In this document: piece after piece, positions 1 through 64,000 of the stretch
Numbering within the stretch: position 1 is the stretch's first letter
Layout: each line of letters begins with the position of its first letter
From: Macrostomum hystrix
Lineage: Eukaryota > Animalia > Platyhelminthes
DNA: 64,000 bases
Reading direction: 5' to 3'
NCBI GenBank assembly: GCA_950097015.1
Contig: CATNEN010000029.1
Location: forward strand, 3,100,001-3,164,000
Translations under genes and position numbers: made by a program
Notes under the pieces: model-generated
Seen by the model: only the letters and a program-made list of their open reading frames with translations
What the model was told of the DNA's origin: nothing
The model's database searches: none

Positions 1-1224
1 AAATTGCAGATTTTTTCAGTGAAGCGATTGCTATAAAAGTTAACATTTTTCTGCTTCATTTTAAACTGAATCAAGAAATTCTAACCCGAAATATCAAAAG
101 CTTTAGTGCCGAAATCGAGAAAGTGAAAGTTCAGCCTTAAAAAGATTGAACACTGGACTAGCCCAGAATGTCGCCCCATCTAGGAAAGTGTCTAACTGGT
201 CAGTATCAGTTTCCTCTGACGAGCTGAGTATCACCAACTTCTCTGTAATCTCTGCAATGTCCCGAACGGCAAGTCATGCCGGTGATAACTTTAGGTGAGT
301 TAATTCCGCATGACATTTCTGGAACACAGCAGCCGAGAGATTGGGCAGAGAGGGAGATTTAGCGACGCTTCGGGATTGGCTAGCCGTGAGGATCAGGGAA
401 GCAAGCTTGGGAGATTTACTTGGGAAATCTAGACTAGTTTTAGAAGTCAAAGTAATCTTTCATCATTGACTGCGGTGCGTGAGATTGCCTTCAGCTGAAA
501 TCAAGGTAAATAATTACTGGCGTTTGTTATTCTAGTATTCAAAGAGTTGCAAATTGTCGACTCGCTAACATCAGAAATATGATAAACACTCTGGTTCTAG
601 GCTTTGATATTTATTTTAGCTTGTCGATACACAGAAATTATTTGCCACTTTCAACCAGCGAAATGAACCGATTTTAGGACACTATTGACCTTAACCATTA
701 CTGAAACACATTCCGCTTTGATTTATTCGGCCTGTGAACTGCTATTTATGCGTTGAAAAATAATTATTACTCAAAAGCGCGCACTGCTTATATGCATATC
801 GGAATATTTTTCCCTGGACCGTGAAAAGATCTAGTTTTCAGCATTTTTTTTTCGTTTTTTGCTTATGAAGTTACTTCACGAAACAATCTAGGATCTACAT
901 CAGCTTCATAAACTTGAATTATCGCCAGAAATTTCCTACTTCTTCTTGCTGATTCTGAACTTCTTTCCGTCTAGAAATTTCTAGTAATAATTCAAGTTTA
1001 TGAGGCTCATGCAGATCGCAGATTGTTTCGTCCGTTGGGAAATTATTTTTGTTAATGCTGCGGCAAGTCAACTCAATTCCGGAACCAAAGCTCAACTTTC
1101 AGCAGGGGAATAGAAGGGTTGATTCTTCCACAAAAAAGTTTAGCTTAAATAACCGAAGGACAAGGATTGACAGATTAGATTTTGTAAGTGTTTTTATTAC
1201 CAGATCCGTACAAGTTCTAATTAT

Positions 1225-1700
1225 TTTCATGAAGGATGACATCATTATTCTTCCGTACTCTCCCCCAAAAGGATTACGTCATCATTCTTCCGTACTCTTA
1301 CAAGGATGACGTCATCGTTCTTTAGAACTCTTCCAAGGATTACGTCATCATTCTTCCGTACTCTTACAAGGATGACGTCATCTTTCTTTCGTACTCTTCC
1401 CACGATTGATGACGTCATTATTCTTTAATTCTCTACCCACGAAGGAAAACGTCCTAATTCTTCCGTATCCGTACTCTGTCTGCGAATGGTGACGCCACCA
1501 TCCTTTTATTTTCTAGCAATTAAGGATTACGTAATCAAACGCTCCCAAAATTATGACATTCTCAAATTCATTTAAAACGTGAAAAGCGTCATACTTATTA
1601 TTGCCTGAAACATTTTATCGACGTGATCAAGTGATATCCTCCTCATAAAGAATGACGTCAGCATTACTCTCTGCTCGTCCCGAGGATGACGTCATCAAAA
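1225..1700. repeat. Degenerate ~33-35-bp repeats carrying TGACGTCA/TTACGTCA (CRE-like) cores upstream of the GPCR
   Basis: Units like GGATGACGTCATCATTCTTCCGTACTCTTACAA. Perfect TGACGTCA at 1307, 1373, 1410, 1653 and 1687. Confidence 0.75.
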
Positions 1701-1785
1701 GTTTTCATATCTCGCTTTTCTATGCATAACAATAACACGAACCGCTCTGCCAACTCAAATTTTCTGTCTTGCGCAGGTAAACTGT

Positions 1786-2108
1786 ATGACGTCACCATTT
1801 AGCCCGACGGCCAAGGCGTGTGTGTGGGCCGCCTTCGCTAGCGTGATGGCCGCCTCGCTAATCGGCAACTCGCTGGTGGTCTGGATAATCTTGGCCCACG
1901 CCAAGATGCGCAGCAGCACGAACATCTTCCTGTTGAGTCTCAGCCTCTCCGATTTGCTATTCAACCTGCTGCAGGTGGTACCGAATGTGGCCAACGCTGT
2001 CGGCAATGGCTGGAGCTTCGGCTATCACTACTGCGCCCTGTCCAACTTCATGACAACATTCTCGATTTCTCTGTGCGTTTTCATCTTCATGGCGATCGCT
2101 ATCGAGAG
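1786..2108 (+). CDS. Tachykinin/neuropeptide receptor-like class A GPCR, coding exon 1 (TM1-TM3)
   Basis: GN in TM1 (LIGNSLVV), MRSSTNIFLLSLSLSD in ICL1/TM2, W-x-F-G..C and AIAIER. Ends AG|GTGCGC (phase 2). Acceptor-like tttctgtcttgcgcag lies 9 nt upstream of the ATG. The five exons join to 1065 nt = 354 aa plus stop. Confidence 0.9.
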
Positions 2109-2675
2109 GTGCGCTCAGTGCTTTTTTAATTACACTTATAGTCCGTCTCAGAGAAAGAATCAATCATGCGCCAATCGTCTCCCAACTGATAAGAATGCTG
2201 TTACTTTCCCACCGACGTCCGAGATTTCATCATTCTCTGGACACGAACCAAAATGTCCAGTATTGATACCAATTTTGTAGCTTGTAAACTGATGTAAGGG
2301 TTTTGTGCATAATCAACAACGATACGCGACATGATAACATTATGACATTTGTGAGGAGAGAAAATGTCTATATTGATGGTTTTTGCCACCAGACACCCCA
2401 ACGAGAATCCTTAAATAACTCCACGATGCCGATGCTTTGGGATTCTGAAAGTTGTTTCGTCTGATAGAGCGGAAAATTTTAGCCAGTGTGGTCCGGATTT
2501 TCATGGCGATTCGTTGATGATTTTTGGAGATACAGAAAAAAAGAGAAAATAGAGCTATTTGAAATAGCCTGTGGTCTTATAACAGTTAAGGACACAATTT
2601 GTTTCCCTTGGGCCGAGTTTCGAACACCCGACCTCCTGGCAAGAATTCCACTTGTATGATCTTTGAAACGCCCAG

Positions 2676-2852
2676 ATACGTAGTCATCGTGCATCCATTG
2701 CGGCCACGCCCAAAGCGGCTCTCGATCCTGTGCAGCATCGTCTTCATCTGGTTGTTCAGCATTCTGAGCGCGGCGCCATCAGCCGTATTCAGCAAGATTG
2801 TGGTCCAGAACCAGTCCCAGACCTGCCAGATTGAGAAGTGGTTCAACGATGT
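2676..2852 (+). CDS. Tachykinin receptor-like GPCR, exon 2 (ERY to TM4 and ECL2)
   Basis: cccag|A completes ER-Y; YVVIVHPLRPR, IWLFSILSAAP and an ECL2 Cys follow. Donor GT|GTGAGT, phase 2. Confidence 0.9.
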
Positions 2853-2937
2853 GTGAGTTGAAAGACACGCCTTCAACATTCTCGACCTCTAGAGCTGTAA
2901 CCTGGTTTGCGCCCCTTTCAACTCCCGCCTACTGCAG

Positions 2938-3088
2938 ACTGAACCCGCTGCTGTTCACGCTGCAGTACCTCATGCCGCTAGTGGTGGTCTGCTGCGTTTA
3001 CATCATCATCGGCGCCAAGCTGTGGCGCCAGCGGCCCATCGGGGAGCGGCCGCAGGGCCAGGAGGAGTCGGTCAGGGCCAAGAGGAAG
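2938..3088 (+). CDS. Tachykinin receptor-like GPCR, exon 3 (TM5 and ICL3)
   Basis: tactgcag|A; LQYLMPLVVVCCVYIIIGAKLW...RAKRK. Ends at the non-canonical donor AAG|GCAAGT. Confidence 0.85.
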
Positions 3089-3231
3089 GCAAGTCAAAGA
3101 CCCAATGGACTTTAGAGGGGCGGAGGAAAAGCCATGGCTGAAATAAGTAATGATGCCATGACGTCACCATAGTTTTTTAGCGAGGCTCCGCTTCATTATG
3201 ACGTCATTTTGTTATCTCGTTATGGAAAACT

Positions 3232-3710
3232 CTACCCCATAATGACGTCATTGCTCTATGAAAACTCTACCCCATAAATACGCCATTGCTCTAGGAAAAC
3301 TCTACCCCATAATGACGTCATTGCTCTTGGAAAACTCTACCCCATAATGACGTCATTGCTCTAGGAAAACTCTACCCCATAATGACGTCATTGCTCTAGG
3401 AAAATTCTACCTCATAATGACGTCATTGCTCTATGAAACCTCTACCCCATAATGACGTCATTGCTCTAGGAAAACTCTACCCCATAATGACGTCATTGCT
3501 CTAGGCAAACTCTATCCCTTAATGACGCCATTGCTCTAGGAAAACTCTACCCCATAATGACGTCATTGCTCTTGGAAAACTCTATCCTATAATGACGTCA
3601 TTGCTCTTGGAAAACTCTATCCTTTAATGACGTCATTGCTCTAGGAAAACTCTACCCCGTTATGACGTCATTACTTTAAGAAAAATCTTCCCTATAATGA
3701 CGTCATTGTG
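3232..3710. repeat. 35-bp minisatellite with palindromic AATGACGTCATT core, in intron 3
   Basis: Unit CCCATAATGACGTCATTGCTCTAGGAAAACTCTAC, ~13 copies with a 35-bp period. Confidence 0.95.
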
Positions 3711-3958
3711 TTATCAGCAGACTCCACCCCATTGTGACATCATAGATTTTTTCCCTTCTGTGCATTAGCTCGGAACACCGATTCTGTCCCATGAACTCTC
3801 TTGGAAACGACCCATTTCAGAGCTCTGAAGAGAACAGAGAGCAGTTAGAGAGGATCCTATAGAGAGGATTAAAGATCTTGCAAAACGGGAAACTCAACTA
3901 GACGACTACTAGAGTCATTAATCACTGGTTCGGAAAAAAACCCTTAATTAATCCGCAG

Positions 3959-4131
3959 GTGGTACTCATGCTGATCACCGTAGTGACGATATTCGCCCTT
4001 TGCTGGCTGCCCTACCAGCTCAGCTTCTTCCTGATGCACCTGTTCTCAGCTGAGCTGTTTGTCGGGGTGTACTTTCTGGCTGCCTGCAGCACGGTCTCCA
4101 ACCCCATTATCTACTGCAGCATGAACAGAAA
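3959..4131 (+). CDS. Tachykinin receptor-like GPCR, exon 4 (TM6-TM7)
   Basis: ccgcag|GTG; VVLMLITVVTIFALCWLPYQ...SNPIIYCSMNR carries the CWxP and NPxxY motifs. Donor AA|GTGAGG. Too short for the ORF track. Confidence 0.9.
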
Positions 4132-4239
4132 GTGAGGCTGCTGATGGTATGGTAATAATGAGAGAAAAATATGAATTAGGGATTATTGTGATGGAGAAAT
4201 CGGTACAGCATGAGAAATGAAGCCAGGGAGCGGCATGAT

Positions 4240-6775
4240 ATATGAAATGGAGCCGGGAAATGGTAGGCTATGAGAGTTGGGAAGTGGTAGGATATGAGAA
4301 ATGGAGTTGGGAAGTGGTAGGATATGAGAAATGGAGTTGGGAAGTGGTAAGATATGAGAAATGGAGTTGGGAAGTGGTAGGATATGAGAAATGGAGTTGG
4401 GAAGTGGTAAGATATGAGAAATAGAGTTGGGAAGTGGTAAGATATGAGAAATGGAGTTGGGAAGTGGTAGGATATGAGAAATAGAGTTGGGAAGTGGTAA
4501 GATATGAGAAATGGAGTTGGGAAGTGGTAGGATATGAGAAATGGAGTTGGGAAGTGGTAAGATATGAGAAATGGAGTTGGGAAGTGGTAGGATATGAGAA
4601 ATGGAGTTGGGAAGTGGTAAGATATGAGAAATGGAGTTGGGAAGTGGTAAGATATGAGAAATGGAGTTGGGAAGTGGTAGGATATGAGAAATAGAGTTGG
4701 GAAGTGGTAAGATATGAGAAATGGAGTTGGGAAGTGGTAGGATATGAGAATGAAGTCTGGAAATGGTAGGATAGGAGCAATTGATCCAAAAATGATAGGA
4801 AATAAGAAATGGACTCGGGAAATGGAAGGATATGAGAAATGAAGTTGGGAAACGGAAGAATATGATAGATGGACTCAGGAAATGGTAGGATATGAGAAAT
4901 GGACTCGGGAAATGGAAGGATATGAGAAAAGGACTTCGGAAATGGAAGGATATGAGAAATGGAGTTCGAAAATGGTTGGATATTAATAATGGAGTTGGGA
5001 AATGATTGGATATGATAAATGGAGACAGGAAGTGGTAGGATATGAGAAATGGAGTTGGGAAATAGTAGGATATGAGAAATGGACTCGGGAAATGGAAGGA
5101 TATGAGAAATGAAGTTGGGAAATGGAAGAATATGAGAAATGGACTCGGGAAATGGTAGGATATGAGAAATGGAGACGGGAAATGGTAGGATATGAGAAAT
5201 GGACTCGGGAAGTGGTAGGATATGAGAAATGGAGACGGGAAATGGTAGGATATGAGAAATGGAGTTGGGAAATGATTGGATATGATAAATGGAGACGGGA
5301 AGTGGTAGGATATGAGAAATGGAGTTGGGAAATAGTAGGATATGAGAAATGGACTCGGGAAATGGTAGGATATGAGAAATGGAGACGGGAAATGGTAGGA
5401 TATGAGAAATGGACTCGGGAAGTGGTAGGATATGAGAAATGGAGACGGGAAATGGTAGGATATGAGAAATGGACTCGGGAAGTGGTAGGATATGAGAAAT
5501 GGAGACGGGAAATGGTTGGATATGAGAAATGGAGTTGGGAAGTGGTAGGATATGAGAAATGGAGCTGGGAAATGGTTGGATATGAGAAATGGAGTTGGGA
5601 AGTGGTAGGATATGAGAAATGGAGACGGGAAATGGTAGGATATGAGAAATGGAGTTGGGAAGTGGTAAGATATGAGAAATAGAGTTGGGAAGTGGTAAGA
5701 TATGAGAAATGGAGTTGGGAAGTGGTAGGATATGAGAATGAAGTCTGGAAATGGTAGGATAGGAGCAATTGATCCAAAAATGATAGGAAATAAGAAATGG
5801 ACTCGGGAAATGGAAGGATATGAGAAATGAAGTTGGGAAATGGAAGAATATGATAGATGGACTCAGGAAATGGTAGGATATGAGAAATGGACTCGGGAAA
5901 TGGAAGGATATGAGAAAAGGACTTCGGAAATGGAAGGATATGAGAAATGGAGTTCGAAAATGGTTGGATATTAATAATGGAGTTGGGAAATGATTGGATA
6001 TGATAAATGGAGACAGGAAGTGGTAGGATATGAGAAATGGAGTTGGGAAATAGTAGGATATGAGAAATGGACTCGGGAAATGGAAGGATATGAGAAATGA
6101 AGTTGGGAAATGGAAGAATATGAGAAATGGACTCGGGAAATGGTAGGATATGAGAAATGGAGACGGGAAATGGTAGGATATGAGAAATGGACTCGGGAAG
6201 TGGTAGGATATGAGAAATGGAGACGGGAAATGGTAGGATATGAGAAATGGAGTTGGGAAATGATTGGATATGATAAATGGAGACGGGAAGTGGTAGGATA
6301 TGAGAAATGGAGTTGGGAAATAGTAGGATATGAGAAATGGACTCGGGAAATGGTAGGATATGAGAAATGGAGACGGGAAATGGTAGGATATGAGAAATGG
6401 ACTCGGGAAGTGGTAGGATATGAGAAATGGAGACGGGAAATGGTAGGATATGAGAAATGGACTCGGGAAGTGGTAGGATATGAGAAATGGAGACGGGAAA
6501 TGGTTGGATATGAGAAATGGAGTTGGGAAGTGGTAGGATATGAGAAATGGAGCTGGGAAATGGTTGGATATGAGAAATGGAGTTGGGAAGTGGTAGGATA
6601 TGAGAAATGGAGACGGGAAATGGTAGGATATGAGAAATGGAGTTAGGAAGTGGTAGGATATGAAAAATGCAGTCGGGAAGTGGTAGGATATGAGAATGAA
6701 GTCTGGAAATGATAGGGCATGAGAAATGGAGTCGGGAAATGGTAAGACATGAAAACTTGATGAAAATGGACTCAT
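4240..6775. repeat. 21-bp purine-rich minisatellite filling intron 4, with a 988-bp higher-order duplication
   Basis: Unit GGATATGAGAAATGGAGTTGGGAAGTGGTA-like. The rare variant block TGAAGTCTGGAAATG recurs at 4751, 5739 and 6697. Confidence 0.9.
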
Positions 6776-6883
6776 AAGAAGGAAGTGAGCTCATGAGAAA
6801 TGAGTGTAAACTGGAGCGGCAAAAATCAATGTTCAATCAGTGATGGAAATGTACATTTTAACACCCCCACCCGCTCGCCGCAG

Positions 6884-7124
6884 CTTCCGTCTTGGCTTCC
6901 AGTGGGCCTTTCGCTCTCTGCCTTGCGTCGGTAGCGTCGACGCGGCGAGATACGCCGAACTGAAGCACGGCAGGGCCAAGGCCAAAGCGGCCGCGGCCGC
7001 AGCCGCAGCCGCCTCCTCCCACGTCACCCGGGAAAATCATGCTCAAGAAGCTGTTGTTGTTGAACAGGACATTGGCTCCTTTGCAATGGAATCCTCTGAT
7101 CAGATGGCTCAGGCCAGTATCTGA
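6884..7124 (+). CDS. Tachykinin receptor-like GPCR, exon 5 (helix 8 and C-tail)
   Basis: ccgcag|C; FRLGFQWAFRSLPCV resembles the TACR helix 8 (FRLGFKHAFRCCP). Followed by poly-Ala and a TGA stop at 7122-7124. Confidence 0.85.
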
Positions 7125-7179
7125 TGGGTGTTTGAGCATGACTGAATGGGACCTAGTTACTAATGTGAATGTGATTGTG

Positions 7180-7635
7180 ACTGAATGAGGTGAGACTGTG
7201 AATGGAGAGTGAGTGAATTACGTGGGACTGTGAATGGAGAGTGGGTGAATGACGTGAGACTGTGAATGGAGAGTGAGTGAATGATGTGAGACTGTGAATG
7301 GAGAGTGAGTGAATGATGTGGGACTGTGAAGGAAGAGTGGGTGAATGATGTGAGACTGTGAATTGAGAGTGAGTGAATGAGGTGAGACTGTGAATGGAGA
7401 GTGAGTGAATGAGGTGAGACTGTGAATGGAGATTGAGTGAATGATGTGGGACTGTGAAGGAAGAGTGGGTGAATGATGTGAGACTGTGAATTGAGAGTGA
7501 GTGAATGATGTGAGACTGTGAATTGAGAGTGAGCGAATGATGTGAGACTGTGAATGTAGAGTGAGTGAATGATGTGAGACTGTGAATGTAGAGTGAGTGA
7601 ATGATGTGAGACTGTGAATGGAAAGTGAGTGAATT
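7180..7635. repeat. 32-bp minisatellite just 3' of the GPCR stop
   Basis: Unit GTGAGACTGTGAATGGAGAGTGAGTGAATGAT. Confidence 0.9.
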
Positions 7636-8589
7636 ACTTGTTTTTAGATATTTATTAAAGAATAATAATTTGTTAACTGTAAAAAATCTGACATTGAATT
7701 CGCAAATTGAAATAGATACTCTCGCTAATGTAGCCAAAGAACTGTTGTTATGGCAGATCATGAGCATGATCACGCAATATTTGAAGTGTTTTCATTAAGC
7801 TGTAACCAAACGAAGCATTGACTTTCTGGCCCTAATAACTAAAATAGTTAAGCAATTGGTGGACAGGTTAGGCAAACAATTCCACCTACTTGTTCTGTAA
7901 AATTCTCAACCACGGCCTAACATGAGATGCCTGGCGCCATAAGAGATTTAATCAAACAGCTAGATTAAAATAACACAATAATCAACTAGATAGTTCAGAT
8001 GACACATGTGTCCCAGTTTTTATTGTTGACATTTTCCAACTATAAAGCGTGGTTTAGAAGGCCGGGTAGATAAATTATAGCGAACTCTTGATTACAGTTT
8101 GTTGACATAAGTTGAGAATTCTTGAGCTAATACACACCACGCACACACACACACCATGCATGCATTCCAGTAGTTTACTCTCTTAGATAAAATCCGATTG
8201 GCTACAAGAGCAGACAGCCACCCCAACCTCCCGAACTCGGCACAGAGCCGCAGTTTCAGCATAAAAATAAGCCACACAGTCTTCCAAGGATGCCGTAAAG
8301 GAGAAGCGGTGGAATTTGCCAATCAGGTTTCGGAACAGCCTCTGAGCAGCCCGACCTAGTAACCTGTGGATATTGCTGAGTACAGGAAGCCAGCAGTAAT
8401 ATCATAGGTTGCTCGGTGCGGCCGCGAGGTAGAACAGCTTCAGGTGAGTTTCAAGCTGGCACATGTGCCTACAGATTCGATTTCAATGTTACCACTACTA
8501 CGACACCGCTGCGCTTCTAAAACCTGTTGAACACGTCTTGGAAGAGGCTATGAAGACTCGTTAAACAGGTGCTTGGAACGTCAGAAAAG

Positions 8590-9190
8590 CTTCGTGTCGC
8601 TAGAGACATTTGAGTTGTTAGAGAAGCGCTCCAGTCGTGAGAGAAACGTTTGAGTCGTTAGAGAAGCATTTCAATCGTTAGATCATGAAGCGTTTGAGTC
8701 GCTAGATTATGAAGCGTTTGAGTCGCTAGATCATGAAGCGTTTGAGTCGCTAGATCATGAAGCGTTTGAGTCGCTAGATCATGAAGCGTTTGAGTCATCA
8801 GATCATGAAGCGTTTGAGTCGTCAGATCATGAAGCGTTTGAGTAGTCAGATCAAGAAGAGTCGTTAGAGAAGCGTTTGAGTAGTCAGATCAAGAAGAGTC
8901 GTTAGAGAAGCGTTTGAGTAGTCAGATCAAGAAGAGTCGTTAGAGAAGCGTTTGAGTAGTCAGATCAAGAAGAGTCGTTAGAGAAGCGTTTGAGTAGTCA
9001 GATCAAGAAGAGTCGTTAGAGAAGCGTTTGAGTCGTCAGATCAAGAAGAGTCGTTAGAAAAGCGTTTGAGTCGTCTTTTGAGTCGTTGGAGAATGTTTTG
9101 GGTCGTTTTAGAATCGTTTGAGTCGTCGGAATAACGTTTGAATACTAAGAGAAACGGTTGAGTCATTAGAAAACCGTTTGAGTCGTAAAA
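8590..9190. repeat. Compound minisatellite (24-bp units grading into 38-bp units)
   Basis: GAAGCGTTTGAGTCGCTAGATCAT units are followed by GAAGCGTTTGAGTAGTCAGATCAAGAAGAGTCGTTAGA units; both ends are degenerate. Confidence 0.9.
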
Positions 9191-9764
9191 CAACTGCCGG
9201 GTCATTGATCACGTGATCATAGCGCCAGTTGTCCCACGCCATCCCGATACTTTTTCATTTGTGTTATGATCTGTCATTTTAGCTCGTTGAACAATATTCT
9301 AGACGGTATTTTAGTCTTTAAAGCCAGGATTTGCATTATTTAATTTTTTAAAGTGGAAGATATGCGCATCAACTACTACTTGAGCAGTAGTTTCTATGCA
9401 AAACGACAAACCTTAGGTGAGTATTGACAGATAATTTCAGGCAATAATTTGCTGAAAAGTTTTCAACTGCGTAAAATTGCATTGAAAAGTTCCTAAAAAA
9501 TTAATTCGCTGTTCCTATTTTTTAAGCTGGGATTTTGCTGTCTGATGTTTCAAACCGACAGGAAAACCGAAATTCAGACAGGAAGTCATGACACTGTCAA
9601 CTAGAATCAAGGATATCAAAGGTGAAAAATGGACTAATGAAAGTAGGTAATAATGTTTTAAAGTTACTTTTTTGCAAGCTCTAGCCAAGTTTTTATTTTG
9701 GTCAGTTGTGATAAAAACTAAATCCGTTAAAGCTTGCAGCCCTCCAGGTTAGATCTTTGGAGAG

Positions 9765-10160
9765 GTCAGTGGTTCGAATCTCAGTTCAAGAGCCTAAGGA
9801 AGGTCGGCAGTTCGAATCTCGGCTTGAGAGCCTAAGGAAGGTCGGCAGTTCAAATCTCGGCTTAAGAGCCTAAGGAAGGTCGGCAGTTCGAATCTCGGCT
9901 CGAGAGCCTAAGGGGGTCGGTAGTTCGAATCTCAGCTTGAGAGCCTAAGGAAGGTCGGCAGTTCGAATCTCGGCTTAAGAGCCTAAGGAAGGTCGGCAGT
10001 TCGAATCTCGGCTTAAGAGCCTAAGGAGGTCGGTAGTTCGAATCTCGGCTTAAGAGCCTAAGGAGGTCGGTAGTTCGAATCTCGGCTTGAGAGCCTAAGG
10101 GGTCGTTAGTTCGAATCTCAGCTTGAGAGCCTAAGGAGGTCGGCAGTTCGAATCTCGGCT
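9765..10160 (+). repeat. ~38-bp tandem array of a SINE tRNA-head fragment (B-box)
   Basis: About 10 units of GAGCCTAAGGAAGGTCGGCAGTTCGAATCTCGGCTTRA, each with GTTCGAATC. Runs directly into a SINE CORE body. Confidence 0.85.
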
Positions 10161-10330
10161 TGTGTCATTCAGTGCTTCAGTTCACTCAGCTGTAAAATGG
10201 GTGCCAGCATTTGCTGGGGAACAGAAAATCGGGTGCGGCGGCCTCCCCAGTCCATGGACTGAACTTCTGTACACAGCAGCTAGCCGGGCTCGCAGAGGAT
10301 ATTGATCCCATCACATGTAAGGATTAGGTT
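10161..10330 (+). mobile_element. SINE body (CORE-like domain), divergent copy
   Basis: TGCTTCAGTTCACTCAGCTGTAAAATGGGTGCCAG and CAGTCCATGGACTGAAC are shared with the copies at ~19650 and ~61500. Confidence 0.75.
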
Positions 10331-10849
10331 GCAGATCCCATCTTAAGTGAGAAGTTAAAAAATGTTGTTACCAAACGCAAATGACAGCCCAGAAGTAGGT
10401 GGGAAATTAAAAAACTCAGGTTTGACTCCTGTCGGGATTAGGGAGCTAATACGATGAGGAAGCGACGCGTCCGGGGGGGCGGCCCGTGGGATTTTTAGAT
10501 ACTATTTGCAAGGACTAAAGGTGATGCATCGATTGATGATTGAGGAAAAACACCCCTCAACCTGTAGGGGTTGGTAGTTGGCAGAATTGCTTTTCATTGC
10601 TGATTTGCCTCAGGTAACAAATAATTGGAGCCGGCGTTGGGGCAGGGATCAATGGATTCTCCGGAAATGAGTTTGACGGAGGGCTGGGTCCCTTTAAAAT
10701 GCTTCCGTTGCTTCCTGGATGACGGGTTGAGGCTGATTGCTCAGGCAAGATTTCGCCTCTTTAGAAATCTGCTTTCAGCTTTACAGAATGAAGTCCCGGC
10801 ACCATGAAACAGATTCACTGATAGCTGCAATCTTGATTGAAACTCTTCT

Positions 10850-11355
10850 TGCAGCTGCATTTCTTGCTGCGATTCTTGCTGTAGCTCTTGCTGCGATTCT
10901 ATATAGCTGCAGCTCTTGCTGCGATTCTAGCTGCAGCTCTTGCTGCGATTCTAGCTGCAGTTCTTGCTGCGATTCGTGCTGTAGCTCTTGCTGCGATTCT
11001 AGCTGCAGCTCTTGCTGCGATTCTAGCTGCAGCTCTTGCTGCGATTCTAGCTGCAGCTCTTGCTGCGATTCTAGCTGCAGCTCTTGCTGCGATTCTAGCT
11101 GCAGCTCTTGCTGCGATTCTAGCTGCAGCTCTTGCTGCGATTCTAGCTGCAGTTCTTGCTGCGATTCTAGCTGCAGCTCTTGCTGCGATTCTAGCTGCAG
11201 CTCTTGCTGCGATTCTAGCTGTAGCTCTTGCTGCGATTCTAGCTGCAGCTCTTGCTGCGATTCTAGCTGCAGCTCTTGCTGCGATTCTAGCTGCAGCTCT
11301 TGCTGCGATTCTAGCTACTGAGCTTGCTGCGATTCTAGCTGCAGCTCTTGCCGCA
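10850..11355. repeat. 24-bp minisatellite (GCTGCAGCTCTTGCTGCGATTCTA)
   Basis: About 20 near-identical units; this is the source of the spurious SSCCD and AAALAAIL ORFs. Confidence 0.95.
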
Positions 11356-12013
11356 GATTTTCGAAACTAGTACGCAATTCTGAACAGGCCTGAATAATTG
11401 GCGCTTTGCTTAGTGCCCCTACTTATACCTTTCTTATTATATTCCTGGGTTCCAGGTGCGCTGATTAAATATTCACCCCTTAATTGAGCGGGTATTTAAG
11501 TTGCAATTTACCTGAATTCGCAATTAAAGTTCTTGCATTTTATTTGCTTGATTTTGCACCATAGTAACCACAGCTTCAGCAGAACTTTGAATATCACGCT
11601 ATTTTTTCCCCTGGGTAAAGACCAGGGGAGTATTTTAAGTACCTCCCGATAGCTCCAAGACCGAATGACTGATTTTCGTGAAATTCCACCACATGGAGCA
11701 AAATTTCAGCCCTTTTCAATGAACTAACGATGCCTTACGACAGCATCGTTGAGATGTTCAGCGACTCTTGTCGAACAGCCTGACGCTCCGACGAGAATTG
11801 TTGAGTATCTCGACGATCCCGATGTTTTGTAATTCTGGAAGTAGCTTCATGAGAGTGGAAAATTTTAGTCACTGTTCTGGATTTTCATGACGATTGGTTG
11901 AATATTTTAGGAAATAAAGAAAATGAAACATATAGACATCTGAAATACCGCCGCGTGGTCCTACTGTTAATGTACTCGTATTTAGTGATGAGGTATTGGG
12001 TGATGCAGTGTGG

Positions 12014-12388
12014 TTGCAGCTGCATTTCTTGCTGCGATTCTTGCTGTAGCTCTTGCTGCGATTCTTGCTGTAGCTCTTGCTGCGATTCTAGCTGCAGCTC
12101 TTGCTGCGATTCTAGCTGCAGCTCTTGCTGCGATTCTAGCTGCAGTTCTTGCTGCGATTCTAGCTGCAGTTCTTGCTGCGATTCTAGCTGCAGCTCTTGC
12201 TGCGATTCTATATAGCTGCAGCTCTTGCTGCGATTCTAGCTGCAGCTCTTGCTGCGATTCTAGCTGCAGCTCTTGCTGCGATTCTAGCTGTAGCTCTTGC
12301 TGCGATTCTAGCTGCAGCTCTTGCTGCGATTCTAGCTGCAGCTCTTGCTGCGATTCTAGCTGCAGTTCTTGCTGCGATTCTAGCTGCA
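12014..12388. repeat. Second array of the same 24-bp minisatellite
   Basis: Same unit and same array head (GCAGCTGCATTTCTTGCTGCGATTCTTGCTGTAGC) as at 10851. Confidence 0.95.
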
Positions 12389-12429
12389 GTGACGGATATC
12401 ACTCTGACCGTCACTCTCAGTCGGATGAT

Positions 12430-12748
12430 GATGACGGATGATGCAGTGGGTTGCAGTGAGTGATGTTGCAATGATGCAGTGTGGTTGCAGTGAGTGGTGT
12501 TGCAATGATGCAGTGTGGTTGCAGTGACGGATGATGCAGTGGGTTGCAGTGAGTGATGTTGCAATGATGCAGTGTGGTTGCAGTGAGTGGTGTTGCAATG
12601 ATGCAGTGTGGTTGCAGTGACGGATGATGCAGTAGGTTGCAGTGAGTGATGTTGCAATGATGCAGTGGGTTGCAGTTAGTGATGTTGCAATGATGCAGTG
12701 GGTTGCAGTGAGTGATGTTGCAATGATGCAGTGGGTTGCAGTGAGTGA
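12430..12748. repeat. ~33-bp minisatellite (GATGCAGTGGGTTGCAGTGAGTGATGTTGCAAT) with variants
   Basis: Tandem units with longer composite variants. Confidence 0.9.
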
Positions 12749-13419
12749 TGTTGCAAACATACAATAGGTCTGCAGTTTTCATTGTAATGTAATTATTCTC
12801 AGCCATGGCAGCCTATAGGCTGATTCGCAAGTTAGTCTCCTCTGATTGGCTGTTGGCGCACATTTCTCTTGAAGGGATATTTATTCCTTCAAGATTGAGT
12901 TGTGTGAAATTTCTTCCTCATTGGCTTGAAGTTTACCTGGTTCTGAAAGATTTCTCTCGCGCAAGTCAACGAAGTGTTTTATAGAACAATTCACAAGGTA
13001 AGACTGACTTCCTGCTTGTTGTTGAACGATTCGCAGCATTTGCTTTGCTTTCTGGATTGCTGTGCGGTGCTTAGAGTGCCAGCAAGCTTTTCAAAACATT
13101 GAAGTACTTCTCTTTGCCTCTCTCATTGTAAGGAGGAGTTTGGCGAGAACCAAAGACTCTATGCAGTTCTTGCTACATGGCTTGGTTCAGTAAGGAATAT
13201 TTTACTCTGACGGTGAAAATACTCTCAAAAGGAAATCTCATGCCGTGACTGAGGAGTTTGACCTTGCAACTGAGACAGATAGACGATTGCGTTTTTTATG
13301 CAGCTGTACTAATGTTGCCTTGGAAACAAGAAACAGTAAATTTACTTCATTGTTGCAAAAACGGAAATTCTCACAGTCGCTCTTACTCGCTCGGTCGCTC
13401 GGTTTAAAACGCAACTATC

Positions 13420-14735
13420 TCTGTCACTCACACCGTCACTCTCAGTGACTACCCACAGCCACTCTCAGTGATTACCCACCACCACTCTCAGTCACTCCCC
13501 ACAGCCACTCTCAGTGCCACTCTCAATCACTCTCACCGCCACTCTCAGTCACTCCCCACCGCCACTCTCAGTGACTCCCCACCGCCACTCTCAGTCACTC
13601 CCCACCGCCACTCTCAGTGACTCCCCACCGCCACTCTCAGTGACTCCCCACCGCCACTCTCAGTCACTCCCCACCGCCACTCTCAGTCACTCCACCGCCA
13701 CTCTCAGTCACTTCCCACCGCCACTCTCAGTCACTCCCCACCGCCACTCTCAGTGACTCCCCACCGCCACTCTCAGTCACTCCCCACCGCCACTCTCAGT
13801 CACTCCACCGCCACTCTCAGTCACTTCCCACCGCCACTCTCACTGCCACTCTCAGTCACTCCACCGCCACTCTCAGTCACTCCCCACCGCCACTCTCACC
13901 GCCACTCTCAGTCACTCCCCACCGCCACTCTCAGTCACTCCCCACCGCCACTCTCAGTCACTCCACCGCCACTCTCAGTCACTTCCCACCGCCACTCTCA
14001 CTGCCACTCTCAGTCACTCCACCGCCACTCTCAGTCACTCCCCACCGCCACTCTCACTGCCACTCTCAATCACTCTCACCGCCACTCTCAGTCACTCCCC
14101 ACCGCCACTCTCAGTGACTCCCCACCGCCACTCTCACTGCCACTCTCAGTCACTCCACCGCCACTCTCAGTCACTCCCCACCGCCACTCTCACTGCCACT
14201 CTCAATCACTCTCACCGCCACTCTCAGTCACTCCCCACCGCCACTCTCAGTGACTCCCCACCGCCACTCTCACTGCCACTCTCAGTCACTCCACCGCCAC
14301 TCTCAGTCACTCCCCACCGCCACTCTCACTGCCACTCTCAATCACTCTCACCGCCACTCTCAGTCACTCCCCACCGCCACTCTCAGTGACTCCCCACCGC
14401 CACTCTCACTGCCACTCTCAGTCACTCCACCGCCACTCTCAGTCACTCCCCACCGCCACTCTCACTGCCACTCTCAATCACTCTCACCGCCACTCTCAGT
14501 CACTCCCCACCGCCACTCTCAGTGACTCCCCACCGCCACTCTCACTGCCACTCTCAGTCACTCCCCACCGCCACTCTCACTGCCACTCTCAATCACTCTC
14601 ACCGCCACTCTCAGTCACTCCCCACCGCCACTCTCAGTGACTACCCACAGCCACTCTCAGTGATTACCCACAGCCACTCTCAGTGACTACCCACAGCCAC
14701 TCTCAGTGACTCCATCGCCACTCTCAGTCACTCCC
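13420..14735. repeat. C-rich 14-22-bp minisatellite with a 136-bp higher-order period
   Basis: CCCCACCGCCACTCTCAGTCACT units. Identical ORFs recur at 14114, 14250 and 14386. Confidence 0.9.
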
Positions 14736-15479
14736 TTCGCTTCTCGTTCAATGCCAACCAGTCACACCCCAGCTGATTGAAACCAACGATATACTCAATC
14801 TAAAAGAATGTAATTTTCTCACCCACACCAGCTCAATGCCTTCTCAGCCCTACAAACGCTGTCATGTGACCTTGAAAGCTCGGGTCGGTCATGCTTCAAC
14901 AATTTCCTATAATCGAATCAGGGACTGCTGGCAAACCAATGTATCTAGGAGATTGTCCGATTGCCGTAAACTTTGTACTAGTAGGTTATCAGTATCTGTC
15001 AACTGGGTGAATTTCGTTGCCCTTGAATGATTTCATGCTGGACAGTTACACATGAAAGAGCCGTTTAATTTCGCTTGTCTGGTCAGGATCGTTTGTTCTT
15101 TGTCTAAGTTACTCACGCCAAGTTAGTAAGACGACCTTCAAACAAAAAACCTCTGATATATCACCGAAAGGGCAAGGCTAGCAATCCATCGTGGTGGTCG
15201 GACTTGAGTGACAATCAATTCTATCGATAAAATTGAATCAATTGCTAGAGGAATAGACTAGCAATCCATTCCATTACATTCAGCTCAATCCGGAACAGCG
15301 ATCTACTATACTCGGGCCAGCCCTTTTCACACCCACTCAAAGTCTCCCTGTCAGTTTTGTCCAGCACTCGAATTCGATCGAGTCAGGCTCTGCCGCTGGA
15401 AGCTGCTCAGAACTGCTTGCTCAAAGCTCCGAATAATAATTCGCAGTCACGGAAATAATCAGCATCGAGAAAGTTTTGA

Positions 15480-15610
15480 ACTATGCTCAACTATGCTTAA
15501 CTGTGCTCAACAGTGCCTAGCTATGTTCAATATGCTCAATATGCTCAACTATGTCCAACTATGCTCAATATACTCAACTATGCTCAACTATGCTCAACTA
15601 TGCTCAACAA
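15480..15610. repeat. 10-bp repeat (TATGCTCAAC)n
   Basis: About 12 imperfect copies. Confidence 0.85.
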
Positions 15611-15864
15611 TAAGCAAGTTCTGTACACTGACGCAATGAAATAAGATGAATATGTTCTGCGCCTTTTTAGCAACTTTGTGGCATCAAAGATGGGCCTTTG
15701 TGGACTAGGGTCATAGAGAAATATTTCATTTCCGGAGCTGCAGGCCAGCCTCATTGCTCTCCGGCTTGATATTTTCCAAACTGGCAACTCATATTTTCTG
15801 CAGAATTAGTGAAATTGTGTAGGCCACAACGCATCTAATAGTACAGGACACCTGTGCATTCATT

Positions 15865-16645
15865 TACCCTCTGACCCTCTCTGACACACTCTGACCCTCT
15901 CTTACCCTCCTCTCTGACCCTCTCTGACCCTCTCTGACACACTCTGACCCTCTCTGACACACTCTGACCCTCTCAGACAATCTCAAACCCTCTCTGACCC
16001 TCTCTGACACACTCTGACCCTCTCTGACACACTCTGACCCTCTCTGACCCTCTCTGACATACTCTGGCCCTCTCTGACCCTCTCTGATACACTATAACAC
16101 ACTCTGGCCCTCTCTGACCCTCTCTGAAACACTCTGACCCTCTATGACACATTCTGACTCTCTCAGACAATCCCAAACCCTCTCTGACCCTCTCTGACAC
16201 ACTCTAACACACTCTGACACACTCTGACCCTCTCTGACCCTCTCTGACACTATCTGACCCTCTCTGACCCACTCTGACCCTCTCTGACACTATCGGACCC
16301 TCTCTGACTCTCCCTGACCCTCTCTGACACTATCTGACCATCTCTGACACTATCTGACCCTCTCTGACACTATCGGACCCTCTCTGACTCTCCCTGACCC
16401 TCTCTGACACTATCTGACCATCTCTGACACTATCGGACCCTCTCTGGCTCTCCCTGACCCTCTCTGACACTATCTGACCATCTCTGACACTATCTGACCC
16501 TCTCTGACACTATCGGACCCTCTCTGACTCTCCCTGACCCTCTCTGACACTATCTGACCATCTCTGACACTATCTGACCCTCTCTGACTCTCCCTGACCC
16601 TCTCTGACACTATCTGACCCTCTCTGACACTATCTGACCCTCTCT
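15865..16645. repeat. CTCTGACCCT/CTCTGACAC(T) ~11-bp pyrimidine-rich satellite
   Basis: Continuous imperfect array. Confidence 0.9.
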
Positions 16646-17282
16646 CTTCTACCTCTCCAAACTCTCTCACAGCATAGTTTCGCATAATTCGTACAGTCAG
16701 TTTCTTTCTAAAAAATATCTACATCCTAGCTTCAGTCTGGAGAGCGATTTTAAACAATCCTTGGAATCTACCGCTCTAACTCGAGTGCCGATTCGCTTTT
16801 TTGAAGAGAAAGTTGCCAGTTCAACAAACGGCAAAGACGAGAGAATAAACAAAATTAGTAGCCCAGCCTGTACACGGTCCGTTCCACCAGTTCCTTGCGC
16901 CAAATGTCAAACCCTGTCAGTTAATTTTCCCGATGTTGCCAATCCGGCGCCCGTCTGAAAAATGCTGCAGTTTTTTTGGATTTCTTGAAGAAAAAAATCA
17001 CTTGAGAAAAATCTGCTATCTTTGCCGTAACTTTCCTTTATACTTGTAGTTATATTTAGAATTTTAGTTTCTTTCTAAGTTTCCTCGGCTCGCGTAGTCG
17101 CAGCGGAAAATGTTTAGCTTCGTAGCTTTCTTAGATTCTGGAACTAAAGCATATTGTAATAACGTACAGGTAGAAATAAGCCGCAAATTCCAATAGGTAG
17201 GCGTTCCGAACACACTGACGTGGACCCGCCTTGACTATTTGAATGCACTAGCATCTAAAAAAGTGCAAAGAGATGGCGCAAC

Positions 17283-19190
17283 CTAGGATTTGGGGAGGAC
17301 GCCATCAAGGATTTGGAGAGGACACCATCAAGGATTTGGGGAGGACACACGCCATCAAGGATTTGGGGAGGACACACGCCATCAAGGATTTGGGGAGGAC
17401 ACACGCCATCAAGGATTTGGGGAGGACACACGCCATCAAGGATTTGGGGAGGAGACACACCATCAAGGATTTGGGGAGGACGCCATCAAGGACTTGGGGA
17501 GGACACACACCATCAAGGATTTGGGGAGGACACACACCATCAAGGATTTGGGGAGGACACACGCCATCAAGGATTTGGGGAGGACACACGCCATCAAGGA
17601 TTTGGGGAGGAGACACACCATCAAGGATTTGGGGAGGAGACACACCATCAAGGATTTGGGGAGGACGCCATCAAGGACTTGGGGAGGACACACACCATCA
17701 AGGATTTGGGGAGGACACCATCAAGGATTTGGGGAGGACACCATCAAGGATTTGGGGAGGACACACACCATCAAGGATTTGGGGAGGACACACACCATCA
17801 AGGATTTGGGGAGGACACACACCATCAAGGATTTGGGGAGGACACACACCATCAAGGATTTGGGGAGGACACCATCAAGGATTTGGGGAGGACACACACC
17901 ATCAAGGATTTGCGGAGGACACCATCAAGGATTTGGGGAGGAGACACACCATCAAGGATTTGGGGAGGAGACACACCATCAAGGATTTGCGGAGGACACC
18001 ATCAAGGATTTGGGGAGGACACCATCAAGGATTTGGGGAGGACACCATCAAGGATTTGGGGAGGACACCATCAAGGATTTGGGGAGGACACCATCAAGGA
18101 TTTGGGGAGGACGCCATCAAGGATTTGGGAGGACAACATCAAGGATTTGGGGAGGACACCATCAAGGATTTGGGGAAGACGCCATCAAGGATTTGGGGAG
18201 GACACCATCAAGGATTTGCGGAGGACACCATCAAGGATTTGGGGAGGACGCCATCAAGGATTTGGGGAGGAAACCATCAAGGATTTGCGGAGGACGCCAT
18301 CAAGGATTTGGGGAGGACACACACCATCAAGGATTTGGGGAGGAGACACGCCATCAAGGATTTGGGGAGGACACACACCATCAAGGATTTGGGGAGGACG
18401 CCATCAAGGATTTGGGGAGGACGCCATCAAGGATTTGGGGAGGACACCATCAAGGATTTGCGGAGGACGCCATTAAGGATTTGGGGAGGACACCATCAAG
18501 GATTTGGGGAGGACACCATCAAGGATTTGGGGAGGACACCATCAAGGATTTGGGGAGGACACCATCAAGGATTTGGGGAGGACACACACCATCATGGATT
18601 TGGGGAGGACACCATCAAGGATCTGGGGAGGACACCATCAAGGATTTGGGGAGGACGCCATCAAGGATTTGGGGAGGACACACACCATCAAGGATTTGGG
18701 GAGGAGACACACCATCAAGGATTTGGGGAGGACGCCATCAAGGATTTGGGAGGACACACATCATCAAGGATTTGGGGAGGACACACACCATCAAGGATTT
18801 GGGGAGGACACACACCATCAAGGATTTGGGGAGGACGCCATCAAGGATTTGGGGAGGACACACACCATCAAGGATTTGGGGAGGACGCCATCAAGGATTT
18901 GGGGAGGACACCATCAAGGATTTGGGGAGGACGCCATCAAGGATTTGGGGAGGACGCCATGAAGGATTTGGGGAGGACACCATCAAGGATTTGGGGAAGA
19001 CGCCATCAAGGATTTGGGGAAGACGCCATCAAGGATTTGGGGAGGACACCATCAAGGATTGGGGGAGGACACCATCAAGGATTTGGGGAGGACACCATCA
19101 AGGATTTGGGGAGGACACCATCAAGGATTTGGGGAGGACACCATCAAGGATTTGGGGAGGACACCATCAAGGATTTGGGGAGGACACCAT
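17283..19190. repeat. 23/27-bp minisatellite (ACCATCAAGGATTTGGGGAGGAC[ACAC])
   Basis: About 1.9 kb and very homogeneous; source of the 635-639 aa spurious ORFs. Confidence 0.95.
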
Positions 19191-19641
19191 AATGTAGGCA
19201 CTACTATCACATTTATGCATTGTTGCCCATTGTACAGAAAGTGCATGACGTTCTGCTGGACGCTGTTGGTGGCATTTTATAATTAATTTTCGACCAGTTC
19301 TTTCGATACGCAGTTGAAGCTTACTAACAGTCGGACAGAGCGGAGAGATGGGAATAAGTGGATATTCTAGAAATTCGAGACGGCTTTAGCGGTAGAAGCT
19401 TAGGCAGCTTCAGTCAGAGTATCTGATCCCGGCTGCTGTTGCTCTGATGGATTGGGCCCGGGAAAATTGCGGCAAGGCATCTACTGGGCCGCCTATAAGG
19501 AGAGCACTTTTATCGAATGACTGTAGCAGTGTGAATGTGCAAATAGTCATTTAATCAATTGGTCAGATGGCATATTAATTAGTGGTTGATCAGTTACGAA
19601 TAAATTCAATACAATAGTCAAAAAGTATGTTATTGCATTCC

Positions 19642-19915
19642 TGACTTCCTGAGGGTCGGGGGTTCGAGTCCCAACTCCTCGGGAACAATTTGTGTCCTTT
19701 TGCAAGACACTTAGCTCTGCATTGCTTCAGTTCACTCAGCTGTTAAATAGGTACCAGCTGGGGTAATTGAGGGTGGGTGTGGTGTCCCCCCCAGTCCATG
19801 GACTGAACAGCTGTACGAAGCCTTCAGATGCGCCGCGCAATAGCTGCGGCTGTGCTGTCTGTTGCACATCTGCCCCAAATGGGGCAGGTTTAGTAAAAGA
19901 CATATTGATTATTAT
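19642..19915 (+). mobile_element. tRNA-derived CORE-type SINE, 5'-truncated copy
   Basis: B-box GGTTCGAGTCC at 19661-19671, then a CORE-like domain GTGTCCTTTTGCAAGACACTTAGCTCTGCATTGCTTCAGTTCACTCAGCTGTTAAATAGG, a structured tail and an AT-rich end. Colinear with the reverse complement of 61441-61750. Confidence 0.8.
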
Positions 19916-20080
19916 ACAGTTTTCATTTTATACGACGCGCTGGTACCCAAAGCCCGCTATAATGAATTATTAGTCAGTCAATTCATCAATCTTTGAAAAA
20001 TTCGATGATTAAAAGCAATTATTGATACGTAAATCAATAAATCAATCAATCAATCAATCAAACAGAATCGGCCGTCGATA

Positions 20081-21412
20081 ATGTCAGTGAACTGCACCCA
20101 GAGCGCCATCAGTGTTGAGTACGATCGGGTGAGCACGCCTCTGCTTAGCGGCATCTCAGCGGTCTCGCTATTGCTCAACGCCTGCAACATTGTGGTCTTC
20201 AGCAAGCGCAAAATGGTCTCTCCAACAAACTCGATCCTGCTGGCCATCGCTGTTAGCGATCTGTGCAAGGTGTCCATGTTCCTGCTCATCACGGCCGCCC
20301 CGCCGCCTGTGACGTCATACGGCCGGCAGGTGCTGTACCTGTTCTGCAATGTGGCCATGTTTCTAATGCACGCATTCGCCCTGTGGTGCGGCGTCCTACT
20401 GGCCCTGTTCCGCTTCTTCTACTTGTGCTATTACGCCTCGCCGTTAACCAAGGTCTGGTTCAGCTTGGCCAGGTCTCGGCTGGCAGTGTGTCTGGCCTTC
20501 CTGGCCAACATTGTGGCGGTAGTTCCCTACGCTAGCGTACTGCGCGTCATCGAGCGTAGAGGCGCCGACGAGGCCGCCACCGCTGCCGCCGGAAGCAACG
20601 CCAGCCGGCTAGGGATGGAGTTTCAAGAGCATTCTATTGAACAGGCGGCAGTTCATTACGAGCCGGCCATGCTAGACGAGTACGAGTTCAAGGTACGCAT
20701 GCTCAGCAGCATCACTCAGAAGCTGCTGCCCTGCCTCATCATGATGGCCTTCTGCCTGTGCATCGTTCGCAGCCTGCACCAGACTGAGAAGCGGCGCGAG
20801 TCGCTGGCCAATCAGAGCCGCGGCTCAGGCTCAAACTCGGCTGCGCGAGCTCAGAAGGCGAACGCCGCTAGCAGCGTTTGCGGCGACGGCGGCGGCGGCG
20901 GCAGCAGCAGCAGTCGTGGAAGGGAGCGACGCTCTCGAGATCATCGTCGAACTACTAGCTTCCTGTTGATCATCATGCTGCTGTACAGCCTGTACGAGAT
21001 ACCCATGGGCCTGCTGCTGATTCTGTCAGATCCCGCCTTCCAGCTGAGCCCTGTGATCTGCTTCTACAAGGCCTACCACGGCATTCTGAACACCCTCGGT
21101 CTAGTCAACAACACCGTGAACTTTGTGCTGTACTGCTTCATGAGCAAGCAGTTTCGCGACACCTTCAAGGAGGTCTTCGGCCTCGACCGGCTGGCCGAGA
21201 AGGTGCGCAAAACGACTAGACGCTCTCCGGCCACTGCGACAACTACGGCAACCACTTCGGCGATTACAGGGGCTGCCGCGGTGGCGGGTGTCGAAACTGA
21301 GGAGGCCATTAGTCTTGAAAGTCGCGGAAATCGAGGCCAGGAGAATGACGACGACTATGCGGATGAGGAGCTGCGAGAGGACAAGGAGTTTCAACCGACT
21401 AGACGGAGCTGA
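20081..21412 (+). CDS. Intronless class A peptide GPCR of the myosuppressin/sex-peptide/Srw (dmsr-like) group, 443 aa
   Basis: Seven hydrophobic segments; SPTNSILLAIAVSD, LALFRF in place of DRY, YEIPMG in TM6 and NNTVNFVLYCFMSKQFR in TM7/helix 8. N-terminal NCT sequon; GC3-rich codons. Confidence 0.9.
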   Translation: MSVNCTQSAISVEYDRVSTPLLSGISAVSLLLNACNIVVFSKRKMVSPTNSILLAIAVSDLCKVSMFLLITAAPPPVTSYGRQVLYLFCNVAMFLMHAFALWCGVLLALFRFFYLCYYASPLTKVWFSLARSRLAVCLAFLANIVAVVPYASVLRVIERRGADEAATAAAGSNASRLGMEFQEHSIEQAAVHYEPAMLDEYEFKVRMLSSITQKLLPCLIMMAFCLCIVRSLHQTEKRRESLANQSRGSGSNSAARAQKANAASSVCGDGGGGGSSSSRGRERRSRDHRRTTSFLLIIMLLYSLYEIPMGLLLILSDPAFQLSPVICFYKAYHGILNTLGLVNNTVNFVLYCFMSKQFRDTFKEVFGLDRLAEKVRKTTRRSPATATTTATTSAITGAAAVAGVETEEAISLESRGNRGQENDDDYADEELREDKEFQPTRRS

Positions 21413-22233
21413 AACGACACTGGCACGCAGTTTATTCAATGATTTCGAATTCATTAGAAACTTATCCAACAATGCTTAGCATGAGTACATCTGTAAACAC
21501 TGTGTTAATTTCAGTTTGCAGTCTAGAATATTGACGTTTTGAAATCAAATCGATGACTTAGGCTTGGGTTTGTTCACGTCTGCACATTCTGCTTTTTGAG
21601 TCCGTACACAACAACAACAACAGCAACAGCAGCAGCAGAAGTATTTTTAAGGATCAGATGCTTGATAGAATAGCCAACTTAAGTTGCTGCAGCTGATCGA
21701 TTGTCAATGGAGTAGCCCCCGCTTCAGTGTTAAAGCACTAAATATTGCTGAAATCAGAAAATCAGTTTTTCTTCGCGTCTGCTTTCAATTTATCTTTAAA
21801 AAAATGATTTTTATCGCTTTAGTTACTAGTCTGTTTCTGATAACAGATGGCGGACACTTACATAGTAATTCTGTGTTCTCAGCGCCATTAAATATACATT
21901 CATACCCTATGCACTAATGTAGTTGCATTAATTTGGGATCAGACATTCACTATTGGGAGAAATTTTCGCTGATCCTTCAATTTAGTTGCTTAGTCAAGTT
22001 GATTGCTGCGTGGCCCTCTCGCTGCAATCAGCAAGTGATAACTGCGCTGCGCATTCCCATTTTGGGAAACAAATCCCAGGTCTATAAATCGGGTGCGCTC
22101 TAGCAGGGCTAAACGATGGACTAAAAAATAAGGGACGAGTCGCGTCACGTGACAGTCTTGCAATTTTGAGCTGCTCAAATATGGTGGAGCCACACACAAT
22201 GTATAGTTGCGCAAATGTCGTTCGGGAGGCGTC

Positions 22234-22262
22234 ATCGTCCATCGGCCAGGCTCTCGTGAAGT
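22234..22262 (+). repeat. 29-bp exact direct repeat, copy 1 (copy 2 at 23682-23710)
   Basis: ATCGTCCATCGGCCAGGCTCTCGTGAAGT occurs at both positions. Confidence 0.95.
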
Positions 22263-22433
22263 TTCACGAGTGGCTTCAGCGAAGCTTCAGCGTTGACAGT
22301 GATTGTCAACGAGTAATTTTGGTTGCTTGAGACCATAGACAAGTTTTTTCTTGGCCAGATCTAAGCTTGTAAGAGGCTGTGTGTACTATTTAGACGACAG
22401 CAGACAGACAGACACCATTGAGATTATTTTTTC

Positions 22434-23892
22434 TTGTCAAGTGAAAAACTGAAAATGATAAATTGGAAGCATCTACCGGTAGAATCCTTGGATAGAGTAT
22501 CGTCCAAGGAGTTGCAGTTTCTGTCGAATGTGAGCTTTCTAGATCACAGCCAAGACCAAGAACTGAAGGACTTCATTGACTTCATTACTAATCATAGCAG
22601 GAACGACGACAATGTGCTAGATGTGCAGTTGCGGGATGAAGACGTCGTAGCCACTAGCGGTGCTAGTAGCGTAGCCAGTGATGGACTTTCGTCTGAGTTG
22701 GATGACGCCGAGCTGCGATCGCTGCCAAAAACAACCAGGGATCAAATGGTTCAGCACGGCAGCAAGTCTGTGAATTACACGGATTCACTTGGTGTACAAA
22801 AACAAACATTGGCTACAATCGGAGCTGAACAATTAAACGAGTATTTGCGACTCTATTACTTTCGTCTGAAGAAACCTGACGGCGAGCTATATTCAGCCGC
22901 GAGTTTGGCTTGCATTAGAGCTGGCATACAACGTTACTTTCGTCATGTCATCAAGCGAGAAATAAACCTGGTTGGCGGTTCCGAGTTTTCAGCATCAAAT
23001 CGAATGCTACGGGTCAAGGTTCGAGAGTTTCAATCTGCAGGAGGCGCCGTCAAGCACTATGAACCTATTGAGCTAGGCGATTTAGCCAGGCTGCAAGAAT
23101 ACTTTAATCGTACCACTGGAGAGAGCCTGCAAGACGAAACCTTATTCATGCTACTCTACGTCTTAGGCGAGCGCGGCCAAGAACACCTAAAAAGTCTACG
23201 AAGGAGAGATCTTCTCGTGGACAAAGTAGATTCCGATGGGCATCCCTATCTGGAGCTACCGACTCTGCCAACAAAAAACCAGAGCGCCGATCCAAATAAA
23301 GCTAAATCATTCGTCGAAAAGCAAGCGAGAATCTACGGTAAGCAGAGAGAGCTGATTCTGTTGTACTCTGCGTCACTGCCCGCCGAAACAAAGGATGACA
23401 CTTTTTCCGAGACCAATGCCAAACAAGGATGGTGTAGTTCGCTTCTCAACAAAGCAGGTGCGTGGCATCAATTGGCTCGACTCAATTATGCAAAGACTGA
23501 GCAAAGTGTATCTTCTGTCGAGGACCTATACTAATCATTGTACGAGCGTATTCGAGTGACCCGAACCGCTGACCTGAAGGACTCTGGTTTTGTACTTAGT
23601 GACATAATGTGCATTACTGGGCAGCAAAACGAAGCAACTGTACGACGCAACCTATCACGGAAACGTGACAATGTCGTACGTATCGTCCATCGGCCAGGCT
23701 CTCGTGAAGTCTTCAAGCAGAGCTGATCCGTCGTCAACTTCAGCATCGGCAATTGAGCCTCCCAACGGCGAATCACTTGAACCTGCGGTTGCTACGCCGG
23801 CAGCAATCCAATTGATATCCAATCGATCAATCGGCGTCACGAGTTGCGTGGGATGGTTCACCGGCATCGAAAATTCAAACTTACTGTTTTGA
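22434..23892 (+). pseudogene. Decayed Crypton-type (DUF3504/ZMYM-KCTD1-like) tyrosine recombinase
   Basis: LKKPDGELYSAASLACIRAGIQRY, KHYEPIELGDL and LGERGQE in the main ORF (first ATG 22455). A frameshift at ~23400 continues LFPRP...LSRTYTNHC; an 8-nt insertion precedes IRVT..TGQQNEATVRRN; a further shift leads into a tail ending FTGIENSNLLF. Confidence 0.8.
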
Positions 23893-24219
23893 ACAAAAAG
23901 AACTCTAAACTGTTGTCGCGATTAATAAATAAATAAATAAATAATTAATTACCGTTGCTTTGTTAAATAAATTTACGCCCACAACTGCCAATGACCGAGT
24001 CAGCAGCGTTAAGCAACCCGCTGTTGCCTTATTTGAAGCAATGCAAATATCTATAAGACAATGCACTGTCTGTATAGCGTCCCAGAATCTATAAGTAATG
24101 AGAATATAAGGGGCAGCGGAATTTACTGGGTTTCGTTGGAAATAGCTAGGACCAAATCAGGACATTCCAACTTGAGGATTTAGACAAAATCCCACAAATT
24201 ACTGCGTTGGGGATCTTGG

Positions 24220-24520
24220 TTAAATATTTAGTGCAATGGAGAGTTTTAGTAAATTAGGGATTTCAGCGTGTTTAGGAGTTATTGTGAATTTCTGAATTTA
24301 TTGAGTTTGGGATTTTTTTATTTGGGATTTTCGTGAATTTTGTATTTAAGTGAATTTGGGAATTTCGCGAATTAAGGATTTTATTGAAATAGGGATTTTA
24401 GTGAATTAGAGGTTTTATTTACTGTGGTATGTTAGTAATTTGTGGATCTTATTGAATCGGATGAAATAGGGATTACAGTGAAATCGAGGATTTTAGTGAC
24501 TTTAGTGACTTAAAGTATTT
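24220..24520. repeat. Degenerate AT-rich repeat (GGGATTTT..GTGAATT motifs)
   Basis: Recurrent motifs without a clean period. Confidence 0.55.
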
Positions 24521-25279
24521 TTGTAAAGTTTTTGTAAACATCGAATCGAATGGTTGCAAGATTTGGGATTTCTTGGATAAGCATTTCGATCACTTCCCTC
24601 GGCAGCATGGAGGTAGACTGGCAGGAGTTAAGATGGAGTGTTCAGTTAGTCTCCCGATAAAAAACTCAATTGCAACACAAACGCGGCAAACACCATAAAA
24701 GAATTGCGTCCCTTCCCTTCTACTCGACTTGGCAAGTGATTAGGGAAAGTATTTTATGCATCCAAATCGGATTAGGCTATCTTATTTATCTGTGAGGAGT
24801 TGTGAGTTCAGCTACAAAACGTGCTTACAAGCTTACAAAGCCAGTGCAAAAACAACTAGCTAAATTATTTACTACTGTAGGTCGAGAGCAGCAAGAGAAA
24901 GTGGAAATTGGCTATAAAAATGGTTGGACAATCACTTTTAGGCTATATAAGATTGATATTATCACTCTAAAAAGCTGACTCTTAAAATAAAGTAAATAAA
25001 TTATACACTAACTTACTGAATAAGTTAGCACAGTCAAGCAATTGTCACTATAATTTTTTAGCATTTTTGTATCTGAGTTAAACAATTGTCTGAAGTTGAC
25101 CTGACACTTTAAGATTGAAAAAATATCTAGCAAGTAATTAAATATACCCGTTGCAGTTGCGAAATGACACACAAAAAGGACTTTTAACTCCAGACTTTTA
25201 CTGCGAATTTGTGACTCAGTTTGGCTAGAAATGACATTAATGGTTAAACAGATAGATCGGATTGTGGACACCACTTGGT

Positions 25280-25910
25280 AGACAGATAGATTTCAGGCTG
25301 AACACAAGTTAGTGGACAGATGGATTTCAGGCTGAACACAAGTTAGTGGACAGATGGATTTCAGGCTGAACACAAGTTAGTGGACAGATGGATTTCAGGC
25401 TGAACACAAGTTAGTGGACAGATGGATTTCAGGCTGAACGCAAGTTAGTGGACAGATGGATTTCAGGCTTGACACAAATCGGTGGACAGATGGATTTCAG
25501 GCTGAACACAAGTTAGTGGACAGATGGATTTCAGGCTTGACACAAATCGGTGGACAGAAGGATTTCAGGCTGAACACAAGTTAGTGGACAGATGGATTTC
25601 AGGCTTGACACAAATCGGTGGACAGAAGGATTTCAGGCTGAACACAAGTTAGTGGACAGATGGATTTCAGGCTTGACACAAATCGGTGGACAGATGGATT
25701 TCAAGCTTGACACAAATCGGTGGACAGATGGATTTCAGGCTGAACACAAGTTAGTGGACAGATGGATTTCAGGCTGAACACAAGTTAGTAGACAGATGGA
25801 TTTCAGGCTTGACACAAATCGGTGGACAGAAGGATTTCAGGCTGAACACAAGTTAGTGGACAGATGGATTTCAGGCTGAACACAAATCGGTGGACAGATG
25901 GATTTCAGAA
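25280..25910. repeat. 34-bp minisatellite with two interleaved variants
   Basis: GGACAGATGGATTTCAGGCTGAACACAAGTTAGT alternates with ...GCTTGACACAAATCGGT. Confidence 0.95.
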
Positions 25911-26361
25911 CGGACTTCTTGCTATCCGTGAGCTGGTCCTAAACTCGCAGTTTCGTATCTGGCCCTGTTCATTCGCCAAGTTTGGCTTAAAAAGAAGCTC
26001 AGTGCCAGACAAAAGAATTAAGCGAAAATGGAACAGAGAGGCACAGATCCCAGAAGTTTATTTGGTTTAGTTAAGCAAAGACGGTCGGTAGGCGGCATTG
26101 GGTTTGGATACTGTTCCTATAACTGTTGGATTTACGCTTAGCAAACACGGGGGCAAAGACATTATTTTCTAGTTTTTTTTCGCTTCTTTCGTATTTCTTT
26201 CGCAAAAGAGGAAATTGCTCGGCTCGGGGTTTTCTGTTCCGATCGCTGGACACGTTTCACACCCAATCTTCCCCTCAGGGAGAAACCGACTGCAGGATTG
26301 TTCTTGCGGTGGGAAAATTTGGGACTTTATTAAAATGAATTAAAACTGAAACTCATAGACC

Positions 26362-26364
<3 letters not shown>

Positions 26365-26401
<37 letters not shown>

Positions 26402-27005
26402 CCCAGCACAGAGACACAGACAGACAGACACCCAGCACAGAGACACAGACAGACAGACACCCAGCACAGACAGACAGACACCCAGCACAGAAAGACAGAC
26501 AGACAGACACCCAGACAGACAGACAGACACCCAGACAGACAGACAGACACCCAGCACAGACAGACAGACACCCAGCACAGACAGACAGACACCCAGCACA
26601 GACAGACAGACAGACAGACACCCAGCACAGAGAGACAGACAGACAAACACCCAGCACAGACAGACAGACAGACACCCAGCACAGAGACACAAACAGACAC
26701 CCAGCACAGACAGACACCCAGGACAGACAGACAGACAGACAGACAGACACCCAGCACAGAGAGACAGACAGACAAACAGATAGACAAATAGACACCTAGC
26801 ACAGACAGACAAACAGACACCTAGCAAAGACAGACAGCCAAACAGACACCCAGCACAGATAGACAGACAAACAGACACCCAGCACAGATAGACAGACAAA
26901 CAGACACCCAGCACAGACAGACAGACAGACAGACACCCAGCACAGATAGACAGACAGACAGACAGACACCCAGCACAGTCAGACAGACAGACATAGACAG
27001 ACAGA
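26365..27005. repeat. (GACA)n/ACCCAGCAC compound satellite, locus 1
   Basis: GACA runs punctuated by CACCCAGCACA; same family as 50960-52505. Confidence 0.95.
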
Positions 27006-27594
27006 CAAAACTCCAAGAAATATTTTAGCCAGACAAGCTTATAGCATGCCACAGACGGGACCAGTCTCCAACCAGCAAATTAAGTAACTAAGCTCGCCAT
27101 TAAGTGAGCCAATCAATCATGAATATGAATTTTTGCCCTTTATTTTCGCCATAATCAGCTCCTGGGCTCCTGTCGCTTAGATAGGCTCAGACTGGTTTTC
27201 GACAAGACAGACTCAAACGGAACCTTTTCTCGCGAGCAAATATTAGCACAGCAATTATTGACTGTGTCAATGAATGCCAGGGCGGCTGGGTCCTTGGCAA
27301 GACAAGATTCGATTGTCATTAATCGCGCTTAGATCGTATTCAAGGAACTTCTACGCTCGTAAAAACTAGGGCCACACAACCTTAATCTACATTCGACATG
27401 TGTTTGCATCCTTTTTCTTAGCTAGCACCGCTCTGTCGTTAGGTTCCATTCGCTTTGAATTTATTCTTGGAATTAAATTAAAACTATAACCTCCATTTGC
27501 GGTGTGTCGTGTCTACTTCAATTTTATGGTTGTTTTTCCAGCATTGTCAGTGTCACAAATAATAAATAACTATTTCAGCAACAATTCGATCTTT

Positions 27595-28165
27595 GGTTGC
27601 TTCTGTGACTCTAGCTACGATTCCTTCTGTGACTCTAGCTACGATTCCTTCTGTGACTCTAGCTACGATTCCTTCTGTGACTCTAGCTACGATTCCTTCT
27701 GTGACTCTAGCTACGATTCCTTCTGTGACTCTAGCTACGATTCCTTCTGTGACTCTAGCTACGATTCCTTCTGTGACTCTAGCTACGATTCCTTCTGTGA
27801 CTCTAGCTACGATTCCTTCTGTGACTCTAGCTACGATTCCTTCTGTGACTCTAGCTACGATTCCTTCTGTGACTCTAGCTACGATTCCTTCTGTGACTCT
27901 AGCTACGATTCCTTCTGTGACTCTAGCTACGATTCCTTCTGTGACTCTAGCTACGATTCCTTCTGTGACTCTAGCTACGATTCCTTCTGTGACTCTAGCT
28001 ACGATTCCTTCTGTGACTCTAGCTACGATTCCTTCTGTGACTCTAGCTACGATTCCTTCTGTGACTTTAGCTACGATTTCTTTTGTAATTCTTGCTACTG
28101 TTCTTGCTGCGACTCGTAGCAACGATTCTTGCTGCGATTCTAGTTAGGCTTCTTGCTGCGATTCT
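27595..28165. repeat. 24-bp minisatellite (CTGTGACTCTAGCTACGATTCCTT), related to the 10.9/12.0-kb family
   Basis: About 20 perfect units. The right end degrades into CTTGCTGCGATTCTAG, the unit of the earlier arrays. Confidence 0.9.
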
Positions 28166-29029
28166 CTTGGTAAAGTTTCTGCTGCTTGTTTTTCTCGTGA
28201 ATCTTCAAGGAGATGCTACAATTTTTGCCGAGCAGGTCCTCAGTCCTTCACGGTAAGCCAATCAGGCATTCCTGTTTGCTTTGCTGCGCGGTAAAGAAAC
28301 AAGACAGGCGTCAAAGTTGACAGATTATGTAAACTGTCTACGGCTTGTCGGCCAAAAACATATGGGTGTCATCTTTGGGCTAATTAGAAGCTTGTAAGCA
28401 ACGAAACGACATCTGGGATTAACAATTAACCAAAGAGGATCTTGTGTGGGGGGCCTCATCAAGCAGTATGAATGACATGCCTGGTTGAAGCCCCGGGTTA
28501 AATCCTAGAGACACGAATTGATGTCTCCCACTAGCTTGCGCTTGTCTCCTATGTGAGGAAATGGGATATTGTTTCGCTTTTGCCAAATTCTTTGTGTAGC
28601 TACGCTAAGAGGCCCTAGGAATGCGCCGCAGGCTGTAGGCTTTTCATTCTTCTTACTATTATTTGCTTTGAATCAGTCAGGTGTAATTTTTTCCCTGACA
28701 ACTCATGCAGCTTCTAGATACTCTGCGGAATAATGAAAATGATTTATTATAATTGGTCTTTCAGCCATCTTTGACAATAAACTGTGACGGACAATGCTTT
28801 GGGCTGAGCAAAAGTGTTAGTCGATAAGAGTTGAAATGGATGAGGCTACAAAATTGTAGCCGATTCTGTCATGCTACAATGCATTTTTGTTGAATTCCAT
28901 GACATTCAACAATTTTGTACTCAAAGTTTGGAGCCCACTCAATTGTTTTTAGTCGTGCAGTTTTCCTGTCTTCTATGAATCGCAATGCCTGGTGTGATCA
29001 GTCACCGCCCCGTTTTGCAGTCGCCGCCT

Positions 29030-31665
29030 CTTTAGGAGATCGCCATCCTTTAAGAAGATCGTCATCTTTTAAGAAGATCGCCATCCTTTAAGAAGATCGC
29101 CATCTTTTAAGAAGATCGCCATCCTTTAAGAAGATCGTCATCTTTTAAGAAGATCGCCATCCTTTAAGAAGATCGCCATCTTTTAAGAAGATCGCCATCC
29201 TTTAAGAAGATCGTCATCTTTTAAGAAGATCGCCATCCTTTAAGAAGATCGCCATCTTTTAAGAAGATCGCCATCCTTTAAGAAGATCGCCATCTTTTAA
29301 GAAGATCGCCATCCTTTAAGAAGATCGCCATCTTTTAAGAAGATCGCCATCCTTTAAGAAGATCGCCATCTTTTAAGAAGATCGCCATCCTTTAAGAAGA
29401 TCGCCATCTTTTAAGAAGATCGCCATCCTTTAAGAAGATCGTCATCTTTTAAGAAGATCGCCATCCTTTAAGAAGATCGCCATCTTTTAAGAAGATCGCC
29501 ATCTTTTAAGAAGATCGCCATCCTTTAAGAAGATCGCCATCCTTTAAGAAGATCGCCATCTTTTAAGAAGATCGCCATCCTTTAAGAAGATCGCCATCTT
29601 TTAAGACCGTCATCTCTTAAGAAGATCGTCATCTCTTAAGAAGATCGTCATCTTTTAAGAAGATCGCCATCCTTTAAGAAGATCGCCATCTTTTAAGAAG
29701 ATCGTCATCCTTTAAGAAGATCGCCATCTTTTAAGAAGATCGTCATCCTTTAAGAAGATCGTCATCTTTTAAGAAGATCGCCATCCTTTAAGAAGATCGC
29801 CAGCTTTTAAGAAGATCGCCATCTTTTAAGAAGATCGCCATCCTTTAAGAAGATCGCCATCCTTTAAGAAGATCGTCATCTTTTAAGAAGATCGCCATCC
29901 TTTAAGAAGATCGCCATCTTTTAAGAAGATCGCCATCCTTTAAGAAGATCGCCATCTTTTAAGAAGATCGCCATCCTTTAAGAAGATCGCCATCTTTTAA
30001 GAAGATCGCCATCCTTTAAGAGATCGTCATCTTTTAAGAAGATCGCCATCCTTTAAGAAGATCGCCATCTTTTAAGAAGATCGCCATCTTTTAAGAAGAT
30101 CGCCATCCTTTAAGAAGATCGCCATCCTTTAAGAAGATCGCCATCTTTTAAGAAGATCGCCATCCTTTTAAGAAGATCGCCATCTTTTAAGAAGATCGCC
30201 ATCCTTTAAGAAGATCGCCATCTTTTAAGACCGTCATCTCTTAAGAAGATCGTCATCTCTTAAGAAGATCGTCATCTTTTAAGAAGATCGCCATCCTTTA
30301 AGAAGATCGCCATCTTTTAAGAAGATCGTCATCCTTTAAGAAGATCGCCATCTTTTAAGAAGATCGTCATCCTTTAAGAAGATCGCCATCTTTTAAGAAG
30401 ATCGTCCATCCTTTAAGAAGATCGCCATCTTTTAAGAAGATCGCCATCTTTTAAGAAGATCGCCATCTTTTAAGACCGTCATCTTTTAAGAAGATCGTCA
30501 TCCTTTAAGAAGATCGCCATCTTTTAAGAAGATCGCCATCTTTTAAGAAGATCGTCATCCTTTAAGAAGATCGTCATCTTTTAAGAAGATCGCCATCCTT
30601 TAAGAAGATCGCCATCTTTTAAGAAGATCGCCATCTTTTAAGAAGATCGCCATCCTTTAAGAAGATCGCCATCCTTTAAGAAGATCGCCATCTTTTAAGA
30701 AGATCGCCATCCTTTAAGAAGATCGCCATCTTTTAAGAAGATCGCCATCCTTTAAGAAGATCGCCATCTTTTAAGAAGATCGCCATCCTTTAAGAAGATC
30801 GCCATCTTTTAAGAAGATCGCCATCCTTTAAGAAGATCGTCATCTTTTAAGAAGATCGCCATCTTTTAAGAAGATCGCCATCTTTTAAGAAGATCGCCAT
30901 CTTTTAAGAAGATCGCCATCCTTTAAGAAGATCGCCATCCTTTAAGAAGATCGCCATCTTTTAAGAAGATCGCCATCCTTTAAGAAGATCGCCATCTTTT
31001 AAGAAGATCGCCATCCTTTAAGAAGATCGCCATCTTTTAAGACCGTCATCTCTTAAGAAGATCGTCATCTCTTAAGAAGATCGTCATCTTTTAAGAAGAT
31101 CGCCATCCTTTAAGAAGATCGCCATCTTTTAAGAAGATCGTCATCCTTTAAGAAGATCGCCATCTTTTAAGAAGATCGTCATCCTTTAAGAAGATCGCCA
31201 TCTTTTAAGAAGATCGTCATCCTTTAAGAAGATCGCCATCTTTTAAGAAGATCGCCATCTTTTAAGAAGATCGCCATCTTTTAAGACCGTCATCTTTTAA
31301 GAAGATCGTCATCCTTTAAGAAGATCGCCATCTTTTAAGAAGATCGTCATCTTTTAAGAAGATCGCCATCTTTTAAGAAGACCGTCATCTTTTAAGAAGA
31401 TCGCCATCTTTTAAGAAGACCGTCATCTTTTAAGAAGATCGTCATCTCTTAAGAAGATCGTCAATTTTTAAGAAGATCGCCATCCTTTAAGAAGATCGCC
31501 ATCTTTTAAGACCGTCATCTCTTAAGAAGACCATCATCTCTTAAGAAGATCGTCATCTTTTAAGAAGATCGCCATCTTTTAAGAAGATCGCCATCTTTTA
31601 AGAAGACCGTCATCTTTTAAGAAGATCGTCATCTTTTAAGAAGACCGTCATCTTTTAAGAATATA
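29030..31665. repeat. 19-bp quasi-palindromic satellite (AAGAAGATCGCCATCYTTT), ~2.6 kb
   Basis: 19-bp period (29052, 29071, 29090) with alternating CCT/CTT variants and recurrent AAGACCGTCATCTC variant blocks. Confidence 0.95.
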
Positions 31666-32399
31666 ATCATATGTTTAAGAAGATCATCATAAGAAGAATG
31701 CCGTCGGTTTTCTGCAGTTTTCTACATCTTCGATTTAGTAAGTCTTCAAAAGCAAACATAGAATCACACATTTGCTGCTTCTCAACTCAAACATGCTCGT
31801 CTCTTCTTCCTAATAAATCTGCTCATCTGTTTTTAATCTTCAAACTTCCAGATCCTCGATAAAGGAGCGGCACGCGCCTGAAAGAAGTTGTAGCTGCGCT
31901 ATTCAAAGTCTGCATCTCGGTTGGAAAAACACGACCGAAATTTCGAGCTGATTCGCGACTCTAACGTGTCTGAATGCATCTCTTGGGCTGTTTGTGGGAT
32001 CCCGGAGACTGCTAATGGGACAGTCGTGGCTGAATGCCCTACTTCGTGTTGCCTATAATACCTAATCATTAGTGCTCCATATAGAACTGCAAAATCATTT
32101 AGAAAAGTGCACACAGAAGCCAACAGATTTGCGTTGCACTGCCAACTATTTTTGGGATCAAGGCACACTAGTAACCGCTATTTTCAGCAGTGTAACAATG
32201 TTGTATTCGACCCATTTGACTCGACAACTTATCAATACAGATTAGGCCAGGGATTGTGGTCTATGAGCAAACCTATACAGGATGAGACATAAGATTGGGG
32301 AGAAAGGATAGGCTGGTGATAGATCAGAACTAAAACAACAAAGGACGTTGTCAAGATTGAAAAAGGCAGCGTCACTGAAAGGCTGTCGATTTTCTTTTA

Positions 32400-32705
32400 T
32401 CGATGAGATAGAGAGGTGAGACAGGGAAGATATGAAATAGGGGGAGGACGAGAGATAAGACAATGGGGAGATGGGGGAGAGAAAAGACAGTAGATTGCAT
32501 ATTGTACACTGCATATTTTGAGCGGACTGAAGAACCTGTATGTTGCGAGGGAGATGAGACAGGGTAGAGATGAGACGGAAGAGATGAAATAGGGGAGAGG
32601 AGAGATGAAATTTGGAAAGATGAGACAGGCGAGATAAGACAGGAGAAAAAGAGAGGAGAGATTAGACAGGGAGATGAGACAGGGGAGAGATGAGATACAG
32701 TAGAG
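32400..32705. repeat. Low-complexity purine (GA-rich) tract
   Basis: GAGATGAGACAGGG-like degenerate motifs. Confidence 0.65.
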
Positions 32706-33059
32706 AAGCGGTTTAAATCGAAAAGAGAACTAGCAATTTTTGCTTTTTTAACCATAGCAAATATAAAAATGCATCGATAGAGGCACTATATCCTAGCAAT
32801 TAAATGCCCCTTACATACTACTTACAGGCGACACTTTGCAGTTAAACCGCGTAATTGACCCTGTCAGACTTGGACACTGATTTTGAATTAACCCGATCTG
32901 TACATCTGCCGCTTAAATATTTAGTCTTTTTAAATCATTTATTCTACGAGCGAACCAGCGGTAAAAAAACTAAATATTAATTTTATATGCATTCAACATC
33001 CAACAATAAAGCAAATATCTGCAGTTCCCTGAAAGCCAACAGGTGCTTCACGAATCACA

Positions 33060-33735
33060 ATCAGCAGCCCCATTACAATCTACAGGTCCTTTACAATCTG
33101 CAACTCCATTACAATCTACAGGTCCTTTACAATCTGCAACTCCATTACAATCTACAGGTCCTTTACAATCTATAACTCCATTACAATCTACAGGTCCTTT
33201 ACAATCTATAACTCCATTACAATCTACAGGTCCTTTACAATCTATAACTCCATTACAATCTACAGGTCCTTTACAATCTGCAACTCCATTACAATCTACA
33301 GGTCCTTTACAATCTATAACTCCATTACAATCTACAGGTCCTTTACAATCTATAACTCCATTACAATCTACAGGTCCTTTACAATCTGCAACTCCATTAC
33401 AATCTACAGGTCCTTTACAATCTATAACTCCATTACAATCTACAGGTCCTTTACAATATAAAACTCCATTACAATCTACAGGTCCTTTACAATCTGCAAC
33501 TCCATTACAATCTACAGGTCCTTTACAATCTATAACTCCATTACAATCTACAGATCCTTTACAATCTATAACTCCATTACAATCTACAGGTCCTTTACAA
33601 TCTGCAACTCCATTACAATCTACAGGTCCTTTACAATCTGCAACTCCATTACAATCTACAGGTCCTTTACGATCTGCAGTTCTCTCATAACTTGCAGTTC
33701 CCTCACAATCTACGGCTCCTAACAATCTACAGTTC
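33060..33735. repeat. 36-bp (2x18) minisatellite
   Basis: Unit TTACAATCTACAGGTCCTTTACAATCTGCAACTCCA. Confidence 0.95.
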
Positions 33736-34249
33736 TATTAAAATCTGCAAGCCTTTCTAACTATGAAGTTTCATCACAATTCACATATCAATCAGAGGAT
33801 TTCAAGGAAAAATATCGAATATGTTATTTATAAGGAGAATAAACGATTAAAAACATGCCCAACTGTGCTCCATATGATAATAATACCATGCCATTGCTAA
33901 ATATTCTGTATTTTGTGAAGAATATATACAGATGAGAATCTGAAGCGCTTAATGGGCGATCGGATTCCATGGAGAAAAGTGCACAAAAGGTAGAGCTAAA
34001 AGTACAGAATGCAACGACAGAGAATCAATTGAGCCAATGCACAGTCATCCAAATAATTAATAAGAACAATGAGTTTATAGCGGGACACTGAAACACTGAA
34101 AGACTGAAAATACAGAGAGAAACCAACGACTGGGTTTGTTGTTTGCAATATTCTTATGAAATTGTAGCATAACAAAATAAATTGTTTCACTAAATTTACA
34201 TGCAAACTGGAACACAAACAGCTGCCTAGTAAACAATTATAAAATGCTA

Positions 34250-34760
34250 GCTCATTCACAATGACCTTTAAGACTCCCTGCTCATTCAAACTGACCTTCA
34301 GGAGATCCAGCTCATTCAAAATGACCTTCAAGACTCCCTGCTCATTCACAATGACCTTCAGGACTCCCTGCTCATTCACAATGACCTTCAGGACTCCCTG
34401 CTCATTCAAAATGACCTTCAGGGCTTCATGATAATTTAAAATGACTTAGAAGAACACCTGCTCCTTAAAAATAACCTTCAGGACTCCCTGCTCATTAAAA
34501 ATAACCTTCTGGACTCCCTGCTCATTAAAAATAACCTTCTGGACTCCCTGCTCATTCAAAATAACCGTCAGGACTCCCTGATCATTCAAAATGACCTTCA
34601 GGACTCCCTGCTCATTCAAAATGAACTTCAGGACTCCCTGATCATTCAAAATGACCTTCAGGACTCCCTGCTCATTCACAATGACCTTCAGGACTCCCTG
34701 CTCATTCAAAATGAACTTCAGGACTTCTATAATTTAAAATGACCTAAAAGAACACCTGAT
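34250..34760. repeat. 30-bp minisatellite
   Basis: Unit ATGACCTTCAGGACTCCCTGCTCATTCAAA. Confidence 0.9.
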
Positions 34761-34822
34761 TATCTAAAGTGACCTTAAATGGTATTCCAGAGTCCCAGCT
34801 GATATAAAAAGACGGACTGATA

Positions 34823-35433
34823 TCAGCTGGAGTGGCTAATCATGTGAACGCTGAGTTCGTCCACATTGTCATAGGCCATGGGACAGATGGGGCAGGGCAG
34901 TCGGTCGCCGGGTCGTCGAGACTGCTTGGGCCTGATGTGCACTCTGTAGGTGTGATTGCTCAGCTGTAACTGGTTGTTAAACAATCTGCAGCAGACTGTA
35001 CACATAATTTGCTGTTTCACTATATTATTATTCTCATAGGCGTCGGTTGATTCGCCAGTGTCGGAGTGTTTATTGACAACAGACTTGCCCTTTTCTAGTC
35101 CTGAAATTGTGTTTGGTTGTCGCCGATTGCGCGATTCTAAACAGACGCTGGTACAGCCAACCTGTGTAGCCCTACCGTCGCTACTGACGCCGCTGTCTCC
35201 GTCGCCGTCGGCTAAATTTGTAGCCGATTTTCTTTTGCGAACAAAAACAATGCCAGATTGTTCGATAGGCGTCTCGCCGTCATCTCGCCGGGCTGTCTCG
35301 CCATTTGGCCTGCGTCGATCTAGGAGGTGCTGACGAAGCTTATCGACCGGAGTTAAGCTGACATCGCGCTGAATGATTGATGGCAGAACAACTGACGAAG
35401 CGCAGCTGGCGTTGTCAGCGCTGCGGGGAGAGT
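34823..35433 (-). CDS. C2H2 zinc-finger gene 1, last exon (2 fingers)
   Basis: gaattccag|AC acceptor (phase 1), stop-free to TGA. Contains CTVC..HTYRVH and CPIC..HMISH. Confidence 0.8.
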
Positions 35434-35489
35434 CTGGAATTCACAGCGAGCTCGTTTAGTTAATGAACTTTGCTAACTTTGTTATTGAT

Positions 35490-36410
35490 TCTAATCATTC
35501 TGCAATTGAATCCAATTAATCTACAATAGAATCCAATCAATCTGCAATTGAATCCAATCAATCCTACAATTGAATCCAATCTATCTGCAATTGAATCCAA
35601 TCAATCTACAATAGAATCCAATCAATCTGCAATTGAATCCAATCAATCTACAATAGAATCCAATCAATCTGCAATTGAATCCAATCAATCCTACAATTGA
35701 ATCCAATCTATCTGCAATTGAATCCAATCAATCTACACTTGAATCCAATCAATCTACAATTGAATCCAATCAATCTGCAATTGAATCCAATCAATCTGCA
35801 ATTGAATCCAATCAATCTACACTTGAATCCAATCAATCCTACAATTGAATCCAATCTATCTGCAATTGAATCCAATCAATCTGCAATTGAATCCAATCAA
35901 TCTGCAATTGAATTCAATCAATCTACAATTGAATCCAATCAATCTGCAATTGAATCCAATCAATCTGCAATTGAATCCAATCAATCTACACTTGAATCCA
36001 ATCAATCTGCAATTGAATCCAATCAATCTACACTTAAATCCAATCAATCCTACAATAGAATCCAATCAATCTGCAATTGAATCCAATCAATCTGCAATTG
36101 AATCCAATCAATCTGCAATTGAATCCAATCAATCCTACAATAGAATCCTATCAATCTACAATTGAATCCAATCAATCTGCAATTGAATCCAATCAATCTG
36201 CAATTGAATCCAATCAATCTACACTTGAATCCAATCAATCCTACAATTGAATCCAATCTATCTGCAATTGAATCCAATCAATCTGCAATTGAATCCAATC
36301 AATCTGCAATTGAATCCAATCAATCTACAATTGAATCCAATCAATCTGCAATTGAATCCAATCAATCTGCAATTGAATCCAATCAATCTACAATTGAATC
36401 CAATCACCCT
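35490..36410. repeat. 21-bp minisatellite (ATTGAATCCAATCAATCTGCA) filling a ZnF intron
   Basis: Occupies about 90% of intron 35434-36450. Confidence 0.95.
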
Positions 36411-36450
36411 GACACAGAATCTAATCAATATCCCACCAAATCTGACCAAC

Positions 36451-36943
36451 CTGCAAAAGCAGAAACAGCCAAAGCTTCGCCTTCGGCATCAACATCCTGA
36501 CAGTCGGGATCATCAGTGTCGCTGCTGCCGCATTCGTCTGCCTTGGGCCCAGTCGCCCTGGCGTGCCTTCCCAGTAAGTGTTTATCCAACTCGTCTGCGC
36601 TGCGAAGATATTCGTTGCACAGAAAGCAAGTGTACCTATTCAGAGGCATTGTTGCCTGGGGTGGAGGCGGAGGCGCTGGCGCAGGTGGAGGTGGAGGCGG
36701 AGGGTGAGTCGGTGGAGTTGAATTAGTGCCGCCGAGACGCTCCGTTAGGAATTTCTTGAGCATAACAGCAACCTTCACTGAGCGTGTGGCGGGCGGCTGC
36801 ATAGTTTTTTCGGCTAGGCTCGGATTCGACTGCGCTTCTTGCAAATTAGGCGAAGGAGCGGATGATGACTGCGGCTGTGATGGAGGCGGTGGCGGTGGTG
36901 GAGGCCGCGAACTCACCGTAGATTTCTTTTTGACAGTTTTTAC
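36451..36943 (-). CDS. C2H2 zinc-finger gene 1, middle exon (poly-Pro, 1 finger)
   Basis: tttgcag|GTA acceptor (phase 0). CFLC..HLLGRH finger. Donor GCAG|GTTGGT is phase 1 and matches the next exon. Confidence 0.75.
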
Positions 36944-37019
36944 CTGCAAAACAGGCGATAATTTTGCTTAAATTAACCTTGCTTAGGTTAAGCTATACAT
37001 TACATGCAATGGCCTGGAC

Positions 37020-37350
37020 TGCCAAAGGATCGGGGGATAGATGGGATATCAGCATGCTGCAGGGATCGGGGGATAGATGGGATATCAGCATGCTGCAGGG
37101 ATCGGGGGATAGAAGGGATATCAGCATGCTGTAGGGATCGGGGGATAGATGGGATATCAGCATGCTGTAGGGATCGGGGGATAGATGGGATATCAGCATT
37201 GTGTAGGGATCGGGGGATAGATGGGATATCAGCATGCTGTAGGGATCGGGGGATAGATGGGATATCAGCATGCTGTAGGGATCGGGGGATAGATGGGATA
37301 TGAGCATGCTGTAGGGATCGGGGGATAGATGGGATATGAGCATGCTGACT
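37020..37350. repeat. 36-bp G-rich minisatellite filling a ZnF intron
   Basis: GGGATCGGGGGATAGATGGGATATCAGCATGCTGTA x ~9. Confidence 0.95.
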
Positions 37351-37370
37351 GATGCATGCAAGCAGCTTAC

Positions 37371-37703
37371 ATTCTGCTCAGGCTGATGCACTGTGACACT
37401 GCAGCTGTTCAAATCAGACATTTCGCCATCTGAATGGCAGACAACGAAATGCTCCCACAGTTCCCAGTCGGTGCTGGTTGTCTCATTGCACAGGTCACAA
37501 CGCCATAACTCATTGTGCAGAGGCGCTGATAGAGCTGCTAGCAATGGTGAAGCAGGCAGCGACTCCAGCGACACAGCAAGCTGCCTGTGCTCAGCTAGGT
37601 GACTAGCAAGTTGATGCTGATTGGCCAGAGAGGCAAAGCAAAGTGGGCACACAACTGCCAGGTTGCCACAATGTGACAACTGTTGCGCTGCCCCAGTGGC
37701 TTG
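37371..37703 (-). CDS. C2H2 zinc-finger gene 1, first identifiable exon (2 fingers); start codon not found
   Basis: ttttttattacttccag|CAA acceptor. CPLC..HLAEH and CDLC..HFVVCH fingers. Donor AAT|GTAAGC. The three exons join to 1437 nt in frame. Confidence 0.8.
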
Positions 37704-39124
37704 CTGGAAGTAATAAAAAATAGCATGGAACTACTTAAAAACAAATAAATTCCAAATTGATATGAAAACTATACATTTTTTGGTGAAATGTTTCTTGCTA
37801 ATGATATGATATTAGTAGTTGCTGATAGAGATAAATACAAAGCTGGCTAAATAAGACCTATTAATTGCTGATTAACTTTTCTAATTAGCTTTTAAATTTA
37901 TGAATAGTTAGTTATTCAGCTGAAAACTAGGTTTAAGAAACTGAGTTAAATAAACAATTATGGCAGATCCTAAAAAATCATTACATAGTCAACTCATAGC
38001 ATGAAAGATAAAAAATATTAACCATTGTCATATGCTTTAAATAATAAATAAATTTGACTGACCACAAATTGTTACAACCACACTTTTATACACAATTAGC
38101 TAGCTGCTAGCTTGAAAAAAGCTTGTTGAAGTTACAGGAAGCAGAGCAAAGGTAGGCAAGGTCTTAATTAGAAGTTTGGAATAGCCTAGATCTAGTAGTA
38201 GTAGTAGGCCAGTATATACCTAGAGCTTTACTTGTTATAGGTATATGGCCTATAACATTATATCATAACATATATAGCTGTTAAAACCAATAAGGGTTTA
38301 TTTAAGAGGCCTAGGCTATAGGCCTCAGATATGCATAGTCTAGAAGCAACAATTATAGTCAATATTCTAGGTTTAACATAGTGCATCTTGGCCTATTTAA
38401 TATAAATATAGGCTTAATAATAGGTACATGCATATCTTCCCTTTCATTTCTGGCACTATTTTTACTTTTTTTTAAAAGGAATAACAATCAAACAACACTT
38501 AACAATGATGCACTTTTAGCATGTTAGCCTATTTTATATTTTATACTAAAATAGACTTAGGCAGCTTTGCTTGACTTATAAAGGATATTTAGCATAGGAA
38601 TTCTACATAATGTGGCAGTGGAAAGCACTAGCACCATAGAAACTCATCAAGATAAGCTTGGAATAGTTCTGGTGAAGTACCAAACATTTGGCAGAACTTG
38701 TACTTGTTGTGGGCCCAGGTGCCTTCCATCAAGTTTGTATAGGCTACACACTTTGATATTGTGAGTTGACAATGGCAAGCCTGTGGTTAACCACCACATG
38801 GTTTGGTAGGGCCTGGTAGGCCTACACTTGCCAGCCATTGGTGATGATACGAGTAGGTCTACAAGACTGACTACTGTATCAATGGCAACATAACAGTGGA
38901 AGAGCAGTTTGCAATGGGCAAGCATGACATAGTTGTTAGTGTGAAGATAAAAGAAGTATAAAGTGTAAAGAATTGAAAACCTGAACTTGAATATATAATT
39001 TTTTGACTTTTGACCATAGACATCCTTTATAGTGCCATGGCACTACTGCATTTCATCACTTTTTGCACTGATTAATGACAATTGGCAGGCCTAAAATGGC
39101 CTGCAAAACCATATTGTTGTGAAC

Positions 39125-40209
39125 GGATTCCAGGCATTTCGGCAACAGTTAATTTTGGCAACACTGAAAATTGTGACTTCAGCGACAAGCAATGTTAAAT
39201 TCCGCAAAAAGTTTCTCTTTCACTTTCACAAATCACTTTCTATGGCTATTTACTCGTATTTAGTCTCTTCTTACTAACAAAACCAATGCATCTATATCCT
39301 ACTGTAACCACCTACAGCCTACGAAATACTTTCCTTTTTTGTTAAATGTAACAAACACGTGTGCTATGACAAGCAAGCCTGTGACATGCTGATTGTTTGT
39401 TAGGATAAGAAGCTTGACAAATATCTGCACTCTGACTTTGTACCTACCAACCTAAAGAGACTGACCAATTGTTTGAGCGAACCACATGTACTGTGGTTTC
39501 CGCGCTTATTGAATCAAAATTTAAATTTTATCGCATACGCCCCTAGCCACATCTTAAGTAGGCCTACCATGCATGCAAATATAAATGTTTCGCGTAATTT
39601 GTTGTAAAGTGTACACTTACATTGCTATAGCACGAAGCTAAAATTCACAAAGTTAAAATACTCAACATTAAGACATGACTGTGTGGAGATACAGTACATT
39701 AGACATGCATTGAAAGAGTGCAGTCTCAGTCTTGAAAGGAAAAGTTAGCATAAGATTTACACCAAAAAGAACGAACAGCATTGCATTATGTTAAAGGCAT
39801 TAAAGGGCATTTAATTTAGCCGTGGAACATTTAGCCGACTGCAGGCTTTCAGCAGTGCCTCCTCAGATCGCAGTCCTTCAGACTTCCTTTCCTTAATCGG
39901 AAATTGGTGTACATTTTCAGCATAAAGCATAGAGAATACTTTCATAAGAAAGCCCCCTGTTTCACGGTCGGGGGTAGGTGAGGGCATTGCGTCATTTGCG
40001 CGGCTTTTGGGTCTACAGTTTTTAATGACAATTGGATTGACTTTGACTTCGATTGAGTTAGAACACTCTTGGAAACATACTGTTGTACTCAGACAAAAAG
40101 CATCGTTGTTATTGGTGACGTACTTGTCGCCAAATTTAACATTACTTGTTGCCAAAGTCACAATTTTTCATGTTGCCGAAATCAACTGTTGCCGAAAAGC
40201 CTGGCACCC
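39125..40209. mobile_element. Non-autonomous Mutator/MULE-type DNA transposon, 1085 bp
   Basis: ~85-bp imperfect TIRs (GGATTCCAGGCATTTCGGCAACAG vs reverse complement GGGTGCCAGGCTTTTCGGCAACAG), with GG..CC ends. Flanked by GTTGTGAAC (39116-39124) and ATTGTGAAC (40210-40218), a 9-bp TSD with one mismatch. Confidence 0.85.
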
Positions 40210-41479
40210 ATTGTGAACCATATGCCTAGCACTTAATTTGTAGACCCAAGTGATAAGTGATTGAATGATCCACTAGGCCTATCCAACTGACATTGTTAAT
40301 TAAATTTAATAAAAACTGAAGTTATAAATATAAAAACCATAGGCTTAGGCTAGGCTATAAATATAAATAAGTAAGCCTAGGTCAAGGGCAGAGGGGTGGG
40401 TCCAATAGGCCTAGCTTGTAATAGTAAAAAAAGACAATTTTAAAATGAAAGTGGTTTTGGTATTCAAGTGGTTCTTCAATTCACAACTAGATGAGAACTG
40501 ACAACTTGGCAAGTAGGCGCTAGCAACTTCAAATTGCCATGGGCCCATGGCATTAGAGAAGCCTTAGCTTATTAAGCTGACTGACGGTGACTCATTCAAT
40601 ATCATTTTAAAAGCTTCATAGTTTTACTGTTAAACTTTCATAGCTAATCTATCTATGGGTTCCCCGAAAGACATTTCCAGGCACATATTTTCACGTTAAA
40701 CAAAAAATTAAAACAAAAACACGAACTCTCGAGCCTGCGTGTATGCCCGACTCTGACACTAAACTATGCATTAAAATAATATGCGGAACGAATAGTTTCG
40801 CAAATGATTGGCTACTGAATAAACTTTTAAAGTGTGTTCTGACGGTTTTTTGGATGCGTCTTATGATCTTATTTCTGCCTCACCTAACTAGGCGTGGGGC
40901 AATTATTTCACCAGATACTGCTACAACTGCTTTACGCATGTCCCTGCTTTAAAATGTGTCAAGTACTTTTTTCGATATTCTCATTTAAAGTTTGCTTTCT
41001 CTGCTTCTTTGCTGCTTTTGACACTGCGCAGATGCTGGACAGTTGTCTTGCCATTCAAGAAGTATTTTTAGAGTTTTGAGTTCTTGTAAATTTTTTTTCT
41101 CTATTATCGTGTTTATTTCTATCGACAAAGATATATTCGATATAAGTTTTTCGAAGCGACGCTCGTGCGAAGGTGCGGTGCAGAAAGCGAATTTTCGTAT
41201 TGGGTATGGTTGCAACAATCTAATCATTCGTTGATTAAACGAACTGTGACGCATACACGTTCTGCCGAGGCTGTTGCTGAGGCTGTTGCTGTGGTTTTTG
41301 CTGCTGAGGTATTTTTCTTTTAAAGTTTGTCTTTGTATACTTTGTTTTCCTTTTACCCCACTGCTCTTCAGTTCCTTCTGGACTCATTCGATAAAAAGCG
41401 AAAAAGTCGCTTTTTCTCTTACGCCGGCAGAAAAATAGACGAGACTTTGTTCGGCAAGAGATGCTGGCTTCTTTTTTTT

Positions 41480-43000
41480 CGTGAATTAAAGCTGCATTGC
41501 TTTTGCAGAAGTCAGCTACAGAAAGAGGTAAGTTGTAAGTAGTAGAGTTGATTCTTTTGAACCAGCTTTCTACATGAGCGTTAGAAAAAAAAGTGATTTA
41601 AGAAGATTCAAACTCTGCTGCAGGCTTTGCCAGCCAATGGCTGCTAGCAAAGGAAGGTATGCCAAGTAGCGTGAAATCAGGAATTCAACTAAAACAGGAC
41701 GATAAAACTCATTTTCCTTTTCGCAATTACATATAGTTGATTAAGCAAAGGAGCCTTTAATGTCGTTGAAGTATGAAAAATGGAGATCGCGCCTGTTCAG
41801 AGCATTGCTGGGCCTGTTATCAGAGAAATATGTGTCATCGGTGCCATCCTCTGAATCAGAGCCATCCATGGATTTTGACGAATCAGTGTCATCAGCGGAA
41901 TCCACCAAATTGTCTAAATTTACAACGTTCAGCCAGTTTAATTTGTGCTTTATTGCTTTCAGTTGCTGACTTAGTTAGGAACGGTGTCATCATTTTTTGC
42001 ACAATAAACTTCACATCTTCCTGGCTGGTTGCATGAATAATCATAGTAAACATAGTAATTATTTTTTCCTTTAATCGTTCCGGCTCTTTACGACGCTTCA
42101 GGTATCGACAAACCGAATGAATAAGATGATTCTTACATAGAATTACCCCATTAGTCACGAGGACACTGCACTCATTTATTAGGTTTTTATGTCTGAGTGG
42201 CCGATTTGAGCATGTAAAATCTATGGTCTTAACAACAAAGGAACTTAGATTCTTGTAAGAATAACACGTAATATAGCTTTTTGCAAATGAATTCAGCCTA
42301 TCTGGAAAAGCTTTCAGCCAGCCAGGGCCAGCCCATTGAGTGGAAGCCAGAATTCCCCATAGACAACTGGCTCATCCCGCAGAACAATTCAGCCAATCTG
42401 CAATATAATTCGTCCAATGCCAATTTTTAACTGCATGCAAACCAATACAAAATAACTCTGTAACTCTGTAACTCGACTTAGCGTTGACACATGGGGGACA
42501 GGGTTTGCGTCTCCGAGTTGCAACAGGTGAGTCCGCATCTGTTAGCACAACGTTAAGTTGACTGGCTGAAAGGTTTTGCGGATAGGCTGAATTGATTTGC
42601 AAAAAGTTCTGCGGGATGAGCCAGTTGTCTATGGGGAATTCTGGCTTCCACTCAATGGGCTGGCCCTGGCTGGCTGAAAGGTTTTGCAGATAGGCTGAAT
42701 TCATTTGCAAAAAGCTATAATTACATGTGATAATTCAGCTCGATATCCTAATGATACGAAATTAATAATTTAGAAAGCCAGCAATTCATTCGAGCACCTT
42801 TCGTTTGTAATCAGGAATGAAAAATGAGAATGGGTGAGCTAATACGTATAATCGACAATGAGAATTTTAATTAATTACCTGCCGAGCGTCCTTGATACAT
42901 TTAGCTCTTTATTTGTCTATCCAGCTGGCAATCTTGTGTTAGTTGCTTTGATTTGTAGTGAGAGACTGAGGTGCCATTGCTATGAGTCTCTAATCTGCTT
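41480..43000 (-). pseudogene. Degenerate MULE-family (NOF/FB-like) DDE transposase
   Basis: Frameshifted segments VVKTIDF, ILCKNHLIHSVCRYLK (CxxH), ENEFYRPVLVEFLISRYLAYLPL and SNAHVESWFKRI (catalytic E-like, ~41570). Boundaries are approximate. Confidence 0.65.
42265..42729. mobile_element. Foldback/MITE element, 465 bp, inserted in the MULE relic
   Basis: Near-perfect 114-bp inverted arms at 42272-42385 and 42606-42719, extendable to CAC..GTG termini. ATAA lies on both flanks (42261-42264, 42730-42733). There is an internal partial copy of the arm at 42563-42605. Confidence 0.85.
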
Positions 43001-43949
43001 TGAGAACAAATTAATGTATGCGGAAAGTGGAAATGAAGTGCTGGATATGTTCGAACTGTCTGAAGAGCGGAGGCCAAAGCGTGCGCGTCGAATTCCGATT
43101 GAATTCACAATCTGTTTCTCAAACACATGCACCCCAAACCAGGGATCAGTGATAAACTCGCGCCAGGCCCAGAGCAGGAGGAAATTAAAGGGAAAAATTC
43201 TCTTCAAATCCGTCAGGAAAGTGTCGGCCTGTTAATCTAGCAGAACGTTGGAAAAAATCACGCGTCATAGTACACGCCCCCCCGAAATCCGGAGGATTCA
43301 TATAGACCAGAGAATACGTGATGCACAAGGCGTGGCGGGGAAATCTTCAAGCACGATCTAACCCAGTTTTGGACTATTGTGCTTGTCGTACAATAGTACT
43401 CTGGAGTACGCGCGTGTCCTCTGCTGGCTCATATAAGGCAGTAAATTAATTTTCATTGAGTCATATTATTAAGATAGATCAACATATACTCGGGAGAGAT
43501 TTATCCTGCCTGGAAAAATCTATGGAATCTATAACAGACTAACTGAAGTGACTAAACTGACTAACACTTAGCAAGTAAAGAGAACTGTAAACGTATGCAC
43601 GTAGCGGTCAAAAGAATTCTGTAGACTTGCAAGACTGAGAATAATAGACAGAATAATCTTCGCTGCCCAGTCCGTTCGTTGCGTGATTCATTCTAATGTA
43701 ATTTCTCATTTTTTTAGTTCTGTAGAAACGCATAGCAGCTGTGTGGCTACTCCAGCCTTCTTCGGTCAGTCATAAATCTTGACTGGCTGGTGGCTTATTG
43801 GCTTTGAGTGAACGATTTGACTTTACTAAATTTATTGAGCTTCAATACCGAAGGAAAAGTGATTCGACAGAATTGGAAAAGAACAGTTTCGTTTTTTAAA
43901 AAGTTCTTTTGGATCAAACTGCCTGCAAAAGTCTTTCCAATTTTGACGA

Positions 43950-44315
43950 AAAAATAGACGATCTGAAAATCAACGATCTGAAAATCTATGATCTGATGGT
44001 CGTAGATATTAAAATCAACGATCTGAAAGTCGACGACAAACTCAAAATAGACGATTTTAAATCGAGGATCTGCAAAAAAACTATCAAAAAATCGCCGATT
44101 TGAAAATCGCCTATCTGAAAATCGAAGATCTGAAAACCGAAGATCCGATTGACGAAGATAGTAAAATTTATAATCTAGGACGATCTGAAAATCTACCACA
44201 AACTCAAGAATGACGATTTGAAAATCTAGGATCTGCAACAAAGCTATCTAAAAACTGCCGATCTAAAAATCAACAATCTGAAAATCGATGATCTGAAAAT
44301 CGACGATCTGAAATT
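43950..44315. repeat. Degenerate ~15-bp repeat (AAAATC(A/G)ACGATCTG)
   Basis: Scattered imperfect units. Confidence 0.7.
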
Positions 44316-44784
44316 CAGCTAACATGTCGTTAAAACGACACCACAAGTTTATTTTGTGTTGAAAATAAATTATACAAGCCATGTTTAGTGCCTCTAAATG
44401 CAGAGAAAATTGTGTGAATTTTTTTATTTTCAAATAAAATAGGCTGAAATTTCTTCCCTAGCATATGACGTGAATTGGAAAATTGCTGTACTTTTAGTGT
44501 TATTTTTGCGTTCGTTTTTTCAGCTCAACTAGCCACGATCCTCTGACACCCTTTTCCAATCGCCATTTCGATGAGGTAGACACCGACGGGAATAATTGTG
44601 GCTTTAAATCAGGTTAAAGATTCGGCAATTAATTGGGCGTTCAAATTGTTCTCACAGTCTCTACCCATGCAGAAAATTGATTAGCCTAATTATGGGCGAT
44701 CATTTTTGGCATTTTAACGTAAATACATTTAGGATGCAAAATATTTGAAAAAAAGAGAATAAGAAGCGTACTGTGCTCTGATCA

Positions 44785-45240
44785 GCGGTCCTTCGGTATA
44801 TCGATCGACAGTTTCCATTGGTCCTTCGGTATATCGATCGACAGTTTACATTGGTCCTTCGGTATATCGATCGACAGTTTCCATTGGTCCTTCGGTATAT
44901 CGATCGACAGTTTCCATTGGTCCTTCGGTATATCAATCGACAGTTTCCATTGGTCCTTCGGCATATCAATCGACAGTTTACATTGGTCCTTCGGTATATC
45001 GATCGACAGTTTCCATTGGTCCTTCGGTATATCAATCGACAGTTTCCATTGGTCCTTCGGCATATCAATCGACAGTTTCCATTGGTCCTTCGGTATGTCT
45101 ATCGACAGTTTCCATTGGTCCTTCGGTATGTCAATCGACAGTTTACATTGGTCCTTCGGTATATCGATCGACAGTTTCCATTGGTCCTTCGGTATGTCTA
45201 TCGACAGTTTCCATTGGTCCTACGGTATGTCTATCGACAC
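44785..45240. repeat. 33-bp minisatellite
   Basis: GGTCCTTCGGTATATCGATCGACAGTTTCCATT x ~13. Confidence 0.95.
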
Positions 45241-45690
45241 ATCCTTAAGTCCTCTCTTGTGTGCAATAACTATTTTTTCGTCCTCAAGCGGTTGCGGTCC
45301 CTTCCCTCATTTGAATGTTATTGTGGTGCCGATGTCTCTGGCCGGCAGTCCACGGCCTTTGTGTTAGGCTGGTTTGTGTGGTTTTTGTTAGGCCTTCCTC
45401 ACCCACCCCCGTCCTGGCTCAGAGTGCCCGGTGCCGCCATCTGATTGGCTAGGCGCGGGCATTGTGTGTCTATCCCACCCCAGCCCTGCATGGCTTTGCC
45501 CTCACGCCAATCAGCTCTGCGTAGCTTTGCCCGTCCACCCGTCCAGCGCGTACAACCCTACCCCCCCCCAGCGCGCTGTAGGCTTTGTTTGTGCTCCGCC
45601 CCTGTCTGCCCCCTTGTCGGCCCTAGTGGTATCGTTTTCTGCCCGGGCCAAGGGTACCACTCGCCCCCCCCGCGAACTTTAAAAGATCGT

Positions 45691-45735
45691 GCCGTAAAGA
45701 CGTTCTCTTGCAGCAAAGGCTCAATTCCTTGCATG
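45691..45735 (+). other. Spliced-leader (SL)-like 45-mer relic
   Basis: GCCGTAAAGACGTTCTCTTGCAGCAAAGGCTCAATTCCTTGCATG aligns without gaps, 38/45, to the Macrostomum lignano SL as I recall it (GCCGTAAAGACGGTCTCTTACTGCGAAGACTCAATTTATTGCATG). It ends in the flatworm-typical ATG and is not followed by a GT donor. Confidence 0.7.
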
Positions 45736-45922
45736 CGAAGTGTTTATTGACTAGTGATTACCAGCGTATTGTTTATTGAAGTGCAAACATTGACGACAAG
45801 TACATTCAGCGTCATCCTGCCATCATATCGTGCGTCCCGACCGGTAAGCGCTGTATTCGTGTCTGTCCTTTCGGAGTGCCAGGCCCGCACGGAGTATTGT
45901 AATAATCTTAGAAGTACTGTGT

Positions 45923-46004
45923 GAGCGTCCTAACACCACCAGTCCCTGGCTGCAACAGAGCGTCCTAACACCACCAGTCCCTGGCTGCAACAGAGCGTCC
46001 TAAC
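45923..46004. repeat. 35-bp tandem duplication (2.3 copies)
   Basis: GAGCGTCCTAACACCACCAGTCCCTGGCTGCAACA repeated. Confidence 0.9.
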
Positions 46005-47304
46005 GCCTTGTTCAGTGATCGATCATATTTTACTTAGTAGGGCTGTGGGCCGGGGATCTCAAACCGACCACTGTCACTACATTATCAAATTCTGCAGCTG
46101 GTCGAGATTAAGTTCGGAATCTACCAGACTGTGTACTATGAATATGCTGACGGAACGCAGACAGAGGACCAAGACGGCAGCAGACAAATATCTGGTGGGC
46201 GGATTATCACAGGGGAACATGCGATCGAACAAAATATGCGAATAATTTAAAGCAGAATTTCTAGACATTTTCGAAATATTTCGAAGGCGGGCACATAAAA
46301 ACGAATTTTTTCGCACCAGCGCTGCCACCAGAAAGACTAGCCAGTCTGCGGTTACTCATTTACCCCCCTAAAAATGGCCTAAAAATAGATCCGAGAAATG
46401 CACTTTACATTTATTAGCTGAGCCAAACAGAGATATTGAAATAAAAAAACAAGTCTAAGTGTCTAATCTGTGCAAGATGCTCAGGTAACTTCAGGTAACT
46501 TAAAATCTAAGAAGATCAACTAAATGGCCTGCATAAGCGCTATCAGATTATCTGTCCATTATGTTACAAGGTGGCGCATGTGTCCCTTACTAGTACGAGT
46601 GAGAGTAGTTTTCACCTGTCCTCTGCGAACACAATTATCTAGCCAGATGTGCGCAGTGGAAACCGGTTAGCGGAAGTTCCTCCCTTGATTGGGGTGACTG
46701 GGCAACCCCCCTCCCCCGATATGGTCCAGGGCTGTACCGCTAATCAGTTCGGAGCACCTGGCTAGAGAGCACGTGACACTGCCAGCTCCACCTTTCGACA
46801 CGTCCCGTCTCATTTTCGGAATGCAGTCGAGGCAGCTCGTTATTTTCTGTCGTCATCTGCTCTCGAACTATAACTAGGATGGATCTCGCCTGAGCACAGA
46901 ATCCCTAGAGCCTAATCCCCGTTTTTCCACATTTACGCTAATCAGATAGAGAATCCCATGGAAATCAATGCAGGTAACTTCCCCTGGAAGCTAGCCCCTG
47001 GACGATAGCAAAAATCGGACGGACACATGCAGGGGCTCAGCTAAAATAGTGCAGACATTCTTCTTCTGCTTTCTTTAGAAAAAATCTGAAAATCGTTTCA
47101 AACGAGTTGGAAGTTATCTGTACTGTCACAGTGGCCAATGGTGTCGCTCTGAGCCACGCCCAGCCCTGTCCAATCCCATTTCAGCAGTTTATCGTGCCTG
47201 CAAATTCCAATCACTCGGCGTTCAGAGAGGTAGTAAAAAGTCGCAGAATATTCTTCGCTCTTGATTGCCCTCTCCGAAGTCTCCCAGCCACTGAGTCTGC
47301 GGCA

Positions 47305-48426
47305 ATGCTGGAGTCCCAGGCGGACCACGACAGGCACACGAGGAATCTGACGGGCCCAGTTGACGAGCCGCCTAGTCAGGCCTTGGCTCTGGTGTCCGGC
47401 ATTGCTATTCTGCTCTGCCTTCTGCTAGGCGCACTCGGCAACCTGTGGATTGTGGTCGTGGTGCTTTTGAGGCGAGAGATGCGCGGGAATCTCATCAACT
47501 TGTTCATAGCCAGCCTGTGCCTGAACGACCTGCTGAACCTGCTGCTCAACCAGAGCATGGTGGCCGCCTCGTACCTGGCCCACCGTTGGGTGCTGGGCCA
47601 GGTCCTGTGCGAGCTCATGCCCGAGCTCAACATGCTCCTGGTGTGCGTCTCACTTTGGCACCACGCCCTCATTAGCCTGCACCGCTACATTGTGGTGGTG
47701 CACAACAGCACCTACGTGCAGCTGCACAAGGGCCTGTACGCTGGCGTCATCCTGGCCGGCACGCGGCTGTTCGGCGCGTTGCTGAGCCTCTCCCTGCCGC
47801 TGTTCAACGCGGGCAGCTGGCAAGGCGGCAGTGTCTACCAGGCGAAGATGCTGCGCTGTATCTACGAACGCACCCAGAAGTACCGCATCCTGGGCGTCGT
47901 GCTGCTGTCCCAGCTGCTGCCCTGCGCCATCGTCATCGCCTGCTTCGGCCTCATCTTCATGTTCGTCCGGCGCAATGGCTCCGGCTCGCTGATTAGCGAC
48001 CAGCTGCTGATGCGCCGCGAGATGCGCATCACAAAGATGTTCGGCGTCGTGTTCCTCATGTTCCTCGTGGGCTTCCTGCCCTACGGCTGCCTGCGCACCG
48101 CGGACTCTGGCAGCAACCTCGGGCCGAACGCCTACGCCCTGGTGACAGTCTTGTACGCTGCCGCCTCCAGCGTCAATCCGCTGATCTTCGGCGCCATGAA
48201 TCGCGACATCCGCCTCGCCTGCCTGCGGCTCATCACCCGGTGCGGCTCGTCGGCTCCAGCAGCCGCCACCGGCGCCGCTTCAAGAACCATCGCTGCCACC
48301 GGGTTTATCAGCGAGCTGAAGAAGCAACAGCCAGGAGGCAAGGCGTCCAGCGCCTCGCTGGCCGGCTCGGACGCGGCTGACGCCGACAGCAAGAACCGAC
48401 GCAGCTCATCGTCACCAAAGCAGTGA
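47305..48426 (+). CDS. Intronless class A GPCR, Tre1/Moody/melatonin-receptor-like, 373 aa
   Basis: First in-frame ATG at 47305, with an N-terminal NLT sequon. Motifs LGNLW, NLFIASLCLND, W-x-L-G..LC, ISLHRYIVVVH (HRY), RITKMFGVVF..FLPY and VNPLIFGAMN. The ORF-track extension to 47107 does not look receptor-like. Confidence 0.88.
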   Translation: MLESQADHDRHTRNLTGPVDEPPSQALALVSGIAILLCLLLGALGNLWIVVVVLLRREMRGNLINLFIASLCLNDLLNLLLNQSMVAASYLAHRWVLGQVLCELMPELNMLLVCVSLWHHALISLHRYIVVVHNSTYVQLHKGLYAGVILAGTRLFGALLSLSLPLFNAGSWQGGSVYQAKMLRCIYERTQKYRILGVVLLSQLLPCAIVIACFGLIFMFVRRNGSGSLISDQLLMRREMRITKMFGVVFLMFLVGFLPYGCLRTADSGSNLGPNAYALVTVLYAAASSVNPLIFGAMNRDIRLACLRLITRCGSSAPAAATGAASRTIAATGFISELKKQQPGGKASSASLAGSDAADADSKNRRSSSSPKQ

Positions 48427-48989
48427 GGAAGTCGCCGTTGAAGTACGGGAGGGTCGCCAGCTGCTGTCTGTAAGCGAGCCCGACCAGAGCATCCAACAGG
48501 ACAGCTGCAGCACGCTGATGACCGACTGACTCGACAATGACAAGGAAATTGCTCTATTAGATAACAGCTGAAACCAGTGCGCTCATTTCGTCTCGCATTG
48601 TCCTCGCGCTATACTCAACTACTTAGTTAGCATATAATAGATTTGATATTTTATTTAACAGAACTGAACTGCACTGTAAGAAATTAACTGCAAACGCAAG
48701 TCACAAAGAGCTATCGTATTTGCTTTTCTCACACACATTTTTCGTATTACGAGTATCTTGTTCGCGTGTTTTTTTAGCAGCTGCTTGATGCTGCTCGATT
48801 GTTAATTATTAAAAGTACACAATTTCTGGTTTCTTTTCGAGACGAAAAACTAAAAAATATACCGTGCGACATTGCACAACACAAAAGATTAAAGTAGTCA
48901 ATGGGATTGGCTCTGCTAACAGGTACCGTGACAAAATATGCGGTATAAATGACGATACAAATGTACAGTACACCTGTTATATAGATGTA

Positions 48990-49430
48990 CAGTTACCTGT
49001 TCCAATGATATCCACACCTGTTAGACAGAGAGAGAGAGAGAGAGAGTTACCTGTCCGATGATATCCACACCTGTTAGACAGAGACAGAGAGTTACCTGTC
49101 CGATGATATCCACACCTGTTAGACAGAGAGAGAGAGAGAGTAACCTGTTCGATTATATCCACACCTGTTAGACAGAGACAGAGAGAGTAACCTGTTCGAT
49201 TATATCCACACCTGTTAGACAGAGACAGAGAGAGTAACCTGTTCGATTATATCCACACCTGTTAGACAGAGACAGAGAGAGTAACCTGTTCGATTATATC
49301 CACACCTGTTAGACAGAGAGAGAGAGTAACCTGTTCGATTATATCCACACCTGTTAGACAGAGAGAGAGAGTAACCTGTTCGATTATATCCACACCTGTT
49401 AGACAGAGAGAGAGAGAGAGAGAGAGTTCA
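48990..49430. repeat. Minisatellite of a constant ~34-bp unit separated by variable (GA)n/(GACA) linkers
   Basis: GTAACCTGTTCGATTATATCCACACCTGTTAGACA followed by (GA)n. Confidence 0.9.
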
Positions 49431-50205
49431 CACCCAGTTCTATGGGGTGTGAGGGGTAGATGCTGACCAGTTCTGTAGGGTGTGAGGGGTAGATGCTGAC
49501 CAGTTCTGAGGGGTGTGAGGGTAGATGCTGACCAGTTCTGTCGGGTGTGAGGGGTAGATGCTGACCAGTTCTGTGGGGTGTGAGGGGTAGATGCTGACCA
49601 GTTCTATGGGGTGTGAGGGGTAGATGCTGACCAGTTCTGTGGGGTGTGAGGGGTAGATGCTGACCAGTTCTATGGGGTGTGAGGGGTAGATGCTGACCAG
49701 TTCTATGGGGTGTGAGGGGTAGATGCTGACCAGTTCTGTCGGGTGTGAGGGGTAGATGCTGACCAGTTCTATGGGGTGTGAGGGGTAGATGCTGACCAGT
49801 TCTATGGGGTGTGAGGGGTAGATGCGGATCAGTTCTGTGGGATGTGAGGGGTAGATGCTGACCAGTTCTGTGGGGTGTGAGGGGTAGATGCGGATCAGTT
49901 CTGTGGGATGTGAGGGGTAGATGCTGACCAGTTCTGTGGGGTGTGAGGGGTAGATGCGGATCAGTTCTGTGGGATGTGAGGGGTAGATGCTGACCAGTTC
50001 TGTGGGGTGTGAGGGGTAGATGCTGACCAGTTCTATGGGGTGTGAGGGGTAGATGCTGACCAGTTCTATGGGGTGTGAGGGGTAGATGCTGACCAGTTCT
50101 ATGGGGTGTGAGGGGTAGATGCTGACCAGTGCTGTTGGGTGTGAGAGGTAGATGCTGACCAGTTCTGTTGGGTGTGAGAGGTAGATGCTGACCAGTTCTG
50201 TGGGA
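49431..50205. repeat. 33-bp minisatellite
   Basis: GGGGTGTGAGGGGTAGATGCTGACCAGTTCT(A/G)T x ~23. Confidence 0.95.
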
Positions 50206-50959
50206 TATGTGAGGATTTTCGCTGCGGGGCATTGAGCAGTGTTGGTCCCACGACGGACACATTTAATCATAAAAGAAGTCTTTCTAGCTCTGCTTCAGGA
50301 AGAGCAGACGAAATTAAAAAGGCAGAGTTTGGGCACTATAAAACCTTTTTTAAAATCAAACGCGAAGCCCGCCTTTGGGTTCGCTAGATTAGAAACTGAT
50401 GGAGCCTGTTCAAATCAAAGGAGCTCCTACTGGGAATTGAAAATCCACAAACAAAATCTATGCACAAACGGAGTAGGGATTACTGATGTCTCAACGCGTT
50501 AATCAGCATTCTCTGAGCGAGTTTGATTACTTTCGCTGACTGACTGACTGACTGACTGACTGAGCGATAGAAACGCAAGTGGTGTGTGAGAACTGCACTT
50601 GGGGTTGCACATATGTTAGGCAGATGCCGCACATGTTTCAGTAGCCAAATGTAGGGCCCGATAGTTAAATTAAAGCCAACACAGCCTAGTCAGAGACTAA
50701 GCCAGACTAATAAATATAGTTTTTAGACAGTCTATGCCTCGGTCTGCTTCAAGTACAGTGCATGCGCCCAATCGCTGATCAAATTAATCTTCCAGTCTCA
50801 CCTACCGCGTCATGAGAAATGAGCTGTGAAGGCGCCCCCTTCTTACTAAATTAATAGATGTAGGGGACCAAGGAGACTGCTGCAGAACCAGTTGATCAGA
50901 GACAGATAGAGAGAACAGAGGGCCGGACACGCACAGTAGACAGAAGGACAAAACAGACA

Positions 50960-50986
50960 GGCAGGCAGGTAGGCAGGCAGACAGGC

Positions 50987-51031
<45 letters not shown>

Positions 51032-52505
51032 CCCAGCACAGACAGACAGACAGCCAGCACAGACAGACAGACACCCAGCACAGACAGACAGACAGACACC
51101 CAGCACAGACAGACAGACACCCAGCACAGACAGACAGACACCCAGCACAGACAGACAGACACCCAGCACAGACAGACAGACACCAGCACAGACAGACAGA
51201 CACCCAGCACAGACAGACAGACACCCAGCACAGACAGACAGACACCCAGCACAGACAGACAGACAGACACCCAGCACAGACAGACAGACACCCAGCACAG
51301 ACAGACAGACACCCAGCACAGACAGACAGACACCCAGCACAGACAGACAGACAGACACCCAGCACAGACAGACAGACACCCAGCACAGACAGACAGACAG
51401 ACACCCAGCACAGACAGACAGACACCCAGCACAGACAGACAGACAGACACCCAGCACAGACAGACAGACACCCAGCACAGACAGACAGACACCCAGCACA
51501 GACAGACAGACACCCAGCACAGACAGACAGACACCCAGCACAGACAGACAGACAGACACCCAGCACAGACAGACAGACACCCAGCACAGACAGACAGACA
51601 CCCAGCACAGACAGACAGACACCCAGCACAGACAGACAGACACCCAGCACAGACAGACAGACACCCAGCACAGACAGACAGACAGACACCCAGCACAGAC
51701 AGACAGACACCCAGCACAGACAGACAGACAGACACCCAGCACAGACAGACAGACACCCAGCACAGACAGACAGACACCCAGCACAGACAGACAGACACCC
51801 TGCACAGACAGACAGAAAGACACCCAGCACAGACAGACAGACAGACACCCAGCACAGACAGACAGAAAGACACCCAGCACAGACAGACAGACAGACACCC
51901 AGCACAGACAGACAGACAGACACCCAGCACAGACAGACAGACACCCAGCACAGACAGACAGACACCCAGCACAGACAGACAGACACCCAGCACAGACAGA
52001 CAGACACCCAGCACAGACAGACAGACACCCAGCACAGACAGACAGACACCCAGCACAGACAGACAGACACCCAGCACAGACAGACAGACACCCAGCACAG
52101 ACAGACAGACACCCAGCACAGACAGACAGACACCCAGCACAGACAGACAGACACCCAGCACAGACAGACAGACACCCAGCACAGACAGACAGACACCCAG
52201 CACAGACAGACAGACACCCAGCACAGACAGACAGACACCCAGCACAGACAGACAGACACCCAGCACAGACAGACAGACACCCAGCACAGACAGACAGACA
52301 CCCAGCACAGACAGACAGACAGACACCCAGCACAGACAGACAGACACCCAGCACAGACAGACAGACAGACACCCAGCACAGACAGACAGACACCCAGCAC
52401 AGACAGACAGACAGACACCCAGCACAGACAGACAGACACCCAGCACAGACAGACAGACAGACACCCAGCACAGACAGACAGACACCCAGCATAGACAGAC
52501 AGTCA
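50960..52505. repeat. (GACA)n/ACCCAGCAC compound satellite, locus 2
   Basis: 20/24-bp units ACCCAGCACAGACAGACAGAC(AGAC); source of the 545-557 aa spurious ORFs. Confidence 0.95.
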
Positions 52506-52919
52506 GGCAGACAGAAACAAAGGATGCGAACATGCGACAGGAAGGGCTAGGCAAGGCCTTATTTTCCAAGGCATACCAGAGTCACTATAGGCTCAACTAG
52601 TGGCATGACAATTAGCGAATGCTATTGTTAGAAGCGAGGTTTATCGGGCAAGGTCGTGTTAATGTTAGAAATAGAAACTGCTGACCGCTCGTCTAGCCAG
52701 TGTCTGTCAATTTTTTCTGTTGCCGTGTTTGAGATCACCCATGCGAATGGCATAGACACACATGCCCACACTGGACAGAACATAAAAGAAGCATGAGGCC
52801 AGATAAGCTACTTTTACTCGTATATCTGAAAACGTGCTAAATTAAAGATTTTGACAGATAATGTACTTGCAAGATTTCTCGTTTTCTCGGCTACTAAAAG
52901 GTAAACAATATCACACAGA

Positions 52920-53690
52920 TTGAATACAGTATACAGTAGAATACAGTAGATTACATATTGAATACAGTAGATTACATATTGAATAAAGTAGACTATAGAT
53001 TTAATACAGTAGATTACAGAGTGAATACAGTAGATTACAGATTGAATACAGTAGATTACAGATTGAATACAGTAGACTACAGATTGAATACAGTAGATTA
53101 CAGATTGAATACAGTAGATTACAGATTTAATACAGTAGACTACAGTTTGAATTCAGTAGATTACAGATAGAATACAGTAGATTACAGATTGAATTCAGTA
53201 GATAACAGATTGAATACAGTAGATTACAGATTGAATACAGTAGATTACAGATAGAATACAGTAGATTACAGATTGAATTCAGTAGATAACAGATTGAATA
53301 CAGTAGATTACAGATTGAATACTGTAGATTACAGATTGAATACAGTAGATTACAGATTGAATACAGTAGATTACAGATTGAATACAGTAGATTACAGATT
53401 GAATACAGTAGATTACAGATTGAATACAGTAGACTACAGATTGAATACAGTAGATTACAGATTGAATACAGTAGATTACAGATAGAATACAGTAGATTAC
53501 AGATTGAATTCAGTAGATAACAGATTGAATACAGTAGATTACAGATAGAATACAGTAGATTACAGATTGAATTCAGTAGATAACAGATTGAATACAGTAG
53601 ATTACAGATTGAATACAGTAGATTACAGATGGAATACAGTAGATTACAGATTGAATACAGTAGATTACAGATGGAATACAGTAGATTACA
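52920..53690. repeat. 21-bp AT-rich minisatellite (GATTGAATACAGTAGATTACA)
   Basis: About 36 units. Confidence 0.95.
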
Positions 53691-54123
53691 AAAAGTTTAA
53701 CATTTAAAGAAAAGCAACAGAATTTTTACGAATCGTATCAATTTTCAATTGTAGAGTTTTTAACATTAATTATAATAATTAAACACATCAAAATACGAGG
53801 TCCTTTTACTCAATTGCAAACGATTTAATCTGTCCTTCATTTTTTAACAATTTAAGAATGAATCATGAATGAATGCTGCTATTTTTTATTGCCGGAATAC
53901 TCATACGTGGTACATTGCACAAATTGATAAATTGAACTTAATAAATATTATATTTTATAATAATTTTATATTCACACGCAAATAAAAATACGCGTAGAAC
54001 ACGAAAAACATGGTGGGAAAGAAAGTCGAGGACAGAGATGAGCAGTTCGACTTAACAAATTACAGTGCTATAGCATAACAGCTGTGCGAAAAACAGACTG
54101 CTTAACTTTTTTTAACGCTGATT

Positions 54124-54880
54124 TCATGCTTTGCCTTGTCGAAATGTTGAAGCATTTGCATTCTGCACCAGTGATGGAGCCTGATTCTGATGCCTGAGAG
54201 CTGCTGCCGCTTGGCTGCAGCAGCTCTGGGAGTGTGCTGAGGACAAAATAACAGGAAGCGAATCGTCATGGCAGCGATCCAAAATTTTCAGCAATACGTT
54301 TTTGCTGGAGCCATAGCACATCTGTGCCCGAAACGCCACTTCGATGCGGTTGAAGGCAGCCACGGCAGGTGCAGAGGGGTTGGTCAGACCAAATTTGCAG
54401 CCGTCATATGGTTATGCTGGAGGTGAATTGAGACATACTGGTTACCTTCTGTATACAGTAACTTATTGCACTCAGTGCAACTAAAAGCAGCCGACTTTCG
54501 CAAGACAAAGCCGCAAATGTAAGGCACAACCTCCTTTTCTTCAATGATATCCAACTGTGCGGCTAATTGATAACTATGATCCCCTCGTGAGGACGAAGGG
54601 TCAGATTGCAGGCAAAACGAAATTGCAAGCGGATAAACGAAATGAGTTCTTCCATCTCCATTTCCGTTTGTTAGAATATCAGCGTAAGAGTTATCAGCCA
54701 ATGCAGCCGCACCTGAAGGAACAGAGTCCATATAATCTTCACAGTTCTTACTCATATAGTGATCTTTTGTGCTATTCCGCTGGCGCTGACAGATCGCAAT
54801 GAGCCCAGAAAGGCCTGCAGCTCCGGCTTATCATTAAACCCATTACGGCCGCGTATTGTTGAAAAATATTAATTTATCAG
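54124..54880 (-). pseudogene. P-element/THAP9-like transposase C-terminal relic
   Basis: Frameshifted segments FSTIRGRNGFNDKPELQAF (E..F..IR..G.N.NP motif), SKNCED, VPYICGFVLRK..CTEC and YDGCKFGLTNPS..IEVAFR. Confidence 0.7.
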
Positions 54881-57800
54881 GCGCTATACTTGAAATGTTA
54901 AACATTTACATTGTACAGCACTTTGTGCATGAGCAGTGTACCCAATAGCAAGCATGCTATAAGCACGTTTAAGTATGCAAGTGTGCGTTAAAGCTTTACG
55001 CTCCTAAAGGTTTCCAAAATCGTGAAGGAGACGAATACTTTTCTATACTTTTCTCCTTGTTGGTGTGCTGTGCTTTAAAAGAAAAGAAAAATTCTGGAGA
55101 CGACTGCTGCTGCTGCTGATGGTGTGAATTAGGCGATTTGTAGCTGGCCGAATGTTTTTCTATGGCATAAAGTGTGTGATGAGAGCGAAAACCAGATTTT
55201 TGCATTGAGTGACGTATCTTGGGTATTTATAATCTTTGATCGACACCAAAGTTTTGCTAGAATTTGCCATAGAATAAATGGTAATTTAAATATAGACTAT
55301 ATGTTTTTGTCTAAGCTGTCCATGTAAGCTGTACGCCTTCACTACCGCAAGGAGGCTGTACGCCCCATTGACCCCGCTGTATTTTTTTTCCATAAATATT
55401 CTTACCGGGCCGTGAAACCGACTAAATGCATAGAACTCAGTGCGATTTCACGCCCGCTAACTACAACACCAATATGGATAGGCTGCTCGGGCTGAAAAAA
55501 CAAATTCAGGCATTTCCTTGGATGGCTATTTGATAGCGCATAAAAACGTGATTGTCTTATCCTATTCCCCTCGATGGGTAGGCTAGCTATCAAATGCCAG
55601 GCTTGTATTCCAATTGCATGTAAAGCTGAGCGGCGAGCGGAAAAGCGGACAATAAACTAAATTAGTTCACTTATAAATAACGATTCTAGTTCACTAAGTT
55701 CAAGTGAAAGAACTGTGTGGAAGTGCACCTGGCTATTGCTGGCTGAGTGCGGTTTTGTGTGGTTTATAACTTCGGCCATCTATTTCGACATTCTAATAAA
55801 GCCATTATATTTGCTATATGCTAATGCCAAAGAATTACAGCTGCACAGCAACTGATTATTCTCTATGCACTCTATAGACCATGAAATAAATCCAAATGTT
55901 ATTAACCTAACATTAACCTAAGACTGCGTTGGTTTCAAGTTTAGATCCCAGCAAAAGTTTCAGTTTCAATCAAAACTATTTCGATCGTGCATTTGTACTA
56001 CGGCTCGCAAAAAATTTCTAGGCTAGATTTTTTCGCATTTTTAATGCATTTTTTATTTCATATCGAGTAAAAATGATTCATTGCCCCATAGTAACGCAAA
56101 TAAACAAAAAAAGCAGCACCCGATCGGCGTGCACATTGCAATAATGAGAATACGTTTTTATTATTTGGATCTGCGTAAATTAGTTCGACCTCTATCTAAG
56201 AGGCACTGCAAGAATCCGAGTCAATTTTTTGTCGCACTTATTAGAGTTACCTGTGTAAATTATTAACAAAATTTCTTCGGAATTCTAAATACAGTAGGAA
56301 GCGCATTCGTGATATAGCTAAAGTCCTACCGTTGCACGAATGACCATGCAGCAGCAGCAGTCAGTTTTCCCTACAGAAACTTCTCCAGGCACGCGCTTTA
56401 TTTTGTTCCTTTTTTGCTATAGAGATTGCGCTTCAGGTAGATTGCCTCAAGATACACGGATTCAAAGATTACAGGCAGCGAGTTAATAAGAGCGATACAC
56501 AGCTCACTTGGACTCGCTTGGACAATGAGCAAGCGGGATTTGCACATCTGAATGTCGCAAGGCTAGTCGACTTAGTCGAGGCGAATCCTCTGAACTCCCC
56601 AGCGTTATTTTGGGCTATCCTTGCTACAATTTACTGTTGAGGCAGGACACAATCGGTAAATAGTCGACGAAATACCTTGACGGGATAATAGCCGACAAAC
56701 GACCCGACCCGAGGCTTTTTTTGCGTCTATAATAGCAAGCTCTTCCCGTAGGACAACATGGTGCGATGAATGCCCTGGATATGATGCCTTTCAAAGAACT
56801 CAAGAGCCTGCGCACTCGTATTACTCAGTCATAAATTATAAAGCTTTGTTATATACAATCCAGGCACCAAGGCAGGCTTCAATAACTTGCCTGCTGCTGA
56901 TGAGACAGGTAAAATTTTGTTTCAATTTTCCTGCCCACCACCCAGCAAAGAAATCTAGACACCCGCAAGTGACAATGGTCGAAAGTAGCACTGAGACTAA
57001 GCCAGACGAGACCTATTCGATTGCAGAACGCATAATATATTTTTTCGAAGCTCCACCTGGGTGAAGGCAGGTAGACACTAAAGGCTGACATGGTACAGAC
57101 ACATGCGGTTGACAAGCTGATGAAGTTTAACACTTAGCAAGGCTGTACGGAGGTGAAGTGCTGATTGTACTTGCGTTGACATGGAAAAGCGGATCCTCCG
57201 GCCAGAATCTTAGAATATCTAGACGTTCTGGACAGGTGACAACTTAATTATTGTTTCTGAAGTCAGCAAGAGCTCGTGTAAAAATCTGAGGTTATCACTT
57301 CACTTCATGGCATACAGAGAAGATTTTTTGGTACTGGCATATAACAGTAATTATTAGACGTACATACTGTAGAAAAAAAATATCATAGATATTCTTGTTC
57401 CAGAGTGGGCAGTGAAACTATTCGATTTCAAGGATATAACCATAGACACTGACATAGTTCACAACAAAGAATGGCACAGTGACTTTTGCTAAACTATACT
57501 CATAGGAGTAAAACAAGAAACACATTTAATTCGCGATTGTTTTAGTAAATCTTACAATTACATACATCTTACATGACATAAATACATGAAACCCAATAGT
57601 AGTATATTTATAATTAAAAATTTATCGAATAAAACATAGCTTTTAATGTTTAACTAAACAATTGCAAAACTAAAATCTAGACTTTCTGCGCCCGCTAATA
57701 AATCAGTGGGCCCAATTTTACTTAAATGTAATAATTTGAAACCCATTATTAACTAGACTAATTGCATTCACGTTTCCTTCCGGTAATTAGCTAATGATCT

Positions 57801-58104
57801 TCTTATCTAATCGAAAAACAGAGCAAAATGAGTTGCATTTCTAAATTAGGTAAGCAACAAGTGATATTCTTTATAAGTTAAAGAAATCTAGAAAGCTATG
57901 AGCTGTTTCTTAATCACTTTAGAAACAGGTGCATTGGCATTTAATTATTATAACGGGAGTAAAAATCATTGCATTGAGCTGCCTTAGTTTCATTTTCGAT
58001 AAAAATTTTGTTTAGATCTGCACAGCTATTGCGTGCGACTTGGTCGCACCGAAATTAGAAACGAGGGCTGTGCACAGTAAGCAGGATATAAATTATGTAG
58101 CAAA

Positions 58105-58680
58105 TGTACACTGGGGGATAGAGCTGCTTAAGAATGAATGCACATTGGGAGGCGGGGTTGGCCAAGAGCGAATTACACTAGGGGGAAGAGCTGCTTAAGA
58201 ATGAATGCACATTGGGAGGCGGGGTTGGCCAAGAGCGAATTACACTAGGGGGAAGAGCTGCTTAAGAATGAATGCACATTGGGAGGCGGGGTTGGCCAAG
58301 AGCGAATTACACTAGGGGGAAGAGCTGCTTAAGAATGAATGCACATTGGGAGGCGGGGTTGGCCAAGAGCGAATTACACTAGGGGGAAGAGCTGCTTAAG
58401 AATGAATGCACATTGGGAGGCGGGGTTGGCCAAGAGCGAATTACACTAGGGGGAAGAGCTGCTTAAGAATGAATGCACATTGGGAGGCGGGGTTGGCCAA
58501 GAGCGAATTACACTAGGGGGAAGAGCTGCTTAAGAATGAATGCACATTGGGAGGCGGGGTTGGTCAAGAGCGAATTACACTAGGGGGAAGAGCTGCTTAA
58601 GAATGAATGCACATTGGGAGGCGGGGTTGGTCAAGAGCGAATGTACACTAGGGGGTAGAGCTGCTAGGGAGCGAATGTAA
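58105..58680. repeat. 67-bp minisatellite, ~8-9 near-identical copies
   Basis: Period 67 (58141, 58208); contains GGGAGGCGGGGTTGGCCAA. Confidence 0.95.
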
Positions 58681-58893
58681 ATTTGGGGGGGTGGGGTGCC
58701 CAGGATCAAGTCTACGTTTAAGAGAGTTGGCCAATAGATGACTTTGAATCGCAAGGAAGCGTACTTTCTGAGATTGAATGTGAAATTAGATCGGAGCTGC
58801 TGAATAAATTAGTAATTATGAGTAACGACTAACAAAAACCAAAACAGCTCAAAGGCTTCGAGCTGAAAATAGAAGTGCATCAGGAGGCAGCAA

Positions 58894-59317
58894 TTAGCGG
58901 CAGCCGTTGCCGCTCCCCCCGGGGGGCAGGCTGGACTCGTCCTGAATGCAGGACAGGATCTCGCCGGCAATCTGCTGGGCAGCCTCTGTGCCTATGTTGA
59001 GGTTGAGATCGTGCAGATCAAGCATGGACTCGTCTAGCACTGGCGCGGCCGAGTGGGCCTGACGCAGGTGCCTACTGAGCGTGGGCCGGTGTCGATAGCG
59101 TCGGCCGCACAGTCGGCAGGCGTGCCTGGCAACCAATGAGTGCGTGTCGCGATGCTTCAACAGGCCGCATTGGCTGGCGAAGGCTTTGCCGCACCGTTCG
59201 CAAACAAATGTTAACCGACCGTTGGAGTGGCGGCAGAGTTCGTGGGCGCGCAGGTTGCCTAAAGTGGTCGCTTCGTAGTCGCAGTGCTGGCAGGCGAACG
59301 GCCTGTTGATGTCGCTG
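58894..59317 (-). CDS. C2H2 zinc-finger gene 2, last exon (fingers 4-6)
   Basis: ctcacag|C acceptor (phase 2). CQHC..HELCRH, CERC..HRDTH and CRLC..HLRQAH; TAA at 58896-58894. Confidence 0.9.
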
Positions 59318-59575
59318 CTGTGAGCGGACAATGAAATAGACGAAGAGGCTGTACTTGCACATTATTTGGCCCGAGCCTATGAGAAGGCAATACTGCCTAT
59401 TCCGCTGACTCCTGAGCACACACACACAGACACGCACGCACTCAGGCAGTGTACACTGTCACTATGCTTTGGGGGTTGCCTTCTCTACGTTTCGGCACTA
59501 TATACAAATGTGGCCTTGCCGCGGAATCGAACTCAGGACGATTCATCCCATATTTTTGCGCGAAATACGCCTTAC

Positions 59576-59816
59576 CTCTGCAGCGAGTCGCTTCCTTCTG
59601 CGGCTATCCTATCAGACACCGGAAGCTTGGAGGAAGATGTCGCTGGAGTTTGCCGCCGCCGCCGCCGCCCCCGTAGCTGCTGCTGACTAGGCCGACTGTG
59701 CTTAGCCAGCCGATGCTTGGCCAAGTCGGAGCTGGTGAGGTAGGTCTTGTCGCACTGGTCGCAGGCGTAGTGCCTAGAACTGGCGTGGCCCTTTAGGTGG
59801 CGCAGAAAGTCTGCGT
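59576..59816 (-). CDS. C2H2 zinc-finger gene 2, exon 4 (end of finger 2, finger 3)
   Basis: ccattgcag|AC; ADFLRHLKGH..YACDQCDKTY..HRLAKH, poly-Arg. Donor AG|GTAAGG; phases 1 and 2 fit the neighbouring exons. Confidence 0.9.
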
Positions 59817-60379
59817 CTGCAATGGAATGGGGCCACCGGGATTCTATTAAACTTCAGTTAGATGACATTAAAGTCATTATTATCTCGACGATGCTGGCTC
59901 GTTTGACTTTGAAAGTTAGTTCATCGTAAAGAGCGGAAAATTTTTATTCAGACGTTGACTTTCACGAAAATTGGTTATTCGGTTTGGGAGCTATCGTGAA
60001 ATAGGCTGCGGGTATTTGAAATAGCCCTGGCATTTCTTTCTACGGTTAATGCGAGCAAAAAAGCAATAGAATCAAGCTAAGCAATCTTCAACTAGCTACG
60101 CATACAGCCCTCTAGGTGTAAGCTGGCGTCGGAAGATGGAAAATGTTCCCAATTGCAGACACTGATGGTTAAACAAAAATACCATTTTGGAGATATATAT
60201 ATATATATCAATCTTTTTGGCAACAGACGTCAAAACTAGTGCGAAACAACAAATATGATTAATGGTGCAATTCATAGTCCCAGCCTAGACAGTCTGACCC
60301 ACTAACTGTTATGTGGCTACTAATGAGGCAAGTGCGAAATAACGCAAACAGTAGGGTAAGGAAACATTTCTCGGGGAAG

Positions 60380-60680
60380 TGAATTAGGGGAAATGAATTC
60401 GGGAGAGGATTAGGGGAACAGAATTCGGGAGAAGATTAGGGGAACAGAATTCGGGAGAGGATTAGGGGAACAGAATTCGGGAGAGGATTAGAGGAACAGA
60501 ATTCGTGAGAAGATTAGGGGAACAGAATTCGGGAGAGGATTAGAGGAACAGAATTCGGGAGAGGATTAGGGGAACAGAATTCGGGAGAAGATTAGGGGAA
60601 CAGAATTCGGGAGAGGATTAGAGGAACAGAATTCGTGAGAGGATTTGGGACACTGAATTCGGGGGAGGATTAGGGGAACT
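60380..60680. repeat. 26-bp minisatellite (GAATTCGGGAGAGGATTAGGGGAACA) in a ZnF2 intron
   Basis: About 11 units. Confidence 0.9.
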
Positions 60681-60755
60681 AAACTAAGACAACTGAGGAA
60701 AACCAAATTAAAATTACACCTGAAATATTTTAAAGATAGTGAAAATGGCACTTAC

Positions 60756-60828
60756 AGTTAGCCAAAGCTAGCTTGCAAATGCGGCAGTCAAACTTGTCAT
60801 CGTCAATGTGGTGACTCTTTAAGTGTCG
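60756..60828 (-). CDS. C2H2 zinc-finger gene 2, exon 3 (73 nt)
   Basis: ttttcag|CGA..T|GTAAGT; RHLKSHHIDDDKFDCRICKLALAN completes finger 1 and starts finger 2. Confidence 0.9.
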
Positions 60829-60929
60829 CTGAAAATGACAGCAAATGGTTGGTAAAGCGGCGAAAACTTGATATTTAATGTTTGTTAAGCAGCTGTAAAT
60901 CGAATTATCTATTACATCTTACCACGTTT

Positions 60930-61100
60930 CATGACATCTAGTCATCCCCCTATCACATCTAGTCCTCCCCCTATCACATCTAGTCCTCCCCCTATCACAT
61001 CGAGTCCTCCCCATATCACATCTAGTCATCCCCCTATCACATCTAGTCCTCCCCCTATCACATCGAGTCCTCCCCATATCACATCTAGTCATCCTCTATC
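60930..61100. repeat. 21-bp minisatellite (ATCACATCTAGTCCTCCCCCT) in a ZnF2 intron
   Basis: About 8 units. Confidence 0.9.
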
Positions 61101-61229
61101 CCGTCTAAGAACTCACTATTAATTCACTTTAAACTCAGTTTCTGAACATGCAGACATAAGCCTTTTATTTAGGATATTTGGGATCATTTATTCATCTATC
61201 TTTTCATAAAAAAGAAATCTATGACTTAC

Positions 61230-61403
61230 TGACAGCGAGTACTTGTTAACAAACTTGTGCGCACATAGCGGGCAGCAGTGCAGACAGTTATTCCTTACTT
61301 CGCTCTCGCTCTCAGCATTCTGACGCTGAAATACGTCAAAGGTAATCGAGCGAGCCAGCTCCGCTGGTGGCAGCACTTGACTGTTCCTACGATGGCGAAC
61401 GGA
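61230..61403 (-). CDS. C2H2 zinc-finger gene 2, exon 2
   Basis: ttttttttccag|TCC; ..HCCPLCAHKFVNKYSLS|GTAAGT; phase 0/0. Confidence 0.85.
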
Positions 61404-61440
61404 CTGGAAAAAAAGTGAAAAATGATGTGCTATGTGTCTA

Positions 61441-61750
61441 ATAATAATAATTAATAATATGATTACACCTGCCTCAATAGGGTCAGATGTGCAGCCGACA
61501 GCACAGCCGCAGCTATTGCGCGGCGCATCTGAAGGCTGCGTACAGCTGTTCAGTCCATGGACTGGGGGGACGCCACACCCACCTTCAATTATCCCAGCTA
61601 ATCCTGGTACCCATTTAACAGCTGAGTGAACTGAAGCAATGCAGAGTTAAGTGTCTTGCTAAAGGGCACTAATTGCTCCAGTGGAGTCGGGAATCGAACC
61701 CCCGACCTTCAAGTCGTGAGTCCGACGCCCTAACCACTAGACTAAAACCG
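61441..61750 (-). mobile_element. Full-length tRNA-derived CORE-type SINE
   Basis: On the minus strand: A-box TAGTCTAGTGG (61744-61734), B-box GGTTCGATTCC (61700-61690), CORE-like domain, the palindrome CAGTCCATGGACTG, a hairpin tail and an (ATT)n-like end. Confidence 0.85.
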
Positions 61751-61854
61751 TCTAAATACTAGAACGATTTAAATCTAATTGTTCAGGATTTAAACTTTAC
61801 CAAGATTACCAAATCTGTCAAATTCCTGTCTTAGGTAGGCAAGATTAGAGAGGC

Positions 61855-62200
61855 TGCCCAATCAGAATTGTATAGGTTTGGAGTGGTTGACCAATCAGAG
61901 GTGAATAGGGTTAAGGATAGCTGGCCAATCAGAGGTGAATATGGTTGGGATGGCTGGCCAATTAGAGTTGAAGCGGGTAGGGATGGCTGGCCAATCATAG
62001 GTGGGTAGGGTTGGTATGGATGGCCAATCAGAGGTTGGGTAGGGTAGGGATGACTGGCCAATTAGATGTGAATAGGGTTGGGTTGGCTGGCCAATTAGAT
62101 GTGAATAGGGTTGGGATGGCTGGCCAATTAGATGTGAATAGGATTGGTTTGGCTGGCCAATTAGATGTGAATAGGGTTGGGTTGGCTGGCCAATTTGAGT
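61855..62200. repeat. 33-bp minisatellite whose invariant core is CCAAT
   Basis: CCAAT at 61858, 61891, 61925, 61958, 61991, 62024, 62058, 62091, 62124, 62157 and 62190. Confidence 0.9.
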
Positions 62201-63486
62201 TTGATGCCCAAGATTAGTCTGCAGTCTGTTCAGCTATTAAAGGCTAATTAAGAAAGCCGCAGGATAGCAAAAACATGGGCTAATTGAATCTGTAGAGTAA
62301 TTAAGGCAGAAGGAGAAGGTGATTTCGTCTACTCATTGCTTGCTTAACAACACTGATTCATTATTCACACATTTACAAAAGGCACTCAAGCTAATACAGC
62401 AGGGAATTCGTTCGTGTATGCCTCCTTTACGACAAACTTGTAATTAGAGTTAATAATGCATACTATTAAGCAGAAGCAACACAAGTGTCCATGGTAACTA
62501 CGGAGCACTTTTAAATGCATTATATGTATTATGATTTAATATTTCCGCTTCTAAAAAGACAGCCGAAAAGTAGCACAGAATTAATTAAAAAGCACTGTGA
62601 AATGCTTATGTAAACGCACACAGAAATGCACACAAAACCGGTTACAAAAAATTGCGTGAGGAAGGATAAAAGTACAAGGAGCATTACTTTTTATAAAAAA
62701 TTCGACAATTAACAAATCAATTTAGGAAATAAGAAAGTTTATTTCGCAGTTTCTTCAGAGTTTAAGTTTTTTCTGAGAGAATTAATCTGACAAAAACATA
62801 TTTAGCTACAAAAACTGATTTCTATTACTTGCAATAGTACTTTTGAGGCATTTGGATGCATTTGAAAAATACTAGAAATTGTTGTCTAAGCTACTTACTA
62901 GTGAGTAGCTCGAATTAGCGATTGGATGTTCTGAACAATGAATATAAATTCTTAAAAAAGGCTATGCAGTAAAAATTCACAGTTTATTTACCGCCATATT
63001 CGTTTATTTCTTTCTCGCCATCGTTCTAGCTTTGTGTTTTTGTTGTCAGTTGCTGATATACAAATTACATTGAGCCGCCAGTTAAAAAAGTTAACCTGGC
63101 TTTGCTGCTTGTGCAGGCAGTCCTTTCACTCTATTAGCACCTTAAATTTATAATGTGGGCTTGCCTTTTTTCGATCACAATATTTATCTCTTTTTGTCTT
63201 ATTTGTTCCCATGCACGGATCCAAGTGGTGGAAAGTACTCTTAGTGTATGCCTGAGCGAGTGTTTCGTTTGCCTGCTTGTCCGACTGTTTGAAGCGTCTG
63301 GCTCACGCGATCCTAATGGACATTGCTTACTTTAACTAATTAGTCACATTGTATATTTTAACTAAAAGTCTGTCTATCCAAGAACTATCCCGCCTATGTA
63401 CGAGTATGTGCTACATTGTGTAAGTCAGTTGTTGTTTGCTAAAAGATACACTCGCTATCGGTTCTGTCGTCGTTTATTTTACTCAC

Positions 63487-63537
63487 CTGAAACTCACGTG
63501 ACTGTTTTTTTCTTTTAACATCCCCGATTTGCTCCAT
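63487..63537 (-). CDS. C2H2 zinc-finger gene 2, probable first coding exon (MEQIGDVKRKKQSREFQ)
   Basis: ATG in frame with a strong CAG|GTGAGT phase-0 donor and an NLS-like KRKK. Gives a 320-aa six-finger protein. No homology support. Confidence 0.55.
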
Positions 63538-64000
63538 AAAAGCAGATCCCTCTGAGGCCCAAAGACCTCATATTTTGTGTTTGCTTGAATTACCTGTCAG
63601 TCTGACACACAGCTCCTTAATGTGCCTCAGACTACAGAAATCATCTCAACCGCTCTTTCCTAGGCAATATGGGAACAACTAGCGAAAGATCTAGCAAAAG
63701 ATCCAATTAACCGTGATCTGCAATTTGCGACATACTGCAAAGCCAAAATCCAGTGCGAGCTCTGTGTAAGCGTCGGACTATTCATAACTCATGCTACCTG
63801 GCTACAGCGTAAAAACCTTCAAGGCGCTCTGGTGAAGGCATCAACGTTACTGCGTGAGCTGGTTATCCTCTATTTTGCTGTTTTTTGTTATACATTTTTC
63901 CAATCTATGAAACGAAATGCATTTTCAAATTAAGCGACTGAATTTGCCAACGCCTTTAACAGGCAGCCTAGTGTCGGTCGCAAGAGAGAGCTGTATGCCG

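What the first reader, a model, noticed from the sequence alone, without database searches (positions are those of the whole stretch)
45380..45850. Genomic spliced-leader relic between a CCAAT/GC-rich region and a splice donor, upstream of an intronless GPCR
Seen: 45691-45735 is a gap-free 38/45 match to the Macrostomum SL as recalled, ending in TTGCATG. It lacks the GT donor and Sm site an SL-RNA gene would need. It is preceded by ~300 bp of GC-rich DNA with opposed CCAAT boxes (45444, 45507) and followed 108 nt later by CCG|GTAAGC (45844). The next gene is an intronless GPCR (ATG 47305). Established: flatworm SLs end in AUG, and SL relics in dinoflagellate genomes mark retroposed trans-spliced mRNAs. 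Inference: this is either a retrocopied trans-spliced mRNA or SL-headed element, or a cis-encoded SL-like first exon that gives the GPCR mRNA an SL-like 5' end without trans-splicing.
Basis: partly seen in the sequence, partly recalled or inferred. Interest (0 to 1): 0.8.

Follow-up and report, generated by a model that had tools for sequence, protein, structure and literature searches.

The report
Spliced-leader relic inside a solo LTR
The spliced-leader-like 45-mer is real, but it sits inside a lone long terminal repeat left by a Gypsy-type jumping gene whose whole family carries a copy of the worm's spliced leader, and nothing links it to the neighbouring receptor gene.

Summary
Window 45691-45735 matches the genome's own 45-nt spliced leader (SL) exon at 38/45.

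The whole 45380-45850 stretch lies inside a 760-bp solo LTR (45322-46081, TG...CA ends, 4-bp target duplication TTAT). It belongs to a Ty3/Gypsy retrotransposon family with at least 27 LTR copies in this genome, whose size and contig count match the published Macrostomum hystrix assembly. Full elements have a primer-binding site (PBS), gag, PR-RT-RNaseH-IN pol, a polypurine tract (PPT) and LTR pairs 99.3-100% identical.

Most family copies carry the SL with only 2-3 mismatches. A sister LTR family has it at the same spot. Similarity to the true SL RNA gene covers the SL exon only, not promoter or intron. This points to capture from a trans-spliced RNA during reverse transcription, which is inferred rather than shown.

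Public-run contigs cover the GPCR from 47274 to 48631. They show no junction from 45843.

The scan found this phenomenon before on another piece of this genome (s1-306094). A 2025 paper notes SL fragments in LTR/LINE elements of parasitic flatworms. This is a new member of a known kind, of modest interest.

The parts
45318..45321 (.). Left copy of the 4-bp target-site duplication (TTAT)
   Evidence: the flank ...aatgTTAT is followed by TGTGGTGCC. The same 4 bases follow the LTR end.
45322..46081 (+). Solo LTR (760 bp) of a Ty3/Gypsy retrotransposon family, with TG...CA termini and no internal region attached
   Evidence: at least 27 homologous copies at 78-96% identity; boundaries and target duplications in this copy and in about 10 others; the same unit flanks gag-pol in L033.
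45322..45690 (+). Presumed U3 (promoter part of the LTR), G+C-rich. It holds ATTGG at 45444-45448 and CCAAT at 45507-45511.
   Evidence: The block around the CCAAT box is the best conserved part between the two LTR families (0.95). The U3 assignment is inferred.
45678..45685 (+). TATA-like TTTAAAAG, 6-13 nt upstream of the SL relic
   Evidence: GCGAACTTTAA(A)AGAT is conserved in family A and in sister family B. A promoter role is inferred.
45691..45735 (+). Spliced-leader relic, 38/45 identical to the genome's true SL exon. It keeps the terminal ATG.
45736..45843 (+). LTR sequence after the SL (presumed rest of R and start of U5). The ATTAAA found at +41 in most family copies is mutated here.
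   Evidence: ATTAAA at +41 in 16 of 17 main-family copies and absent in L001-L004.
45844..45849 (+). GTAAGC splice-donor-like motif
   Evidence: GGTAAG lies at +108/109 after the SL in 20 of 21 family A copies and at +123 in one (L003). It lies at +38 to +46 in 5 of 11 family B copies. Use as a donor was not shown.
45923..46007 (+). About 35-bp tandem repeat (about 2.4 units) inside the LTR. It is expanded to many units in copy L003.
46082..46085 (.). Right copy of the target-site duplication (TTAT)
47305..48426 (+). Neighbouring intronless rhodopsin-family GPCR ORF (373 aa). It is context, not part of the element.
   Evidence: Contigs at 100% identity cover 47274-48631.

Best explanation
Shown: the finding lies within a solo LTR (45322-46081) of a Ty3/Gypsy LTR retrotransposon family of Macrostomum hystrix. 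Every LTR of this family, and of a sister family, carries a DNA copy of the host's 45-nt spliced-leader exon. It sits just downstream of a conserved TATA-like box, which is where U3 should meet R. The window copy is an older, decayed member. It has 7 mismatches against 2-3 in most copies, it has lost its internal part, and it is flanked by its TTAT target duplication.

Inferred: an ancestral element RNA was SL trans-spliced near its 5' end. Minus-strand strong-stop DNA copied the SL, and strand transfer fixed it between U3 and the rest of R in both LTRs, removing the acceptor site. Since then the SL has been inherited as part of the LTR leader.

The GTAAGC 108 nt downstream is a conserved LTR feature, possibly the element's own splice donor. 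It was not made for the GPCR, which lies 1.2 kb downstream and is most likely expressed independently.
For: - Repeat family: 29 genomic matches to 45640-45860 and 59 to the whole LTR.
- Element anatomy: pairs 7.2-8.4 kb apart flank a gag ORF with a zinc knuckle and a pol ORF with PR-RT-RNaseH-IN. A PBS beginning TGG lies 3 nt after the 5' LTR and a polypurine tract precedes the 3' LTR.
- Insertion hallmarks: matching 4-bp target duplications at about 10 solo LTRs and 3 distinct full elements. LTR pairs are 99.3-100% identical.
- Window copy: TG...CA ends, TTAT on both sides, no PBS.
- True SL RNA genes: exact SL, then GTAAGAC, an Sm-like site and a hairpin, in 11.6-kb tandem units.
- Extent of similarity: a comparison of 600 nt upstream to 500 nt downstream of the SL gene with the LTRs matches only the SL exon.
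- Sister family B carries the SL at the same place, with different mismatches and different downstream sequence.
- Literature: SL fragments in LTR and LINE elements of parasitic flatworms are explained the same way in PMC12582326.
Against: - The transcription start, the poly(A) site and therefore the R borders were not measured. Only contigs were available, and they cannot show RNA ends.
- The TATA-like box lies only 6-13 nt upstream of the SL, so transcripts may start inside the SL segment.
- No SL-less relative of the LTR was found to show the state before capture.
- The capture mechanism needs extension from a mismatched strong-stop end, which is rare and was not demonstrated here.
Confidence: 0.85

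Rival explanations
1. The solo LTR acts as an alternative promoter. Its SL-like first exon (about 45691-45843) is cis-spliced from the GTAAGC donor to an acceptor just upstream of the GPCR start. This would give the GPCR mRNA an SL-like 5' end without trans-splicing.
For: - The LTR has the same orientation as the GPCR and ends 1.2 kb upstream of it. The donor motif is conserved.
- The window subfamily has lost the ATTAAA at +41 that would otherwise end LTR transcripts before the donor.
- A pyrimidine-rich tract ending in AG lies at 47250-47279.
- Precedent: Echinococcus solo LTRs splice into former trans-splice acceptors of downstream genes (PMC4558846).
Against: - No joint from 45843 appears in two runs whose contigs cover the GPCR at 100% identity. 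Coverage starts at 47274 and 47283 and is absent from 46140-47211.
- All LTR-matching contigs are 90-95% identical, so they come from other copies, not this one.
- The GPCR has its own CCAAT-bearing upstream region.
Confidence: 0.07
2. The SL segment is kept by selection as a working part of the LTR leader rather than being a neutral scar. It might mimic the 5' end of trans-spliced host mRNAs for translation or stability, or serve as the start of R for strand transfer.
For: - Between families A and B the SL bin is 0.80 identical, against 0.58-0.64 for the 90 nt upstream.
- Both the main family and the sister family end the SL in ATA instead of ATG, which removes an upstream start codon from the leader.
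- Young, apparently intact elements all retain the SL.
Against: - Higher identity could also come from independent or repeated capture from the same invariant host SL.
- A pol II LTR transcript would lack the trimethylguanosine cap that comes with a true SL.
- Flank identity is lowered by indels.
- Within family A the SL bin (0.96) is no better conserved than most other bins (0.91-0.99).
Confidence: 0.15
3. The locus is a processed retrocopy of a host trans-spliced mRNA, or an SL RNA pseudogene that happened to land here.
For: SL relics of that kind are known from dinoflagellates (cited in PMC12582326). Exact SL copies followed by non-intron sequence exist elsewhere in this genome (L022-L024).
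Against: - The sequence upstream of the SL is conserved across all copies.
- There is no poly(A) tail.
- The target duplication brackets the 760-bp TG...CA unit, not an SL-to-tail unit.
- No SL RNA intron, donor or Sm site follows the SL.
Confidence: 0.02

Closest known systems
SL fragments in LTR and LINE elements of parasitic flatworms (597 loci discarded in the SL-RNA survey of PMC12582326)
   Same: Partial or whole leader sequence inside mobile elements with no other SL RNA feature. [quoted passage not shown]
   Different: That paper gives one passing remark without anatomy. Here the host is a free-living macrostomid. The SL is complete (45 nt) and sits at a fixed place next to a TATA-like box in two related Gypsy LTR families. 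The window copy is a solo LTR.
SL relics in retroposed genes of dinoflagellates (Slamovits and Keeling 2008, as cited in PMC12582326)
   Same: A genomic DNA copy of a spliced leader that records reverse transcription of a trans-spliced RNA.
   Different: Those are retrocopies of host mRNAs, often with stacked truncated SLs. This one is a heritable part of an autonomous LTR retrotransposon's terminal repeat.
ta-TRIM solo-LTR fusions in Echinococcus multilocularis (PMC4558846)
   Same: A flatworm solo LTR lies upstream of a host gene in the same orientation and carries a splice-donor motif. This is a model for how it could feed a downstream gene.
   Different: In Echinococcus the fusions were shown by RT-PCR and the LTR carries no SL. 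Here no fusion transcript was seen.
SL-gene-targeting non-LTR retrotransposons (SLACS/CZAR of trypanosomatids, NeSL-1 of nematodes; from my own knowledge)
   Same: An association between retroelements and spliced-leader sequence.
   Different: Those elements insert into SL RNA genes. Here the SL sequence sits inside the element and the true SL genes are elsewhere and intact.

Membership tests
SL RNA gene | SL exon sequence at the 5' end | tested here: met
   38/45 to the genome's own SL exon. It is diverged at 7 positions.
SL RNA gene | GT splice donor immediately after the SL | tested here: not met
   True genes read ATG|GTAAGAC. The window reads ATG|CGAAGT.
SL RNA gene | Sm-binding site and downstream hairpins (about 100-nt RNA) | tested here: not met
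   No similarity to the SL RNA intron. No Rfam match. No RAU(n)GR-like motif was seen on reading 45736-45850.
Solo LTR of a Ty3/Gypsy LTR retrotransposon | TG...CA termini and a short target-site duplication | tested here: met
   TGTGG...ACTACA flanked by TTAT on each side. Other copies have their own 4-bp duplications.
Solo LTR of a Ty3/Gypsy LTR retrotransposon | Homologous copies occur as direct pairs around PBS, gag, pol and PPT | tested here: met
   L033 has LTRs at 1328-2017 and 8489-9177, a PBS beginning TGGCGCCCGAAC, and a PPT AGGAGGGGAGGA. Other pairs are shown.
Solo LTR of a Ty3/Gypsy LTR retrotransposon | pol domain order PR-RT-RNaseH-IN | tested here: met
   Pfam on the 1471-aa ORF: Asp_protease 205-295, RVT_1 551-712, RT_RNaseH 807-908, Integrase_H2C2 and rve 1036-1205.
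Solo LTR of a Ty3/Gypsy LTR retrotransposon | No internal region attached in this copy | tested here: met
   No PBS after 46081, and no second LTR copy in the window.
Processed retrocopy of a trans-spliced host mRNA | The copy starts at the SL, has unrelated upstream DNA, and carries a poly(A) tail with a flanking duplication | tested here: not met
   Upstream sequence is conserved among copies. There is no A-tail. The duplication brackets the LTR.
LTR-derived alternative first exon of a host gene | Transcripts that join the LTR donor to the gene | tested here: inconclusive
   No such joint in the contigs of runs X1 and X2. Contigs cannot show absence, and the kind of run is not on record.

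The most novel reading that the evidence does not exclude
The embedded spliced leader is a maintained, working module of these LTRs. It would give retrotransposon RNAs, and host genes captured by solo LTRs such as the GPCR here, a genome-encoded 5' end that imitates trans-spliced mRNAs.
Probability: 0.1. Interest if true: 0.65.

Novelty: new member of a known kind. Interest (0 to 1): 0.3.

Why it matters
The result matters in three ways.

- Annotation. SL-like matches in Macrostomum genomes are mostly not SL RNA genes or gene 5' ends. Within 3 mismatches of the 35-mer there are 149 matches. The main groups are two tandem SL RNA gene arrays and this LTR family. SL-read mapping and SL-gene searches should mask these LTRs.

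- Biology. The precise exon-only boundaries are a clean record that retrotransposon RNAs are substrates of SL trans-splicing, and that reverse transcription can fix the leader in an LTR.

- Possible follow-up. If the SL segment proved functional, it would be a case of a mobile element imitating a host mRNA mark. The present data do not show that.

Tried and rejected
- SL RNA gene or pseudogene: rejected. There is no donor, no Sm site and no intron similarity.
- Host-mRNA retrocopy: rejected by the LTR anatomy.
- Search for an SL-less relative of the LTR (the state before capture): every related LTR fetched (L037-L047) has the SL. L056 is only a copy truncated before the SL. The divergent contig end seen in run X1 maps to a family B copy that also has the SL.
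- tRNA matching the PBS: two exact genomic matches to the PBS complement (L052, L054) hold no tRNA by ARAGORN. The primer tRNA stays unidentified. The resemblance to a tRNA-Lys PBS comes from my memory only.
- RNA evidence: only two runs of unrecorded kind, held as contigs, were available. They cannot show transcript starts, ends or rare junctions.
- Other paired SL matches: the pairs 4.2 kb apart on C1 and 3.6 kb apart on C7 were checked as possible further SL-bearing LTR pairs. The first is a 4155-bp tandem duplication. The second shares only 245 bp. Neither was resolved.

Full report
**Observation**

- The 45-mer lies at 45691-45735.
- Opposed CCAAT motifs lie at 45444-45448 and 45507-45511.
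- CCG|GTAAGC has its GT at 45844, 108 nt after the 45-mer.
- G+C is 0.64 across 45400-45699.

The 45-mer is unique in the window and is not expected by chance. The published M. lignano 35-nt SL (PMC8629364) matches 45701-45735 at 28/35. The genome holds 23 exact copies of that 35-mer. The tandem copies on contigs C15, C17 and C42 are true SL RNA genes. They have a 45-nt exon, then GTAAGAC, an Sm-like ATATTTTTAG and a terminal hairpin. The downstream ORF 47305-48426 is a rhodopsin-family receptor. The assembly size and contig number (220,453,370 bases, 42 contigs) equal those of the published Macrostomum hystrix assembly (PMC10468722).

**What it is**

The stretch is not unique. 45640-45860 has 29 matches in the genome at 82-98% identity besides itself. 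The whole unit has at least 27 near-full-length relatives. Copies occur in direct pairs 7.2-8.4 kb apart. One such pair was read in full as locus L033.
- A 690-bp repeat lies at each end, and the two are 99.3% identical.
- Both have TG...CA termini and a GAAT target duplication.
- A primer-binding site beginning TGGCGCCCGAAC lies 3 nt after the 5' repeat.
- A 302-aa ORF carries a CCHC zinc knuckle.
- A 1471-aa ORF carries protease, reverse transcriptase, RNase H and integrase, in that order.
- A polypurine tract lies directly before the 3' repeat.

This is a Ty3/Gypsy LTR retrotransposon. Other full copies have LTR pairs 99.7-100% identical, so the family has been active recently. Many other copies are solo LTRs, each with its own 4-bp target duplication.

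The window copy runs from 45322 to 46081 (760 bp). It begins TGTGG and ends ACTACA. It is flanked by TTAT on both sides and has no PBS after it. It is therefore a solo LTR. Its nearest relative (C1:26379076-26379824, also solo) is 95.5% identical, and the main family is about 88% identical. The 'splice donor' is a conserved LTR motif. GGTAAG lies at +108/109 after the SL in 20 of 21 family copies examined and at +123 in one, L003.

**The SL inside the LTR**

Most family copies carry the SL with only 2-3 mismatches to the true 45-mer. The window copy, with 7, is simply more decayed. A sister LTR family (L037-L047, about 75% identical in U3) has the SL at the same position, behind the same conserved GCGAACTTTAA(A)AGAT box. 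It has 4-10 mismatches at partly different positions, and a different, shorter sequence follows the SL.

I compared 600 nt upstream to 500 nt downstream of a true SL RNA gene with the LTRs. The only match is the SL exon itself (plus one upstream T), with nothing from promoter or intron. An exon-only copy is what a spliced product looks like. The SL therefore most likely entered through an RNA that had been trans-spliced, not through DNA of an SL gene. The 108 nt after the SL occur only in LTR copies. The simplest source is thus the element's own trans-spliced RNA rather than a captured host mRNA.

**Proposed mechanism (inferred)**

- A genomic RNA trans-spliced near its 5' end is copied into minus-strand strong-stop DNA ending in the SL complement.
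- After transfer to the 3' R, extension places the SL between U3 and the remaining R.
- Plus-strand transfer then copies it into both LTRs.
- The acceptor site is lost in the process, so the SL becomes a stable part of the leader.

Two signals fit the SL lying at or near the start of R. A poly(A)-like ATTAAA lies at +41 in the main family, and AATAAA lies at +3 or +9 in the sister family. However, R borders were not measured. The TATA-like box is only 6-13 nt upstream, so transcription may start within the SL segment.

**Is the SL segment functional?**

Between the two families the SL bin is 0.80 identical, against 0.58-0.64 for the 90 nt upstream and 0.95 for the CCAAT block. Both the main family and the sister family end the SL in ATA rather than ATG, which removes an upstream start codon. 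This hints at constraint. It is equally explained by separate decay from the same invariant host sequence, or by repeated capture. Within the main family the SL bin (0.96) is no better conserved than most other bins (0.91-0.99). I rate function as possible but unproven.

**Link to the GPCR**

The LTR ends 1224 bp upstream of the GPCR start, in the same orientation. The window subfamily has lost the ATTAAA that would end LTR transcripts before the donor. A fusion like those of Echinococcus ta-TRIM solo LTRs (PMC4558846) is therefore conceivable.

The only public runs found (X1 and X2, kind not on record, held as contigs) gave the following.
- They cover the GPCR at 100% identity from 47274 or 47283 to 48631.
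- They cover nothing in 46140-47211.
- They show no joint from 45843.
- They match the LTR only at 90-95% identity, so those contigs come from other copies.

The coverage pattern looks like mRNA, but that is my inference. Contigs show presence, not absence. The GPCR link is therefore unsupported rather than excluded.

**Comparison with what is known**

A 2025 survey of parasitic flatworms discarded 597 SL-like loci lying in LTR and LINE elements and proposed the same origin in one sentence (PMC12582326). PMC8629364 reports a genomic SL copy in M. lignano that maps to the 5' end of a trans-spliced protein-coding gene and was once mistaken for the SL RNA gene. The scan itself reported the same phenomenon on another piece of this genome (s1-306094). 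I reached the LTR reading before that look-up and checked its literature lead myself.

The present locus is therefore a further, decayed member of a known kind. Three things are added here: the exon-only boundary test, the solo-LTR anatomy of this copy, and the sister family with the SL at the same place.

**Limits**

No raw reads were available, so there is no transcription start, poly(A) site or splice evidence. No other Macrostomum genome could be searched with these tools.

Noticed in passing
L048 (G000:C39:12667700-12668900); array at about C39:12667884-12685526 and beyond: A 927-bp tandem array of at least 20 units holds a second SL RNA gene variant. Its exon ends ...GACTCTCTTTTTTGCATG, followed by GTAAGAC, an Sm-like GTATTTTTGA and a hairpin. 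It may be a second spliced-leader type in this species.
   Followed up: partly
L025-L032 (G000:C15, C17, C42): The canonical SL RNA genes sit in tandem units about 11.6 kb long. What else those units carry was not examined.
   Followed up: no
L021 (G000:C1:16047913): A dispersed SL RNA gene copy has an intact intron, Sm-like site and hairpin, but its first 10 nt differ (tCatcAAAGA) and its upstream region is different. It is either a variant or a pseudogene.
   Followed up: no
L023 (G000:C7:8561392) and L058 (G000:C7:5516340 and 5519956): Another repeat has an embedded SL, exact in L023. Both the upstream sequence (...ctcgtttgaggtttg) and the downstream sequence (cttcaactcgcttcgcttcg...) are shared between copies. 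This suggests a further SL-bearing element family.
   Followed up: partly
L057 (G000:C1:19307000-19315000): A 4155-bp tandem duplication (99.6% identical) contains 508-bp internal repeats and an SL copy with 4 mismatches followed by unrelated sequence.
   Followed up: partly
window 44688-45338: A 33-bp minisatellite (about 19 units) runs up to the 5' edge of the solo LTR.
   Followed up: no
window 49387-50346 and 50870-53700: Long minisatellites with extreme strand composition: a 33-bp unit with GC skew up to +0.58, and 21-bp units with AT skew of 1.0, meaning no T on the + strand over more than 600 nt.
   Followed up: no
window 61848-62227: A 33-bp tandem repeat in which each unit carries GGCCAAT(C/T)AGA, giving a dense array of CCAAT-box-like motifs.
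   Followed up: no
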